A stretch of DNA of 61,183 bases, the filler included, from Candidatus Woesearchaeota archaeon (GTDB lineage: Archaea > Nanobdellota > Nanobdellia > Woesearchaeales > DATGWN01), in the NCBI GenBank assembly GCA_047603125.1. It is 8 parts of 8 records of this genome, joined end to end, with 100 filler letters (N's around TTAATTAATTAA, not from the genome) between each part and the next. Parts side by side here need not be neighbours in the genome. Positions count along the whole stretch, not along the records: positions 33,215 to 40,687 come from JBLKOU010000051.1; 7 more parts are not named here. The stretch is one strand, 5' to 3'. The notes beneath the pieces are model-generated. The model worked only from the letters and a program-made list of their open reading frames with translations. It did no database searches and was not told the DNA's origin. Within the stretch, counting starts at the first letter, position 1. Each line of letters starts with the position of its first letter. The position numbers and the translations under genes are program-made. This document shows, piece after piece, positions 1 to 61,183 of the stretch.

Positions 1-120
1 AATACATACTTGGAAATTACAAGGGAAAAATATCTTTCAAAATCTAAGAATGGTAAAGACCTGACTTTTTACGTACTCACATGCAAAACCTTTATATGTA
101 GCTACTTTTTCCTCTCTTTT

Positions 121-717
121 ATGATTCAAAAACAATATCAAGATCCAAAGAGTTTGCAAAAGCAGTTTTCTCAGGCAAAACCATTTGCTCACATTGCACT
201 TGCACGTTTTTTTGAAGAGCAAACGCTTCTTGAAGTTTTACAAGCACTCTCAAATGAGGAGTTTGCACATAAAGATAGTGATTTATTTGATTTTTATCAA
301 ACAAACGACTTAAAATATACGCAAAATTCCATTCTCAAAAATTTTATAGAAACGCTTTACTCAAAAGAATTTCTCTCATACATCGAAGAGCTCACAGGAT
401 TCTCCTTAGGTGATACTGTTGATATTGCTGGAACACTCTATCAAGATACAAATTACCTGCTCTGCCATGATGATCAGTTAGAAGGGAGAAAAATCGCATT
501 TCTTATATATTTAAGTGATATGGAGCAGGGCGAAGGAGGAGAATTAAATTTATATGATCACAAGGACGGCACTCCTCAAAAAATACAAAAAAAGATTATC
601 CCAAAATTCAATACATTTGCGCTTTTTGAAGTCACGCCCACATCCTTTCACAGTGTACAAGAAGTCGTTGTTGATAAACAGCGCGTAGCAATCGGAGGTT
701 GGTATCATGAACGTTAA
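121..717 (+). CDS. 2OG-Fe(II) oxygenase, OGFOD1/Tpa1-like catalytic domain
   Basis: LLCHDDQLEGRKIAFLIYL (HxD), FEVTPTSFHSVQEV (distal H), RVAIGGWYH (2OG-binding R); start taken at ATG 121 after a TATA-like TTTATATG. Confidence 0.85.
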   Translation: MIQKQYQDPKSLQKQFSQAKPFAHIALARFFEEQTLLEVLQALSNEEFAHKDSDLFDFYQTNDLKYTQNSILKNFIETLYSKEFLSYIEELTGFSLGDTVDIAGTLYQDTNYLLCHDDQLEGRKIAFLIYLSDMEQGEGGELNLYDHKDGTPQKIQKKIIPKFNTFALFEVTPTSFHSVQEVVVDKQRVAIGGWYHER

Positions 718-1249
718 TCCAGTATATTTACAAGCAAAAACAATTGCCCAAATTCAAGCACAATCAAAGGAAAATGCGCTCATACCAAACATTAAATTAG
801 CTGATTTTTTTCAAGATGATGCGGTGAAAAAACAATTTTTACAAGCCACGTTTTTTGAATTCACTGACCTCTTGCATGGTCAGTATGCATTTGCAAAAGT
901 AACACTGGATTGTCAAAACGCATTAGGGGAATTTTTAGAAAAAGTGCTTTCTGTTAAAGTTACATCCTTAGACTGTGCGGTGTACAAATTAAAACCAGGT
1001 TCGTATTCGTTATTAGTAGATGATGCAAAGCCGCAAACGGGTGTTGATATCATTTTTGATTTTACTGAAAGCTTTGACTCGCGTGCGCGCGCAGAACTTG
1101 TGTATCAAACACCAAAAGATCTCATTGACATACCTGCCCATAATGGCGTGACACTTGTGTGGAAAAAAGATGCGCGTTGGTTTTTCAAATACATGAATCA
1201 TTATGGCAAAGAAAGAATCATTGGTATTGCAAGCATTACAAATGTCTAA
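707..1249 (+). CDS. OGFOD1/Ofd1 C-terminal (non-catalytic)-like domain protein
   Basis: VNPVYL..IAQIQ, KPGSYSLL and NGVTLV..FFKYMNH resemble the OGFOD1 C-terminal domain; overlaps the upstream gene. Confidence 0.65.
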   Translation: MNVNPVYLQAKTIAQIQAQSKENALIPNIKLADFFQDDAVKKQFLQATFFEFTDLLHGQYAFAKVTLDCQNALGEFLEKVLSVKVTSLDCAVYKLKPGSYSLLVDDAKPQTGVDIIFDFTESFDSRARAELVYQTPKDLIDIPAHNGVTLVWKKDARWFFKYMNHYGKERIIGIASITNV

Positions 1250-1901
1250 TTGCTGCTTTGTGTGCTTGTTTTCTCTGAGAGATTTTTTGCAAAATTTTCT
1301 CAATATCATTCCATACTTGATTAATAGTTTTCTCTCCATTAACAATAAAGAGTTTGTGCTGTTTTCCGTAGTATGAAATAAGTGGTTCAGTTTGTTTATG
1401 GTAAACTTTGATGCGATTTGTCACAACATCTCGCGCATCATCTTTTCTTTGAAATAATGTTCCGCCGTGTACATCGACAAATTTTTGTGCAGCCTCTTTT
1501 CCAATAAAACTATGTTGCTTATTATCTAATTCAACCATGTATCGATTGCTTACACGATCAATGATTGTTTTATCTTGAATTTGTATGTCGATAACTGCAT
1601 CAATATGATAAAAAGAATCCAGAAGTTTTGCTTGTTTTACGGACCGAGGAAAGCCATCAAAAAGAAGGTTTGTCTGCGTTTGCCCCAAATGTTCATGAAC
1701 CATGTGCATGACAAGATCATCATCGAGCATATCGCCATGCTCAGTTATTTTTTTTGCTTGCATGCCAAACTTCGTTCGCTTTTTTACTTCTTCGCGAATC
1801 ATATCTCCTGGAGAAACATGGTATAAATCAAAAGAATGGACAATGTGCTCAGCTTGCGTTCCTTTTCCACATCCAGGAGCCCCTATTAAAATGATATTCA
1901 T
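1236..1901 (-). CDS. adk: Adenylate kinase (bacterial-type)
   Basis: GAPGCGKGTQA P-loop, FDGFPRS, QRKDD. Confidence 0.92.
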   Translation of the reverse strand: MNIILIGAPGCGKGTQAEHIVHSFDLYHVSPGDMIREEVKKRTKFGMQAKKITEHGDMLDDDLVMHMVHEHLGQTQTNLLFDGFPRSVKQAKLLDSFYHIDAVIDIQIQDKTIIDRVSNRYMVELDNKQHSFIGKEAAQKFVDVHGGTLFQRKDDARDVVTNRIKVYHKQTEPLISYYGKQHKLFIVNGEKTINQVWNDIEKILQKISQRKQAHKAAIRHL

Positions 1902-1936
1902 AGCTATGAACAGTCGTTGGGGTATATAAATCTTTA

Positions 1937-2335
1937 TTACGACTTGAGCAAGATAACAGAATCAATTTGGGCAATTTGATCAGAATCAATGGTTTGTTTT
2001 CGAAAGAGTCCTGTAGATACGACAATGGAGATGAGTTTCTTTTTCTCATAGGTGACCCCTTTGACTGTTCCTAGTGTTTTTCCCGTTTCAGTTACCACTT
2101 TTCGCCCGATGAGTTTGTCAAATGGCGTTATATTTAAAAAAACGGCCTCCATTCCAATAGTTTCTATGTAGGCAAGCCCGATAAAGAGATCTGGCTGAAA
2201 GAGCCCCATGTCCAGTGTAATACCTGTAATTTCTTTATTTTTTGAGTCAATATGGAGTTTCGTGATTGTTCCCACTATTGCGCCTGCAGGATCAATTGCT
2301 TCTTTTCCTAAAATATCATCACTTGTTATTTCCAT
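1937..2335 (-). CDS. PRC-barrel domain protein
   Basis: Two repeats of xIGKxVxxxxGxxxGxV. Confidence 0.75.
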   Translation of the reverse strand: MEITSDDILGKEAIDPAGAIVGTITKLHIDSKNKEITGITLDMGLFQPDLFIGLAYIETIGMEAVFLNITPFDKLIGRKVVTETGKTLGTVKGVTYEKKKLISIVVSTGLFRKQTIDSDQIAQIDSVILLKS

Positions 2336-2771
2336 TCTCAGTCTCGCTTTGTAAGAGTATATTTTCGTTTGCTACTTTAATTTTTTCTTTTTCAATGTCA
2401 ATTGGTTTTTGAAAGATTCCTTGTTTTACAACAAGATGTGTGAATGTATTTGCATTTGAAACGCGAATTAAGTCAACTACTTTTCCCATCTTTTTTCCTT
2501 GTGGCCCAATAACCTGTTTGTTTAAGAGTTCACTAATTGGATCAATTGAGAGAAAAATAGCATCTTCGGTTACCTTTTCAATTAACGACCATTCTATGAT
2601 GAGGCGACGAACGCCAATGACAACAAGTGCAGTAATGGTGTTTTCATTAAATTGTATATCATTGACTCTTCCAATTGTTGCTCCTTTTTTTGAGAGCACC
2701 TTTTTATGCAAGTATTTTTGTACATATGAAGGGTTCGCTTCTTTTTTTCCTATACTAAAGTCTTTTTTCAT
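2319..2771 (-). CDS. PRC-barrel domain protein
   Basis: LHKKVLSKKGATIGRVNDI and LNKQVIGPQGKKMGKVVD; tandem with its paralogue. Confidence 0.75.
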   Translation of the reverse strand: MKKDFSIGKKEANPSYVQKYLHKKVLSKKGATIGRVNDIQFNENTITALVVIGVRRLIIEWSLIEKVTEDAIFLSIDPISELLNKQVIGPQGKKMGKVVDLIRVSNANTFTHLVVKQGIFQKPIDIEKEKIKVANENILLQSETENGNNK

Positions 2772-2775
2772 ATTC

Positions 2776-3411
2776 TTACCATCCAAAAACTGATCGTAAC
2801 CAGCTAAATAATGAGAGCAATTGCATTCCAGCAATAGCAAGCAATGTAAATTTTATTGTTTGTCCTAAAAATGCATACAGGTACATTTTTTTTAAATTGT
2901 ATCGAAAAACTCCTAAGATTACCATAAATGGCGGTGAAGGAAGGGGGAGTACATTAAAGAGAAAAATCGCTAGCACACCGTGTCGATTTAATCGACCTTT
3001 AAGCGCATAGAATTTTTTTGGTGTGATGACTTTCTTTGCAATTTCGCCAAAATGAGACCCGACCAAATAATTAATATAAAAAGCAGTCATAAGTGACCCA
3101 ACAAAAATGATAACGAGTAAAACAGGATTCATCTTTGAGAGAAAACTCACAAAAATAACCTCCAGAGGTAAAAAGACAAAAAACAATCCACCAAAAAAGG
3201 CTGTGTAGAGTGATCCCAGAGCAGTCATTTGTGTAATATTGAGTTGTACATGACTAATAATACTATAAATCCAGATGAGTCCATTAATTTGCGCATCTCG
3301 CAAGAAGAAAAGTGTGAGAAAAATACCTAATAGAATCCCGAGTGCAACTGCACCCCGAAAAACAAATAATCGTTTATAGGCAAGATTATACGCGTAGATT
3401 TGCTCATTCAT
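2776..3411 (-). CDS. DedA/VTT-family membrane protein
   Basis: Hydrophobic; LPLE, INYLVG, FNVLPLP and LGQTIKF motifs. Confidence 0.7.
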   Translation of the reverse strand: MNEQIYAYNLAYKRLFVFRGAVALGILLGIFLTLFFLRDAQINGLIWIYSIISHVQLNITQMTALGSLYTAFFGGLFFVFLPLEVIFVSFLSKMNPVLLVIIFVGSLMTAFYINYLVGSHFGEIAKKVITPKKFYALKGRLNRHGVLAIFLFNVLPLPSPPFMVILGVFRYNLKKMYLYAFLGQTIKFTLLAIAGMQLLSLFSWLRSVFGW

Positions 3412-3494
3412 ACAGATTTATTGGCGTCATGATTTATAAATGTTGTAATTTTTTTGGGAAAAATGATTTAAACAGGGTTCTCTTCGCCCCATTT

Positions 3495-3824
3495 ATGGTT
3501 GGGAATCAACAACGCGAATTACCCGTATATCGATATCAGTTTTCTCCAGGTACGGGTTTTGCTGATCCTCGTATTGTGTATACATATGGAAATAATGCGT
3601 TTGGTCCTCTTGTTTTGCGTAATGGCGCAGAGATTCCTCATAGCACTTATGGGGTGGCGCACCAGGATACGTTTTTTGAGCGTCTTGGCCTTGAGAGAAA
3701 AAAGAGTATTTGCTCCATTGTTGAGTCGTTGGTTGCTCCAGAAAAAATCCTTCAACTGCATCGCTATAATGCATTTATGAATGGCGCAAATACAATGCGC
3801 GTTAGGCGCGAAAAGAAAAGTTAA
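3495..3824 (+). CDS. Hypothetical protein
   Basis: ORF fills the gap before guaC; start uncertain. Confidence 0.4.
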   Translation: MVGNQQRELPVYRYQFSPGTGFADPRIVYTYGNNAFGPLVLRNGAEIPHSTYGVAHQDTFFERLGLERKKSICSIVESLVAPEKILQLHRYNAFMNGANTMRVRREKKS

Positions 3825-3850
3825 TATAGGAGCATCTATTCCTTTTTTGT

Positions 3851-4927
3851 ATGCGAATCGAATCTGACGTGAAATTTGATTTTGATGATGTTCTTATTCG
3901 ACCAAAGCGAAGTACGCTTGAGAGTCGAAAAGAAGTTGAACTGCAACGTACATTTACGTTCATGCATAGTGGAAAAACATGGACGGGTATTCCAATCATT
4001 GCTGCAAATATGGAGGCAAGTGGAACATTTGAGATTGCAAAGGTGTTTGCAGAGCATAAAATGCTCACAGCCTTGCATAAATTTTATACGGTGGAACAAC
4101 TTGAAGATTTTTTTCAGTCCTTTAAGAATCCGAATTATATTATTTTCACAACGGGTATTCGCGACTTAGATTTTGAAAAACTCGAAGAAATAAAAAAGCG
4201 AGGTTTGGAAAAACAATTTTCTTTTATTTGCCTTGATGTTCCAAACGCATATTTAGAACGTGTTGTGGGAAAATTGCGACAATTACGTTCAATGTTTCCT
4301 AAACACACAATTATTTGTGGCAATGTTGTGACAAATGAAATGACCGAAGAGCTCTTACTCAATGGCGCAGACATTGTCAAAGTTGGTATTGGTTCGGGCG
4401 GTGCATGTTTAACGCGCATAAAAGCTGGCGTTGGGTATCCGCAACTCAGTGCAATTATTGAAACTGCTGACGCAGCACATGGTTTATCTAGAAAACGCGA
4501 AGGTTTGGGTAATGGTCTTATTTGTGCAGATGGAGGAACAGTAAACCCTGCCTGCATTGCAAAAGCAATTTGTGCAGGTGCTGATTTTGTGATGGTTGGA
4601 ACACAGCTTGCAGGATACGAACAATCCGGTGGTGAGCTTGTAGAAGAGAATGGAACACGTTACAAAATGCATTATGGTTCAAGTTCAGATGCGATTATAA
4701 AAAAATATTATGGAAAAATTGCTTCACACAGAGCAAGCGAGGGTCGTGTCTCAAAAGTTCCATTTAAAGGAGATATTTCTTTGTGGATTCAGGATGTCTG
4801 CGGTTCATTAAAGAGCACAGGAACATATATTGGTGCACGAGAGCTCAAAGAATTTTCCAAGAGAACAACTTTCATTCAGGTGAATCGCACCATCAACACA
4901 GCGTTTGCAAAGTTTGATCACTCATGA
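3851..4927 (+). CDS. guaC: GMP reductase
   Basis: DDVLIRPKRSTLESR, KVGIGSGGACLTR, GVGYPQLSA, RASEGR. Confidence 0.93.
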   Translation: MRIESDVKFDFDDVLIRPKRSTLESRKEVELQRTFTFMHSGKTWTGIPIIAANMEASGTFEIAKVFAEHKMLTALHKFYTVEQLEDFFQSFKNPNYIIFTTGIRDLDFEKLEEIKKRGLEKQFSFICLDVPNAYLERVVGKLRQLRSMFPKHTIICGNVVTNEMTEELLLNGADIVKVGIGSGGACLTRIKAGVGYPQLSAIIETADAAHGLSRKREGLGNGLICADGGTVNPACIAKAICAGADFVMVGTQLAGYEQSGGELVEENGTRYKMHYGSSSDAIIKKYYGKIASHRASEGRVSKVPFKGDISLWIQDVCGSLKSTGTYIGARELKEFSKRTTFIQVNRTINTAFAKFDHS

Positions 4928-5427
4928 TTCTTGTCAAACCATTTTTTTGATTTTTTTACTAAGTGTTCTCCAATTTCTCCCCATTGCAAATAGTTTGAAA
5001 AGTCATTTGGTTCTATAAATACTCGTTGCCAACACTCCCCATAATCAGGATCGGGCGTCATTTCTTCTAGCCGAACAAGGCATGCAAATCGTAATTGGTA
5101 TACTATTTCTCCTGTGTCCATATTCTCTGCCTTTTGTATACCGATAAATTTTTTATCAAGTACGACTGCAGTAATTTCTTCATCCAGTTCTCGTGTTAAT
5201 GTATCAAGAGGATCTTCATCTCTTTCTACAGTTCCTCCAGGCATACAAATATCTCCATTTGGTTTTTTTCCTATAATGAGTTTTCCATCTTCAGTATAGC
5301 AAAATCCGTATGCTTGTGTGATTGGGGAGAATTGTGTATAGTCATCTGTGTCTAATAAAGAAAAACGATAGTTGACTCCTTTGTATTTTCTCTTGTTAGA
5401 AAAAATGACTTGTGTGTCATTCATCAT
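4918..5427 (-). CDS. NUDIX hydrolase
   Basis: Nudix box PGGTVERDEDPLDTLTRELDEE. Confidence 0.85.
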   Translation of the reverse strand: MMNDTQVIFSNKRKYKGVNYRFSLLDTDDYTQFSPITQAYGFCYTEDGKLIIGKKPNGDICMPGGTVERDEDPLDTLTRELDEEITAVVLDKKFIGIQKAENMDTGEIVYQLRFACLVRLEEMTPDPDYGECWQRVFIEPNDFSNYLQWGEIGEHLVKKSKKWFDKNHE

Positions 5428-5819
5428 TTATTATCCTCGCTTAATTTTTTGTATAGTGGTTTAAAACAAGCATTTGCAATATCTATTGCATCGCTTACTT
5501 CAGATATAGCGGGCTCATAGCCATAATAATTTATATTATGACGCAACATACGCAAATTTTTTATTGTTTGCAAGGGTCGTTTTGTTTGTACATCAAGTTT
5601 AATTAATTCATCAATAACTTCTATATGATTAGTCTGATGTATACCCATTCTAACAAAAATGACATCACCTAGCATTCGAAAACACTCGTAAATGTTGCTT
5701 GCAATAGTGGAGGCAGAGTCTTGTGTTAATTTTAGTGAAAGCGTAAACTTCATTTTTTTATGTGCAGCTTCAAGTATCGATTGTGCATTTTTAAAATCAG
5801 GTTTTTTTATTCGAGTCAC
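5424..5819 (-). CDS. HEPN-domain protein (toxin partner)
   Basis: RHNINYYG HEPN-like motif; coupled to upstream MNT. Confidence 0.65.
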   Translation of the reverse strand: MTRIKKPDFKNAQSILEAAHKKMKFTLSLKLTQDSASTIASNIYECFRMLGDVIFVRMGIHQTNHIEVIDELIKLDVQTKRPLQTIKNLRMLRHNINYYGYEPAISEVSDAIDIANACFKPLYKKLSEDNK

Positions 5820-6391
5820 GGCTTCACCTCTAAAAAACCATCGAGAAGTATTCCATTTGCAATATTATTAAATAAATTTATGTTTATGTTTTTACGACTA
5901 AACACATGAACATTAACAGGTATATTTTTTCTATATCCCAATTGTGAAATAACGCCCAATTGATATATTTCTAGACCTTTATCATCAATTACTTCAACAG
6001 CGATGTCAATATCGCTAGAGGAAATATCGTCACCTTTTCTATAGCTTCCAAAAAGGATAATAGATTTTGCGTGAGGAATTTGTTCATAAATCAGCGATAT
6101 ACTATTTGTTTGGTAAATATTTTGCAAATTATATGCAATTTTTCTTGAAAAATTATAGCTGTGATTTGGTTTGCACGTAATTTTCCAAATTCTTCCTATG
6201 ATTTCAATTGTAAGAAAACCTTCTTGGGCTAATTGTTTTACTACTTTACTTGCTGTTTGTTTGTGTATTTTTAGTTCTAATGCTAAATCGCTTATACTAA
6301 ATGATTTATCGGGGTATGCAAAATAAAAATAAAGAATTTTCCAATAGGCTTCATTTTCAACAAGATTTTCAAAGACAATTTCCCTTCGCAT
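5816..6391 (-). CDS. wHTH + minimal nucleotidyltransferase (MNT) antitoxin
   Basis: N-terminal wHTH; LFGSYRKG...SDIDI. Confidence 0.85.
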   Translation of the reverse strand: MRREIVFENLVENEAYWKILYFYFAYPDKSFSISDLALELKIHKQTASKVVKQLAQEGFLTIEIIGRIWKITCKPNHSYNFSRKIAYNLQNIYQTNSISLIYEQIPHAKSIILFGSYRKGDDISSSDIDIAVEVIDDKGLEIYQLGVISQLGYRKNIPVNVHVFSRKNININLFNNIANGILLDGFLEVKP

Positions 6392-6395
6392 AAGA

Positions 6396-6459
6396 GAGTG
6401 GTTCTTTAAAGAACTATATAAATGTTTCGAAGAACCATATGGTTCTCATTTGAACCACT
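6396..6459. promoter_or_regulatory. Candidate operator array upstream of the wHTH-MNT gene
   Basis: About five GAACCA/TGGTTC-like half-sites, including palindrome GAACCATATGGTTC, around a TATA-like box. Confidence 0.45.
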
Positions 6460-6464
6460 AGTCA

Positions 6465-6665
6465 TTATTTCCAAAGAAATCGATACGTTGGTCTTGCTCC
6501 AAGCACCAATGAGACTACTAAAAACCATGCCCAATGTGTTTGGATAACCCATTGTGTAAATGCTGGCCAGATTGCAATAATAAAGAGTGTAAAAAAGACT
6601 GCGCTCCATTTTGTTAAAGCAACATCAGCGACATCGAGATTTTTCATTTTTTGTTGGAATGTCAT
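6465..6665 (-). CDS. Small two-TM membrane protein
   Basis: 66-aa ORF with two hydrophobic helices. Confidence 0.6.
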   Translation of the reverse strand: MTFQQKMKNLDVADVALTKWSAVFFTLFIIAIWPAFTQWVIQTHWAWFLVVSLVLGARPTYRFLWK

Positions 6666-6706
6666 AGTGTTATCATCGTGGTTAGTATCTATAAATTTTT
6701 TGCTAA

Positions 6707-6843
6707 AATAGTTAGCGGCAAAAAAAAAGCATAACTCCTTGGCGTAAAATCAAAAATCAGAGTGATTGATGCAGCTCTGATTTTGCAAACTTGACAACTG
6801 TCGAGAAATCGCCGAGTTATGCGAAATTAATGCCATCGACTAA
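6707..6843 (-). mobile_element. MITE type A copy 1 (IS630-like ends)
   Basis: Near-identical to reverse complement of 15584-15719; TA-bounded ends resemble the IS630 left end at 53946. Confidence 0.75.
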
Positions 6844-6896
6844 AAAGGTTATTTCCCTACAAATCTTTATATAATATGATTATTTTCAACTTTTAT

Positions 6897-7502
6897 ATGA
6901 TGGGAAACTTATTTTATCGAGTTGGATCAAGAGAGGAAATAGAACACAGACTGTCTGATCGTAATAGACTTGAAGTTTATTTAGGTCTTGCCCGCTATGA
7001 TGTTCTTATCCGTTTTGACCCAGACAAGCAATTTGCAGGCATTATTTTTGAAGATTCACTGCAAAAAAGCCACCCTATTAGGTCTGCAGCTCCGATTGGC
7101 TTTGATTCAAAAGTACCAGCTTACTTTGCAGTTCATCGCTTTAGTGGAAAAATACGCCTTCCATCAAAGTTACAAACACAACCGTACACGCCCGGTCTTT
7201 CTCAGCAACAATTAGAAGAGCGAGTCGGTTGTGAGTATACCTCGTTTACTTTAGAAAACGAGACGCTTCGTGTTTTGTTATCTTCTGATTCGACTCATCC
7301 TGGTGCTTATGTACTTGAGGGTGTGGATGCTTCTGGTAAAAAAGTATTTTCTCAAAAGGGCTTTGCTGAAGAATTTCGTGTCCCCTTGCATGATGGAACA
7401 TTTTTGCCAGGTTTTTTTGAGTCTATTCAAGTCAGTACAATACCAAGTCTTAGTCATGATATGTGTAATGGATTGTACAAAAGGCCATTTTCTGACATTT
7501 AA
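6897..7502 (+). CDS. Hypothetical protein (paralogue of next gene)
   Basis: Shares GxKVF..EEFR.P..DGTF.PG with 7538..8098. Confidence 0.6.
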   Translation: MMGNLFYRVGSREEIEHRLSDRNRLEVYLGLARYDVLIRFDPDKQFAGIIFEDSLQKSHPIRSAAPIGFDSKVPAYFAVHRFSGKIRLPSKLQTQPYTPGLSQQQLEERVGCEYTSFTLENETLRVLLSSDSTHPGAYVLEGVDASGKKVFSQKGFAEEFRVPLHDGTFLPGFFESIQVSTIPSLSHDMCNGLYKRPFSDI

Positions 7503-7537
7503 GAAATATTTTTATAGTATATGTCGTTTCTTTGATT

Positions 7538-8098
7538 ATGAACCTCGCACAAAGAGCTTTCTCCATTCTCTCTTATAGACCCGTTTCTTTTGAATCTTTG
7601 CCTGTGGCGTTTTCTCTTAATCATGGTGGGAAAACCTATTGTGCAACAACTCGAAAACATCCTGAATCTTTAACAGGTGGGATTATCATGGGGGAAGGAT
7701 ACCATCACTGGAGCTTCTCACCAATAAATCAAGAAAATCCTGCTCCTATTTTCAAACATCGAAGGAAAGATAAATTTATTCTGGATGCGTCTTGTTCTCT
7801 TGCTCCCTATAAAAAGAGTCTTTCTCGTGTTTGTTTTGCAACGCTTGTCGGCCGTCAAATTCCTATTTTTGTTGGATTTGAAAAAGCAAACGGTGTTTTA
7901 GAATATGAACATTTAGAATCACAAAAATACCACATGCTTGTAAATGGAGAAAAAGTATTTACTTGCTATCCGGAAGAGTATAGAAAACCTCATATGGATG
8001 GAACATTTGACCCGGGATTAGAACAACTCCTCACACTTCGTTTTCGCCACATTTCTCAAGAGGTACTTCATGAAAAAAATAATCATCGTAGGCGATAG
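7538..8098 (+). CDS. Hypothetical protein (paralogue of previous gene)
   Basis: GEKVFTCYPEEYRKPHMDGTFDPG. Confidence 0.6.
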   Translation: MNLAQRAFSILSYRPVSFESLPVAFSLNHGGKTYCATTRKHPESLTGGIIMGEGYHHWSFSPINQENPAPIFKHRRKDKFILDASCSLAPYKKSLSRVCFATLVGRQIPIFVGFEKANGVLEYEHLESQKYHMLVNGEKVFTCYPEEYRKPHMDGTFDPGLEQLLTLRFRHISQEVLHEKNNHRRR

Positions 8099-8573
8099 TG
8101 CTATGGGCAAAACAACATTTGCAAAGCGTTTGTCAAAAAAGCTTGGTATTCGTGTCTATTCCACCGATGATGTGTTTTATGTGAAAAAATACACAAAAAA
8201 AAGAAGCGAGAACGCAATTTTGAAAAAAATAAACGAGATTGTGGCTAAAGATTCATTCATACTGGAAGGCTCAACGCGCCGTATTTTACGTCTCGGTTTA
8301 GAACCGGCTGATGTGATTTTTTATTTTCGCTCTACCTCTTTACTTCGCCAGTATTATTTATTGTTTACGCGAAAAGATTCTTCTCAAAATTTGTTTTCAT
8401 TGCTTTCTTTATCCAAATATTTATTTTGCAAACATTTTGGTATTTTAGGTACGCAAAAAGTTTCCTATGAATCGTTATTAAAGCCTTATAGGAAAAAAGT
8501 CATCACTTTTACTAATTTCTCGCAGGTTGATGAGTATTTGAAGAAAATGGTTAACAACAATAAAAAATTATAA
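8070..8573 (+). CDS. P-loop kinase-like protein (FlaR/AAA_18-like)
   Basis: GDSAMGKTTFA, STDDVF, FILEG. Confidence 0.7.
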   Translation: MKKIIIVGDSAMGKTTFAKRLSKKLGIRVYSTDDVFYVKKYTKKRSENAILKKINEIVAKDSFILEGSTRRILRLGLEPADVIFYFRSTSLLRQYYLLFTRKDSSQNLFSLLSLSKYLFCKHFGILGTQKVSYESLLKPYRKKVITFTNFSQVDEYLKKMVNNNKKL

Positions 8574-8765
8574 AGCCTTGGCTAAAAATCAGAATTTCGA
8601 GGAGTTGTTCGCCCGAGAAATTCGCAAGATGAACCGCCGTTCCAAAATTGTCGCATTATGTAAAAATTATCTTGATTTTCACATTTAGAATTCGCTTTTT
8701 TAGAAAGGTCGCAATAGACTTTAACTGAGTAGCGAATTCTAAGTATAATTTACTTCTGTCTAAAA
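8549..8765 (-). mobile_element. MITE-like type C copy 1
   Basis: Homologous to 25096-25202 (AGAAGTAAATTAT, ATCTTGCGAA, GAAATTCTGA, GCCAAG, TATTNTTGTNAACC); carries the shared core and overlaps the stop of the upstream ORF. Confidence 0.55.
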
Positions 8766-8884
8766 TAAACTATGAATAGTTTTATAAGTTTGTAAGGGAG
8801 ATAAACATATAACCCAAGTTTGACAGTTTGTCAACTATTTAGTGCGGGAATTTCATTTGACAGTTGGCTATTTTTTATTAAAAA

Positions 8885-8984
8885 NNNNNNNNNNNNNNNN
8901 NNNNNNNNNNNNNNNNNNNNNNNNNNNNTTAATTAATTAANNNNNNNNNNNNNNNNNNNNNNNNNNNNNNNNNNNNNNNNNNNN
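8885..8984. other. Artificial contig spacer
   Basis: N-run + TTAATTAATTAA + N-run; same spacer at 17190, 25374, 33115, 40688, 47815, 54500. Confidence 0.98.
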
Positions 8985-9272
8985 TCGATACCTCGTTGTC
9001 CAACTTGTACTTCAGCTATACTTACCCAAGTTTGTAATGTTGAGGGTGCTGTTGATTATGGGAAAATATGTAAGTTTAATTCATATTGTGAAGTAATAGA
9101 ACCTATTTATTATTATGGTCAACACTATATGGGTCTAGTTGCAAATCCTGGGAATGAAAAAGATATTTGTTTACGAGTGGATTCTGGCTTAGATTGTTAT
9201 GAAGGAGGAGTTGTTTTAGATGGGTTTGAATGTGGCTTCAGTTCTACTCACTATTATTGGGGAGATCCTTAG
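8985..9272 (+). CDS. 3' fragment of a Cys-rich protein (contig edge)
   Basis: Open frame SIPRCPTCTS...CGFSSTHYYWGDP*. Confidence 0.55.
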   Translation, partial: SIPRCPTCTSAILTQVCNVEGAVDYGKICKFNSYCEVIEPIYYYGQHYMGLVANPGNEKDICLRVDSGLDCYEGGVVLDGFECGFSSTHYYWGDP

Positions 9273-9655
9273 TTTACATTTTTTTATTTATTTTTAATAG
9301 AAATTATTGCTTCCAGTTTTATAGATAATCTGACAAAGCTTATATTTAATAACGGATGCGATAGATAGTAACATTCACGCTATCTCATTCCCAAAAACAT
9401 TTTAAATGCATAGCTTTGAAGAACGTGTATGAAGAAGGTGGGTAATAGATTCTTATTAGAAGCGATGTACTAAATTGAAATTCTTCTGCAAATTGCATTT
9501 TTACAGGGGCGTCTAATCATACTGTCCCATTTGCAGATATTCTCCTAAACATTTTTAAATGTGTTATCCCAAAAAGAACATGTAGATGTTAAATTCGATT
9601 TAGTGTTCATTGCAGCACGTCCGGGATTTAGGCCTACGATTAATCCAGTATTCGA

Positions 9656-10954
9656 ATGAAAAAAACAATACTCTTAACACTTGTACTGGTTTTGGCAATT
9701 ACTGTAGTGGCAACGCCAGAGTGTAAAATAGCTTCAAATGAGTGTCCAGATGGAGAAGTAGGTTTATTTTCTTTTTACAACATGACAAATACGCACGTAA
9801 CAGAATATAACCCGGGAGTTGCACCATATCACATGTGTTGTCAAAATGTTGACGTTGAAGTTAACCTCAAACAAGAACAATGCTTACTTTCAGAAAGAGA
9901 AACGCAATTATTTGCGCTCTATCAAAATGTCAATGATGCAAGTATAACAAAACACGCGGGAATTAAACCCGGTTTTGTAACAGATGATTGGGATAGGTTC
10001 ATAGTAGATGGAGAGCAGAGAGTATTTGGTCCGACACAGGTTTTATGCATGGAAACTACAGGAGGAGTAGGAAGAGCGATGTGTACATATGAGGATGGTT
10101 CTTGCAATCCAAATCAAATTTATTTAGGGAGTCTTTATACAGATCATAATTCGCATTACACTTACAGTGAAGGCACAGGAACAGCACTTTGCTGTGAGTT
10201 TGCAGTCGAGAATGTGGAAATAGAAGGAGTACGAATTTGTGGAGTTGATTATTTTTGCGGTGAAGTGGATGGCGTGTGTCCGGAACATTATGTTGGCGAC
10301 AATGGAGAAACGGCTGATTGCGGTAATGTGTTTGACCCGGATTGTTTTGGGACACTGAGTTTTGTTTTTGATATGCCCCAAGTCAATTTAAGTTTAATCA
10401 CAGGTGTTTCTAACACATTAGGTGATTCAGTCACATTTAAAGAATATATGAACCAGACGCATTACTTAGTGCAAGTAGAAGTGTATTCCAGATTTAGTCA
10501 TGATAATTCGCAAACGCAAATTCAACTGGGACCTGGTGCGCCATCGCAGTTACAAACAGTGTATTTGGATTCAGTAAGGTCATTATCTGTTTGTAGTGGA
10601 ACTTCTCAATTTGAGTGTTTTACATATGACTCGAGTACTGGTCTGGTAACTATTTATCACCCACTCTCTAATAGAATGGTTACACTTATTTTCCTTCGGC
10701 CGAGTATTACGATACCGTATTTATTCTTATTCATCGTGTTTGCAAGCATCATTCTTATTGCAGCCATTGCAGGAAAACTGCACACGGATAAATATAAAAA
10801 GCAGCCGCAATTTGAAAAATTGGAGCGCTATATTCGTTTGGAATTAACAAAAGGAAAAACAAAAGAGCAAATTCGTGAAAAGCTTCTTAGTGTGGGCTGG
10901 GATGAAAAACACATTGATCCACAGCTTAATTCTTTAGAAAAACACCATAAATAG
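9656..10954 (+). CDS. Secreted Cys-rich surface protein with C-terminal membrane anchor
   Basis: Signal peptide; Cys repeats with TNTH/HNSH motifs; TM helix; cytoplasmic LLSVGW tail. Confidence 0.75.
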   Translation: MKKTILLTLVLVLAITVVATPECKIASNECPDGEVGLFSFYNMTNTHVTEYNPGVAPYHMCCQNVDVEVNLKQEQCLLSERETQLFALYQNVNDASITKHAGIKPGFVTDDWDRFIVDGEQRVFGPTQVLCMETTGGVGRAMCTYEDGSCNPNQIYLGSLYTDHNSHYTYSEGTGTALCCEFAVENVEIEGVRICGVDYFCGEVDGVCPEHYVGDNGETADCGNVFDPDCFGTLSFVFDMPQVNLSLITGVSNTLGDSVTFKEYMNQTHYLVQVEVYSRFSHDNSQTQIQLGPGAPSQLQTVYLDSVRSLSVCSGTSQFECFTYDSSTGLVTIYHPLSNRMVTLIFLRPSITIPYLFLFIVFASIILIAAIAGKLHTDKYKKQPQFEKLERYIRLELTKGKTKEQIREKLLSVGWDEKHIDPQLNSLEKHHK

Positions 10955-11080
10955 TTTGACCACAAGCACTGGACAAGTGCCCGACTAGCCTATATAAACA
11001 ACATCAACCTTCTTCTTTTTAGCTTAACCAAGTGTTAACTTGATGAAAGAGTACGAATAGATGTTAAGTGGTGGAAAACA

Positions 11081-11326
11081 ATGGAAAAAACAGCTCCTCA
11101 AAAAAAATTCAGTGCAGGGTTAGTCTCAGCAACAGTATGGGAAAATACACGAGTAAAAAATGGAATGACATTTCCCGTAAAAACAATTTCGCTTCAAAAA
11201 GCGTACAAAGATAAAGATGGTTCCTGGAAGACGGTTCACAGTTTTCATGTTAATGATATTCCAAAAGCAAAATTAGTTTTAGAAAAAGCATATGAGTATC
11301 TCTCAATGCAGGAGGTGCAAGCATGA
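11081..11326 (+). CDS. Small conserved protein, possible ssDNA-binding fold
   Basis: SATVWEN...ISLQKAYKDKDGSWK..DIPKA; overlaps the radA start. Confidence 0.6.
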   Translation: MEKTAPQKKFSAGLVSATVWENTRVKNGMTFPVKTISLQKAYKDKDGSWKTVHSFHVNDIPKAKLVLEKAYEYLSMQEVQA

Positions 11327-12330
11327 GCTCGCAAGCAGTAGCGGTGGAGGATACAACAATGCCGAAGAAAAAACAAGAAGTGGTAGAAGAAAAAAAGTTT
11401 GAGCTCTATGATATTCCTGGAGTTGGTGCAACAACTGCTGAAAAATTAAAAGAGGCAGGCTTTGATTCACCAATTAGTATTGCCGTTTCAACGCCAGGTG
11501 AAGTTGTAGAAGCAACAGGAATGAGTGAGTCAGCTTCACGAAAGATCATACAATATTGTCGCAATAATTTAGATATGGGTTTTGAAGGAGGGGACTCTGT
11601 GTTTGAGCGAAGACAATCAGTTCAGAAGATTTCGGTTGGCAATGCGTCCTTTGATGCACTCTTAGGTGGTGGATTTGAAACAGGCAGTATTGTGGAGTGC
11701 TTTGGTGAATTTGGCTCATCTAAAACGCAAATTGGTCATGTGTTATGCGTGCAAACACTCAAAGATGATCCTGATGCGTATGCGGTATATGTTGATACGG
11801 AGAAAACATTTCGCCCGGAGCGTATTATTCAATTAGCTGAAGGTGTTGGTGCAGATCCGCAAGATATTTTGCGAAGAATCAAAGTGGCCAAAGCATATAA
11901 TTCAGATCATCAAATGCTCCTTGTCGAAAAAGTCGAAGAGTTGGTGACAAAACAAAAGTTAAAAGTTAAACTTTTAGTGGTTGATTCACTGACAAGTCAC
12001 TTTCGTGCAGAATTTGTGGGTAGAGGAACATTAGCGGGACGCCAGCAAAAACTCAATAAACATATGCATATGATGAGCAAATTAGCAGACTTACATAATT
12101 TATGTGTGTATGTGACAAACCAGGTCATGTCTAAGCCCGATCAGTTTTTTGGCGACCCGACAGCAGCTATTGGTGGTCATATTGTTGCACACGCCTCGAC
12201 ATTTCGCCTATATTTACGAAAAGGAAAGAAGGGTTGTCGCGTTGCAAAACTCATAGATAGTCCAAATTTGCCCGATGGTGAATGTGCGTTTATGGTAACA
12301 GAAGGTGGCTTAAAAGAAGCTGCTTTGTAA
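11323..12330 (+). CDS. radA: DNA repair and recombination protein RadA
   Basis: HhH N-domain, GEFGSSKTQ, DTEKTFRPER, VDSLTSHFRAEF, GGHIVAHASTFR. Confidence 0.96.
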   Translation: MSSQAVAVEDTTMPKKKQEVVEEKKFELYDIPGVGATTAEKLKEAGFDSPISIAVSTPGEVVEATGMSESASRKIIQYCRNNLDMGFEGGDSVFERRQSVQKISVGNASFDALLGGGFETGSIVECFGEFGSSKTQIGHVLCVQTLKDDPDAYAVYVDTEKTFRPERIIQLAEGVGADPQDILRRIKVAKAYNSDHQMLLVEKVEELVTKQKLKVKLLVVDSLTSHFRAEFVGRGTLAGRQQKLNKHMHMMSKLADLHNLCVYVTNQVMSKPDQFFGDPTAAIGGHIVAHASTFRLYLRKGKKGCRVAKLIDSPNLPDGECAFMVTEGGLKEAAL

Positions 12331-12342
12331 TTTTTTTTTTTG

Positions 12343-12705
12343 CTAATAAGAAAGAGTTTTGAGACCAAGATTGCGAAAATGTGACTGGTTTTTTGTCACA
12401 ATTTGGTTTTGATTATGTGCTTTTGCTATGCCTGCGATCAGACAGTCTGAATGCCCTACGGGAGTGCCATTTTCAAGAGCTTTTGCGCATAATAGAGCAG
12501 AGTGGTGCAGAGCCAGAGAATTGAGCTCTAATATTTCAAATTGCTCGAGAAGTGCACTGATTTGCGGCACGGTGTTTGTTCTATAAGCGCCGACAAGTAT
12601 TTCAAACGCGCAGATTTGTGTGGTTTGTAATTGCACATTTGCAAATTTTTTTAAAACAGTTTTATCCCTTGCAAGTTCAATAAGAAACGTTGTGTCAAAT
12701 ATCAT
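12343..12705 (-). CDS. vapC: VapC-like PIN toxin
   Basis: DTTFLI, E, DCLIAG, TKNQSHF. Confidence 0.85.
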   Translation of the reverse strand: MIFDTTFLIELARDKTVLKKFANVQLQTTQICAFEILVGAYRTNTVPQISALLEQFEILELNSLALHHSALLCAKALENGTPVGHSDCLIAGIAKAHNQNQIVTKNQSHFRNLGLKTLSY

Positions 12706-12917
12706 ATTTTTCGTTCAACCGATCGCAGTTTATGAATACTTTCTTGAAATTTTGAGAAATCTTCCGGATTCATGTCTTTTAATGTCCCAAATACATGCTG
12801 CATTTGTGTTTTCTTGCAGATTCGCCTAATAACATCAGAAAAACTCTCTTGGCCAATCTTATTTTGTTTGAGTTTTAGATAGGCATCTTCCATAATCGTG
12901 ATTGTCTTCGTGCTCAT
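12702..12917 (-). CDS. vapB: VapB-like antitoxin (DUF217 type)
   Basis: KTITIMEDAY..L...ESFSDVIRR. Confidence 0.85.
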   Translation of the reverse strand: MSTKTITIMEDAYLKLKQNKIGQESFSDVIRRICKKTQMQHVFGTLKDMNPEDFSKFQESIHKLRSVERKI

Positions 12918-12977
12918 AAACATATGTGTACACGTACATGTATATAAATGTTTCTCTTAAAAGCTGTTCTTTATAGT

Positions 12978-13015
12978 TTACCCTCTACATTAAGATTTTG
13001 AGTTGTAGAGGGTAA
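12978..13015. promoter_or_regulatory. 12-bp perfect inverted repeat upstream of the fic gene
   Basis: TTACCCTCTACA-N14-TGTAGAGGGTAA next to TTTATATA. Confidence 0.55.
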
Positions 13016-13046
13016 GATTTATATAGTTGATTGGCTTTCCTGTTAT

Positions 13047-14039
13047 ATGGTTTATATATACAAGAAGGAAATTGCTGGAAAACCAAGATATTATTTGCGC
13101 GCATCTGTACGGAAAGGAGCGCGTGTTTTAGTTAAAGATATTGCTTATTTAGGTGATTGTGCATCTAAAATACAAAAAGCATTAGATAGTTTAGATGATT
13201 ATCGACAAGATATTAGAAAAGCGCATACACATTTACAAAAAGCTATCAATACGCATTTTTGGTTAGAAAAGGCTCAAGAAAAAAAACTGAAAAAAAACGC
13301 ATATTTGGGTTCAGTACAATTAGAGGTATGTGCGTGCCAGTTACATTTTGTAAAGCAATTTTTGAAAAAAAATCAGAAAACACAAAACGAAATCTTGACA
13401 CAATTTTCTGTTGATTTTTCTTATAACACAACTTCAATTGAAGGAAATACAATAACTCTTGACCAAGCTCGAAAATATTTATTGCGGGGTTTGACTCCTC
13501 CAGATAAAACGCTTCGAGAAATTCATGATTTACAAAACACACAGACGGTTTTTTTACAGTGGGATTCTTTTTCGATAACCCACGATTCTATTAGGGATTT
13601 ACACAAACAGTTGATCAAACATATCGATGAGCGCACAGGTTACAGAAATGAGGATGTTCGTGTTTTTCGTTCGCGTTTTGATGCAACTCCTGCAAAATTT
13701 GTACAAACAGATATGCAATTGCTTATTGATTGGTATAATAAAAATAAGAAAACGCTTCATCCTTTTGTTCTGGCCTGCTTATTTCATCACAAATTTGAAA
13801 AAATTCACCCATTTATGGATGGAAATGGTCGAACGGGCCGGATGCTTTTAAACATTATTTTGCTTCAAAATAAGTATCCTCCGCTTATAGTGGAGAATAA
13901 GATGAGATTGCAATATTTGAGATTTTTAAGTGATGCGGATCGTGCTCAGATTACGAGTATGGAAAGTAAATTTTATCGTCCACTTGTTGAATTTCTTGGT
14001 AAAGAACTTGTTTCTCAGTATTGGAATATTTTTTTATAA
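13047..14039 (+). CDS. Fic family protein with N-terminal extension
   Basis: HPFMDGNGRTGR; TTSIEGN inhibitory motif. Confidence 0.92.
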   Translation: MVYIYKKEIAGKPRYYLRASVRKGARVLVKDIAYLGDCASKIQKALDSLDDYRQDIRKAHTHLQKAINTHFWLEKAQEKKLKKNAYLGSVQLEVCACQLHFVKQFLKKNQKTQNEILTQFSVDFSYNTTSIEGNTITLDQARKYLLRGLTPPDKTLREIHDLQNTQTVFLQWDSFSITHDSIRDLHKQLIKHIDERTGYRNEDVRVFRSRFDATPAKFVQTDMQLLIDWYNKNKKTLHPFVLACLFHHKFEKIHPFMDGNGRTGRMLLNIILLQNKYPPLIVENKMRLQYLRFLSDADRAQITSMESKFYRPLVEFLGKELVSQYWNIFL

Positions 14040-14056
14040 ATGAGATGAGAATAAGG

Positions 14057-14644
14057 TTATTTTCTCTTAAAGAGCGCAAACCGTTCAATAAAGAGTCGTT
14101 TTTGCGGGATACCGCCATTTTCTACTTCTTTTATCATTTTGAGATCTTCGACAATAAAAAAAGAATCGGGGTCTTGGTTTTTTATTTTTTTTAATACGGC
14201 TTGCAAATGTTTTCTCTCAAGAAATGCGCTTATTATTCGAATTTTCCCGTCTGAGCTTTGCACAAATTTACTGACATACACATAATTTGTCGGTTTGAGA
14301 TTATCTAAAAAAGCCGTGATGTTTTTTTTGGTCATTACGGTGAGTCGAACTTTACCTAAACTGAGTTTTTCTTCAATTACCATTCCTGCATATGTTCCAA
14401 ATGAAAAACCGAGTGCGTACGCTAAGTATCCAAAAACATTATTGAGATTGTTTAAAATAACAGCAATTGCACTAATCCAGACAAACACTTCAAAAAATCC
14501 GATGATTGTTGCAGGAATTTTTATTCCCTTACTTATGAGAATAATACGAACAGTTCCTAAACTCACATCCAAGACGCGCGCAAGAAAAATCAAAATCGGT
14601 ATGTAGACGTACAAAATTGCTTCTTGTGAAAATAAAAATTCCAT
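14057..14644 (-). CDS. UPF0316 (DUF5698/DUF2179) membrane protein
   Basis: ARVLDVSLGTVR, GFFEVFVW, YALGFSFGTYAG. Confidence 0.85.
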   Translation of the reverse strand: MEFLFSQEAILYVYIPILIFLARVLDVSLGTVRIILISKGIKIPATIIGFFEVFVWISAIAVILNNLNNVFGYLAYALGFSFGTYAGMVIEEKLSLGKVRLTVMTKKNITAFLDNLKPTNYVYVSKFVQSSDGKIRIISAFLERKHLQAVLKKIKNQDPDSFFIVEDLKMIKEVENGGIPQKRLFIERFALFKRK

Positions 14645-14675
14645 AGCCAAATAACGGCTATGTGTATTTAAAAAT

Positions 14676-15131
14676 CTATTCTAGGTACATACCTGCATTA
14701 TTAGAATTGAATTTCCAATTTTGGTCAAGAACACTTGTTCCTTTATAGTATGCAATCAATCTGTTAATGCGAGAGTGTGCAAGTGTTAACCCACGTCGTG
14801 CAACTTTATCTTGTTTATTTTGTTCAAGATGTTTTTGTATTGCAAGGAATTTACTAATTGCATCCAACAAATCTTGTGGAAGAGATTTTGTTAATTTTTT
14901 TTCTTGTAAAATCTCGACAACTTTTTTGTTTGTGACTGCTTTTATACTTGGAATTCCATACATGTCTCGTAATTTTAATCCAATTTGTGCGGGTGTGAGT
15001 TTTTCTTTTGCATACTTTGCTACTAATGCCTCAACTTCTGCTGGTTTATATGTCACCCATTCAGGTGCGCTTTTGTCAAACGGTTTTGAACTGCCGCTTT
15101 TTCCTTTCTTTCTTGAATAGCTTCGTGCCAT
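14676..15131 (-). CDS. rps15: 30S ribosomal protein S15 (uS15/S13e)
   Basis: MARSYSRKKGKSGS, IGLKLRDMYGIP, SRINRLIAYYK. Confidence 0.95.
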   Translation of the reverse strand: MARSYSRKKGKSGSSKPFDKSAPEWVTYKPAEVEALVAKYAKEKLTPAQIGLKLRDMYGIPSIKAVTNKKVVEILQEKKLTKSLPQDLLDAISKFLAIQKHLEQNKQDKVARRGLTLAHSRINRLIAYYKGTSVLDQNWKFNSNNAGMYLE

Positions 15132-15425
15132 TTTTTTATATCAAGTGGATAGAAATCTATTGATCTATCGCCAGTATGTTCTTGCATGCACAATCACATC
15201 TCTTGATACTGTGTGAATTCCGGGTTTATTTATAAATGTTGTTGTCACAGGACACCTTCAAGCGTAACATTTTAAAAGAATAACTGACTTACACTCTTTA
15301 GGGTAACGTCCAGGAATGTGTTGTTGTGCCCTGAGGTGCAACGTTAAAACAAAGCCTGGTTCCTCTTCTTAGAATCTTCGTTTTAAATAAAATTGATGTT
15401 TTCTATTCTATTTGGTTTGCACATT

Positions 15426-15578
15426 GACTTCATACAATAATTGTTTTTCAAAGAAGAGCACGCAGATTTTGCTCAAGAGTCCCGCTTTGAGTATCGTGCG
15501 AAAATTTGGCTGTATAAATCGCCAAATTTTCTTATTTTGCTGCAAGGTGCTCTTCTTTCTTATTTTTTGGATGAAGCC
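15426..15578 (+). mobile_element. MITE type B copy 1
   Basis: Similar to 25211-25364 and 34944-35095; degenerate GGCTTCATCCAAAAA terminal inverted repeat. Confidence 0.75.
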
Positions 15579-15583
15579 CTTTA

Positions 15584-15719
15584 TAGTCGACGACATTAAT
15601 TTCGCATAACTCGGCGATTTCACGACAGCTGTCAAGTTTGCAAAATCAGAGCTGCATGAATCGCTCTGATTTTTGATTTTACGCCAAGGAGTTATGCTTT
15701 TCTTTTGCCGCTAACTATT
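15584..15719 (+). mobile_element. MITE type A copy 2
   Basis: Reverse-complement copy of 6707-6843; lies 5 nt from the type B copy. Confidence 0.75.
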
Positions 15720-15761
15720 ACATGAGAAGCTTTTTAAAGGGATTTTGTTTGCAGATATAGT

Positions 15762-16085
15762 ATGTCTTCAAGAGAATTTAATCGTGATATGGATGAGTAT
15801 TTGGTTCGAAAGTATCAGAAAAAACCGCTTCAAAAGAAAAAAGAACCGGGGCTTAAAGAAAAGATTCATGGATGGAAAGTGTTTTTCTTTGGTGAGTCAG
15901 ATGTAGATTTGCAAAGCTTGGATCATGAGGTGACGGTGATTAGAAATAAAGAAGCGCCAGTAAAACAATGGTTGAAGAAAAAGTTTGCAAAAAAGCCTCA
16001 ACAACAAAAAGAACCAGAGCGAGAAGAACCATCTATTAGTCAAGAAGAGATTGAAAAAACAATTAAACGACATTCCATTAAATGA
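15762..16085 (+). CDS. Hypothetical basic protein
   Basis: ORF after TATA-like TTTTAAAG; overlaps next gene. Confidence 0.55.
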   Translation: MSSREFNRDMDEYLVRKYQKKPLQKKKEPGLKEKIHGWKVFFFGESDVDLQSLDHEVTVIRNKEAPVKQWLKKKFAKKPQQQKEPEREEPSISQEEIEKTIKRHSIK

Positions 16086-17189
16086 ACCGGCGCGGTCAAT
16101 CATCAATCGAGTATCTTATTATAGGGGCAGCAATTTTGCTACTGATTGGATTAAGCATTGGGCCAGTTACTCAATATTTTTCTCTTGATCAGCGTATTGA
16201 AGGCGATATGCGTTTAGAAATATTATCGTCTTTTTCTGTTGGGATTACACAAACACTCTTTTCGCCTTTTTGTTCATATATTCATGTGAAAAATAATGAA
16301 CTATTTCCTATCACAATTAATGAAGTCTTTATTGGAGAAACACAGATTAATTCTGAACATTTACCTCTTTCGCTGCGTCCAACACAGGAATCTTATATTT
16401 TAACTTGTGACTTATTGTATTATGATAATCAATATTATCGAAATGATATTGTGTTTGTTTACACTGCCGATCAGACTGGTCAACAAATTCGTCTAGACGA
16501 TTCTCAATTATATGTTGAAGGGTTTGCAAGTACACCGTCACTTCATATTCATTCTACTATGGCGTTATTTTCACAGGCGATGGCATTGCAATTATGGTTT
16601 GAAGGTTCATTGCAAGATCAGTCGCGATTTCAAACAGAGGTGAGTAGTCAAAGTAGTACGTATGAACCTGGGCCAATCGGTCAAGCAATTGAGCTTGGAT
16701 TAGAAGAGAATGTTCAAGTTGCCCATCATGATGGTTTTGGTGTGGATGAACGCTCATTTGCAGCGTGGGTGTATGCACAAGATGATTCGCAAAGTCCGCA
16801 ATTTTTAGTTTCACAAGAAGGTACATTTTTGTTTCAACTGAGAAATGGTACGGGAAGCAATCTGGATTTGGGTTTTGATGTATACAGTTCTCAAGATGTT
16901 TTGTGTTCTGGTTCTATCAGTGATAGTATTGAATTGGAACGCTGGACGCATGTGGGTGTGACGCAATCAACATTTAACCAAACACAACAACTTCGTTTTT
17001 TTATTGATGGTACGCTTGTTGGTGTGAGAAGTTGTCAGTTTGATTCGCTTGCAATATCAACACAAAATATTACACTTGGGCAAAACTTTACGGGGCGATT
17101 AGATGAAGTAGGTGCGTGGTCCCGGGAATTAACGGCGCAAGAAATGATGTCGTTGTATTTACGTGGCGGTGTGGTTGAACCATCAATAG
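16082..17189 (+). CDS. Class III signal-peptide (pilin-like) protein with LamG domain, truncated by contig end
   Basis: RRGQSSIEYL + hydrophobic helix; SFAAWV, WTHVG, FFIDG, FTGRLDEV. Confidence 0.85.
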
Positions 17190-17357
17190 NNNNNNNNNNN
17201 NNNNNNNNNNNNNNNNNNNNNNNNNNNNNNNNNTTAATTAATTAANNNNNNNNNNNNNNNNNNNNNNNNNNNNNNNNNNNNNNNNNNNNGTGAGAGGTAT
17301 TTGGAAAAATACAAACAAAAAATGAAAAGCTATAAAAACATGCGAGGTTTAACATAG

Positions 17358-18599
17358 ATGAATACCATCGAATTACTTGCACCAGTTGGTTCGTTTGCCG
17401 CACTTCAAGGCGCAATAGATTCTGGTACGCATGCAATTTACTTTGGCGCAGGAAATTTACAAATGCGCTCAAAAACGGCAGCATTTTCACTCGAAGACAT
17501 ACAAAAAGTAACGACTCTGTGTCACAAACATAAAATACATGCATATCTTACTGTAAATACCGTTGTCTATGATTCGGACATGCAAGCAATCAAAACACTG
17601 CTCACATACGCAAAACAAGCCTCAATTGATGCCATTATTGCATGCGATATTGCAGTCATCACACTTGCAAGAGAAATGAATATACCCGTTCATATCTCAA
17701 CGCAGGCAAATGTTTCTAATATTGAAGCAGTCAAATTCTTCTCACAATTTGCACAATGCATTGTTCTCGCACGTGAGTTAACACTCACACAAATTCAAGA
17801 TATCTGTCAGCAAATTCAAAAGCAACACATTTGCGGACCAAATGGCAAACTTGTAAAAATAGAAACCTTTATTCATGGAGCACTCTGTATTGCCATTTCT
17901 GGAAAATGCCATATGAGTTTGCATTCATACAACTCCTCTGCAAATAGAGGAAATTGTTTTCAAGCTTGTCGAAAGTCCTATCGCGTCTTTGATAGCTCCA
18001 GCAATACCGAACTTGAAATTGATAACAATTATGTAATGTCGCCAAGTGATTTATGCACACTACCAATCTTAGATCGCATTATAGATGCCGGCGTTCAAGT
18101 ACTCAAAATAGAAGGAAGAGGACGTGCACCCGAATATGTAAAAACAATAGTTGAAGTATATGCAAGTGCATTAAAACATATAGCTCAAAACACATATACT
18201 CGCGACGTCAAGGATGAGCTTGTCACAAAAGCACGAACCGTGTACAATCGTGATTTTTGGATGAATGGATATTATTTAGGTGAGAAAATAAGTGAATGGT
18301 CAAAGGAACCAAATTCAAAAGCAACAAAAACAAAGTCATTTGTTGGTTTGGTTGAAAATTATTATCAAAAAAGTCAAGTTGCACACATTATTTTACAAAC
18401 CGGTGAAGTCCATGTTGGTGATACTCTTCTTATTATTGGAGAAACTACAGGTGTTATTGAGCATGTAATTGATGCGATGCAAGTAAATGATATGAGTAAA
18501 TCAAGCGCTCACAAAGGTGACTTTATTACATTTAAAATTGCAACCAAACTACGCAAGAATGACCAAGCGTATGTGTATAAAGAAAAAGAAAAAAATTAG
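17358..18599 (+). CDS. U32 family protein (TrhP/RlhA-like RNA hydroxylation protein)
   Basis: ELLAPVG, HISTQAN, FIHGALCIAISGKC, ANRGNCFQACR, LKIEGR. Confidence 0.9.
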   Translation: MNTIELLAPVGSFAALQGAIDSGTHAIYFGAGNLQMRSKTAAFSLEDIQKVTTLCHKHKIHAYLTVNTVVYDSDMQAIKTLLTYAKQASIDAIIACDIAVITLAREMNIPVHISTQANVSNIEAVKFFSQFAQCIVLARELTLTQIQDICQQIQKQHICGPNGKLVKIETFIHGALCIAISGKCHMSLHSYNSSANRGNCFQACRKSYRVFDSSSNTELEIDNNYVMSPSDLCTLPILDRIIDAGVQVLKIEGRGRAPEYVKTIVEVYASALKHIAQNTYTRDVKDELVTKARTVYNRDFWMNGYYLGEKISEWSKEPNSKATKTKSFVGLVENYYQKSQVAHIILQTGEVHVGDTLLIIGETTGVIEHVIDAMQVNDMSKSSAHKGDFITFKIATKLRKNDQAYVYKEKEKN

Positions 18600-19078
18600 T
18601 TGTTTATTTTACTATCGTACTCACCAGCAGCAATTGCTTTAAGAACTTCTTTTGCAGGTTTTCCATCAACATACACACCCATACCTTGGCATGTTCCGAC
18701 AATTTCTTTCACACGATTTTTTTTGGTTGTTCCTAGTAATGCATCTTCTTTCATGCCAGTTACCTTGACAACCTGTTCAAATGTTAAATCTCCTGCCTTT
18801 TCTTTTGACGGATTACTTGAACCTTTTTTGAGATTTGCTTCTTTCATAATTAAGTTTGAAGCAGGTGGTGTTCCTATAGAAATTTCAAATTCCTTTGTAT
18901 CTTCATCAACTGTAACTTTTACAGGAACTTGCATACCAGCAAAATCTGCTGTTTTTTTGTTAATCTCTGCAACCACTTGTCCAATATTTACTTTTAATGG
19001 ACCCAGTGCAGGACCTAATGGAGGTGCTGCTGTTGCTTTTCCTCCGCTTACTAATACATCTACTGATTGTTTTGCCAT
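18596..19078 (-). CDS. rpl11: 50S ribosomal protein L11
   Basis: GGKATAAPPLGPALGP, GMQVPVKV, GTPPAS. Confidence 0.96.
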   Translation of the reverse strand: MAKQSVDVLVSGGKATAAPPLGPALGPLKVNIGQVVAEINKKTADFAGMQVPVKVTVDEDTKEFEISIGTPPASNLIMKEANLKKGSSNPSKEKAGDLTFEQVVKVTGMKEDALLGTTKKNRVKEIVGTCQGMGVYVDGKPAKEVLKAIAAGEYDSKINN

Positions 19079-19228
19079 TGTTGTGTCTCCCTACATATAC
19101 ATGTAGTTGGATTCCCAGTAACTGGGCTACCGGTTAATGAAGAGAATTTGTAAAGGGTTTATAAATTTTTTACAATTTTGACACTACTGTGCAGTAATAT
19201 TTATAAATGGGCGAAAAATCGCCGATAT

Positions 19229-20245
19229 ATGACGCAAAGAAAAACCCTTGAGAAAATACTCAAGCACGCAAATATTGTTCGCCAAAGCGGATTTACTTTT
19301 GAAAAGCCTGCAAAAGTTTTTGGCCCACTTCTCATGGTTGACCAAGAATTAAAAGAACAATATCGTGAAACCCTTCCGTGCATACCTGTTGTCAACGAAT
19401 CTTTTTTCACTCATCTTGCCCAACTGTACCGTCAAACAGTTCCGCGTGATTCAAGCGAAATAAAAGATGCCTTCGTTTGGATTCGAGATGCACTTTCCCA
19501 CGCAGGATTTTCACTCAAAGAAACAGACCCTTCCTATATACGCGATGAAAAAAATCCCACACATGTACAACCAATAACACTGACAAGCATGAGAAACATT
19601 CTTTTACAATATCATGCAACTATGCCAGGAGCATTTTTTGAACAACTGCAAAATCATTTTCAAGAAGACGATATACCCTTTCAACCGGCACAAGATGACA
19701 TCTATATATTTCCAAAAGACGCAGAACATGCAGAATTTCTTGTTCGAAATCACATCCAACCCGCAAGACATTCTTGGGTAAAACTGCGCGAGACAATTGA
19801 GTCAAAAGGCTACTCGCAAAAACGATATGAGCCCGCGCTGCCAAAGCTTATTGGAAAAAACATTCAAGATTTACAGAGAAGAAAAAACGGCTGGTATGTC
19901 CGTGTGAGTGCAATTCCTTCAATACTTGCCGATGTACAAGAACTTACTACACCTGTTAAACGACCCGCCTCAGTTCAAATTTTTTCAGGTAATACAACAC
20001 ATACAAAACCACTTCACCTTGATGTACGAGGTATAGAATACACTGTTCCTCCATACATTATCGAACAATTTGGAAGATCACCACACAAGGAGGCTGTTCA
20101 TGACATAATCGGAGGAAAAACACCAACAAGCTTTTGGCGAAGAGCAATCCTGCATTCACTAGAAGAACAAAGACCCGTTATGCGAATTACACTTGATCCG
20201 AGAAGAAATCAAGTTCTTGATTATTCTATCACACCGAAATATTAA
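19229..20245 (+). CDS. Hypothetical protein
   Basis: Long ORF, no recognised motif. Confidence 0.6.
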   Translation: MTQRKTLEKILKHANIVRQSGFTFEKPAKVFGPLLMVDQELKEQYRETLPCIPVVNESFFTHLAQLYRQTVPRDSSEIKDAFVWIRDALSHAGFSLKETDPSYIRDEKNPTHVQPITLTSMRNILLQYHATMPGAFFEQLQNHFQEDDIPFQPAQDDIYIFPKDAEHAEFLVRNHIQPARHSWVKLRETIESKGYSQKRYEPALPKLIGKNIQDLQRRKNGWYVRVSAIPSILADVQELTTPVKRPASVQIFSGNTTHTKPLHLDVRGIEYTVPPYIIEQFGRSPHKEAVHDIIGGKTPTSFWRRAILHSLEEQRPVMRITLDPRRNQVLDYSITPKY

Positions 20246-20328
20246 CGGTTCTCATATAACTTCAAACGCTTTTGTCATTATCTGCGCATTTATATATAAG
20301 TATCCCTATAAGGAGAGTAGGTGATAAA

Positions 20329-21117
20329 ATGAATTTACTCAAAACACTCATAATAATTGCACTCGCTCTTATAGTAGCAGGGTGCGCACAAGATGAACCC
20401 ATCCAAGCTTGTACTGCTGAATGGAGACCGGTCTGTGGCGTAGACGGACAAACGTATGGCAATGCATGTCATGCACAAGTAGCAGACGTTGAAATTGCTT
20501 TTGAAGGAGAATGTGAAGAGCAGCCACAAGAAATTGTAGATGCTTACGAGAACATTGTCCCATCAGACTGTACAACATGGTTTGACGGCTGTAACAATTG
20601 TCAAGTCGGCGAAGATGGGCAACTTGCCTGTACACGCATGTATTGTGACGAACTTCAAGAACCTCAATGCCTCGCATACGATGGGGAAGACCAGTTCACG
20701 GATGCTTATGGAAATGTCATCCCACCAAACTGTACGGCATGGTTTGATGGTTGTAACAATTGTCAAGTCGGTGAAGACGGATTACTTGCCTGTACACTTA
20801 TGTACTGTGAAGTGCTCCAAGAGCCACAATGTCTGTCATATGAGTCTGAACAAACAAACAATTGGTATACTCACCAAAACAGTACACTTGCCTATAATTT
20901 TACGATTGATGCTCCAACTCCGTGCCATTTTGTAACTGTCGATGAAATAGTGATGGAATCATACCCTGAGCAAATCAGAATTAATGTGGAGCTTGAATCA
21001 AGTGCAGACATGTGTGCACAAGTAATCACTCCTCGTGAAGTGAGTGGACAAATTGAAGGTGTGAGCCAACAAGCAACAGTTCAAGTATATGTACAAGGTG
21101 AACCATACACACCTTGA
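20329..21117 (+). CDS. Lipoprotein with Kazal domain, two pacifastin-like domains and a PrcB-C-like domain
   Basis: Lipobox VAGC; CTAEWRPVCGVDGQTYGNAC; 2x CxxWFDGCNNCxV...ACT(R/L)MYC; CAQVITP. Confidence 0.8.
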   Translation: MNLLKTLIIIALALIVAGCAQDEPIQACTAEWRPVCGVDGQTYGNACHAQVADVEIAFEGECEEQPQEIVDAYENIVPSDCTTWFDGCNNCQVGEDGQLACTRMYCDELQEPQCLAYDGEDQFTDAYGNVIPPNCTAWFDGCNNCQVGEDGLLACTLMYCEVLQEPQCLSYESEQTNNWYTHQNSTLAYNFTIDAPTPCHFVTVDEIVMESYPEQIRINVELESSADMCAQVITPREVSGQIEGVSQQATVQVYVQGEPYTP

Positions 21118-21178
21118 TTTTTTTCTTTTTGTTGATTTAAGATAAACATTTTTAAAGAGAGAACGCTACTATTCTCTC

Positions 21179-21589
21179 ATGAGTCTTATTATACAACGCA
21201 TAACCATTGTACGAACAAAACGTCCCGATTTTCACACAATTAATGATCAACTTCAATGGCTTGCGGGATCGTTAGGTATGTTTAACCTACGTGATAAAGA
21301 TAAATCACAGTTTCGTCTTTTCATTGAACTCGTTAAGCTCTCCAAAAGTCAAGATGTTATCTCAAGTGATGAACTTGCGCTTCGTTGTGGTCTTTCACGA
21401 GGAACTGTTGTTCATCATCTCAATAAACTCCTTGAGTCTGGTCTGATTATTTCTAACAAAAATCGCTACGAACTGCGTGTTAACACTCTCTATGCACTCA
21501 TCGAAGAAATCGAAAAAGATTACTTAAAGGTGTTTAAAGAAATGAAACATGTCGCAAAAGATTTAGATGATCGCTTAGGCCTCCACTAA
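21179..21589 (+). CDS. Winged-HTH transcription regulator
   Basis: SSDELALRCGLSRGTVVHHLNKLLESGLI. Confidence 0.8.
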   Translation: MSLIIQRITIVRTKRPDFHTINDQLQWLAGSLGMFNLRDKDKSQFRLFIELVKLSKSQDVISSDELALRCGLSRGTVVHHLNKLLESGLIISNKNRYELRVNTLYALIEEIEKDYLKVFKEMKHVAKDLDDRLGLH

Positions 21590-21649
21590 TATATTCTCAT
21601 TGTCCAATAGTGGCGAATGCTTATAAACTCAAATGAACAATATACAACC

Positions 21650-22897
21650 ATGTTACCTGACAGAATCCTTTCAGATTGCATTGACACGCTTTTTCGAACA
21701 AAAGTTTCCCTCTCACAAGGAGACCTATCAGCACTCAAATCACTTTCAAATCGAACCATTCACAACGCCTCTGTTTTTCAAGATAAAAAATCCGTTCAGC
21801 TTGCCGTTATTATCTATGCACTCTCAAAAATTCTCACATCACGACCACACTTAAAAGAACAATTCATTCACATGATTGATCATGCGCATACCTTATTATT
21901 AAGCTCGCAAGAAAATGCATATGAGCAGCTCATTGAAGAGATGGCAACAACTATTGAAACATTTGATCCAAACATTAAGCTCTATGTGGAACAAGTACTT
22001 GAGCAAGCAAAAATAAAAAAGGGTTCACGCATCTATTATCACGGTATTTCTTTGGGTCAAACGGCAAAGACTGTTGGGGTATCCCAATGGGAATTATATG
22101 ACTATATAGGAAAAGCACACTTAGATGAAAAAATAGCACATAAAGAAAATATTACACAATTACGAAAGCGACTCGCATACACAAGAAAAGTTCTCAAGCA
22201 AAAAAAACCTATCGCCTTTGTCTGTGATACTGGACCAATTATCTCGCTTGCACTTAATAATTTACTTGGCGTACTAGAAGAACTCAAAAAACGAGGACAT
22301 ATTGATTTTTTGTTACCAAAAGCAGTAAATGAAGAACTCATAGAACGACCTCTTCGCTCAAAAAAATACAAACTCGAAGCAATGCAAATTACTGAGCTCT
22401 TACGCAATGGCACATTTGTGATGATTGAAAAACAATATCTCACACTTAAAACAAAAGAATTACTTGCACTCATTAATAGTACATTTTTTGCCTTTAATAA
22501 AAGCATTACATTAGTACAAGAAGGAGAAATGCAAGCAATCGCACTTGCCAAATTAACTGGCTCTCCCCTACTTGTTGATGAACGGACAACACGATACTTA
22601 ATTGAGAATCCCACACGTGTCATTCGACGATTTGAGGCAAAGCTTCATACTCGTGTTCATGTTGATACAAAAAAATTAGCAAAAATAAAACAAGAACTCA
22701 AAGGTCTACACACAATTCGCTCTGCTGAACTTCTTGCTGCGCTCTTTTTAGACGGAATGTTTGATGAGAAAATCTCCCACCTTCCAATGGAGAATGCAAA
22801 AAAAGAATACTTGGACGCACTCTTGTGGGCAGTGAAATTAAGCGGTTGTGGAATAACCGATAATGAGATTCGCATCATGGTTGACCGACTTGCGTGA
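21650..22897 (+). CDS. Helical/HTH + PIN-like domain fusion protein
   Basis: VCDTGPII, VNEELI, GEMQAIALA, LVDERTTR. Confidence 0.65.
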   Translation: MLPDRILSDCIDTLFRTKVSLSQGDLSALKSLSNRTIHNASVFQDKKSVQLAVIIYALSKILTSRPHLKEQFIHMIDHAHTLLLSSQENAYEQLIEEMATTIETFDPNIKLYVEQVLEQAKIKKGSRIYYHGISLGQTAKTVGVSQWELYDYIGKAHLDEKIAHKENITQLRKRLAYTRKVLKQKKPIAFVCDTGPIISLALNNLLGVLEELKKRGHIDFLLPKAVNEELIERPLRSKKYKLEAMQITELLRNGTFVMIEKQYLTLKTKELLALINSTFFAFNKSITLVQEGEMQAIALAKLTGSPLLVDERTTRYLIENPTRVIRRFEAKLHTRVHVDTKKLAKIKQELKGLHTIRSAELLAALFLDGMFDEKISHLPMENAKKEYLDALLWAVKLSGCGITDNEIRIMVDRLA

Positions 22898-22948
22898 TTC
22901 TAGAAAAACTTCAAAACATTTATATTAAAATCAAAGTATTCTAGGTAC

Positions 22949-23575
22949 ATGTTTGGAATATCTGTTTTTGGCGATAGTATAACATTTGGCCGGGGTGACA
23001 ATTCTAATCGAGGTTGGTGTGGCAGACTACAAACATATTTTGAATCAAAAAACTACTACAATTGTCTATATAACTTAGGAATTTGTGGCAATACAACGCA
23101 GGATTTGTTACAGCGATTTGATACAGAAGCAAAAGCAAGAGTTACCTTTATTCGAGACCAAGACAGACAAGTAATACTCTTTTCTATTGGAATTAATGAT
23201 TCAAGATTAGTAGGTGAACAAAAAATTCCTGAAACCAAGATATCGGATTTTGAAAAAAATATTCAAGTGCTAATAGATAAGGCAAAAGATTATACCAAAG
23301 AAATTTTGTTTATCGGCTTAACACCTGTTGACGAATCTATCACAGCAAACTATGAAGAAACCACCTTTACTAATCAACGAATAAAGCTATTTAATGAAAA
23401 ATTAAAAGAACTCTGTCAGAAAAATAACATTCCTTTCTTTGATATGTTCCATAAATTTTCTCTTTTAAACTACCAGAAATTATTAGATGACGGACTGCAT
23501 CCAAACTCACAGGGATATGAGCAAATGTATCAATTGATTAAAGAATTCCTAATTGACAATAAAATAATTAACTAA
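22949..23575 (+). CDS. SGNH/GDSL hydrolase
   Basis: FGDSIT, NLGICG, IGINDS, DGLHP. Confidence 0.9.
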   Translation: MFGISVFGDSITFGRGDNSNRGWCGRLQTYFESKNYYNCLYNLGICGNTTQDLLQRFDTEAKARVTFIRDQDRQVILFSIGINDSRLVGEQKIPETKISDFEKNIQVLIDKAKDYTKEILFIGLTPVDESITANYEETTFTNQRIKLFNEKLKELCQKNNIPFFDMFHKFSLLNYQKLLDDGLHPNSQGYEQMYQLIKEFLIDNKIIN

Positions 23576-23606
23576 CATTTATAAATCTCCAAAAAAACCT
23601 CCACCC

Positions 23607-24428
23607 ATGCTCACAAACATTCTCAAAGGCATGGCAATGGGTATTGCTGATCTTATACCCGGTGTTTCTGGTGCAACCATTGCAGTTATTTTGCGCATCT
23701 ATCAACGATTCATTCTTGCTCTCTCAAACATTAATGTCAACTGGATAATTTGTTTATACAAAGGAAACAAAAACAAAGCCTTCATACATATACTGCGCAT
23801 GGACCCACTCTTTCTTGTAAGTGTCGGACTTGGAATTGGAATCTCACTCTTATTTTTTAGTCGAGTTGTTTTTTATTTTCGAAGTACACATCCAGAACTC
23901 ACCCTCGCGTTTTTTTTTGGACTTATCGCAACAAGTGCATTTTTTTTACTCAAAAAAATCACTTTTCAAATACTCCCCTTTAGTATTGGTGCTCTAGGAG
24001 GGATGAGCTTTTTACTCATCAGCTCAATCACCCTTGCAAAAACACCCCTTTTACTCTTTCTCTCAGGATTTTTAGCGATTTGTGCAATGCTTTTACCCGG
24101 CATTTCTGGTTCCTATGTTCTTGAGCTCATCGGTATGTACGAATATATTCTCTCATTAGTGTCACAGCTCACACAAAATCCACTTTTGAGTGTGCCCCTT
24201 ATCTTTTTTGCTCTGGGGATGCTTCCTGGAATACTTTTAATGGCACACCTTGGTTCATTTTTACTCAAACACTATAAACAAAGAACCTACCTTGTTCTCA
24301 TTGGTCTTATTTTTGGAAGCCTCCTCCCTTTAGGCGCACGAATTGGAGAATTCTCACCGTCTATTTTAGCCAGCGTGAGTGCAGGGTTTTTGGTTGCGAT
24401 GCTGTTGCATTGGGCTGTGCTATCGTAA
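23607..24428 (+). CDS. DUF368 membrane protein
   Basis: KGMAMGIADLIPGVSGATIA and AMLLPGISGS. Confidence 0.9.
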   Translation: MLTNILKGMAMGIADLIPGVSGATIAVILRIYQRFILALSNINVNWIICLYKGNKNKAFIHILRMDPLFLVSVGLGIGISLLFFSRVVFYFRSTHPELTLAFFFGLIATSAFFLLKKITFQILPFSIGALGGMSFLLISSITLAKTPLLLFLSGFLAICAMLLPGISGSYVLELIGMYEYILSLVSQLTQNPLLSVPLIFFALGMLPGILLMAHLGSFLLKHYKQRTYLVLIGLIFGSLLPLGARIGEFSPSILASVSAGFLVAMLLHWAVLS

Positions 24429-24486
24429 ATTTTCAAACGATATATTTATAAAGACTTGTCTTCTCCAGCAAAATTGAGGTATAGTT

Positions 24487-24882
24487 ATGGCCGGTGAAAC
24501 AAAAATGGCAAGCATTTCAAGCTTGCAAAAAGGAAATTACATTGTCATCGATGGCGCTGCTTGTAGAGTAGTAGATACGAAAACATCACGACCTGGAAAA
24601 CATGGTCACGCCAAAGTAAATATGATGGCAGTCGGTTTAATCGACGGAAAAAAACGAAATTTTGTCGCACCTGGTCACGATGAAGTTGAAGTTCCTATTG
24701 TTGGAAAAAAATCAGCACAAGTACTCTCAGTCAACGCAAATTTTGCAAATGTCATGGATATGGAAAGCTATGAAACATTTGATTTAGAAATTCCTGAAGA
24801 ACTAGAAGAACAGGTCCAAGAAGGAAAAGAAATCCTTTATTGGGAAATACTCGATGATCGAGTAATGAAACAAGTAAAATAA
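24487..24882 (+). CDS. eif5a: Translation factor aIF5A
   Basis: SRPGKHGHAK hypusine motif. Confidence 0.95.
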   Translation: MAGETKMASISSLQKGNYIVIDGAACRVVDTKTSRPGKHGHAKVNMMAVGLIDGKKRNFVAPGHDEVEVPIVGKKSAQVLSVNANFANVMDMESYETFDLEIPEELEEQVQEGKEILYWEILDDRVMKQVK

Positions 24883-24883
24883 A

Positions 24884-25045
24884 ATGGCAACATTCCAAGA
24901 AGCACACGCACGATTATTTAAAAATAAATTCGTCTGCCGAGTTTGTAAATCGGTTACAAAGGCTCCGCCACTCGCGGTATTAAAAGGCGAAATTTCTTGT
25001 CGAAATTGTGGCTCAAAAGCTCTACGACCTTATAGAAAAAAATAA
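24884..25045 (+). CDS. rpl40e: 50S ribosomal protein L40e (absent from ORF track)
   Basis: MATFQEAHARLFKNKFVCRVC...CRNCGSKALRPYRKK, 53 aa. Confidence 0.88.
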   Translation: MATFQEAHARLFKNKFVCRVCKSVTKAPPLAVLKGEISCRNCGSKALRPYRKK

Positions 25046-25095
25046 TTTTTATTTTTCTTTATACTTTTTCTTAATTTTCAAACGAAGCTCTAGTT

Positions 25096-25202
25096 AGTTT
25101 GCAGTAGAAGTAAATTATCATGCGGCGATTATTGAGCAATGATTCATCTTGCGAAATTCTGACAGGACGCCAAGATATTACAATTTGTTATTATTGTCAA
25201 CC
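25096..25202 (+). mobile_element. MITE-like type C copy 2 (internally deleted)
   Basis: Homologous to 8549-8765 (-); GGCGATT...ATCTTGCGAAATTCTGA...CGCCAAG. Confidence 0.55.
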
Positions 25203-25210
25203 CATTTTTC

Positions 25211-25364
25211 GGCTTCATTCCATAATTGTTTTTCAAAGAAGAGCACGCAGATTTGACTCAAGAGTCCCGCTTTGAGAAGTATGCGAAAATTTAGTTGCAG
25301 ACAATCACCAAATTTTCTGACTTTGCTGCAAGGTGCTCTATTTTCTTATTTTTTGGATAGAGCC
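25211..25364 (+). mobile_element. MITE type B copy 2 with 9-bp target-site duplication
   Basis: Flanked by CCATTTTTC at 25202-25210 and 25365-25373. Confidence 0.78.
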
Positions 25365-25650
25365 CCATTTTTCNNNNNNNNNNNNNNNNNNNNNNNNNNN
25401 NNNNNNNNNNNNNNNNNTTAATTAATTAANNNNNNNNNNNNNNNNNNNNNNNNNNNNNNNNNNNNNNNNNNNNAGCACCACCATAATTTGTATTGGTAAT
25501 TCCATGCTTTCAAAACAATTTTACACCTATATAAATGTTCCCAAAAGTAGCAAACCAAATTGCCCCGTTCCCACAGACCAACCACGCCCTAACAAAATTA
25601 CTCTAAAATAGTAACGCATCTTTATATACCGCTGTTACTCCTACATCAGA

Positions 25651-26235
25651 ATGGGGCTTTTTGACGAAAAGAAAAAAGAGAATCAAATACAAGATGCCAT
25701 TAAAGTTCTCTCATCCAATGTCGAAATTATTAATCAAAGACTCTCCAATACACAGGGATTCAATACGGAAGAATTCCACTCTGCTGTCGAGTCACAAGTC
25801 ACCACTATTAACGAAAAAGTGGAAGATCTCACAAATTCACTCAGTCAATTTGACTCCGAGGTACGTAATATCATTGTTCAAGACAAAGATGAAATAGTTA
25901 AGCAAATCAGCGATTTTAGTGAAAACGCACAGAGTATTGTGGATCAAACCCAACAAACACTCTCCCAAGTCGTCAATGAAGTCTCAGGTATGAGAAAAAA
26001 TATTCAAGGTGAATTTGTCATCATGCGACAAATTTTTACAGGGTTAGTGCACTTTAACAAAAACTTAGTTTCTTATCTGCAAAACCCAAATCAACAAATT
26101 CCTAGTTTTGAACAATTAGATATGCAAGCCGCTCAAAGTATGGGAAAATCACTAGAAAACCCCGCGAGTTCTACAAAACAAGAAGAACCGTCAGTCAGCG
26201 AGCAACTCTCACAAATGTCCAAACAAAATTCTTAA
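25651..26235 (+). CDS. Coiled-coil protein (paralogue of 30888..31358)
   Basis: Heptad pattern; aligned TQG..E.F / EK.E.L / FNK motifs. Confidence 0.7.
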   Translation: MGLFDEKKKENQIQDAIKVLSSNVEIINQRLSNTQGFNTEEFHSAVESQVTTINEKVEDLTNSLSQFDSEVRNIIVQDKDEIVKQISDFSENAQSIVDQTQQTLSQVVNEVSGMRKNIQGEFVIMRQIFTGLVHFNKNLVSYLQNPNQQIPSFEQLDMQAAQSMGKSLENPASSTKQEEPSVSEQLSQMSKQNS

Positions 26236-26645
26236 TTACCAACAACCCGAAGTTTGTCAGAATCCGTGCGACAAGAAATTTGAACAACACTTTGATTGAA
26301 AATACCACCAGTCGCATTTACATTTTGTAATCGCCCACACCCATACCTATTATCCTGTAAAATTGAACACAACTGCACACGCTTCACTATCTCAAAAAAC
26401 GATTCTTGACCAAGGATATCCCTTCCGTCATATGTAAACAACGCTGTTTTATTCTGTGAACCAAAGCCACATTCAGACCACACCTTTGCCGCTTCTCTGA
26501 CAAGCCCACGCTCATCAACTTGCAAAGGAGTTTGTTCTCTTGGTAAAAATAAACCAGTCATATTTAGCCCTCCAATAACACCTAAAAGAATTCCTGCAAC
26601 AATTAAAGAAATAATAAGATACACAAAAATCTCAAAAACATTCAT
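26232..26645 (-). CDS. Pilin-like protein
   Basis: N-terminal hydrophobic helix with E5; in type IV pilus operon; Cys pairs. Confidence 0.6.
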   Translation of the reverse strand: MNVFEIFVYLIISLIVAGILLGVIGGLNMTGLFLPREQTPLQVDERGLVREAAKVWSECGFGSQNKTALFTYDGRDILGQESFFEIVKRVQLCSILQDNRYGCGRLQNVNATGGIFNQSVVQISCRTDSDKLRVVGN

Positions 26646-27082
26646 TCAAGCACCACCGCAAATCTTCTGTCAGGCGTAAAATTAAATGTTACCTGTGCAA
26701 GAGTTGGTAATTGATATGGAGAGTCGAACCCCACATTCGTTGCCGAGCCACAAGAATGCTCCTGATTCTCAAACGTTCGACAAAGCGATAGAGAACGAAC
26801 TTGAGAAAAAAACGCAGTCTCATTAAATTCACCGCTCCCCTGTAGTGCGAAAATAACAGTCGTATGATTTTCACCCAACTGTTTTTGTTCCTGATACGAT
26901 TTAAACAACTCCGCGACAAATGTCTCATTAGTCGCAACAAAGTCTGCCTGCTGTTGACCCCCGAGTAGCGAGCTCACCGTTTGTTGCATTTGTAAAAAAT
27001 CAAATGAATGTAACGTCATAAAAATAAGCGTTGCTAAAACAAGCGACATTATCAACATAACCATCCAGCCTATAATATTCAT
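26642..27082 (-). CDS. Pilin-like protein
   Basis: N-terminal helix MNIIGWMVML; FF..V....LC...CG shared with neighbour. Confidence 0.6.
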   Translation of the reverse strand: MNIIGWMVMLIMSLVLATLIFMTLHSFDFLQMQQTVSSLLGGQQQADFVATNETFVAELFKSYQEQKQLGENHTTVIFALQGSGEFNETAFFSQVRSLSLCRTFENQEHSCGSATNVGFDSPYQLPTLAQVTFNFTPDRRFAVVLE

Positions 27083-27177
27083 GGTACCACCAAATTTGAG
27101 CGTACAAGCTCTAAAAACATATACCCTATCAAAATTGCAAAAATTATGGAAATCATCATCCAAATGAGTTTGTTCAT
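27079..27177 (-). CDS. 32-aa single-TM microprotein
   Basis: MNKLIWMMISIIFAILIGYMFLELVRSNLVVP; ATGA overlaps with both neighbours. Confidence 0.6.
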   Translation of the reverse strand: MNKLIWMMISIIFAILIGYMFLELVRSNLVVP

Positions 27178-29036
27178 GTTAATATCACACCAAATATATA
27201 TACACCCATTATGAGATGACCCACTAATAAAATTATCGAAAATAGAACAAAGCCCGTCATATTTCCTGCAAGTGCCTTTGCAAAGCTAAATTTATCATTT
27301 CCCACATCAATTTTTGTTGAAAAAAATGTTAAAACAAGAAACATTTGTATAAAATAAAAGCCAATAATCGTTTGTAAAACCGTTGGAGGAATAACTGCAG
27401 TAATATCAACAAGAGATAAATTCGCACTACCCCCTAAATCTGCTTGAATTTGATTTAATACATCCGTTATATATGTTAAAGATTGAACAATGATAAGCGA
27501 CATAATTATGGCAATTCCCGATAGTAATGGAAGCAACATATTAATTGAAATATTTATCAGACTAATGGTTTCAGAAAGTAATGTTCGCATATAATCATCT
27601 AATTTATAGATGTGAACAATTTGTTGGCGAATGAGTTTTGTCGATTTAACCGCACTATCTTGTGAAATTGTGGTAAATCCGACTATCTGATTAAATACAT
27701 TAGAAAACTTCTTACTCGGACATGTTTTTCGTAAAACCGTATTGACCATCGCAACTAATGAACGCTTAGAAGAATGCATCCCGCGAGAAATGACCGTGAA
27801 AACACGCACAACGGGGTGAGTCTTAAAACCTTGTCCTTTATAGTCATCAACCACGTCAGGAATAATCTTTTCAATTGAAAGATTCAGCGATAATAATGTT
27901 GAAAAAGTTTGCAGCAAATGTGGCATATCGTCCTCAAGCTCTTTTACATCCTCCCACAATTTTTTATGCTTATGTACATATATTTTACTGATAACAAAAA
28001 TACTCAGCATTATCCCAACAGAGATAAGCCATATCCAAACAACTGACAAAAATTCATACTCTCTTTCTGCGCCACCAAGCGTGGAAGTATCGATTGTTGA
28101 CAAATGCAAAATTCCCGGAATCGCAAAAAGAATGACAACACCAAACCCTACAATATACCATAAATACGGAATAGGTTCATAACTTTCAGCATCTTCTAGT
28201 TGTATTGTGTTTACTTGAATTCGTTGATTTGCAAAATTCAATGCTGCCAGAAAAATAAATGTTGGTATGAGAATATTATAAAAGAACACTAACGCTTGAA
28301 CACTAATGAGCTGAGGTAAAAAGACAGAAACAAGAGGAAGAATCATAAGTGAAGTGACTGGAAGCAGGACACCAAATGTGATTAATCCTTTCGAACGCTC
28401 ACTAAGATTTTCAGCGTCCCGTTTTCCTTTAATACTAAATTCTAACATCAGCGTCTCAGTTATTTCTTTAATCATTGCCTCGCGAGACTCAGGCTCCGCC
28501 ATAGCAGCATTTTGCAATAAACGAACCGATTTTACAAAAACAGAATTTACATCATTCCACTTTTCCACATACGCCATGATTGCATCCCCAAGTGTTGTTT
28601 TTACTCGCCGATGCAAAGAGCTTCCTATCTCCAAAAACTCTTGTTGCAAAACACCACGAAGTTGGGGTGCAGTTTTATTTATGGCATACTCCATACTTGT
28701 CCCCATACTGATAAAATTTGAAATACTCATGACTGCTCGCAACATTTGCTCATTATATTCAACCATTTTTTCCGTATACAAAATATACGTTGGATAAATG
28801 TAAATAATAATAGAAATTATCAGACCAAAAAAGAAAATCAAGCTGGTAATAAATGTTGAAATAATAGAAAAAAAGAGTGAAACAAGGATAATACCAAAAA
28901 AAACTAATAACGCACTACTTGTTACAGCTTGCGCACTATATTTGTAACGGATATACTCAATTCGTTTTTTACTATCTTCTGTAGCAAAACCAAACGAATA
29001 TGTTTCACCCAAGACATATATTTTTTCAAGAATCAT
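27174..29036 (-). CDS. Type IV pilus membrane platform protein (TadB/TadC/FlaJ-like)
   Basis: Two T2SSF-like cytoplasmic domains with TM bundles; downstream of ATPase. Confidence 0.8.
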   Translation of the reverse strand: MILEKIYVLGETYSFGFATEDSKKRIEYIRYKYSAQAVTSSALLVFFGIILVSLFFSIISTFITSLIFFFGLIISIIIYIYPTYILYTEKMVEYNEQMLRAVMSISNFISMGTSMEYAINKTAPQLRGVLQQEFLEIGSSLHRRVKTTLGDAIMAYVEKWNDVNSVFVKSVRLLQNAAMAEPESREAMIKEITETLMLEFSIKGKRDAENLSERSKGLITFGVLLPVTSLMILPLVSVFLPQLISVQALVFFYNILIPTFIFLAALNFANQRIQVNTIQLEDAESYEPIPYLWYIVGFGVVILFAIPGILHLSTIDTSTLGGAEREYEFLSVVWIWLISVGIMLSIFVISKIYVHKHKKLWEDVKELEDDMPHLLQTFSTLLSLNLSIEKIIPDVVDDYKGQGFKTHPVVRVFTVISRGMHSSKRSLVAMVNTVLRKTCPSKKFSNVFNQIVGFTTISQDSAVKSTKLIRQQIVHIYKLDDYMRTLLSETISLINISINMLLPLLSGIAIIMSLIIVQSLTYITDVLNQIQADLGGSANLSLVDITAVIPPTVLQTIIGFYFIQMFLVLTFFSTKIDVGNDKFSFAKALAGNMTGFVLFSIILLVGHLIMGVYIFGVILT

Positions 29037-30795
29037 TTTTCTTTATAAATTGCTTCGGATCCACTTCTCTTTGAAAAAATAATCGTTCCATATCTTTTTT
29101 CAAGCTCGTCATAAAAGTTTTCATCTGCTTTTCAGATTCAAGCGGGAGTATCTTTGCAAAGTGTTTTGTAAATAAAATATTAATTGGCATAACAAACTTG
29201 CCCTCCAAATGACTATCTCTTTTTGCAAGTTGAATTTGTAAATTTTTTGTCCACGCACGCAGTCGAATTTCTTTTAAAATATCATCATATGTCTTATACC
29301 CTTTTGAAACACTCATAATTTGGTTCAAAACAACTGATTTCCCCTCCAATAATTCTTTTGTCGGTTCAAGTTTATCGGTTTGTGCATTCCAGACAAGAAG
29401 ATCTTGAAACACCGGCTCGTCTTTCCAATCTTTTAACACTTCAGTCACACGAAGAATTCTTCGCACACGTTTTTGACCGCCAGGAAGTTTAATCTGATTG
29501 GCGATAATTATAACATCCGTTACTTTAAATGAGCCAGGCGGAACACCTAAGTCGTTGACCACCCTATCATAAACCCCATACGGGCTATCACCGTGAATTG
29601 TTCCCGCAACAACATTACTCATCGCACCAACACGCATTGCTTCATACAAGACTTTTGCTTCTTTACTACGAATCTCCCCTAAAATAAGACAAGAATCTCC
29701 CAAACGCAAACTCGTACGAAGCCCAGTATCAAAGGGTAATTCAAATCCTTCTGCAGAAAGAGCAGAACGAACCTTAAGTGGAACAATATCATACCCCATT
29801 TTTTTATAAGAATCTACAGGCAACTCTTGTGTATCTTCAATAGTGATGAGTCGATACTTTGGTAAAAGCTCTAACAACAAAGCCCCAAGAACCGATGTTT
29901 TCCCCGAACCTCGAGGGCCTGCAACCAGAAACGAACGACCATGCGAGATAAGTAAACTCATAAATCCTGCAAAAATGTCATTCACCGTTTCATTTTTTAA
30001 AAACAGAGGGAGAGTCCACGGATCCTCACGATGTTTTCGAATCGAATATGCAGTTCCATACACAGAAAACGGATCCATTATCGCAGCAACTCGCGCACGT
30101 TGTTTTCCTATTTTAATTTCCCCGTCAAGTTGTGGTTGCGCTTTATTAAACGGCCTTCCCGTCGATGTTTTCAAACGCATCGACAGGTAGTTCAAAAACT
30201 CATCACTCGGATAAATATTTGAAATGCACTCATCGTATTTGGCATGAACAATACGAATAGAAGTTTTATAAGCCGGAGGGTTGACATTCACCTCGAGCAA
30301 CTGTTCGTCATAGAGCAAATATTCTAGAATACCAAAATCCCGATACCACCTATACACAATAGGACTTGAAGTTTCTCCTTCTTTTTGATATGTCTGAACA
30401 TCTCGCTCAAACTCTTCTATTTGGGTAAATGTCGCATGCATTTCTGGAATTTTCAAATAATACATATAACTAATTTCATCAGGAAGAAGATATATTTGAA
30501 CTGTAGATCCTTTCGACGTTTTATACTGCTCAATTAATTTTGAACCCTTAGGTGGATAGACAAATCGCACATCAATAAAAAAGGGTTCTAAAGAAAGTAA
30601 CGTTCCATTGCGGTCATATTCTTTTGTGAATAATCTATGTTTAATTCGTAATCTGTCAAAGGGTTTATCCAAGGCAGTGTACTCTTTTGCCAATTTTTTC
30701 ATGTCAGGCATTTTCGGTAATAAAAATTCAAAAGAAGAATATTCATCGGACTCAATTTCAAGAATTTCATTTATTTCTGCAGAATCTACCCTCAT
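29026..30795 (-). CDS. Type IV pilus assembly ATPase (VirB11/FlaI-like)
   Basis: GPRGSGKTS, TIEDTQEL, LRLGDSCLILGEIR, GTIHG. Confidence 0.92.
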   Translation of the reverse strand: MRVDSAEINEILEIESDEYSSFEFLLPKMPDMKKLAKEYTALDKPFDRLRIKHRLFTKEYDRNGTLLSLEPFFIDVRFVYPPKGSKLIEQYKTSKGSTVQIYLLPDEISYMYYLKIPEMHATFTQIEEFERDVQTYQKEGETSSPIVYRWYRDFGILEYLLYDEQLLEVNVNPPAYKTSIRIVHAKYDECISNIYPSDEFLNYLSMRLKTSTGRPFNKAQPQLDGEIKIGKQRARVAAIMDPFSVYGTAYSIRKHREDPWTLPLFLKNETVNDIFAGFMSLLISHGRSFLVAGPRGSGKTSVLGALLLELLPKYRLITIEDTQELPVDSYKKMGYDIVPLKVRSALSAEGFELPFDTGLRTSLRLGDSCLILGEIRSKEAKVLYEAMRVGAMSNVVAGTIHGDSPYGVYDRVVNDLGVPPGSFKVTDVIIIANQIKLPGGQKRVRRILRVTEVLKDWKDEPVFQDLLVWNAQTDKLEPTKELLEGKSVVLNQIMSVSKGYKTYDDILKEIRLRAWTKNLQIQLAKRDSHLEGKFVMPINILFTKHFAKILPLESEKQMKTFMTSLKKDMERLFFQREVDPKQFIKKNDS

Positions 30796-30887
30796 AAATA
30801 GTTTTTTGATAAATTAATTAATAAAACATACTGACCACTTTAAAATAGTTACGTATGTTTATATAAGAAGGCAATTCATAACATCCT

Positions 30888-31358
30888 ATGAATTACAAGA
30901 ATTTTTTTGCTCCAAAAAAAGAAACATTCGACATAAAAAGTGTTACAAATGTCTTAAATGTTCCCATAGATTTAATCAATCTCAAACTTGCTGCAACTCA
31001 AGGATACGGCGTTGAACAATTTCAGGAAAATATTACAAATCAAATTCAACTTATTCACGAAAAAATAGAACAATTAAAAGAAACCATGCAATTATTTGAA
31101 GCAGAAGTTTCTAAATTACTTGCTGAAGACAGAAAGTTAATTATTCAAAATGTTTACCAATACAATCAAAAAATTAAACAACTTCTCATAGATACAACAC
31201 AAGCATTCTCTTTTTCAGTTCAAGAGATAGAAAAACTGCGAAAAGAAGTCGAAAAAGAACTTTCAATAATGCATAAAATTTCTGTTGAACTTATCACCTT
31301 TAATAAAGAAATTGTGACAATTCTTCGCCAACGAGCACAACAACCTACCACCGCATAG
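30888..31358 (+). CDS. Coiled-coil protein (paralogue of 25651..26235)
   Basis: Aligns over about 130 aa with 25651..26235. Confidence 0.7.
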   Translation: MNYKNFFAPKKETFDIKSVTNVLNVPIDLINLKLAATQGYGVEQFQENITNQIQLIHEKIEQLKETMQLFEAEVSKLLAEDRKLIIQNVYQYNQKIKQLLIDTTQAFSFSVQEIEKLRKEVEKELSIMHKISVELITFNKEIVTILRQRAQQPTTA

Positions 31359-31392
31359 GTAAATTTTTCATTAGTATTACACTAACTCATCA

Positions 31393-31470
31393 TTTTCTGG
31401 GTTTGAAAAGCTTGTATTTTTCAATTAGCTTCAAGCAAGGAATGTTTGTCATTCTAGAAAAATAATGCAT
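31393..31470 (+). repeat. Partial copy of the structured element at 58351-58550
   Basis: TTTTCTGGGTTTGAAAA..TTTTTCAATTAGCT..AGCA..GAA..TTTGT.ATT shared. Confidence 0.65.
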
Positions 31471-31479
31471 TAAATGAAA

Positions 31480-33114
31480 CTAACTCGTTTGTGTATCGCC
31501 AGGACACGCGTTAGGATGCATACACTTATCAAGTGAAACACAACATTCTTTATTACCAGTACAGGCAAATGACGCTACATGCCTATTCAACCCCTCTTGC
31601 ATCTCGCACGAATATGTTTCACAACCACCATCAGTAACCAGCGGATCTGAATTTTTTTGAGCACTACATGTCCCATCAGAACAATATGTTAAACAACCAT
31701 TATCATTATTACAAACAAATTGTTCACTAGCAGGTATGTTTCTTCGCACACCATTAAAACACTCTTCGCAAGTATCCCCAATTCTATCATTTGGCGCATT
31801 TTCGACTTTCCCTTGGGAATTACATCTTTTACACTCACCAACATCAGCCAACCGATTTGCTTGACATAGTATGGAACCTTCGTGACACATGAATGAACCA
31901 TCAGTACATTGCATATCAAATTCTTGATTATTAACACAGTACTGTTTCACATCATTTGATGAAGGGCTCCCAACCTGATACCTAGGCGTACCTGTCACAA
32001 ATGTTAATTCTCCCGAGTTGTCACAATGAAGCCTATGACAGGAAAGAACCTTTCCACCATCACCAATTTGCGAAGGACTCAATCCCGCTAAATTTTGTAA
32101 TCGAGAAGTATACTCTCCTGTAGGCGCAGTAGGCTCTCTATTTCGCTCCGGAACTAGACCAAGAACGCCGTCCTGACAAGAAAATCGTGATGAAGAATCA
32201 CAAATATCTCCATTTAAGGCCTGTTTTAATGATGCTCCAAACGCAATGCTCACACCATCACTATCTTTATTTTCGCAGACAGCGTTTCCATTCTCATCAC
32301 AAAAAACTTGCATACATGCAGTATGACGTTTAGTACTCGCGTCAAAATTATTAACAAAATTACCGTCACAAACATCTCGTATTACATTTGTATCAGTAAT
32401 TACACCCGTTCTTGGAATACATTGAACTGTTCCATCAGCAGCACATACCGGTGTTTGACAAACAGTACACCCATGATCTAATTGAGCTATTCCCGATAAA
32501 TCCCTTCCTGTTTTTACAATACATGCACCGTCAGTACAGTCATATTCTAAACATTGCAATACTTGTCCTTGTGCGTTTTTAAAATTAGTAAACGGTCCAC
32601 ACTCACGTCTAATAGTTGGCTCATCCGGAATTGTTGCAACAAGTTGACAAATCCACTCATTCGACGATTCATCACAATTTTGAGTTATACAAGCAAGCAA
32701 CGTATTTTCATCATCAAAATGACTGAGCAACTCATCATAATTACTACACCGACCATCAAGCTCACAAGTAGATAAATCCGGATCCGGATCTTCTGCTTCA
32801 CCTGGACCATCACATGCCAAATTAACAAGTATTAAACAATTTTCATAGGAGATAACTGAGTTTCTACTACAAAAATCTGCTCTATTCGCACACATATTTC
32901 CATCAAAATCAGGACCTGTAGGACCATCACTTGGACCTTCCACTTCTCCAGGACCAGGAATCGGACCTTCTCCAACACCAGGACCTGTACCTTCGCCAGG
33001 ACCCGTACCATCACCATCACCAATGCCGTCGCCATCGCCAGTGCCGTCGCCAGTACCAGTGCCAGTACCAGTGCCAGTGCCAGTGCCAGTGCCAGTACCA
33101 GTGCCAGTGCCAGT
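31480..33114 (-). CDS. Large Cys-rich extracellular protein with Thr-Gly/Gly-Asp linker, 5'-truncated
   Basis: Frame open to contig end; dozens of Cys; (TG)n then GDGDG and GPG repeats. Confidence 0.75.
   Translation of the reverse strand, partial: TGTGTGTGTGTGTGTGTGTGTGDGTGDGDGIGDGDGTGPGEGTGPGVGEGPIPGPGEVEGPSDGPTGPDFDGNMCANRADFCSRNSVISYENCLILVNLACDGPGEAEDPDPDLSTCELDGRCSNYDELLSHFDDENTLLACITQNCDESSNEWICQLVATIPDEPTIRRECGPFTNFKNAQGQVLQCLEYDCTDGACIVKTGRDLSGIAQLDHGCTVCQTPVCAADGTVQCIPRTGVITDTNVIRDVCDGNFVNNFDASTKRHTACMQVFCDENGNAVCENKDSDGVSIAFGASLKQALNGDICDSSSRFSCQDGVLGLVPERNREPTAPTGEYTSRLQNLAGLSPSQIGDGGKVLSCHRLHCDNSGELTFVTGTPRYQVGSPSSNDVKQYCVNNQEFDMQCTDGSFMCHEGSILCQANRLADVGECKRCNSQGKVENAPNDRIGDTCEECFNGVRRNIPASEQFVCNNDNGCLTYCSDGTCSAQKNSDPLVTDGGCETYSCEMQEGLNRHVASFACTGNKECCVSLDKCMHPNACPGDTQTS
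33000..33114. repeat. Hexamer tandem repeat (GTGCCA/GTACCA)n encoding Thr-Gly
   Basis: Directly visible; likely cause of the contig break. Confidence 0.85.
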
Positions 33115-33215
33115 NNNNNNNNNNNNNNNNNNNNNNNNNNNNNNNNNNNNNNNNNNNNTTAATTAATTAANNNNNNNNNNNNNNNNNNNNNNNNNNNNNN
33201 NNNNNNNNNNNNNNA

Positions 33216-33288
33216 TGAGCCCGCCCGGATTCGAACCGGGAACATCCGCCTTGTAAGGGCAGCGTTATAACCGTTAAACCACGGGCTC
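33216..33288 (-). tRNA. trnV: tRNA-Val(TAC)
   Basis: Acceptor GAGCCCG/CGGGCTC, anticodon arm CTGCC-CTTACAA-GGCGG, T-loop GGTTCGAATCC. Confidence 0.95.
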
Positions 33289-33397
33289 CTATAATCGTTG
33301 TCATAATACCCTCTTTATAAATCTTTTTATCAAACTTTGATAATTTATAAAAAATTATATAAACCATTTTTCCAAAAGTTACACAATAGATGAAACA

Positions 33398-34633
33398 ATG
33401 ATACAAAAACTTTATCTCGTACTCGTCCTTGTTTTAATGAGTGCAATTGCAGTAAGCGCGCAAGTAAGTGAGCGCGAAGAAGTATTTGCACAACTTTTAC
33501 AAGAACGACTCGAAACAGCACTTGAGCACATGGAGCTTGTCAGCCAACGACTCAATGACTCTCAAATTGTGCAACCATACATGGAACGAATACGTACACT
33601 ACATAGCCAAATTGAACCAGGCGTCACTGAACATGAACAACTGATTTCTACTCGAGATCAAGCAACACAAACGGTTCAAATGTTTCGTGAAGCAGTGCAT
33701 GAGCAATTACAAGAAGAGCGAAGAGAACAAATTCGCGCAGAACTTGCAACACGCAAAGAACAAGCACATGAGCGAATTCGCCAAAGACTGCGAGAATACA
33801 ATGAGCGAGTACTTGAACGACTTCCACTTCGAGAAGAAGCACAAACACAGCGTGAACAAGTCGCACAAACACTTCGAGAAGCTCTCACTAATAGAGAACA
33901 GCTCCGTCGAACACTTGCACAGCAACAACATCTCATAGATAAAGAACTCTTACAAGAACGAAGAGAACTCATTCAAGAGCGAATTGCATACATGCAAGAA
34001 CAAGCTAACGAAACTGGTCGAGAATTATCCACATATATCCGAGAGCTTCAATCTGCAACGCGTGAACAACTTCAAGAAAAACGAGAGCAAATTATGCCTG
34101 AACGTGAGGATGAAGATGATGAATTAGCAAATGAGCAAGTTAGAAGATGTCCGGCAGCTGGTGCATGTGTTGAATTTGTTGGTGCAGATTCTTGTCCAGA
34201 AGCTGGTTTGCCATCTACGCACGGAGTTGCAAATCAATATGTTTGTTTAACAAATGGACAAGTTGATAATACGCAAGTTTGTTGTGTTCCTATGTCCGAA
34301 AGAGACTCAGAAGCTCCTGAAGAAAACAAAAGAGATTTATCTACATGTGAGAGTCGTGGTGGAGCTTGTGTTCGCCAAAATACTTGTGACGGAACTGTTT
34401 CAAGCGCAAGTTGTCCTGAAGATACCCAAGAATGTTGTTTGAGCGGGAGTACTATCAAGGATCGGATTGGTGATTCTGGAAATTTTCAAGAAGGTGTGAG
34501 TAATTGTAACACGGTCTGTACCAATTCAGTTCAAGAATGTCGCTCAGAAGGATATGAAAGTGGTGTTCCAATGACTTGTTCAATTGATGAAGACGCACGA
34601 GGATCGTATTGTTGCGTTTTACCTACAGGATAG
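33398..34633 (+). CDS. Secreted coiled-coil protein with three C-terminal 6-Cys modules
   Basis: Signal peptide; E/Q/R-rich helical stalk; modules ending in CC. Confidence 0.75.
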   Translation: MIQKLYLVLVLVLMSAIAVSAQVSEREEVFAQLLQERLETALEHMELVSQRLNDSQIVQPYMERIRTLHSQIEPGVTEHEQLISTRDQATQTVQMFREAVHEQLQEERREQIRAELATRKEQAHERIRQRLREYNERVLERLPLREEAQTQREQVAQTLREALTNREQLRRTLAQQQHLIDKELLQERRELIQERIAYMQEQANETGRELSTYIRELQSATREQLQEKREQIMPEREDEDDELANEQVRRCPAAGACVEFVGADSCPEAGLPSTHGVANQYVCLTNGQVDNTQVCCVPMSERDSEAPEENKRDLSTCESRGGACVRQNTCDGTVSSASCPEDTQECCLSGSTIKDRIGDSGNFQEGVSNCNTVCTNSVQECRSEGYESGVPMTCSIDEDARGSYCCVLPTG

Positions 34634-34670
34634 AAAAATGAAAACAAAAAAACAACCAGTAAATATAACG

Positions 34671-34916
34671 ATGATGTATAAAACAATATGTCTTCTTCTC
34701 TTAGCAGGATTTCTTGTTGCGTGTGACACACCGCAGGAAGTACCAATTATTGATGAACAAACAGTCGTTGATGATGAGATGATTCCAGATGCAAATGGAC
34801 AACCAGTTGTAGAGGATGAACTTCCCGAAGTTGACCCGTCACAAGATGAAGTTGATCAAGAATTATATGAAGACTTTATTACTGAAGACGAATACGACAT
34901 TGGAGATGTCATCTAA
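34671..34916 (+). CDS. Small acidic lipoprotein
   Basis: Lipobox LVAC; D/E-rich. Confidence 0.6.
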   Translation: MMYKTICLLLLAGFLVACDTPQEVPIIDEQTVVDDEMIPDANGQPVVEDELPEVDPSQDEVDQELYEDFITEDEYDIGDVI

Positions 34917-34943
34917 TTTTTTTCTTTTTTCTTCCTTTTTTTC

Positions 34944-35095
34944 GGCTTCATCCAAAAATTGTTTTTCAAAAAGAGCACGCAGATTTTGCTCAAGAGTCCC
35001 ACTTTGAGAATAGTGCAAAAATTTAGCTGCATGAATCGCTAAATTTTCTGATCTGGCTGCAAGGTGCTCTTTTATCTTATTTTTTGGATGAAGCC
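34944..35095 (+). mobile_element. MITE type B copy 3 with 9-bp target-site duplication
   Basis: TIR GGCTTCATCCAAAAA/TTTTTGGATGAAGCC; CTTTTTTTC at 34935-34943 and 35096-35104. Confidence 0.8.
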
Positions 35096-35139
35096 CTTTT
35101 TTTCTAAAAGTTAATAAATACAAAAAATATACAATCATT

Positions 35140-35661
35140 ATGGCCTTTTCCTATAAACGCGTGCTGGCACTGCTCAATGTGTTTTTCCTCCTATTCTTGG
35201 GCATAGTTGCATTTGTCTGGCCAACAGAAAGTCTGGCAATCTTTGTTTATGGTATTGCGCTACTTCTCTTCTCAGGTGCAATTTCACTATTAAGTGCAGG
35301 ATTGTATGCAAGAAAATTTGGATTCTCATATGCATATCCACTCAGTATCAGTATTGTTAATATAATCCTTGCAATACTCTTAATTGTTTTTGTTGACGTC
35401 TTTACACAAGTTATCTTTATTCTTATCACTGCATTTTTTCTTCTTATCGCACTTGCACTCATGGGAATTGCGGTGTTTCGACTCATACAAAAACGTTTTT
35501 CACCAGCTCATATTTGGCAGATTCTTATCTCACTTCTCTTTTTTACAGCTGGCTTTCTTATAATCACAAACCCTTTTGATTCAACACAAATACTTATACG
35601 TATAATTGGCGGGTGTATAATACTCTTTACACTAACCTTTTTTCTACGCCTTTTGCGCTAA
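35140..35661 (+). CDS. HdeD/DUF308-family membrane protein
   Basis: Six TM helices in repeated three-helix pattern with P motifs. Confidence 0.65.
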   Translation: MAFSYKRVLALLNVFFLLFLGIVAFVWPTESLAIFVYGIALLLFSGAISLLSAGLYARKFGFSYAYPLSISIVNIILAILLIVFVDVFTQVIFILITAFFLLIALALMGIAVFRLIQKRFSPAHIWQILISLLFFTAGFLIITNPFDSTQILIRIIGGCIILFTLTFFLRLLR

Positions 35662-36656
35662 TCATTTTGAAGATATTCTTGTTCATACATATACCATAAT
35701 GTGAAGAAATAGGATAAAATGAGTGGCCCGATTATAATTCCAAGAATACCAAAAAATTGCAGTCCCATAAAAACCCCAAGAAGCGTAATGAGCGGATGAA
35801 TTTTACCAACACGCTCACTTAAGATTGGACGCAACACATTATCAACATTACTCAAAATTAACCCCCAAATAATAAGAAAAATTGCCATCCCAGTATTGTC
35901 TGTAACAAACAAAAACACACTTGCTGGAATCCATAGCAAAAATGGGCCTACAACGGGTAAAAACGAAAGTAATGCACCTAAGAGTCCCCAAAACACCCAG
36001 CCATCAAAACCTGCAATCCAAAAACCCAAACCAAGTAATAACCCCTGCAACACCGCAATTGTTCCGCTACTAATAATGAGTGCATTTGTCACCGTTGCAA
36101 ATTTTTCAAGTAATTTTTGAGAATTTACTTTTGAAAACGGGACAAATTCAATAAAAAACTGTCGTAATGATTTTTGATTTCCTAACAAATAATATAAGAG
36201 AAAATACATAATGGTTATATTCAATAACAATTTTGTTGCGTTGCCAACAATATTTAAGAGTTGCTGTTGTATGTAAACAGCCATATTTGCAAGAATAGAT
36301 TCTGCTTCTTGAGTGAGATTAAACTCTGCTAACAATTCAACAAACCCTTCGAGCATATTAAAAATAACTTCGCGCTTTTCTAAGACAGTAAACGCCTGAT
36401 TTGCTGCAATCGTTCCAATGGTAATTAGTGGAAGTAAAATAATGAGTGCAGAAAGAACCATAATAACCGCTGCACTTGCAGCGCTATTCCATTTTCTTTT
36501 GCGAACCAGATAATTATATGGACCCTTTGTTAAAACAAAAAGAATTAATGCTGAAAAAATCGCAGTCAAAAAGTCGCTCATCGCATATAAAACAAACGCG
36601 GTCAATACGACAATTATTACTGTTGCTATTTTTTTTCTATGTGCATGCGTGTGCAT
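35658..36656 (-). CDS. AI-2E family transporter
   Basis: SFLPVVGP, DNVLRP, HPLITLLGVFMG...FGILGIIIGP. Confidence 0.9.
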   Translation of the reverse strand: MHTHAHRKKIATVIIVVLTAFVLYAMSDFLTAIFSALILFVLTKGPYNYLVRKRKWNSAASAAVIMVLSALIILLPLITIGTIAANQAFTVLEKREVIFNMLEGFVELLAEFNLTQEAESILANMAVYIQQQLLNIVGNATKLLLNITIMYFLLYYLLGNQKSLRQFFIEFVPFSKVNSQKLLEKFATVTNALIISSGTIAVLQGLLLGLGFWIAGFDGWVFWGLLGALLSFLPVVGPFLLWIPASVFLFVTDNTGMAIFLIIWGLILSNVDNVLRPILSERVGKIHPLITLLGVFMGLQFFGILGIIIGPLILSYFFTLWYMYEQEYLQND

Positions 36657-36698
36657 ATGTGCTACTGATAAGTTTTCCTTTAAATAATGTTTGGAAGA

Positions 36699-38066
36699 TT
36701 AAAACGTGCTCAATCCACTCCATTCTTGGAATCGATAAAGCCAATACAAAAACAAACGTGAATCCTCATATGCCTCATATTCAAGAGTAAATGGATAAAT
36801 TGTGAGAAAATAGTGCTCAACGTCTCGTGAAATCGCACTATCTATCGGCGCTAAAATACGCACATTTGTTTCAAGATTAAAGTCGCCAATATTTCTTCTT
36901 GTAAAATTTGCAGAACCGCCATGTATAATAACAACGTCATTTGTGCGAATAACCAGCATTTTACTATGAAACTGCTCACCCTGTGTATCATACCAGCGAA
37001 CCTTGATATTTTCACTATAATTTTGCAATTCATGTGCTACTTGTCTATTTGGAACACCATTTTTTTCTCGGCCAAATGCATCTTTACTTGGATCTAACAC
37101 AATAGTAACAAGAACCCCCCTATCTGCAGCTCGCTTGAGTGCACGAACAATATGTCTATCTGAAAAATAAAACATCGCCATATTAATTCTGTCTCCTGCA
37201 ACCGTTGCGTCTATATCAAAAACTAAGGATTCTCTAATTTTTCCCTCTGTGAGAAGTTGCACACCAATCTCACCTTGTGTTTGTGTTGGCGAGGGTATTT
37301 CAATGTCTATTGGTGCAATTGCAGCCTCTGTTTTTAGCACATGGTAGGCAAACGCATCACTTTTTATCTGAAAGCCAATATTTGAGTGTAAACTACTTGG
37401 ATTATGTGGATTTGCAGAAAGAATAAATGAAGTATAGGTGTCTTGATAATCCATCACTGCAACTTTACGATGGTTTGCTTGAAAGTTTAATAGCGAGAGA
37501 AACGACCTTGCAGTAACTTTTTGATCAGGATCGCCAAAAGGATGCGAAATCCACCCCGAACCTTGTTTTGGAATCCATTGCAAGAAAGGATAATAGAGTG
37601 TGCTCCAGAGTAAATTACTTGGACGCAGTTGACTATGAACCGTAAAATAAACCTGTACATCTTGCTCAATAGCTTGATCGATAAGGGGCATAGAATGCGA
37701 ATGGTAAAACGTATTAAGTGGATCAGTTATAAGAATAGTCGTAGGTGGCCCGTCTTTTAAGTGAGCAAATAGCTGCTGGGTTACTGGAAGATAATCCGGA
37801 TTGGGATCATAATTTGTACTAAGTAAAAACATATCTGTAAGTAAAAATTGCTCCGATGTATTCATATATGTGAATAATGTCTGAAAAATCTCATGATCCA
37901 TTGTTTGATTATGGGTGATATCTGATAAAAACCGTATTTGAGAATCATTGACATAGATGGCAGGACTTTGATAGGAAACATTTTCTGCAAGCGGCTGAAA
38001 AGCCAAAAAACAGGCATGCAAAATAAGTAAGCTTACTATTGTCCAAAACCACGGGAATTTATTCAT
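36699..38066 (-). CDS. Phospholipase D-family protein
   Basis: NHRKVAVMD..SANPH and FHSKM...GGSANFT. Confidence 0.88.
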   Translation of the reverse strand: MNKFPWFWTIVSLLILHACFLAFQPLAENVSYQSPAIYVNDSQIRFLSDITHNQTMDHEIFQTLFTYMNTSEQFLLTDMFLLSTNYDPNPDYLPVTQQLFAHLKDGPPTTILITDPLNTFYHSHSMPLIDQAIEQDVQVYFTVHSQLRPSNLLWSTLYYPFLQWIPKQGSGWISHPFGDPDQKVTARSFLSLLNFQANHRKVAVMDYQDTYTSFILSANPHNPSSLHSNIGFQIKSDAFAYHVLKTEAAIAPIDIEIPSPTQTQGEIGVQLLTEGKIRESLVFDIDATVAGDRINMAMFYFSDRHIVRALKRAADRGVLVTIVLDPSKDAFGREKNGVPNRQVAHELQNYSENIKVRWYDTQGEQFHSKMLVIRTNDVVIIHGGSANFTRRNIGDFNLETNVRILAPIDSAISRDVEHYFLTIYPFTLEYEAYEDSRLFLYWLYRFQEWSGLSTF

Positions 38067-38119
38067 AGATTAATCTTTAATTGAGAAACTTTTTAAAGTG
38101 TTTGGTTTGTCACACACGT

Positions 38120-38409
38120 ATGCCGTCGTCGCATACGCGCAGATGTCTCTCATCTTCGGTCGCGCCGTCGTCATTCATTAGCATTTATGCCGTCGTCGCA
38201 TAATCAATGGCAACCTTCAAAAAGGATTGAACATTTACTACCATTCGCAAACCGCTCATGGCGTGGTTTGTTTTCATACATTAAATTTATGCCGTCGTCG
38301 CATAATCAATGGCAACCTTCAAAAAGGATTGAACATTTACTACCATTCGCAAACTGCTCATGGCGTGGTTTGTTTTCATACATTAAATTTATGCCGTCGT
38401 CGCATAATC
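38120..38409 (+). repeat. Tandem copies of the tRNA-Ser 5' end; 102-bp tandem repeat
   Basis: ATGCCGTCGTCGCATA at 38120, 38187, 38289, 38391 and GCCGTCGTC at 38164; the two 102-bp units differ by 1 nt. Confidence 0.9.
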
Positions 38410-38520
38410 TGGTATTGCGCCGGTCTTGAAAATCGTGAAGTACCTTCACGTGTGCTTTATTTGGCACAATCAAGCAAACCGGTCCCTTAGGGATTCCCGG
38501 TTCAAATCCGGGCGGCGGCG
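38393..38520 (+). tRNA. trnS: tRNA-Ser(TGA) with 46-nt intron (38431-38476) at position 37/38
   Basis: Acceptor GCCGTCG/CGGCGGC, long variable arm, T-arm; bulge-helix-bulge with CTTG/CAAG helix and AAA/CAA bulges. Confidence 0.93.
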
Positions 38521-38877
38521 TTTCTTTCACTGATGTAGTAAGCGCGGGTCGTAGAAACCTTAAGAAAAAACATCATTTGAACGTACAACAAAAAGTACGT
38601 CACTGATAGTAACGCCGTAGCCCGCAGTTTACGTCAGTGACATACTTTCACAGAAATTATTGCCAAGCTTTTTAAAAGTAAACTTTTTTAAATATTCGCT
38701 TCAATGACGAAGTATGACTTGAAATGGTTTTTTACGAAGCAAAAAAATCCCGAAGAGTAAAATTCACATTCCTAATAAATTCGATAGTAAGGAATGGGTG
38801 TGTTCGTAACACTGGGAGTTCCGTTCATTGAAAGCGAACGGAGTGAACCATCAAGAATAAGAAGTAAGGGTGAAAAA

Positions 38878-39642
38878 ATGAGTGTTGACGATTTGACAAG
38901 AAATAAGTTCATAAAATCTGTAGAAGAAAAAATTCGAACACAAGATGTTCAATTTAGTATTCTAAAATTAATCTATCTTATTGATTTAGGATTCAATAAA
39001 GGAAAAACTCATAATGCCTTATTTGCTTTTTTTGACACCTATTTTCCAACCATCCTTTTCGAATCTCAAAACATTGATAAATTAAAAAAAATTATGATTG
39101 AGACTAAAGGAGAATATGACTTCCTAATAAAAAAAACGTCATACTCTTTGGATTTAGGAATAAAAAAAAAGTATTATTATAATGAAATAAGTTCGCTTGT
39201 TCTATTAATGCTCGAAAATAAAAAAAATAAAAAAATATTAGCTGAAATAAATACAATGGAAAAAGAATTATTACATATTATTGCCCCTAACTTAAATATT
39301 CTTTTACCTAACGAAGTTTTAATTAAACTATTGATCCATACAACTGGTCTAAAAAGACTATCGCAACTTACGGGTTCGAAAATACAAGTGTTAGGTGCTG
39401 AAAAAGCACTACATAAACACAAAAAAGGTAAATCCACATCCCCAAAATACGGTTATATATATGAAGTTAACTTTATTAAAAAGACCAAATCTGGAAAATT
39501 AGCAAGATATTTTGCAAACAAATTGTCAATTGCTGCTAAAATCGACTACTTTTATAAAAACATTAATAAAGATTTTATAGATACTATTTATTCAAGCCCA
39601 ATGATGAGTGATTCGACATCGCCTGAGGGCAATTTATATTAA
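38878..39642 (+). CDS. nop5: Nop5 (Nop56/58) C/D RNP scaffold, short and divergent
   Basis: IAPNL, SKIQVLGAEKAL, SPKYGYIY, GKLAR..ANKLSIAAKIDYF. Confidence 0.88.
   Translation: MSVDDLTRNKFIKSVEEKIRTQDVQFSILKLIYLIDLGFNKGKTHNALFAFFDTYFPTILFESQNIDKLKKIMIETKGEYDFLIKKTSYSLDLGIKKKYYYNEISSLVLLMLENKKNKKILAEINTMEKELLHIIAPNLNILLPNEVLIKLLIHTTGLKRLSQLTGSKIQVLGAEKALHKHKKGKSTSPKYGYIYEVNFIKKTKSGKLARYFANKLSIAAKIDYFYKNINKDFIDTIYSSPMMSDSTSPEGNLY
39596..39630 (+). ncRNA. Minimal box C/D kink-turn RNA motif
   Basis: GCCC-A-ATGATGA(box C)-GTGATTCGACATCGC-CTGA(box D)-GGGC; terminal stem GCCC/GGGC; GC-rich patch in AT-rich DNA. Confidence 0.75.
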
Positions 39643-39643
39643 A

Positions 39644-40303
39644 ATGGAAAAAATATCTGAAGGAATTTATAGAAAAGATGGAAAGATATATACTATCAAT
39701 AACACAGACAAATATAAATATTATGATGAGAACGTATTAATTCATCTAAATAATCGTTATCGTCAATGGAACCCATACAAAAGCAAAGTTGGTGCTTCAA
39801 TAAAAAAAAAATTGAAAGAAATCCCTATTTCAAGAGAGAGTGTAATTTTATATCTTGGTTCATCCAGTGGGACAACAGTTAGCCATATAAGTGATATATT
39901 AACAAACGGAAAAATATTTGCAGTTGATTCTTCAAAAGAGATGATGAAAAAATTCATGAAGTTAGTTCATAACAGAAAAAATATCTTTCCCATATTAGAA
40001 AGTGCAAGAAATTATAAAAAATACAATATTCCCTCAGACACCTGCATTGACTTAATTGTCCAGGATGTTGCTTGTGTTGATCAAGTTAATATTTTAATTA
40101 ATAATTCTGACTATTATTTAAAATCAAACGGAAAGGTTTTAATCGCAATTAAAACACAAAGTATTGATTCCATAAAAAAACCAGGCATTGTTGTAGAAGA
40201 ACAAAAAGAAATATTAAAAGGCAAATTTAAAATATTACAAACATTAAATCTGGAACCATTCGAAAAAAACCACTGGCTATTATTCATGGAAAAAAAAGAA
40301 TGA
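39644..40303 (+). CDS. flpA: Fibrillarin rRNA/tRNA 2'-O-methyltransferase
   Basis: YRQWNPYKSK, ILYLGSSSGTTVSHISDI, NIFPILESAR, QDVA, LEPFEKNH. Confidence 0.95.
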   Translation: MEKISEGIYRKDGKIYTINNTDKYKYYDENVLIHLNNRYRQWNPYKSKVGASIKKKLKEIPISRESVILYLGSSSGTTVSHISDILTNGKIFAVDSSKEMMKKFMKLVHNRKNIFPILESARNYKKYNIPSDTCIDLIVQDVACVDQVNILINNSDYYLKSNGKVLIAIKTQSIDSIKKPGIVVEEQKEILKGKFKILQTLNLEPFEKNHWLLFMEKKE

Positions 40304-40396
40304 TGTAAGGGCAATTTCCCTCATTTTTTAGTCTAATCAAAAACTTTCCAAAAACAAAGAAGAACATTTATAAATAACCTCGCATTGAAACTATTT

Positions 40397-40684
40397 GTGA
40401 GTGATAAATACGTCGGCGTCGGTGGAGAACTTCATGATAGCAATGTAGCTGTTCTAGATGAATCAGGAAATATAGTTTTAGCAATAAATGAAGAACGGTT
40501 AACAAGGACAAAAAAAGAAGGAAGATTTCCATTTTGTGGAATTAAAGCTACAAAATATCATGACGCAAAAGTTGTGATTGGTGCAAATTCAATAGATGAA
40601 GCAGTTTCTCAAGTGATTTTAAACATTCAGAAGTTGGCTACTCCCCTACATGAATGTAGGGGCATCTACGCCAACTTAAATTAA
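40397..40684 (+). pseudogene. Carbamoyltransferase (CmcH/NodU family) N-terminal fragment
   Basis: HDSNVAVL...AINEERLTRTKK..FP; runs into a palindromic element near the contig end. Confidence 0.7.
40631..40677. repeat. IS200/IS605-end or REP-like palindrome
   Basis: AAGTTGGC..CCCCTACA-TGAA-TGTAGGGG..GCCAACTT. Confidence 0.55.
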
Positions 40685-40787
40685 CTTNNNNNNNNNNNNN
40701 NNNNNNNNNNNNNNNNNNNNNNNNNNNNNNNTTAATTAATTAANNNNNNNNNNNNNNNNNNNNNNNNNNNNNNNNNNNNNNNNNNNN

Positions 40788-42929
40788 ATGGTCGGCTTCG
40801 GTTCGAATTATTCCTTGCTTGTTAATGATACGGCGGTAACGGCACGACAGCTTCTTTGTATCGGCGATGATTGTCGGGATGAATGGCCAATAGACGTAAC
40901 AGATACGGGCGCAGTCTTTGGTGATGGTACTGCTGATTTTATTCCTTTATGGATTGAAGAGTCTATTCTTGGAGACTCCATCATGTATCAAGGAAGTGGG
41001 ATTATCGGTGTTATCGGAGATTTGGAATTTACAGGAACATTACAAAACGGTTCGGTTCCTTGGGCTCGTTTGATTGATCATCCATCCATTATTGCTGGAA
41101 CTGGGTTGACTGGTGGTGGTGATTTGAGCGAAAGCCGCACTTTAGATTTAACTGATACTGGTGTTCTTTCTGGTTCGTATGGTGGCGAAATTGTTATTCC
41201 TGTGTTTACTGTTGATGCACAAGGTCGCTTGACTTTTGTAACAAATCAAACGATTCGACCTGCAACATTAACACAGACAGGTATTGTGCAACTAGAAAAT
41301 GCAACGGATTCTGATTCAGTAACAACTGCCGCAACACCCGCGTCTGTTCGTGCGGCATATGATCTTGCTGCAAGCAAAACGTCTCCAGGAACATGTTCGT
41401 CAGGGTTTGCCGTTCAAAATACAACGACGGGTGGGGTTGAGTGTGTTGCGATACCACCTGCGGTTGATTTAGATGACTATTACAATAAAACAGAAGTTGA
41501 TGACACGTTTGTTCCCTACGTTGGTGCAACACAAGATGTGAACTTAGGTGAGCAGAGTTTGTTTGTTAATGGCAGTGTGGGGATCGGTACAATTACTCCG
41601 TCTTATCCTCTTCATATACTTGGCAATTTTGGTTTTTCTGGCACATTGCAAGAAGGAATTATACCTTGGATCCGATTAACGGATTATCCTACAATTACTG
41701 CTGGTGTGGGTTTGACTGGTGGCGGTGATTTAAGTGAGAATCGCACTTTTGATTTAACTGATACGGATGTGAGCGCAGGATCCTATGGTGGTGATATTGT
41801 CATCCCTACGTTTGTGGTTGATGCGCAAGGTCGCTTGACTTTTGTAACAAATCAGACGATTCGTCAATCAACTTTATCAGAGACTGGGATAGTACAACTA
41901 GAAAATGCAACGGATTCTGATTCAGTAACAACTGCCGCAACACCCGCGTCTGTTCGTGCGGCATATGATCTTGCTGCAAGCAAAACGTCTCCAGGAACAT
42001 GTTCGTCAGGGTTTGCCGTTCAAAATACAACGACGGGTGGGGTTGAGTGTGTTGCGATACCACCTGCGGTTGATTTAGATGACTATTACAATAAAACAGA
42101 AGTTGATGACACGTTTGTTCCCTACGTTGGTGCAACACAAGATGTGAACTTAGGTGAGCAGAGTTTGTTTGTTAATGGCAGTGTTGGGATTGGGACTGAT
42201 ACGCCCGAGGCAACTTTGACAATTCGAGATGGAACAATTTTAGCGGTAGGTACGACTGGTTCAACTCCGGTTTCAGGTTCTGGAACACGCATGATGTGGA
42301 TTCCTGAAAAAGCTGCTTTTCGTGCGGGAGAAGTTATTGGCTCAAAATGGGATAGTTCAAATATTGGAAATAGAAGTTTTGCTGTAGGATATAATACTGA
42401 GGCAACAGGTCAACGAAGCTTTGCATCTGGTGATGGAACAGTTGCTGGCGGAGCTACAAGTACAGCGATGGGTTCAGGAACACAGGCAACAGGATTTATT
42501 TCAACAGCCTTGGGTTTTAATACTCAGGCAAGTGGTTATATGAGTGCGGCATTAGGAATTTCAGCATTTGCAAGCGGGTCTGAGTCCATGGCGTTTGGAA
42601 AATGGGTGAGTGCAACTCAAAGTAATTCAATAGTTGTAGGACAAGGTGAATCTTTTGCTGATCGATTAGTAAATAATATTCCTAGTTCTCTCATGGTCGG
42701 ATTTAATTCACAAACACCATCACTTATAGTCAATCAAACATCGGTGATTGCAGTTAATGAATTGTGTATTGGTGAAGATTGTCGAGATGCATGGCCAGAA
42801 GATGGCGGTATTGTGTTCGATGAAGATGATTGTATTGAATTTCCAAATGGTGGTAAAGTTTGTGGTTCAGGAACATGTACGCGAATGTACAGTCCAAATG
42901 GAAACACGGTGATGGAGGCATGTGATTAA
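40788..42929 (+). CDS. Fibre/adhesin-like surface protein with phage tail-fibre repeats and YadA-head-like repeats (5'-partial)
   Basis: 2x TGIVQLENATDSDSVTTAATPASVRAAYDLA; S.A.G..T.A.G repeats; 606-bp internal duplication. Confidence 0.8.
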   Translation: MVGFGSNYSLLVNDTAVTARQLLCIGDDCRDEWPIDVTDTGAVFGDGTADFIPLWIEESILGDSIMYQGSGIIGVIGDLEFTGTLQNGSVPWARLIDHPSIIAGTGLTGGGDLSESRTLDLTDTGVLSGSYGGEIVIPVFTVDAQGRLTFVTNQTIRPATLTQTGIVQLENATDSDSVTTAATPASVRAAYDLAASKTSPGTCSSGFAVQNTTTGGVECVAIPPAVDLDDYYNKTEVDDTFVPYVGATQDVNLGEQSLFVNGSVGIGTITPSYPLHILGNFGFSGTLQEGIIPWIRLTDYPTITAGVGLTGGGDLSENRTFDLTDTDVSAGSYGGDIVIPTFVVDAQGRLTFVTNQTIRQSTLSETGIVQLENATDSDSVTTAATPASVRAAYDLAASKTSPGTCSSGFAVQNTTTGGVECVAIPPAVDLDDYYNKTEVDDTFVPYVGATQDVNLGEQSLFVNGSVGIGTDTPEATLTIRDGTILAVGTTGSTPVSGSGTRMMWIPEKAAFRAGEVIGSKWDSSNIGNRSFAVGYNTEATGQRSFASGDGTVAGGATSTAMGSGTQATGFISTALGFNTQASGYMSAALGISAFASGSESMAFGKWVSATQSNSIVVGQGESFADRLVNNIPSSLMVGFNSQTPSLIVNQTSVIAVNELCIGEDCRDAWPEDGGIVFDEDDCIEFPNGGKVCGSGTCTRMYSPNGNTVMEACD
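41085..42185 (+). repeat. 606-bp internal tandem duplication
   Basis: About 41289-41577 is essentially identical to 41895-42183; upstream part is diverged. Confidence 0.9.
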
Positions 42930-45492
42930 AATGCGCGTTGCATTGATAGTTTTTGCTGTTCTTGTGAGCACTACTCTTGCATTTGCAACAACTATTGATG
43001 TGACTGATTGTATGACTTTGGACACTGCTGGTGCAACATATGTTTTGCAAAATAATCTACTTTCTACAGAAACGTGCATTGATATAACTGCAAATAATAT
43101 TACTCTCGATGGGAATGGGTATGAATTGAGGTATGGGAATCAAGATAGTGCAACATATTTTCATGGTATTCGCTCAGATGGTTTTAGCAATCTACATATC
43201 ACAAATTTTTCTCACATTGCTGTTGGTCCTTCAAGCGTTGGAAATAATCGCAGAGGTATTTCAATTTTAGAGGGGGGAGTGAATGTGACTGTGTCCGACG
43301 TTATTTTCGGTCAGCAGCGAAATAGCATTAATTTTAACGCTAATTATTCGTATTTACATGACATAACTTTTTTACATTCGAGTTTTGTAGGGATTGCTTT
43401 TAATGGAAAAAACAATACGGTGAATAATTTATATTCTAGTAATTCTCCTATTCAAGCAATAATAGGGACATTTCATAATAGCACTATAACTAATGTAAAT
43501 TTCACGGGTGGGGGGAATAATTATAGAAGAATTTGGCTGATAAGTTCCTCAAATAATTATTTTGAAAATATTACTATAGACGCTTCGCAAACTGCGGTTA
43601 ATGGGATTGCACTAGCAACAAATGCCCAGAATAATTATTTTAAAAATGTGGTTATTTCTCGAGTAGGTTTTAGTTGTGTAGATATAGGTGGAACTTCAAG
43701 CAGTCGTAATAATGTTTTTGATAATCTTTATTGTGATCGGACATCCTGGTGGGGTTCTGTGACGGATGTCTTGCGAATTAGGGATCGCAGTCATTTAAAC
43801 GAGATACGAAATTTTAAAATAAATTTTTCTAATGTTAATAAAGTGGCAATAAGTCTCGATCGCTTAAGTGATACGTTGTCGGGTAATACCTTTGTAAATG
43901 GAACAATTGTTGGAGATATGCGTGCGAGTATTGAGCTGAAAGGCTCTGCCGGCTCTTCGCGTTTGGATCACTATTTCATTAATGTAACTTATGATGACGC
44001 TCCAACGTTCACTTCGGATGATTTACATAATCTTCATAGACAATGGTATGTACAAACAAATACCAGCCTTCGCAGAACACAAACACCACTTGATGATGTA
44101 ACTGTTGTGGGCACAGATGTACACGGTATTAATAGAGGTTCAGGAGTAACAACCTCGGCAACGACAACATTTCCTGTGACTGAATATATACAATCTGATA
44201 CGGATGTTTTTAATCAAAGTAATAACTACACATTTTTTGGTCATCGTTCATATTACTCAGAACCACGCCGATTCTATTCTGCAAAACAAGAAAATATACT
44301 CGTGAATCAAAATTTAGTAGGGGAAAACACAATTCAATTAGAATTAGACTCCTGTAATGTCGGAAATATGTTTTTGCACAGATATGAATGTGAAGATATG
44401 TGCCATATTACAACGCCTGCAAATTTTTATGGTCATAGTGTGCAAGCGACGGGCTCAGGACAAGTAAACACATCTGCAAACATTCGCTGGTGGAATAGTT
44501 TGAGTGTTGAAAATACTTGTCAGTTTCAAGCAATGGATGGTGCAGTTATTAGTTCAAATGTTTCACAAGAACAATTTTATGAGAATGATTTAGAAAAATA
44601 CCAATTTTTTCAATGGGTGATTGATCGCAGGAAGGGAACAACACACTCAACAATACGTTCTATGCAATTTGAGCTCATGACAACGCAGAATTCCCTAGAA
44701 TGGTCAAGTGAAGCAACATCCAGTAATCCGGGCGGTAGTCATGCAAATGTTGCCAATTTAATTGATAATGATTTAGATACGGTATGGATTGATGACAATT
44801 TTGGTGGAGGAACTTTAGGTGAATCAATAGTCACAATCAATGCAGGAGAACCTGTTGCTTTTGATTGGTATAGATTTAGAACGAGTAATACAGACCGTGC
44901 ACACATTCCTACGGGTTGGAGATTATATGCTTCTAAAAATGGATATGATTGGGAATTAATACATAACATTCCTTATGCTGTCACACCAGATCGTCTTGAA
45001 ACGTGGACGCAACCATTTGCACCTAGAAATATTTCAACAAACGAACATCGTTTTTTACGTTGGAATATAACGGAAAGAAAAAGTACTGGTGGCGGTGGCG
45101 TACAAGCAACAGAATTTCAATTAACAAATGATGGTTCAGGCATATCATGGAATCAACATGCGATGGCAATGAATCCTGATGGGGCGTTTGCTTCGTGGGA
45201 ATCATGGGCAAATATTGTTGACAATGTTTTAACAAATAAAGGGATTGATACAAGTTTTGGCTCGGGCACAACAGGTTTGTCTTCTATCACCATAGATACT
45301 GGATTTTTTGAATCACTCGAATTTGATGGATATCGATATATGACTGGAAATGACGCTACACACAGAGATCCTGTAAGCTGGCGATTATACTCATCCCCAG
45401 ATGGAGAAACGTGGACACTACTTGATGAAGTCAATGGCGCAACTATTACAAATAGTAGACAAACTTGGACGCAGGTATTTGATATAGATTAG
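42922..45492 (+). CDS. Secreted beta-helix (pectin-lyase-like) protein with two discoidin/F5/8C-like domains
   Basis: CIDITANNITLDGNG; N-rich parallel beta repeats; two NLIDN...YR..T...P..WRLY.S..G..W domains. Confidence 0.8.
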   Translation: MIKMRVALIVFAVLVSTTLAFATTIDVTDCMTLDTAGATYVLQNNLLSTETCIDITANNITLDGNGYELRYGNQDSATYFHGIRSDGFSNLHITNFSHIAVGPSSVGNNRRGISILEGGVNVTVSDVIFGQQRNSINFNANYSYLHDITFLHSSFVGIAFNGKNNTVNNLYSSNSPIQAIIGTFHNSTITNVNFTGGGNNYRRIWLISSSNNYFENITIDASQTAVNGIALATNAQNNYFKNVVISRVGFSCVDIGGTSSSRNNVFDNLYCDRTSWWGSVTDVLRIRDRSHLNEIRNFKINFSNVNKVAISLDRLSDTLSGNTFVNGTIVGDMRASIELKGSAGSSRLDHYFINVTYDDAPTFTSDDLHNLHRQWYVQTNTSLRRTQTPLDDVTVVGTDVHGINRGSGVTTSATTTFPVTEYIQSDTDVFNQSNNYTFFGHRSYYSEPRRFYSAKQENILVNQNLVGENTIQLELDSCNVGNMFLHRYECEDMCHITTPANFYGHSVQATGSGQVNTSANIRWWNSLSVENTCQFQAMDGAVISSNVSQEQFYENDLEKYQFFQWVIDRRKGTTHSTIRSMQFELMTTQNSLEWSSEATSSNPGGSHANVANLIDNDLDTVWIDDNFGGGTLGESIVTINAGEPVAFDWYRFRTSNTDRAHIPTGWRLYASKNGYDWELIHNIPYAVTPDRLETWTQPFAPRNISTNEHRFLRWNITERKSTGGGGVQATEFQLTNDGSGISWNQHAMAMNPDGAFASWESWANIVDNVLTNKGIDTSFGSGTTGLSSITIDTGFFESLEFDGYRYMTGNDATHRDPVSWRLYSSPDGETWTLLDEVNGATITNSRQTWTQVFDID

Positions 45493-45500
45493 GTAAAAAC

Positions 45501-45992
45501 ATGAAAAAAATACTATTGTTATTATTATTAACAGCAATCGTTGGCTGTGCGTCAACAGATACAAATGAACAATCGGTGCAACAAGACGTGGATCAACAAC
45601 CCAATGATTCAATCCCGTTAGATAATCAAGTTCGAGAAATGGAACAGAATCCGCCTACTATCCCTCTCCAAGATGATGTTTTGCAAATAGAGCGTACTGG
45701 AGAACAGTATCAAGTTAATTATAACATAACACTAGAAATCGTCATCATGCAATTTGATTTTCCTGTAATGATATCCAGCTACTCATTTCACATAGATGAT
45801 TTTGATCAACTACACATTGTCAACAATCAAGACATACCGTCAAGAATAACCATCCCGACTTTAAATGTGGATGTCTCAATGGCAGAAGATACACAAACAC
45901 TTATTCCTGTTACATATACACAAGGTGTACACGCAATTTATATAGATGGCGAATTTATTGATGAGTTTGAGGTGTTTTCAAATGGTCGATAA
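45501..45992 (+). CDS. Lipoprotein
   Basis: Lipobox IVGC. Confidence 0.65.
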   Translation: MKKILLLLLLTAIVGCASTDTNEQSVQQDVDQQPNDSIPLDNQVREMEQNPPTIPLQDDVLQIERTGEQYQVNYNITLEIVIMQFDFPVMISSYSFHIDDFDQLHIVNNQDIPSRITIPTLNVDVSMAEDTQTLIPVTYTQGVHAIYIDGEFIDEFEVFSNGR

Positions 45993-46275
45993 AACAAAAT
46001 ATCCTGCACATTTGTTTTTGAATTTAAATGCACATGCACGCACAATTGCGCAGTTTGATAAATATAGGCATCTCAAACACAAGATTGTTCCTTCCCAGCA
46101 ATTCTGGGTTAAAAATATCCAAGTACATAGGACGAATCTTAACCCATTACTCAAACAAGTGCATCAAAAAACAAAATTAACAAAACAAAGTCATTTTGAA
46201 AAAATTGACCTGCGATTTTCTCAAAATAATGAGAAATTGTTTGTTCTTTCAAAGCTCAAGCAATTGGGCAAATAA
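45982..46275 (+). CDS. Hypothetical protein
   Basis: Overlap-coupled ORF. Confidence 0.45.
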   Translation: MVDKTKYPAHLFLNLNAHARTIAQFDKYRHLKHKIVPSQQFWVKNIQVHRTNLNPLLKQVHQKTKLTKQSHFEKIDLRFSQNNEKLFVLSKLKQLGK

Positions 46276-46346
46276 TGTTTGTTGTTAGAAAAGTATAATA
46301 CTTTTTTCACCACAAAATATATAAATCTGAAAATCATCCTTCATGC

Positions 46347-47642
46347 ATGGCATTTGTTGGGAGAAAAAAGGAATTGGCGATTGTTCGAGAAGTTGTTGCT
46401 TCAGAGAAAGCAGAATTGCTTATTTTGTATGGAAGACGACGGCTTGGCAAGTCTACATTATTGAAAAAAGCTATCGAGAAAGAACCGTCTGCGATTTATT
46501 TTCAATTTTTTGAGGAATCGGCTGAGAAAAATCTTCACTTTTTTCAAGAGGTGTTACAAAGTCATTTTCAGAACCCTTTATTCGCGCAGGTGCGTGCATC
46601 GTCGTGGTCCTCATATTTTTCTCTTGTAAAAGATAGTATACCTGAGAATACATTATTTATTTTTGATGAATTTTCTTACTTAATTGAGCAAAGTCGAGCG
46701 ATTCCCTCTCATTTTCAAAAAATATATGACGAAGTATTAAAGCCAAAGAATTGTAAGCTGATTTTGTGTGGTAGTTCAACATCAATAATGACGGAGTTAC
46801 TTGAGTATAAATCTCCACTTTATGGGAGAAGAACACGAAGCCTTGAATTAAAAGAATTTTCATTAAAAGAGATTTCTCAATTTTTAGCGCATATTACACA
46901 AAAAAAAGAATTACTCTCTTATGCCGCTATTTTTGGAGGAATTCCGTATTATCTAGAGCAAATTAATCAAAAACAATCGTTTGAGCAGAATTTCAAGGAG
47001 TTATTTTTCGAACAAAAAAGTTTTTTTCATGACGAAATTAAGTTTTTGCTCAAAGAAGAAGTCAGAGAAATGCGAAATTATTTTGCAATATTGCAAGCGA
47101 TTGGTTTTGGAAAAGTACTTTTTTCTCAAATTCAACAAGACGCGCTTATAGAAAAAAGCTCATTATCAAAATATCTTTTTGTTCTTGAACAAATTGGTGT
47201 AATTAAACAACAGCGTTCCTTTTTTGATAAACAGCATGCAAAGAATAGACGGTATATCATTGAAGACTTTTTCATTCATTTTTGGTTTACTGTATTTGGC
47301 AGAGAAACAGGGAATTTACAAAATAAAAAAATACAAGAGAACATTATCAACCAAAGGCTTGCTCAATACCTTGGTTTGGCTTTTGAAAAAATTTGTCGAA
47401 ATGCTTTGGCATCCAAGTATGAAAAAATTGGGACGTTTTTTCGTGGCATAGAGATTGATATTCTCGCCAAAAATAATACGAAAATCGATGTTTTTGAATG
47501 CAAATTTAGCGAATCTATATCTCGAAAAGCTCTCTTAGAAAAAATGCATGAGAAAATAAAGCAGTTACCTCAAGGTTATACTTATACGCCCCATATTATT
47601 TGCTTGGAGAAAAAAGATTTGGATTTTTTGTTTTCTTTATAA
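46347..47642 (+). CDS. Archaeal AAA ATPase (ATPase_2 + DUF234 + PD-(D/E)XK)
   Basis: FVGRKKEL, GRRRLGKST, FDEF, SPLYGRRT, EIDI...ECK. Confidence 0.9.
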   Translation: MAFVGRKKELAIVREVVASEKAELLILYGRRRLGKSTLLKKAIEKEPSAIYFQFFEESAEKNLHFFQEVLQSHFQNPLFAQVRASSWSSYFSLVKDSIPENTLFIFDEFSYLIEQSRAIPSHFQKIYDEVLKPKNCKLILCGSSTSIMTELLEYKSPLYGRRTRSLELKEFSLKEISQFLAHITQKKELLSYAAIFGGIPYYLEQINQKQSFEQNFKELFFEQKSFFHDEIKFLLKEEVREMRNYFAILQAIGFGKVLFSQIQQDALIEKSSLSKYLFVLEQIGVIKQQRSFFDKQHAKNRRYIIEDFFIHFWFTVFGRETGNLQNKKIQENIINQRLAQYLGLAFEKICRNALASKYEKIGTFFRGIEIDILAKNNTKIDVFECKFSESISRKALLEKMHEKIKQLPQGYTYTPHIICLEKKDLDFLFSL

Positions 47643-47914
47643 TGTTTAGAAATTCAGAGTATATGCTAAGATAGTATTACCCTCATTGTTGATTATAAAA
47701 CACAAACATATTTAATCTACAAAAACATATAGGTATGTATGATTGTATGTTAAACCCCGCATTTTTTATTATAGTTTAAAAAACTATAATTGGTGATAAA
47801 AAATGACAGGGATANNNNNNNNNNNNNNNNNNNNNNNNNNNNNNNNNNNNNNNNNNNNTTAATTAATTAANNNNNNNNNNNNNNNNNNNNNNNNNNNNNN
47901 NNNNNNNNNNNNNN

Positions 47915-48166
47915 ATGAAAATAAATTGGGTTTGGTTGATCTGATTTGAAAATGACACATGTGATGACTTCGTCATATAATTCTTTTGCTGTGCAAAATT
48001 CGTGGACGCCTTTGTATATTCTTTTCTGATGCATTGAAAGCAATTGTTCCAAAGAGAATACAGGGGAAGTACTTCGTCCATTTTTCATATGTTTATGGGC
48101 TTCTCGATGGCTGTGGACATATTCTCCCAAAGGTTGCGAGAGGTATGCGAGGTGTTCTTGATTCAT
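47915..48166 (-). CDS. Hypothetical protein, 3'-truncated
   Basis: Open to contig edge; TATA-like box upstream. Confidence 0.4.
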
Positions 48167-48215
48167 GCTTATCGGGGTTCTCGCACCCTTTATATAATTT
48201 ACTACTCGATAATGG

Positions 48216-48584
48216 TTATTCTCTATGATATGGCCTATTCTCGTGAATCATTTTTGCTCGATATAGTTGTTCTGCAAGAAAAAGTGTTGCCATTTCATGA
48301 GTGAATGTCATCTTTGAGAGTGAAATAATTGTTTTTTTGTGTTTTTGTTCTTTTGTAAACCCATCAGTTGGGCCTATGATGAATCGCGTGTTTGGTTGTA
48401 CGAGTTTACTCAATTCTTTTGAGCTTATTTTCTTGCCATCTTCGCTTAAGAGAATGCAGTTTTGTGTGTCTTGTGGGAGATTTTTTATGTGGATGACTTT
48501 TGTTTTTGTTCGTTTGCAATAATAGTCTAGACCTTCTTTTATCCAAGGCGCTTTTACTTTTTCAAAGACGAGTATTTCTGGCAT
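48216..48584 (-). CDS. rlmH: RlmH-like SPOUT rRNA methyltransferase (short)
   Basis: FIIGPTDGF, SLSKMTFTHEMA, EQLYRA, PYHR. Confidence 0.88.
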   Translation of the reverse strand: MPEILVFEKVKAPWIKEGLDYYCKRTKTKVIHIKNLPQDTQNCILLSEDGKKISSKELSKLVQPNTRFIIGPTDGFTKEQKHKKTIISLSKMTFTHEMATLFLAEQLYRAKMIHENRPYHRE

Positions 48585-48659
48585 ATGTGGAAGGTAGGTA
48601 TTTTGAGGTTTATAAAAATATATGTGCAACTACCAAGTATCGAAAATATTGATACTTTT

Positions 48660-49925
48660 TTATACAACAATAAACTTTGCATCAGGGCGAGTCATCGCCA
48701 TACCACAGTGAAATGGAATTTCTCCTGTTTGTGTTGGTGTAAACTCAATTTCTAGTTGGTTACCGACCATTTCAGTTATACCAAGACGTGGTGCCATGAT
48801 GACGCGAGTACATCCTATTGCGCGCGTTCCATCAATCTGCCATTTGACAGGAATATCTTTTTGTAAATAAAATTGGTGCGGAATATAATTAATACCGTCC
48901 ACGCTCATTTTAACAATTTGATATCCATCAACGACTGGAACAAACATATCAGGTGTTATATCTCCTACAGGAGTCGATGTTGATGAAGGTAGGGTGATAC
49001 CTAAAAGCGTTGCGCTAGGAAGAAGCAGCGATATACCGATTACAACAATAATGCTGGCAGCAATTGCATTGACTCGTTGTCGAACAATTCCGCTAATTGT
49101 TGTTTGTATAAAACCAATACCAAGAAGCGCTGGCGTTGAGCCTATTGCAAAGAACAAAAGAAGCATTGCTGAGAGCGTAGGATTTCCCGTTGTCATGGCA
49201 TAGAGTTGCAATGCTTGCGTGAATCCACAAGGGAAAAAAAAGGATGCTACTCCTGTGATACTTGCTTGTTTTTTTGAGCTTGTGTTCATTTGAGACAAAA
49301 AGGAACTATCAACTCCAAATCGTAAAATTGGTGGGAGTATGGAGAGCAGTTGCAATCCGATAATAATTAAAAATACTGCCAATATAAATGTGATAAGTCC
49401 GCTCACTGTTGGATTGATATGAAAAAACGATCCAATATAACCAAGAGCAAATCCAAGCGTTGTAAATGTTGCTACGCGAGTAATATTAAATATTGCGTGA
49501 AATGTTGTTTGCTCAAACTTTGGAAGCTTGGATGAAAGTGCAAGGACAACTCCTCCAGTCACAGCTAGACAAGTAGAAATGGATGCAAAAATACCCATTA
49601 AGAGTGCTGTTGAGGGAGTGATTTGGGACAGATTCACAAAGGACTCTAAATTGGTTATTTTCATAATACTATAAATTGCAAGTACGAGTACAACACCGAT
49701 AAAAATTTCTTTATATGGGATTTCTCTTCTTGTCGTCAGTGTATATTCAGTTCCATCGAGGCATTGCTGCAATTGACGCTGTGTGAGTGGTTTTTTTAAT
49801 TCCAGTTCAATAGTTGAGCCGGAAAACGAAATCCGTTTGATTTTCTTTTCTTGCTCAAATCTCTCTTTTATGAGTTTTTCACAGCTTGCACAATGCATAC
49901 CTTTTACGTAATATGTTTTTTTCAT
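48660..49925 (-). CDS. HMA + DsbD_2/TauE-like TM + cupredoxin-domain protein
   Basis: GMHCASCE; STCLAVTGG and FFPCGFTQ; FHCGMAM. Confidence 0.88.
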   Translation of the reverse strand: MKKTYYVKGMHCASCEKLIKERFEQEKKIKRISFSGSTIELELKKPLTQRQLQQCLDGTEYTLTTRREIPYKEIFIGVVLVLAIYSIMKITNLESFVNLSQITPSTALLMGIFASISTCLAVTGGVVLALSSKLPKFEQTTFHAIFNITRVATFTTLGFALGYIGSFFHINPTVSGLITFILAVFLIIIGLQLLSILPPILRFGVDSSFLSQMNTSSKKQASITGVASFFFPCGFTQALQLYAMTTGNPTLSAMLLLFFAIGSTPALLGIGFIQTTISGIVRQRVNAIAASIIVVIGISLLLPSATLLGITLPSSTSTPVGDITPDMFVPVVDGYQIVKMSVDGINYIPHQFYLQKDIPVKWQIDGTRAIGCTRVIMAPRLGITEMVGNQLEIEFTPTQTGEIPFHCGMAMTRPDAKFIVV

Positions 49926-52039
49926 AATCGTAACCTCATTTTTAATAAGAGCGAATTTAGGACGACACTTACAGAGCTAAACGCCATTGCTCCTCCTGCA
50001 AGAATAGGATTGAGTGTCCAGCCAAAAAATGGATAGAACACCCCTGCTGCAATTGGAATAAGCGAAACATTGTAAATAAACGCCCAAAATAAATTTTGAT
50101 ATACTGTGGACATGGTTTTTTTGGTTAATGTCATCATTTGCACAAGGCTTTGGAGGTTTCCATTCATTAACACAATTGAACCAGATTCAATTGCAACATC
50201 TGTTCCTGTGCCCATTGCAATTCCAACATCTGCAGTCGCTAGTGCGGGAGCATCATTAATTCCATCTCCGACCATTGCAGTGACACCTTGTTTTTTGAGT
50301 TTTTCAATGTGGTCTGCTTTTTCATCTGGTTTAACATTTGCAAAATACGTTTGTATTCCTGCTTGTTTACAGATTGCTTTTGCAACGTATTGGTTGTCTC
50401 CAGTAATTAAGACGGTTTGAATATGTCTTTGATGAAGTTTTTTAATAACGCTTGCAGCTTCAGGTTTAATGATATCGGCAATAGCAATAAGCGCAAGTAG
50501 CTTTTTATCTTGTACGAGTGCGAGCACTGTTTTTGCCTGTTCTTCGAGTGTTTTTGCTTGTGCTTCTTGCTCCTTAGAAAGTGTTGCATGTGTGCGCGTG
50601 ACAATGGTGTACGTTTTTGTTGCAATTTTGGCACTCACACCTTTTCCTGTTTGTGTTTGAAAATTCGTTGTTTGTAAGAGTGGTTTTGTATTTTTCTCAA
50701 CAATGGCTTTTGCTAAAGGATGCTCGGATTGTGATTCGATACTTGCACTAATTTGCAGGGCATCATCTTTTGTAAATGAAACAACATCAGTTACTTGGGG
50801 TTTACCTTGTGTTATTGTGCCTGTTTTATCAAATGCAATGATTTGTATGTTTTTGGCTTTTTGTAACGCGTCACCACCTTTCACGAGAATACCATTTTTG
50901 GCTCCTAAGCCTGTTCCAACCATGAGTGCTGTTGGTGTTGCAAGTCCGAGTGCGCAAGGGCAAGCAATAACAAGGACGGTGACGGCGCTGATAAGTGCAA
51001 ATTCAAGGGAGCCTGTTGTAAAAAACCATATGGTGAAGGTTAATAATGAGATGATAAGGACGATAGGGACAAACACACTAGAAATTTTATCAACAATTTT
51101 TTGAATGGGTGCTTGTCGAGCCTGTGCTTGTTCGACAAGCGTGATTATTTTGGAGAGAATTGTTTTTTCTCCAGTTGCTGTGACTTTCATTTCAAAACTA
51201 CTTGCGGTGTTCATTGTTGCGCCAATGACCTTGCTTTTGACTGTTTTTGTCACAGGAATACTCTCACCCGTGAGCATACTCTCATCAATAACTCCTTCTC
51301 CTTTTGTGATGACTCCATCACAGGGAATGGTTGATGCGGGTTTGACAAGAAGTATGTCTCCTTGCTTAATTTCTTCGATAGGGATAACTACTTGTTTATT
51401 ATCAACAATTTTAATTGCTTGCTTTGCTCCAAGATTCATTATTTGCTCAATTGCTTTTGACGTATGAAGTTTTGCACGAAGCTCAAGCATGCGTCCAAGT
51501 AAAATGAGTGTGATAATGACTGCTGCTGCTTCAAAATAAAAATGCATTTCGCCAATCAGAAGTAAATAAATACTAAAAAAATACGCCGCGCTCGTACCTA
51601 AGGCAACAAGTGTGTCCATGTTTGCTGATTTTCGTTTGAGTGCGCCTATAGAGCCTGTATAAAATTGCCATCCTGCATAAAACTGAACTGGTGTTGCAAA
51701 GAGTAATTGCATCCATCCGTCCATGATTGGAAAAATCATAGAAAATACAACCAAGGGTGCAGTAAGGATGCTACTTAATATGACAAGATTTCGAAGTTTG
51801 TGTAGCTGTTCCTTTTGCTCATTTTTTTCTCCAGAGGCAACATCATATCCTTGTTTTTTAATTATTGAGACGATTTGTTCTTTTGTAATATGTTTGGGGT
51901 CATACTGAATGGTTGCTTTATTGGTAGCGATGCTCACCGAGGAATGCTCGATTGCTTGTTGTTTGTCGAGTGCGTTTTGAATGACTGCGCTACAACTGGC
52001 ACAATGCATGCCTTTTATGGTTAAATTGATAGTTTTCAT
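49922..52039 (-). CDS. copA: Copper-translocating P1B ATPase
   Basis: GMHCASC, TGES, ACPCALG, DKTGT, SEHP, GDGIND, YN, MAFSS. Confidence 0.95.
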   Translation of the reverse strand: MKTINLTIKGMHCASCSAVIQNALDKQQAIEHSSVSIATNKATIQYDPKHITKEQIVSIIKKQGYDVASGEKNEQKEQLHKLRNLVILSSILTAPLVVFSMIFPIMDGWMQLLFATPVQFYAGWQFYTGSIGALKRKSANMDTLVALGTSAAYFFSIYLLLIGEMHFYFEAAAVIITLILLGRMLELRAKLHTSKAIEQIMNLGAKQAIKIVDNKQVVIPIEEIKQGDILLVKPASTIPCDGVITKGEGVIDESMLTGESIPVTKTVKSKVIGATMNTASSFEMKVTATGEKTILSKIITLVEQAQARQAPIQKIVDKISSVFVPIVLIISLLTFTIWFFTTGSLEFALISAVTVLVIACPCALGLATPTALMVGTGLGAKNGILVKGGDALQKAKNIQIIAFDKTGTITQGKPQVTDVVSFTKDDALQISASIESQSEHPLAKAIVEKNTKPLLQTTNFQTQTGKGVSAKIATKTYTIVTRTHATLSKEQEAQAKTLEEQAKTVLALVQDKKLLALIAIADIIKPEAASVIKKLHQRHIQTVLITGDNQYVAKAICKQAGIQTYFANVKPDEKADHIEKLKKQGVTAMVGDGINDAPALATADVGIAMGTGTDVAIESGSIVLMNGNLQSLVQMMTLTKKTMSTVYQNLFWAFIYNVSLIPIAAGVFYPFFGWTLNPILAGGAMAFSSVSVVLNSLLLKMRLRL

Positions 52040-52043
52040 TACA

Positions 52044-52060
52044 ATTACAATATTTGTAAT
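52044..52060. promoter_or_regulatory. Palindromic operator candidate between copA and divergent regulator
   Basis: ATTACAA-TAT-TTGTAAT. Confidence 0.4.
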
Positions 52061-52093
52061 AATATTTAAATAGTCGTGTAATTTTATAACATT

Positions 52094-52585
52094 GTGAAAA
52101 AAGATCAATTTTGGACAGGATTTTTCCTAGCACTGCTCAGTTTTATCGCTCTTGTGTCAGTATTAATTGCCATATTAACATATACGCATAACCATGTCTT
52201 GCAATCTTGGCCGGTGCTATCATTTTTGGTTCAATACCATCTGTGGATTATGCTTTTTAGTATTTTTATTGCACTTATGTATGGGTTTACTATATCATTT
52301 GTGCTCCAACGTCGTGTTCGTCAAGAGCAACTTGTTTCAAAAAAATTATTGGAAATTATTTTGCTTTTTTTGAACACAGATGAACGCAGAGTTATCACTC
52401 ACTTACTCGAGCATAAAGGACACTCAACACAAGCCTCCATTGCACGAATAGAAGGGATGGGTGGGGTGAAGGCGCTTCGAACTGTGCAAAAAATGAAAGA
52501 AAAGTCTCTCGTACGTATAACAAAAGAAGGGAAAGTACGCCATGTGCATCTTAAAAAACAAATTGCGACATTGCTTAGCCAGTAG
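52094..52585 (+). CDS. Membrane-anchored wHTH regulator
   Basis: Two TM helices then DERRVI..L...TQASI...KALRTV..M wHTH. Confidence 0.75.
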   Translation: MKKDQFWTGFFLALLSFIALVSVLIAILTYTHNHVLQSWPVLSFLVQYHLWIMLFSIFIALMYGFTISFVLQRRVRQEQLVSKKLLEIILLFLNTDERRVITHLLEHKGHSTQASIARIEGMGGVKALRTVQKMKEKSLVRITKEGKVRHVHLKKQIATLLSQ

Positions 52586-53036
52586 GAAAATATTTAGGGT
52601 AATCGTATGATGTGAGGATGGTTGTGCCTTCTAAGGTTTTTTGTGTTTCCAGTTTGAGTGCGCGCTCTTGTGGTAAGAGTTCTCGTGGGAAAAAAAGAGG
52701 TTTGCCTGTGGTTTGTTTTTGTGTCCATGCGCCAATATATGCGGTGATGTTTTGGTCAAGTATTGACGGCTGCGGCCCATAAAATAGAATGGATTGAATA
52801 GTTGTGTTTCTCCACGGCCGAACATAGAGTTTTGTTTGAATAACCCATTCTGAAATATTTTCTTTGTTTTGTCCTACATATCGGGATTCTTGTCCTAATA
52901 CTTTACAAGGAACTGAAATGAGAAGTGTTCTTGGATCTTTTGGCTGTGGTTCGTTTGCTATCGTGGGTCGTTCGCTTTGTATAGATGCAACTCGTTTTTC
53001 AAGTGGGTTTAAATCCATACTTTGAGGAAATTTCAT
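52575..53036 (-). CDS. Hypothetical protein
   Basis: ORF only. Confidence 0.5.
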   Translation of the reverse strand: MKFPQSMDLNPLEKRVASIQSERPTIANEPQPKDPRTLLISVPCKVLGQESRYVGQNKENISEWVIQTKLYVRPWRNTTIQSILFYGPQPSILDQNITAYIGAWTQKQTTGKPLFFPRELLPQERALKLETQKTLEGTTILTSYDYPKYFPTG

Positions 53037-53106
53037 TCTCTTTATATGAATTTTGGTGATAGAAAAATAAGAGATTTTTTAAACGTCTTCGTAGTATACT
53101 TGCTTT

Positions 53107-53616
53107 ATGAAACAAGCACAAGCACAATTTCAAAAAAAAGAAATTATTGCAGTCGATTGTGATGCTGCCCGTCAACTTCATCAATCTGGTTTTGGTGTGA
53201 AGGGACCGAAAGGGAGTGTCTTTTTCTCTCTTGTTGAATCGTTATATTTAATGGAAAAAGGAAAGCTTAGTGTGCGTTCGAAAAGAAAAGACTATGAGTT
53301 TGATGATTTGTTTGTCAAGTTGCGACGCAAAGAATTATATGTTGTTTACAAAAAACTTCGTGACGCGGGACATAAAGTTCATTCCGGACTAAAATTTGGC
53401 GGGGATTTTCGTGTGTATGAGAAGGGAAGTGTGGTTGGCAAAGATCATGCAAAATGGATTGTTCATGCGGTAAACGATTCGCAACGTTTTACGTGGAAAG
53501 AATTTGCTGCACTTGCACGCGTTGCACACTCAACAAGAAAACATGTTTTATTTGGCGTTGTTGATAGTGAGTATGATGTTACCTTCTTTGATGTCGACTG
53601 GAAGCGCGTGTCCTAA
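53107..53616 (+). CDS. endA: tRNA-splicing endonuclease, catalytic subunit
   Basis: GLKFGGDFRVY, DHAKW, RVAHSTRK (Y/H/K triad). Confidence 0.93.
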   Translation: MKQAQAQFQKKEIIAVDCDAARQLHQSGFGVKGPKGSVFFSLVESLYLMEKGKLSVRSKRKDYEFDDLFVKLRRKELYVVYKKLRDAGHKVHSGLKFGGDFRVYEKGSVVGKDHAKWIVHAVNDSQRFTWKEFAALARVAHSTRKHVLFGVVDSEYDVTFFDVDWKRVS

Positions 53617-53863
53617 ATTCTACTTTATTGTCGAAATAGTGAAATGCTTCGCTAAATAAGTATGCTGCGCCAGCAATACCTGCGCCGTAAAGAATGAGGG
53701 GTGTTGGGTTTTTTGCAATCGCTATTACGAGTGTTCCTGTTGCGCCAATTCTATATGCTGCTTGTTTTACTACGTCTAATTGAGGTCTTTCGAGTTGTTT
53801 GATATCGTTTGCAGTATAGAATTGTCTCATTTCCTGCAGGATTGGGAGATTTTCAAGGCCCAC
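53579..53863 (-). CDS. Hypothetical membrane protein
   Basis: Short ORF with hydrophobic segments. Confidence 0.4.
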   Translation of the reverse strand: MGLENLPILQEMRQFYTANDIKQLERPQLDVVKQAAYRIGATGTLVIAIAKNPTPLILYGAGIAGAAYLFSEAFHYFDNKVEFRTRASSRHQRR

Positions 53864-53945
53864 ATTGTTTTTGGGTTTTAGCGATAGTATTTAATATATG
53901 CGTTGTCATTTATATGAGACTACGAATGACAACTTGTTATGTATG

Positions 53946-54452
53946 TAGTCGGCGACAAAAGAAAAAGATATAAATGAGTAGCTCTTCGTTTACTTCATGT
54001 TATCAATACCTGAACGAAAATTAATTGTCAAGTTACACAGACAAGGAAAGAAACAAGTTGAGATTTCTCAACTTGTTGGATGTGCACAATCGGTTGTGCA
54101 TAGATGGATTAGTCGAAATAAAGTGCGAGAAGATTTCGCATCTAGACCAAAATCTGGACGACCAACTAAACTGAAACAATCAGTAATTACTGAGCTAAAG
54201 ACTAAGCTTAAAAATAAAATTGAGCAAAAAAATGCTCAATTTGGTTCTATTACAACAAAAGAAATCAGAGAATTTATTCACCAAGAAATTGGTGAACTAT
54301 ATTCAATAAGACATGTAGAGAGAATCATGCATAAAATGGGATTTTCTCTCATTACGCCACGTACAATGCACACTAAACATGACCAAAAAGCAGCTGATAC
54401 ATTCCGAGAGGAATTTAAAAAAAAGGGAACTTTGCATAATTCGATATATTAA
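53946..54452 (+). mobile_element. IS630-family element remnant: left end + N-terminal HTH transposase ORF (53997-54452)
   Basis: HTH, RPKSGRPTKL, YSIRHVERIMHKMGFSLITPR; A-run slippery site at ~54417; no DDE motif before the contig end. Confidence 0.8.
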
Positions 54453-54601
54453 TATATTTGAAGTACTCAAATTGTTTGAGGTATGCCAAAATGAATACAN
54501 NNNNNNNNNNNNNNNNNNNNNNNNNNNNNNNNNNNNNNNNNNNTTAATTAATTAANNNNNNNNNNNNNNNNNNNNNNNNNNNNNNNNNNNNNNNNNNNNC
54601 A

Positions 54602-55282
54602 ATAGATCCTGCGCAAGTTGTCTATTTATGGGGGAACGGTTCGTTTGGTGAGTGTATTGCCTGTAATAATACGCACGGGGTACAGCAACGTTCCATTTTT
54701 TGTTACATTAATGGTACGGATGCAATTGTCTCACAGACGAATTGTCAAAATTTGCCTGCGCCGAATCAATTTCAAACTTGTGAGCTGGATAGCACATTTA
54801 ATCAAACAATGTTTCGAAAGGAACCTGATTTCTATTTTGTAATAAATAATTCAAATGCGCGTGTGCAAATGGCAAATGAATCAATTTTTTATTCTCTTAA
54901 TGTGAACTTTGACACTATCTTTTCTCGAAAATACTCGGCGTCTGAAAATCCCTATGTATGTACAGGGGATAATGTTTTGTTTTATGGAAGTGGGAAAACA
55001 AATGCGAAGGTACAATTTACAAATACAACTTGGACACTTCCTGTTAGTTGGCCTGAAGAATATCCGTATTCTCCTGAGGGTTATGAGTATGCGTATTGCT
55101 ATGGGGATTTACAATGCCAAGTTCGTGTTGGATTATGCCGGCCTGATGAGCGTGCAATTGTATCTGTTTCGGGATTTACCAATGCAAAGGTGGAGAGTCC
55201 AAACAGAGGAAATTATCCATATCGTTTGTGCTGTACAACAGAATTTTTACACAACCCTGCAATTTGTCAATATATGGAGTGA
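54602..55282 (+). CDS. Cys-rich surface protein with TSP1-like repeat (5'-partial)
   Basis: Frame open from contig edge; WGNGSFGECIAC..GVQQRSIFC..C..LPAP..QTC; TNAK..YRLCC repeats like 9656..10954. Confidence 0.7.
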   Translation: MDPAQVVYLWGNGSFGECIACNNTHGVQQRSIFCYINGTDAIVSQTNCQNLPAPNQFQTCELDSTFNQTMFRKEPDFYFVINNSNARVQMANESIFYSLNVNFDTIFSRKYSASENPYVCTGDNVLFYGSGKTNAKVQFTNTTWTLPVSWPEEYPYSPEGYEYAYCYGDLQCQVRVGLCRPDERAIVSVSGFTNAKVESPNRGNYPYRLCCTTEFLHNPAICQYME

Positions 55283-55657
55283 TGAGTTGTTATACTTAGT
55301 AGCGGGTTCTTTGAGCATTTGATGATTTTGTTTTTCAATGGCTGCAATTTCTTTTTTTAAAAAAGGTATGTCTATTGTGATGATATTCCATATAACGTGT
55401 AAGTCAATGCCAAAATAATGATGAATCATCTTGTCTCGGGTTCTTGCAATCTGACTCCAGGGGATGTCGGGATATTTTTTTTGTACCTTTGAAGAAATTT
55501 GTTTTACTGCTTTTCCTATAATTTCAATCTCTCGAATAGTTGCACTTTGAACAATTCGCTTTTCTAAAAATTCGGTTTTTTTCATTGATTGCGTGAATTC
55601 TTCAATGGCGGCTATGCTTTCTTTAATGTGGTGCAAGTACACAGTATCCGTTTTCAT
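55247..55657 (-). CDS. HepT/DUF86 HEPN toxin
   Basis: IEIIGKAVK, IPWSQI..RDKMIHHYFG. Confidence 0.9.
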   Translation of the reverse strand: MKTDTVYLHHIKESIAAIEEFTQSMKKTEFLEKRIVQSATIREIEIIGKAVKQISSKVQKKYPDIPWSQIARTRDKMIHHYFGIDLHVIWNIITIDIPFLKKEIAAIEKQNHQMLKEPATKYNNSSLHILTNCRVV

Positions 55658-56103
55658 AGTATTTGCACCTGTTCTTGCATCATTTGTGTTTTTAGTATTG
55701 GGCTGATACTGTTATAGGTGAGAAGGTCAATCTTTCTTTTGAGTGCTTTTTCTAATTCTTGTTCTATTTTGGCTAGTGCAAAACCGAAATTTTTTGGGGG
55801 TTGTATAACAATGTCAATATCGCTTGTCTTTTTTTGCTCAAGGCGAGCAAAACTTCCAGCAATGCTTGCCTTTTGTACTTGATATTTTTCTAATATGTGT
55901 TTTGTCGTGTGAATAATTTTTTCTAACTCATTTTGCTTTGCAAGTATTTGATCTGCTTTTCTCACTGCTCGTGCAAGTTGGAAGGTTGTAAGATTTTTCC
56001 CTAAGTATATTCTTCGTTTTTTTACTGAATTTTGAAAGCGAACGGAGTGTGCTCTATAAAAATAATCGGTCTGATTTCTGGTTTTTCTTTCAACATATGC
56101 CAT
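55654..56103 (-). CDS. MntA-type nucleotidyltransferase antitoxin with N-terminal extension
   Basis: GSFAR..SDIDI, LE..L.RKIDLL. Confidence 0.88.
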   Translation of the reverse strand: MAYVERKTRNQTDYFYRAHSVRFQNSVKKRRIYLGKNLTTFQLARAVRKADQILAKQNELEKIIHTTKHILEKYQVQKASIAGSFARLEQKKTSDIDIVIQPPKNFGFALAKIEQELEKALKRKIDLLTYNSISPILKTQMMQEQVQIL

Positions 56104-56211
56104 GTGTATTTGTACGTCTACATTCTTTAAAACATTTCTAGTGATTTTTTTGAAAGATTTTCCATTTGTTTTGCCAAGAATTTTATAAATACATTCTTTT
56201 TTCACTAGGAT

Positions 56212-56961
56212 ATGAGCATACAAACAATCTTTTCAGGATATCATCTTGTCTTTACAAATCGATGTAATGATGCGATTAAACAAGCGTTGGATATTGCTAA
56301 AAGGAGGGGATTTACAAGTGTTGGTATTCAAGATGAAGGTGGTTGGTTTTTGTATGAAAAGTTTGCTAAACAACGGGGTTTTGATGTATATGAAATTCCG
56401 ACAAATGAAGGTAAACTTGCGCGAGATTCTATTCGACCAAATACAGTCGTGTTATCACATACGCTTTGTGGATATGCGATTTTAGATGATGCACAGCTTA
56501 TTCGTCAACACTGTGATGCGCATGGGTGTTTATACATTGAAGATGTATGCGGTTGTCCACAAGTTTCACATTTTGGTCATATGGTCGTGTGTAGTTTTGG
56601 TCGTGCAAAACCACTTTCAATAGGACATGGTGGCGTTCTTGCGTGCGAACAAAAAGACTGGTGCGAGGGTGCTGATTCGTCTGTTGTCGATATGGAGGCA
56701 CTAACTTATAGTGTTGTGCAGCTTCCGGAAAAACTCATTCGTGCGCAAACATTGATTGCAAAGATGAAAAAGGATTTGTCTTCTTATGAGCTTCGTGCTG
56801 ATTCGCATGCGTTGGTTTTGATTGTTTTTTTTGAAACTGATGCGCAAAAGGAAAAAATAATTTCGTATTGTCAAACTCACTCATATCCCTTTGAGCTTTG
56901 TCCGCGCTATATTCGAACAAATAAGCCTGCGGTGAGTATTGAAGTGAAGCGATTGTTGTGA
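56212..56961 (+). CDS. DegT/DnrJ-like PLP-dependent transferase fold protein (divergent)
   Basis: YIEDVC, CSFGRAKPLSIGHGG. Confidence 0.6.
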   Translation: MSIQTIFSGYHLVFTNRCNDAIKQALDIAKRRGFTSVGIQDEGGWFLYEKFAKQRGFDVYEIPTNEGKLARDSIRPNTVVLSHTLCGYAILDDAQLIRQHCDAHGCLYIEDVCGCPQVSHFGHMVVCSFGRAKPLSIGHGGVLACEQKDWCEGADSSVVDMEALTYSVVQLPEKLIRAQTLIAKMKKDLSSYELRADSHALVLIVFFETDAQKEKIISYCQTHSYPFELCPRYIRTNKPAVSIEVKRLL

Positions 56962-57092
56962 TTTTAGATTATTCCTCCGGGTGTTGGGCATCTCGTGCCA
57001 ATTTATAAATAATCCTCTAAGTTAGAAAATATTTGTAAATTAAATGGATTATTTTGCAAAAGTTTTTAAATTATAGCCACTTTCTACTCTCT

Positions 57093-58292
57093 ATGATTCA
57101 AAGAGAGATATATCCGAAACTGCAAAAATTATATCAAAAACCTGATATTTTGGCGCTAGTGGGCTCAAGACGGGTCGGAAAAACTACGTTGATGCATTTG
57201 CTATTTGAAGCAGAAACACGACAAAAAGAGTTTCTTTCTTTTGATGATCAAGAGGTATTAAGTTTATTTCAAACCAATATTAAGGAGTTTGCCAATTTGT
57301 ATGTACAACCAAATAGTGTCCTTTTTATAGACGAGTTTCAGTATGCAAAAGAAGGTGGCAAGCAACTAAAGTATTTGTATGATACATACGATATAAAAGT
57401 AGTAATTTCAGGATCATCATCCCCCGAATTAACAATTCAATCCTTGAGTTATTTGGTGGGGAGAGTTTTTATCGTAACTATTTATCCCCTAACTTTTAAA
57501 GAATTCCTCAAATATAAAGAAAAAAAGTATTTGCCGATCTTAAAAAATCCTACAAAGCAAACGATTCCATTAATACAAAGTTATTTTGAGGAATATTTGC
57601 AATTTGGAGGATATCCTCAAGTTGTTTTGGAAAAAACGACGAGTGAAAAGATTCAGCGATTAAAACAGATTGTAAATACCTATTTACTTAAAGAGATTCG
57701 CGATATTTTGCAGTATAAAGATTCAGTATTATTTGAAAGGTTTCTCAAAGTACTTGCGTTGCAAGAAGGAGGCGTTTTAAATAAGTCTAAATTAAGTTCA
57801 CTTCTTGATATTCATATTCATAAGGTGACTGAAATACTACATGTGCTAGAACAAACATTTATTATAACACAATTACAGCCGTATCAAAATACAAAAATAA
57901 AAGAACTTATTAAATCTGCGAAATTATATTTTCAAGACAGCGGTTTTAGAAATGTCTTACTTAACAATTTCAATACAATTCATCAAAGAATTGATAAGGG
58001 TGTTATTTATGAACAATTTATTTTACAGACATTAAAGCAATCAGAAAAATCAATGAAATTTTATAATTATAAAAATAGCAGCGAAGTTGATTTTTTATTA
58101 GATGATTTGCCAATAGAGGTTAAATCACATATTTCTGCTGCAAAAATAGAACGAGGGTTTTATTCTTATTTAGATAAATTTAATCCTCGTAGTGCAATTG
58201 TGTTTAATGAGAATATTATCGAGGATATAACAGTTAACCGGACGAGAGTCGAGTTCAAACACTTTTTTTCTGTATTTTCTGTTATTGAGTAG
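57093..58292 (+). CDS. AAA_14 ATPase + DUF4143 protein
   Basis: GSRRVGKTT, IDEFQ, SGSS, FGGYP, KLYFQDSG, EVDF..PIEVK. Confidence 0.9.
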   Translation: MIQREIYPKLQKLYQKPDILALVGSRRVGKTTLMHLLFEAETRQKEFLSFDDQEVLSLFQTNIKEFANLYVQPNSVLFIDEFQYAKEGGKQLKYLYDTYDIKVVISGSSSPELTIQSLSYLVGRVFIVTIYPLTFKEFLKYKEKKYLPILKNPTKQTIPLIQSYFEEYLQFGGYPQVVLEKTTSEKIQRLKQIVNTYLLKEIRDILQYKDSVLFERFLKVLALQEGGVLNKSKLSSLLDIHIHKVTEILHVLEQTFIITQLQPYQNTKIKELIKSAKLYFQDSGFRNVLLNNFNTIHQRIDKGVIYEQFILQTLKQSEKSMKFYNYKNSSEVDFLLDDLPIEVKSHISAAKIERGFYSYLDKFNPRSAIVFNENIIEDITVNRTRVEFKHFFSVFSVIE

Positions 58293-58350
58293 ATGTTGTA
58301 ATCTGAATTACTTTTTAGATTTTTATAAAAAGGTGCGGGGATTCTTATTA

Positions 58351-58535
58351 TTGAGAGTTTCGCGGGTATAATACCCCTGACTTCAGTCCGCAAACTCTCA
58401 ATTCAAAAGTTCGCGATTACGTGAAAAGCGCAATATCCTGCTCCTTTAGGGTAGGGATACCTGGAAAACTTTTTAGTTTTCTGGGTTTGAAAAATTTGTG
58501 TTTTTCAATTAGCTTTGAGCAGCGAACTTTTGTTA
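58351..58535 (+). ncRNA. Candidate multi-hairpin ncRNA or IS200/IS605-derived element
   Basis: TATA TTTATAAA ~25 nt upstream; five or more stems; CCTTTAGG and GACTTCAGTC motifs. Confidence 0.45.
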
Positions 58536-58543
58536 TTTCAAAA

Positions 58544-58675
58544 CTACGCATTTTCTATTTCGGCACGGAGTTGCGCAACACGAGAATAACGAGTTGTTTT
58601 CTGCTTAGCTAATTTGAGTACTTTTTCTCCATATTCGGGACGTAATTGAGGCTCCAATAATATCAACCAAAACAT
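58544..58675 (-). pseudogene. DUF2683-like antitoxin C-terminal fragment
   Basis: LEPQLRPEYGEKV..KQK...Y..V..LRAEIE. Confidence 0.45.
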
Positions 58676-58685
58676 TTAAATAAAA

Positions 58686-58701
58686 ATACGTATATACGTA
58701 T
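58686..58701. promoter_or_regulatory. Perfect palindromic operator upstream of antitoxin
   Basis: ATACGTATATACGTAT between TATA-like box and ATG. Confidence 0.55.
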
Positions 58702-58705
58702 ATCT

Positions 58706-58942
58706 ATGGTATCGATTACTCTTGGTGTGGATGAGCAAACAAGAAAACTCATGAAGAAGTTTTCGCATGTTAATTGGTCAGGTTTTGTTAGAGATGCGAT
58801 TCGAGAAAAGACTTCCCGGCTTTCAAAAAAAGAAGAGCTTCTTGCTAAGCTTCGTGGTGAATCTGTTAATCAGGATGTTATTTTAGGGAAAAAGGTCAAC
58901 GAGTCAGTTGCAAAGCGATTAAAAAAGGAGAATTTGTTGTGA
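58706..58942 (+). CDS. RHH-type antitoxin
   Basis: SITLGV...MKKFSHVNWSGFVRDAI. Confidence 0.75.
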   Translation: MVSITLGVDEQTRKLMKKFSHVNWSGFVRDAIREKTSRLSKKEELLAKLRGESVNQDVILGKKVNESVAKRLKKENLL

Positions 58943-59337
58943 AGATAATTGCGGATGCCAATGTGTTATTTTCCCTTGTAAAAGAAGGTAGTGTGACTGA
59001 GAGAATTGTTTCTGATTTTCGTTTACAAATATATTCTGTTGATTTTGTTTTAGAGGAATTGAAAAATCACGAAGATGTGCTTTTGCGAAAAAGTGGTTTG
59101 CAATCATTTGCACAAGTGGAATCTGTTCTAAAAAAACGGGTCATATTTGTACGGGCTGCTGACTTAAAAAAGGAACTAAAAAAAATACATGCGCTTGTTT
59201 GCGATGAAAAAGACCTGATCTATTTTGCATTGGCTGAAAAATTACAATTACTTATTTGGTCCAATGATAAACACTTTAAAGAACAGACTCTTTTTGATGT
59301 GGTGACAACAAAAGAACTCTTAGAATTATTATTTTAG
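58939..59337 (+). CDS. PIN-domain toxin
   Basis: DANVLFS, EEL, DEKDLIYFALA, WSNDKHF. Confidence 0.85.
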   Translation: MKIIADANVLFSLVKEGSVTERIVSDFRLQIYSVDFVLEELKNHEDVLLRKSGLQSFAQVESVLKKRVIFVRAADLKKELKKIHALVCDEKDLIYFALAEKLQLLIWSNDKHFKEQTLFDVVTTKELLELLF

Positions 59338-59338
59338 T

Positions 59339-59596
59339 TTACTCAACAAGAACATTTTGTGTGACTGCTTGTCCAGGCATTCCTTTTTCAAATAATGCTC
59401 GAACTGCGCCACTGTTTCCATGTGCGCCTGTTATTTTTCCAACGATTTTTTTTCCAGTTTGAGTTGTAAATGTAACTGTTTTTCCCACAAACTTTTGTGC
59501 CTCGTCTTTCGATTGACAACCCTTTGGTTGGAGAATCATTTGATTTGGTGTTTGTGTTGTTCTTCCTCGTCGAAAACTCACGATTGTTGCGTTCAT
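59339..59596 (-). CDS. rpl35ae: 50S ribosomal protein L35Ae
   Basis: SFRRGR, GKITGAHGNSGAVRALF..GMPGQA. Confidence 0.93.
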   Translation of the reverse strand: MNATIVSFRRGRTTQTPNQMILQPKGCQSKDEAQKFVGKTVTFTTQTGKKIVGKITGAHGNSGAVRALFEKGMPGQAVTQNVLVE

Positions 59597-59681
59597 AGTC
59601 GCTATGGAATAATGAGGGGTTTAAAAAGCTTTCTGAATGAGTATCGAAATATTTATAAGGACATCTTTGCAAAAAAGCAGT

Positions 59682-60089
59682 ATGTTTAATGAATTGCTTT
59701 TAATACCGGCGGTGGCAATGGGTTTGCTCATTAGTATTCTTGAAATCATTTTTGTTCGTCAAGATGAGCGGGGAATGCATTGGTTAACGCATGGCCTTCA
59801 TGCAGTTCCGACATGTGTGATTTTTACGCTTATTGCAATGAATGTTCCGGTGGTCATTGAATATCTCAATATTGCCTTTTTGCAAGGAACTTTTGCAACA
59901 TATGCAATTCCAATTGGTATTGGGTTGGTTGCGGCAATTAAAGTAAAAGCAGCAGCAGCATTAACTCGCGGTGGTCGAATTGGTGAGTCGATGCATCATG
60001 CACTCATTATTGGTGCGCTTATTGGCGCATCTCCATTCATTTGGGAATATGCACTAGCAGATATTGTTGGGCCGTATTTACCGTTCTAA
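59682..60089 (+). CDS. Four-TM membrane protein
   Basis: Hydrophobic; E..FV..DE.G.HWLTHGLHA. Confidence 0.65.
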   Translation: MFNELLLIPAVAMGLLISILEIIFVRQDERGMHWLTHGLHAVPTCVIFTLIAMNVPVVIEYLNIAFLQGTFATYAIPIGIGLVAAIKVKAAAALTRGGRIGESMHHALIIGALIGASPFIWEYALADIVGPYLPF

Positions 60090-60142
60090 TTTCATAAAAC
60101 TATTTAAATGGTTATATGTGTGTATTGAGTAGGGGTTTTGAT

Positions 60143-61183
60143 GTGAAAGTAGGGGTGTTCCTTGTTATACTAGTAGTAAGCATGTCTATGGCATTTGCGA
60201 CATTATATCCGCCCGTTGGGCATCAGAATTATTCTGCTTCTAATACACTTACGGGAGATGGGTCAATTCCAAATCCGGGTGAGCGCGCAAGTCGTGTTTG
60301 GGTTGATGTGAATGGAACGACGGGTACATTTCAAGAAGCGATTGATCATGGTTATTTTATTTCTAAAAATGCGCAAGGGGAATTTACTTTTTTTAATTTG
60401 TCAGGGGATCAAGGTTCTTTGCTAGTGACTGGTGTCAGCGGCAGTCCTGAACTGCGATTTTTTGAAGCGATGGAAGGTCATCGTGCGAATATCGTTCGAG
60501 ATGTTATGGGTCTTGGGTTTGGTGTTTCTGCAGATGGCTCTGATCCGGGGTATAATCACTTGTTTATTACAAATACTGGTCGCGTCGGAATAAATACAAC
60601 AGGTCCAGCAGGTACGCTTGATATTGCAGGAACGCTTTGTATTGCAGGGGACTGTCGTGCTGCGTGGCCCGATGGATTTGCAGAGAGTGGTGCAGTTGCA
60701 GGGACGGGAAATACAAATTATATTGCACGATGGTTAAATAATACACATCTTGGTGTTGGTTCGCTCTATGACAATGGTACGTATGTTGCAATCGGGACGG
60801 AAACACCGGCTGCTCGGTTTACGGTGCATAATGGTGCGATTCTAGCAACAGGTACGACTGGTTCAACTCCTGTTTCAGGTTCTGGAACACGTTTGATGTG
60901 GATACCTGAAAAAGCTGCGTTTCGGGCTGGGGAAGTGGATGGTAATCAATGGGATGATAGCAATATTGGTCCGCGAAGTATTGCGCTAGGGCAGAATGTC
61001 AGAGCATCGGGCGTTAATAGTTTGGCATTAGGAACAAATACAGTTGCCAGTAGCGATGAGAGCACTGCGTTTGGTTCAGATACAACTGCGAGTAATATTA
61101 TTAGTACTGCTTTTGGCTATCAAACAACGGCTTCTGGCGCTATGAGTACTGCATTTGGTTCGGGCACGACTGCAAGTGGCTCT
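60143..61183 (+). CDS. Fibre/adhesin-like surface protein, paralogue of 40788..42929 (3'-partial, absent from ORF track)
   Basis: GTG start + signal peptide; LCIAGDCRAAWP; GTTGSTPVSGSGTRLMWIPEKAAFRAGE; YadA-head-like repeats. Confidence 0.8.
   Translation, partial: MKVGVFLVILVVSMSMAFATLYPPVGHQNYSASNTLTGDGSIPNPGERASRVWVDVNGTTGTFQEAIDHGYFISKNAQGEFTFFNLSGDQGSLLVTGVSGSPELRFFEAMEGHRANIVRDVMGLGFGVSADGSDPGYNHLFITNTGRVGINTTGPAGTLDIAGTLCIAGDCRAAWPDGFAESGAVAGTGNTNYIARWLNNTHLGVGSLYDNGTYVAIGTETPAARFTVHNGAILATGTTGSTPVSGSGTRLMWIPEKAAFRAGEVDGNQWDDSNIGPRSIALGQNVRASGVNSLALGTNTVASSDESTAFGSDTTASNIISTAFGYQTTASGAMSTAFGSGTTASGS

Follow-up and report, generated by a model that had tools for sequence, protein, structure and literature searches.

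Within the analysed window, that is, the whole stretch of 61,183 nucleotides, a compact Nop5 gene (nop5A, product NopA) is followed on the same strand by a fibrillarin gene (fibA, product FibA), with a single box C/D kink-turn hairpin situated at the junction (Table 1). The open frame of nop5A extends back to 38794, shows a GGGTGA Shine-Dalgarno-like stretch recognised by eye 6 nt before the ATG and reads through the hairpin to a TAA stop at 39640-42, the final 16 codons overlapping the kink-turn. The letters from 39596 to 39630 are GCCC A ATGATGA GTGATTCGACATCGC CTGA GGGC, and the fibrillarin ATG at 39644 follows 13 nt past the stem, confirming the first-pass annotation, which had placed a perfect box C/D kink-turn in the final nop5 codons just ahead of fibrillarin. 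As read from the sequence, downstream of the fibA stop an AGGG/CCCT hairpin precedes a run of T6, a possible transcript end.

Table 1. Features of the nop5A-fibA locus (positions count along the window).
Feature	Position	Strand	Basis
nop5A, compact Nop5, 254 aa	38878..39642	+	Pfam PF01798 only, E 4.6e-26
Single box C/D kink-turn hairpin	39596..39630	+	read from sequence; covariance model R1, 53.7 bits
C-stem GCCC/GGGC	39596-99 with 39627-30	+	sequence
Bulge AAU	39600-02	+	sequence
Box C	39601-07	+	sequence
15-nt loop/spacer (GTGATTCGACATCGC)	39608-22	+	sequence
Proposed guide, box-D-proximal loop (UCGACAUCGC)	39613..39622	+	pairing to own 23S
Box D	39623-26	+	sequence
fibA, fibrillarin, 219 aa	39644..40303	+	PF01269, E 2.3e-63, profile positions 12-224 of 227
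AGGG/CCCT hairpin and T6, possible transcript end	40308..40329	+	read from sequence

The single loop without C'/D' boxes, also described at first pass, was borne out: no such boxes are present within the 15-nt loop here or within the 17-21-nt loops of relatives. Self-folding of the spacer, which had been proposed as an alternative, is not supported, as neither the 35-mer (z -0.46) nor the spacer alone (z -1.04) beats shuffled sequences. In Rfam, the element has no match, whether judged by gathering or by E-value thresholds. Scanned strictly for the motif on both strands, the 1.1-Mb genome yielded two matches versus about 0.6 expected from displaced-register controls (549 C boxes, 36 C..D pairs); hence, the kink-turn motif by itself is not rare in this genome. 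What is rare is its placement between two proteins that bind such motifs. The second strict match (C57), antisense within a DNA methyltransferase gene, is probably due to chance.

NopA possesses the Nop domain (PF01798), the part that binds the L7Ae-kink-turn surface, and its PDB matches include Nop5 and Nop56, while no family representing the N-terminal fibrillarin-binding domain is among its Pfam matches. Its AF2 model is all-helical from residue 3 (pLDDT 85.6), and the structure match is an N-terminally truncated Nop5 of equal length (3nvi_A). FibA matches the fibrillarin methyltransferase family PF01269 over the full length and shares 34% identity with the other fibrillarin of the genome. 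Despite the missing N-terminal domain, the predicted contact between both proteins runs through NopA helix 4-19, with at least 87% contact agreement between prediction runs and a partner pLDDT of at least 90. The predicted complex scores 0.87 versus 0.01 for the best of three controls. Among solved complexes, 116 of 157 attain this mark, as do 2 of 215 mismatched pairs; as Nop5-fibrillarin complexes have already been solved, the score may owe part to likeness to them.

The nop5A-fibA pair is a second, low-GC and divergent copy; a normal nop5-fibrillarin operon and L7Ae are encoded elsewhere in this genome (G000). For the native Nop5 (NopB), the N-terminal domain was judged by eye on the translated sequence. 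Foreign to this genome, the nop5A-fibA cassette probably constitutes a horizontally acquired extra copy beside the canonical C/D system. Contigs from four runs carry relatives about 91% identical over both genes without indels (X9 and X10 with 127 and 139 differing letters, respectively); the individual differences listed are those outside 39431-40144 and therefore do not bear on the element. Protein-pattern scans for NopA/FibA relatives in genome, metagenome and viral contig collections returned nothing, and thus the viral collection scanned does not point to a viral carrier. The P0128-type fibrillarin, the nearest FibA sister in the tree, was not found in 400 sampled genomes of the phylum, and when the native operons of the relatives were scanned for kink-turns under relaxed rules, the matches did not rise above noise.

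The same kink-turn adjoins nop5 in 17 other loci, nine from genomes of tiny archaea (9 of 41 genomes in one genus carry the module) and eight from metagenome contigs, always with one element per genome. Boxes C and D are invariant in 18/18 loci, and the element persists beside Nop5 proteins sharing as little as 27-44% identity with NopA. Its position relative to the reading frames differs, and in some loci it is intergenic. In L043, L048, L052, L056, G687, G793, G795, G768 and G794, nop5 ends at the TGA contained in box C, the frame continues through the element in the present locus, L054 and L065, nop5 and fib are fused in one frame through the element in G553, and in L061 the element is found 9 nt upstream of nop5. 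These varied frames combined with invariant boxes indicate that the element acts at the RNA level and not as a peptide. Moreover, the stem covaries, with four of eight pairs changed on both sides and a score of 0.274 versus 0.093 for shuffles (0/500 as high). Loop lengths differ (17-21 nt in relatives versus 15 nt here), and sequence constraint is strong: all 18 of 18 loop positions are identical among L048, L052 and L065, the Nop5 proteins of which are only 58-62% identical, and in the largest group the 8 nt adjoining box D (GCGAUGUG) never vary whereas the remaining loop does. The 35 nt are unchanged in L054, the closest relative with DNA (90.9% identical), where, however, an identical run of 44 nt is nothing unusual. 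A functionless chance motif or dead relic, for which the roughly 0.6 such motifs expected per genome, the foreign origin of the cassette and the chance level of a lone 8-mer rRNA match might speak, is highly improbable in view of the covarying stem, the retention in 18 loci down to the lowest Nop5 identities and a loop fitting the host's own canonical rRNA sequence, as outlined below.

Presence and absence of the proteins follow the element. Among the genomes tested, fibrillarin was found in 5/5 that carry the element and in 0/5 members of the same family that lack it (completeness 91-100%), L7Ae is present in 5/5 element-bearing genomes, and fib directly follows the element in nine of ten genome loci. 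The canonical C-D'-C' sRNA pattern was found in none of four compact genomes but in the G000 control, using a strict pattern that degenerate sRNAs could escape. In G553 and G794, the 23S gene immediately precedes the operon (by 95 nt in G553). The first-pass annotation had proposed a self-contained cassette of Nop5, fibrillarin and a single guide; the three-part module, present or absent as a unit, stands, whereas the 8-mer match on which the guide had been based is by itself at chance level. The module seems to be optional and to serve one single rRNA site.

For assessing the proposed guide, the loop was compared with the host's own 23S peptidyl-transferase centre (PTC) strand. Guide positions 2-9 counted from box D pair with CGAUGUCG of the own 23S and position 10 forms a G-U, the complete pairing being eight Watson-Crick pairs, G-U, mismatch, two pairs, mismatch and G-U. 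Hence, the eight contiguous pairs plus G-U deduced at first pass from the E. coli sequence hold in the host rRNA, while the remainder is slightly weaker than the E. coli-based count. The D+5 position falls on the U of CGAU, which we take to be U2504 in E. coli numbering. This previously suggested position is also the one predicted in this genome, but a 4-nt shift of register in the largest group moves D+5 to 2500, so that a single conserved methylation site is not supported.

Across the loci, three loop sequence types occur, and in every genome with readable rRNA the box-D-proximal 8-9 nt pair with the own 23S at 2496-2509, spanning 2501-2509 here and 2496-2503 in most relatives. Natural variants at 2503/2504 are met by compensating loop changes. 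In this genome, the PTC strand is CG-AU-GUCG, paired by the loop at 2501-2508; G602, having CG-CC-GUCG, keeps the same register with loop GG opposite CC; and G553, G687, G649, G793, G794 and G795 combine UACAUCGC, bearing C2503, with the loop GCGAUGUG. Accordingly, the loop studied here fits the canonical PTC sequence of its host and not the C2503 variant of the compact lineages. A hairpin retained with a freely varying spacer was not seen among the homologues; the spacer differs by lineage but is directed to the same rRNA strand. For the organisms behind L048, L052 and L065, the loop model predicts CGCUGUCG at 2501-2508 (C2503, U2504).

The caution already voiced at first pass that an 8-mer match could be chance is justified, since, with all rRNA and tRNA as targets, an equally good match is reached by 27-43% of random or shuffled 15-mers. 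Likewise, whole-rRNA shuffle tests of all loop types gave p values of 0.05-0.97 against G000 rRNA and 0.23-0.57 against the own rRNA; significance is reached only in the test restricted to the a-priori PTC place. With guide-like rules (at least 8 bp, at most one G-U, start at position 1-2 from box D) applied to the own 16S and 23S, the PTC site is the only guide-like site for G000, G553, G687 and G649 and one of two for G602, and of 1000 shuffled loops 2, 6, 1, 0 and 13 reach the PTC place for G000, G553, G687, G649 and G602, respectively. The predicted co-localisation of the three loop types at the PTC is above chance, unlike a lone 8-bp match. However, types I and III are homologous, and hence their common register is not independent evidence; independent evidence comes from the two compensating positions, for which the chance probability is about 1 in 16. 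Additional fits exist to 16S h34 of the own genome for the G602 loop (8 bp) and to 16S 1407-1415 for the type II loop (8-9 bp), and, as the PTC strand ACAUCGAUGU is palindromic, sense mimicry is not fully separable from antisense pairing. Duplex length cannot tell real guides from chance in this genome, since the canonical sRNA on C10, serving as positive control, likewise pairs with rRNA over no more than 8-9 bp. On C49, a sequence agreeing with the spacer in 14/15 positions was rejected as target, being on the same-sense strand inside an ORF.

From these sequence comparisons, we consider it somewhat probable that the element represents a naturally occurring guide RNA of the box C/D type with a single kink-turn, carried within a compact nop5-fibrillarin operon. 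An L7Ae-bound regulatory mRNA kink-turn is a serious rival, or a second function of the same element. As a purely cis-acting device, also bound by Nop5, it would feed back on fibrillarin/nop5 translation or mRNA stability, with a loop lacking any trans target. Precedent is found in the nop5-fibrillarin mRNA of S. acidocaldarius, where L7Ae is described to bind a kink-turn in the first 125 nt and also to autoregulate its own mRNA (PMC5539422), and L7Ae sites are noted for the T. kodakarensis aNOP56 transcript (PMC4247193). In the eight loci compared in this respect, the element is located 9-25 nt before a start codon, that of fib in seven and of nop5 in L061, the intervening stretch being AT-rich and without Shine-Dalgarno-like sequence. 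Here, fibA has no Shine-Dalgarno in the genome's usual -14 to -9 zone and may thus rely on coupling to nop5A, and by eye the genome's own l7ae leader resembles a kink-turn hairpin. Occlusion of a Shine-Dalgarno as main mechanism was dropped, as the GAGG of box D and stem is at -19, outside this zone. Nevertheless, an L7Ae site requires only the kink-turn core, yet the loop is constrained as described, most strictly in its box-D-proximal 8-10 nt, and three different loops antisense to their own PTC strand with compensating changes would be left unexplained. Furthermore, in G687 the element follows nop5 while fib is on another contig, which counts against pure gating of fib translation, and in G553 both genes form one frame. 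Where, by the strict pattern, the element is the sole recognisable C/D RNA, regulating guideless proteins would serve nothing, and in native nop5-fib operons of this archaeon's own order the element is found in 0/62 loci. Altogether, an exclusively cis-acting role is rather unlikely.

Less probable still is an antisense helper of rRNA folding, with the RNP pairing to the nascent 23S PTC strand for assembly and methylation being absent or incidental. The register to box D varies (D+5 at 2504 or 2500) whereas the bound strand is conserved, the operon directly succeeds the 23S gene in G553 and G794, and the introduction of an earlier study refers to C/D RNPs acting as chaperones (PMC5539422). On the other hand, 8 bp are small for a chaperone clamp, and the invariable retention of fibrillarin with the element (5/5), its Pfam match here being full length, argues for catalysis.

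With the single-kink-turn guide as the favoured reading, the element would be transcribed along with nop5A and fibA, and L7Ae, encoded elsewhere, would bind the C/D kink-turn. The NTD-less NopA would then dock onto the L7Ae-RNA surface, bringing FibA. Archaeal C/D sRNAs overlapping genes are known and, as for these, the L7Ae-bound hairpin of about 40 nt may outlast mRNA trimming. The 8-9 loop nucleotides next to box D would pair with the 23S PTC strand at the spans given above, and fibrillarin would 2'-O-methylate the ribose opposite the fifth loop nucleotide, i.e., U2504 in this genome and, owing to the shifted register, U2500 in the largest group. Alternatively, several neighbouring riboses might be methylated, like in engineered one-kink complexes. 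In addition, with these proteins bound 13 nt ahead of its start codon, fibrillarin may be subject to feedback on its synthesis. An RNA dimer and an altered drug susceptibility, both suggested at first pass, would be further, purely hypothetical traits. A more far-reaching proposal, a horizontally moving three-part RNA-guided methyltransferase (NTD-less Nop5, fibrillarin and one-kink guide) dedicated to the PTC, retuned to the host's A2503/U2504 variant and in this genome added beside the canonical C/D system, is tentative and, from the sequences compared, doubtful as a whole.

With archaeal box C/D sRNPs, the locus shares perfect box C (AUGAUGA), box D (CUGA) and terminal stem, the encoded Nop-domain protein, fibrillarin and L7Ae, a predicted antisense stretch beginning 1-2 nt from box D and a putative target in the known rRNA modification hot-spot around the PTC (PMC7994747). 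It differs in having one kink-turn without C'/D', a loop of 15-21 nt in place of two 12-nt spacers, a pairing of only 8-9 bp, a NopA without N-terminal domain and an RNA gene inside the operon of its own proteins, one per genome. Natural C/D complexes are described as always bipartite and engineered single-kink complexes as active but not site-specific (PMC1635284). The latter hemi- or half-mer RNPs (Hardin and Batey, 2006, PMC1635284; PDB 3NMU, 3ID5) likewise have a single C/D motif and one guide, assemble with L7Ae, Nop5 and fibrillarin and can methylate; they are laboratory constructs with usually free or two-piece guides. The element, in comparison, is natural, with a closed loop and a naturally shortened Nop5. 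The kink-turns that L7Ae binds in transcripts of nop5-fibrillarin and l7ae (Daume et al., 2017, PMC5539422; Huang et al., 2019, PMC6298567) are similarly situated inside the mRNA of a C/D RNP protein near a start codon. However, the nop5 mRNA kink-turn described is in the 5' part (PMC5539422), whereas the present element is at the nop5/fib junction and has full C/D consensus boxes and a sequence-constrained loop antisense to rRNA. Bacterial PTC enzymes (RlmM, RlmN/Cfr and RluC) act on the same 23S nucleotides 2498-2504 but are protein-only, without guide RNA, and their chemistry differs except for RlmM. RlmN/Cfr modify A2503 and RluC acts at 2504. RlmM is reportedly the stand-alone bacterial enzyme for Cm2498 (PMC3488215).

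A conserved natural one-kink guide would, if true, change the textbook two-motif picture of box C/D RNPs and offer a minimal system for structural and synthetic work, and the three-part methyltransferase, if real, would be the simplest natural RNA-guided RNA-modifying machine. The nucleotides 2496-2509 line a pocket bound by several ribosome inhibitors, and the mark of such a machine would come to lie in this binding site of many PTC inhibitors. For archaea, a link between naturally varying PTC sequences and resistance to inhibitors has been described (bioRxiv 10.1101/2024.11.12.623245). As the target strand 2496-2509 has natural variants (C2503, and C2503 together with C2504), guide-target co-evolution is testable on sequence. 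Finally, some tiny archaea keep Nop5 and fibrillarin while close relatives do without both, and an optional module of this kind would account for the retention.

The junction of nop5A and fibA, which encode NopA and FibA of the window cassette, carries a box C/D kink-turn hairpin with a 4-bp G+C stem, a three-base bulge (AAU) and a 15-nt loop. Its boxes C and D correspond to the consensus and would form tandem G.A/A.G pairs, a U.U pair and one G-C pair, while a C'/D' motif is absent. The stem, the boxes, the 15-nt spacer, the absence of C'/D' and the position at the nop5 end had already been given in the first-pass annotation and are confirmed from the sequence. Strict scanning of all 1.1 Mb of the genome detected two such motifs at a chance expectation of about 0.6 per genome (549 C boxes, 36 C..D pairs), hence, the kink-turn motif by itself is not rare. 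The rare feature is its position between the genes of two proteins binding such motifs.

Features of the cassette and of related loci (G, genomes, with G000 being that of the window; C, contigs; L, loci)
Feature	Location	Strand	Description
Kink-turn hairpin	39596-39630	+	GCCC A ATGATGA GTGATTCGACATCGC CTGA GGGC
nop5	frame through hairpin to TAA 39640-42	+	Pfam Nop domain, E 4.6e-26
Fibrillarin gene	start 39644	+	PF01269 (Pfam), E 2.3e-63
tRNA with 47-nt intron	38393-38520		Rfam: tRNA; ARAGORN: Ala(tgc)-with-intron
Canonical two-motif box C/D sRNA	G000:C10:900-948 (L042, L132)	-	perfect boxes, two 12-nt spacers
Fused nop5-fibrillarin frame	L108 (G553:C1:66422-69467) 843-2132		reads through kink-turn
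Loop type I	L048, L052, L065; G602		GAAACCU[U/C]ACGAC[A/G]GCGG
Loop type II	L043, L061 and 9 genomes		17-21 nt, invariant end GCGAUGUG
Loop type III	window, L054		GUGAUUCGACAUCGC
23S genes read	L109-L112, L124-L130		G553, G687, G649, G793, G794, G795, G582, G421, G407, G602

Counted from the ATG at 38878, NopA comprises 254 aa; its AF2 model is all-helical (pLDDT 85.6) and its full length aligns with an N-terminally truncated Nop5 (3nvi_A). As Pfam does not find an N-terminal domain, NopA is devoid of the canonical fibrillarin-binding domain. A NopA-FibA complex is predicted with a score of 0.87 versus 0.01 for the best of three controls, a mark that 116 of 157 solved complexes attained, compared with 2 of 215 mismatched pairs, although likeness may add to this score because solved Nop5-fibrillarin complexes exist. 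The runs show at least 87% contact agreement and a partner pLDDT of at least 90, with the predicted NopA interface comprising residues 4-19, 57-61 and 89-93.

The cassette is located on C32, one of the chained contigs of the window, and another, native nop5-fibrillarin operon with overlapping stop and start is encoded on C50 of the same genome. Fibrillarins of 29 related genomes share 39-59% identity with the C50 copy but only 31-43% with the window copy, and in a tree calculated with FastTree only and showing long branches the latter is found on a long stem with three near relatives and two proteins from metagenomes, well apart from the C50 copy. The cassette is foreign by composition, with a G+C content of 27.8% versus a genome mean of 36.4% (SD 2.5) and 39.2% in the native operon; among 3403 1.5-kb windows, just 0.6% are equally low. 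Contig C32 is nonetheless part of this genome, as its ends overlap C70 by 77 nt and C43 by 76 nt, a dispersed repeat is common to it and more than 30 contigs, and its tetranucleotide usage correlates with that of the genome at 0.98. The genome has one other strong low-GC outlier, G000:C35:1200-9600 (23-27% GC in 1.5-kb windows), which may represent another foreign island.

Several neighboring features were observed besides. The dispersed repeat, about 160 nt at 34936-35104 and 79-95% identical in its copies on other contigs, looks like a miniature mobile element. At 38171-38409, a 102-nt unit is present in 2.3 repeats (97% match), each copy combining a promoter-like stretch with the first 17 nt of the downstream intron-bearing tRNA. 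The latter was read by eye as Ser(UGA) from its anticodon and long variable arm, and units like the 102-nt repeat precede tRNA-Ser genes on C19 and C26. A hairpin-rich stretch of 76 nt (40612-40687), identical to the end of C43, interrupts a carbamoyltransferase frame (40385-40684) which is intact in the related metagenome locus L054.

Protein searches revealed only two close relatives of NopA (87 and 83%) and three of FibA (90, 88, and 83%), all on contigs not exceeding 3.6 kb, and the tail SSPMMSDSTSPEG is kept in all three NopA proteins. The DNA of these relatives was not found by protein-pattern scans of genome, metagenome and viral contigs. Searching metagenomes with a DNA pattern for a kink-turn with a free 10-20 nt loop resulted in 25 loci, eight of them encoding Nop5 beside the match and seven also fibrillarin; the remaining 17 show unrelated contexts, mostly G+C-rich. 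L054 is closely related (NopA 87%, FibA 90%). L043, L048, L052, L056, and L065 are distant (NopA 36-44%, FibA 37-41%, G+C 24-30%) and bear the element after a Nop5 of 216-224 aa and before a fibrillarin of 179-185 aa; the L061 element precedes nop5 by 9 nt. The element sequences of the window and the metagenome loci served to build a covariance model for genome searches. It matched none of 62 native-type nop5 loci from the window's order and a phylum sample, while a 63rd source, G553 locus L075, was matched. Within the window's order (151 genomes), only G000 gave a strong match (53.7 bits), six others reaching 20.9-23.7 bits. Matches were further obtained in 2 of 151 genomes of a class sample, 4 of 121 of G553's order and 9 of 41 of one genus with genomes of about 0.5-1.2 Mb; G602, also bearing the element, is its family's sole genome.

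The conserved entity is the RNA element rather than a peptide, as the reading frame across it varies between loci. The TGA within box C (GCC CAA TGA or GCC CGA TGA) serves as nop5 stop in L043, L048, L052, L056, G687, G793, G795, G768, and G794, the frame passes through the element as P-M-M in the window, L054 and L065, and in G553 it continues into fibrillarin as a single 429-aa frame. This fusion could be real or due to a one-base assembly error; the G553 operon begins 95 nt past the 23S gene, in the same orientation. No change in box C or box D occurs in any of the 18 sequences. The stem reaches 7 bp in most loci and covaries (UUU/AAA, UUC/GAA, AAA/UUU; G687, G-C to U-A; G649, C-G to U.G), and four of eight stem pairs are altered on both sides. 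In an alignment fitted to the covariance model, with ungapped stem columns, the stem covariation score is 0.274 versus 0.093 in shuffles (reached by 0 of 500), and slid registers score 0.025-0.146. Of 1426 positions, 130 differ between L054 and the window, none of them within the 35-nt element, but a 44-nt identical run between the two is not unusual.

The loops fall into three types and one hybrid (L056), types I and III being homologous. Type II and III loops resemble each other's reverse complements because the strand of the 23S peptidyl-transferase center (PTC), ACAUCGAUGU, is palindromic. A same-sense 14/15 copy of the window spacer is found at G000:C49:22549-22563 inside an ORF also encoding DSTSP (chance expectation about 0.1).

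Within one family, all five element-bearing genomes have one good fibrillarin match each, whereas none was found in five element-less genomes (completeness 91-100%), and the element is directly followed by fibrillarin in 9 of 10 genome loci, the G687 fibrillarin being on another contig. L7Ae is present in all five element-bearing genomes and in G000. A strict C-D'-C' pattern, which detects the canonical sRNA of G000 on C10, gave no canonical sRNA in four compact genomes, although degenerate sRNAs could escape it; hence, the junction hairpin may be the sole RNA partner of Nop5/fibrillarin there. The C10 sRNA, with best rRNA matches of just 8-9 bp, presumably serves the native pair on C50.

A kink-turn serving only mRNA regulation is conceivable but rather doubtful. 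L7Ae binding to a kink-turn in the Sulfolobus acidocaldarius nop5-fibrillarin mRNA and autoregulation of L7Ae's own mRNA are known (PMC5539422), and L7Ae sites have been noted in the Thermococcus kodakarensis aNOP56 transcript (PMC4247193). However, a purely regulatory role would leave Nop5/fibrillarin of the compact genomes jobless if the junction hairpin is their only RNA partner. Moreover, the type I loop is identical at 18 of 18 positions in three loci with Nop5 proteins of only 58-62% identity and unalignable flanks, indicating selection on the loop sequence, while a bare L7Ae site would require no loop constraint. The l7ae leader of G000 (L041, G000:C39:30800-32000, about 722-780, minus strand; CUU AAU GA C GGCA CUA UGCC U GA GAG, by eye) reads like a kink-turn hairpin as described for L7Ae autoregulation.

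Position numbers in 23S rRNA are given in what we take to be E. coli numbering. The respective stretch of the organism's 23S reads ACAUCGAUGUCGGCUCUUCC, and the window loop pairs with 2501-2508. The first-pass annotation had derived a single guide to U2504 from a match to E. coli 23S; its eight Watson-Crick pairs, G-U and mismatch are found, but these are followed by two pairs, a mismatch and a G-U instead of three pairs. Against 16S, 23S and 38 tRNAs of the genome (8.4 kb), a run of at least 8 covering D+5, the fifth loop nucleotide from box D, occurs in 43% of 150 random genomic 15-mers and 37% of 150 shuffled spacers. Hence, that 8-mer match by itself is at chance level, and the proposal of a cassette with a single guide draws its support from comparison. 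Short pairing and non-significant whole-rRNA shuffle tests speak against a guide.

The comparison rests on naturally occurring deviations from a PTC strand which is otherwise nearly universal. G000 has CAUCG-AU-GUCGG, and a -CU- variant is present in nine genomes of one family (six with the element, three without), C replacing A2503 in 9 of 9 genomes read from this family of very small archaea. In G602, the variant is -CC-, i.e., both C2503 and C2504, and the G602 loop, in the register seen in the window, is complementary to its own 2501-2508, GG facing CC; the L048-type loop (..GA..) would suit the -CU- variant. In type II, the eight unchanging nucleotides are complementary to UACAUCGC (2496-2503) of their own 23S, G facing the lineage-specific C2503. 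With guide-like rules (helix of at least 8 bp, at most one G-U, start 1-2 nt from box D), the own 16S+23S of G000, G553, G687, and G649 offers no site other than the PTC strand, and that of G602 offers one more. Shuffled loops give a guide-like site anywhere in 29-50% of trials, but within 12 nt of the PTC place in only 2, 6, 1, 0, and 13 of 1000 (G000, G553, G687, G649, and G602, respectively). Due to the homology of types I and III, independent evidence is limited to the type II co-localization (p about 0.001-0.006), compensation at two positions in G602 (about 1 in 16) and the window loop fitting its present host, not the -CU- or -CC- lineages. Chance or a relic is very improbable.

Speaking against a guide, D+5 corresponds to 2504 in types I and III and to 2500 in type II, the loops of G602 and of type II fit 16S sites as well (8-9 bp), and canonical C/D RNAs possess the C'/D' motif which the junction RNA lacks. 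An antisense folding helper pairing without methylation is unlikely, and the small remainder is left to something else. Engineered one-kink complexes are reported to methylate positions 3-7 with no site specificity (PMC1635284). In a full-text literature search of limited coverage, neither a natural single-kink-turn C/D guide nor a guide gene within a nop5-fibrillarin operon was found described. From the sequence comparisons, we consider it somewhat probable that the hairpin is a naturally occurring single-kink-turn guide or, failing that, part of an rRNA-antisense RNP, which would be aimed at the PTC strand and possibly has a built-in feedback on the synthesis of fibrillarin.
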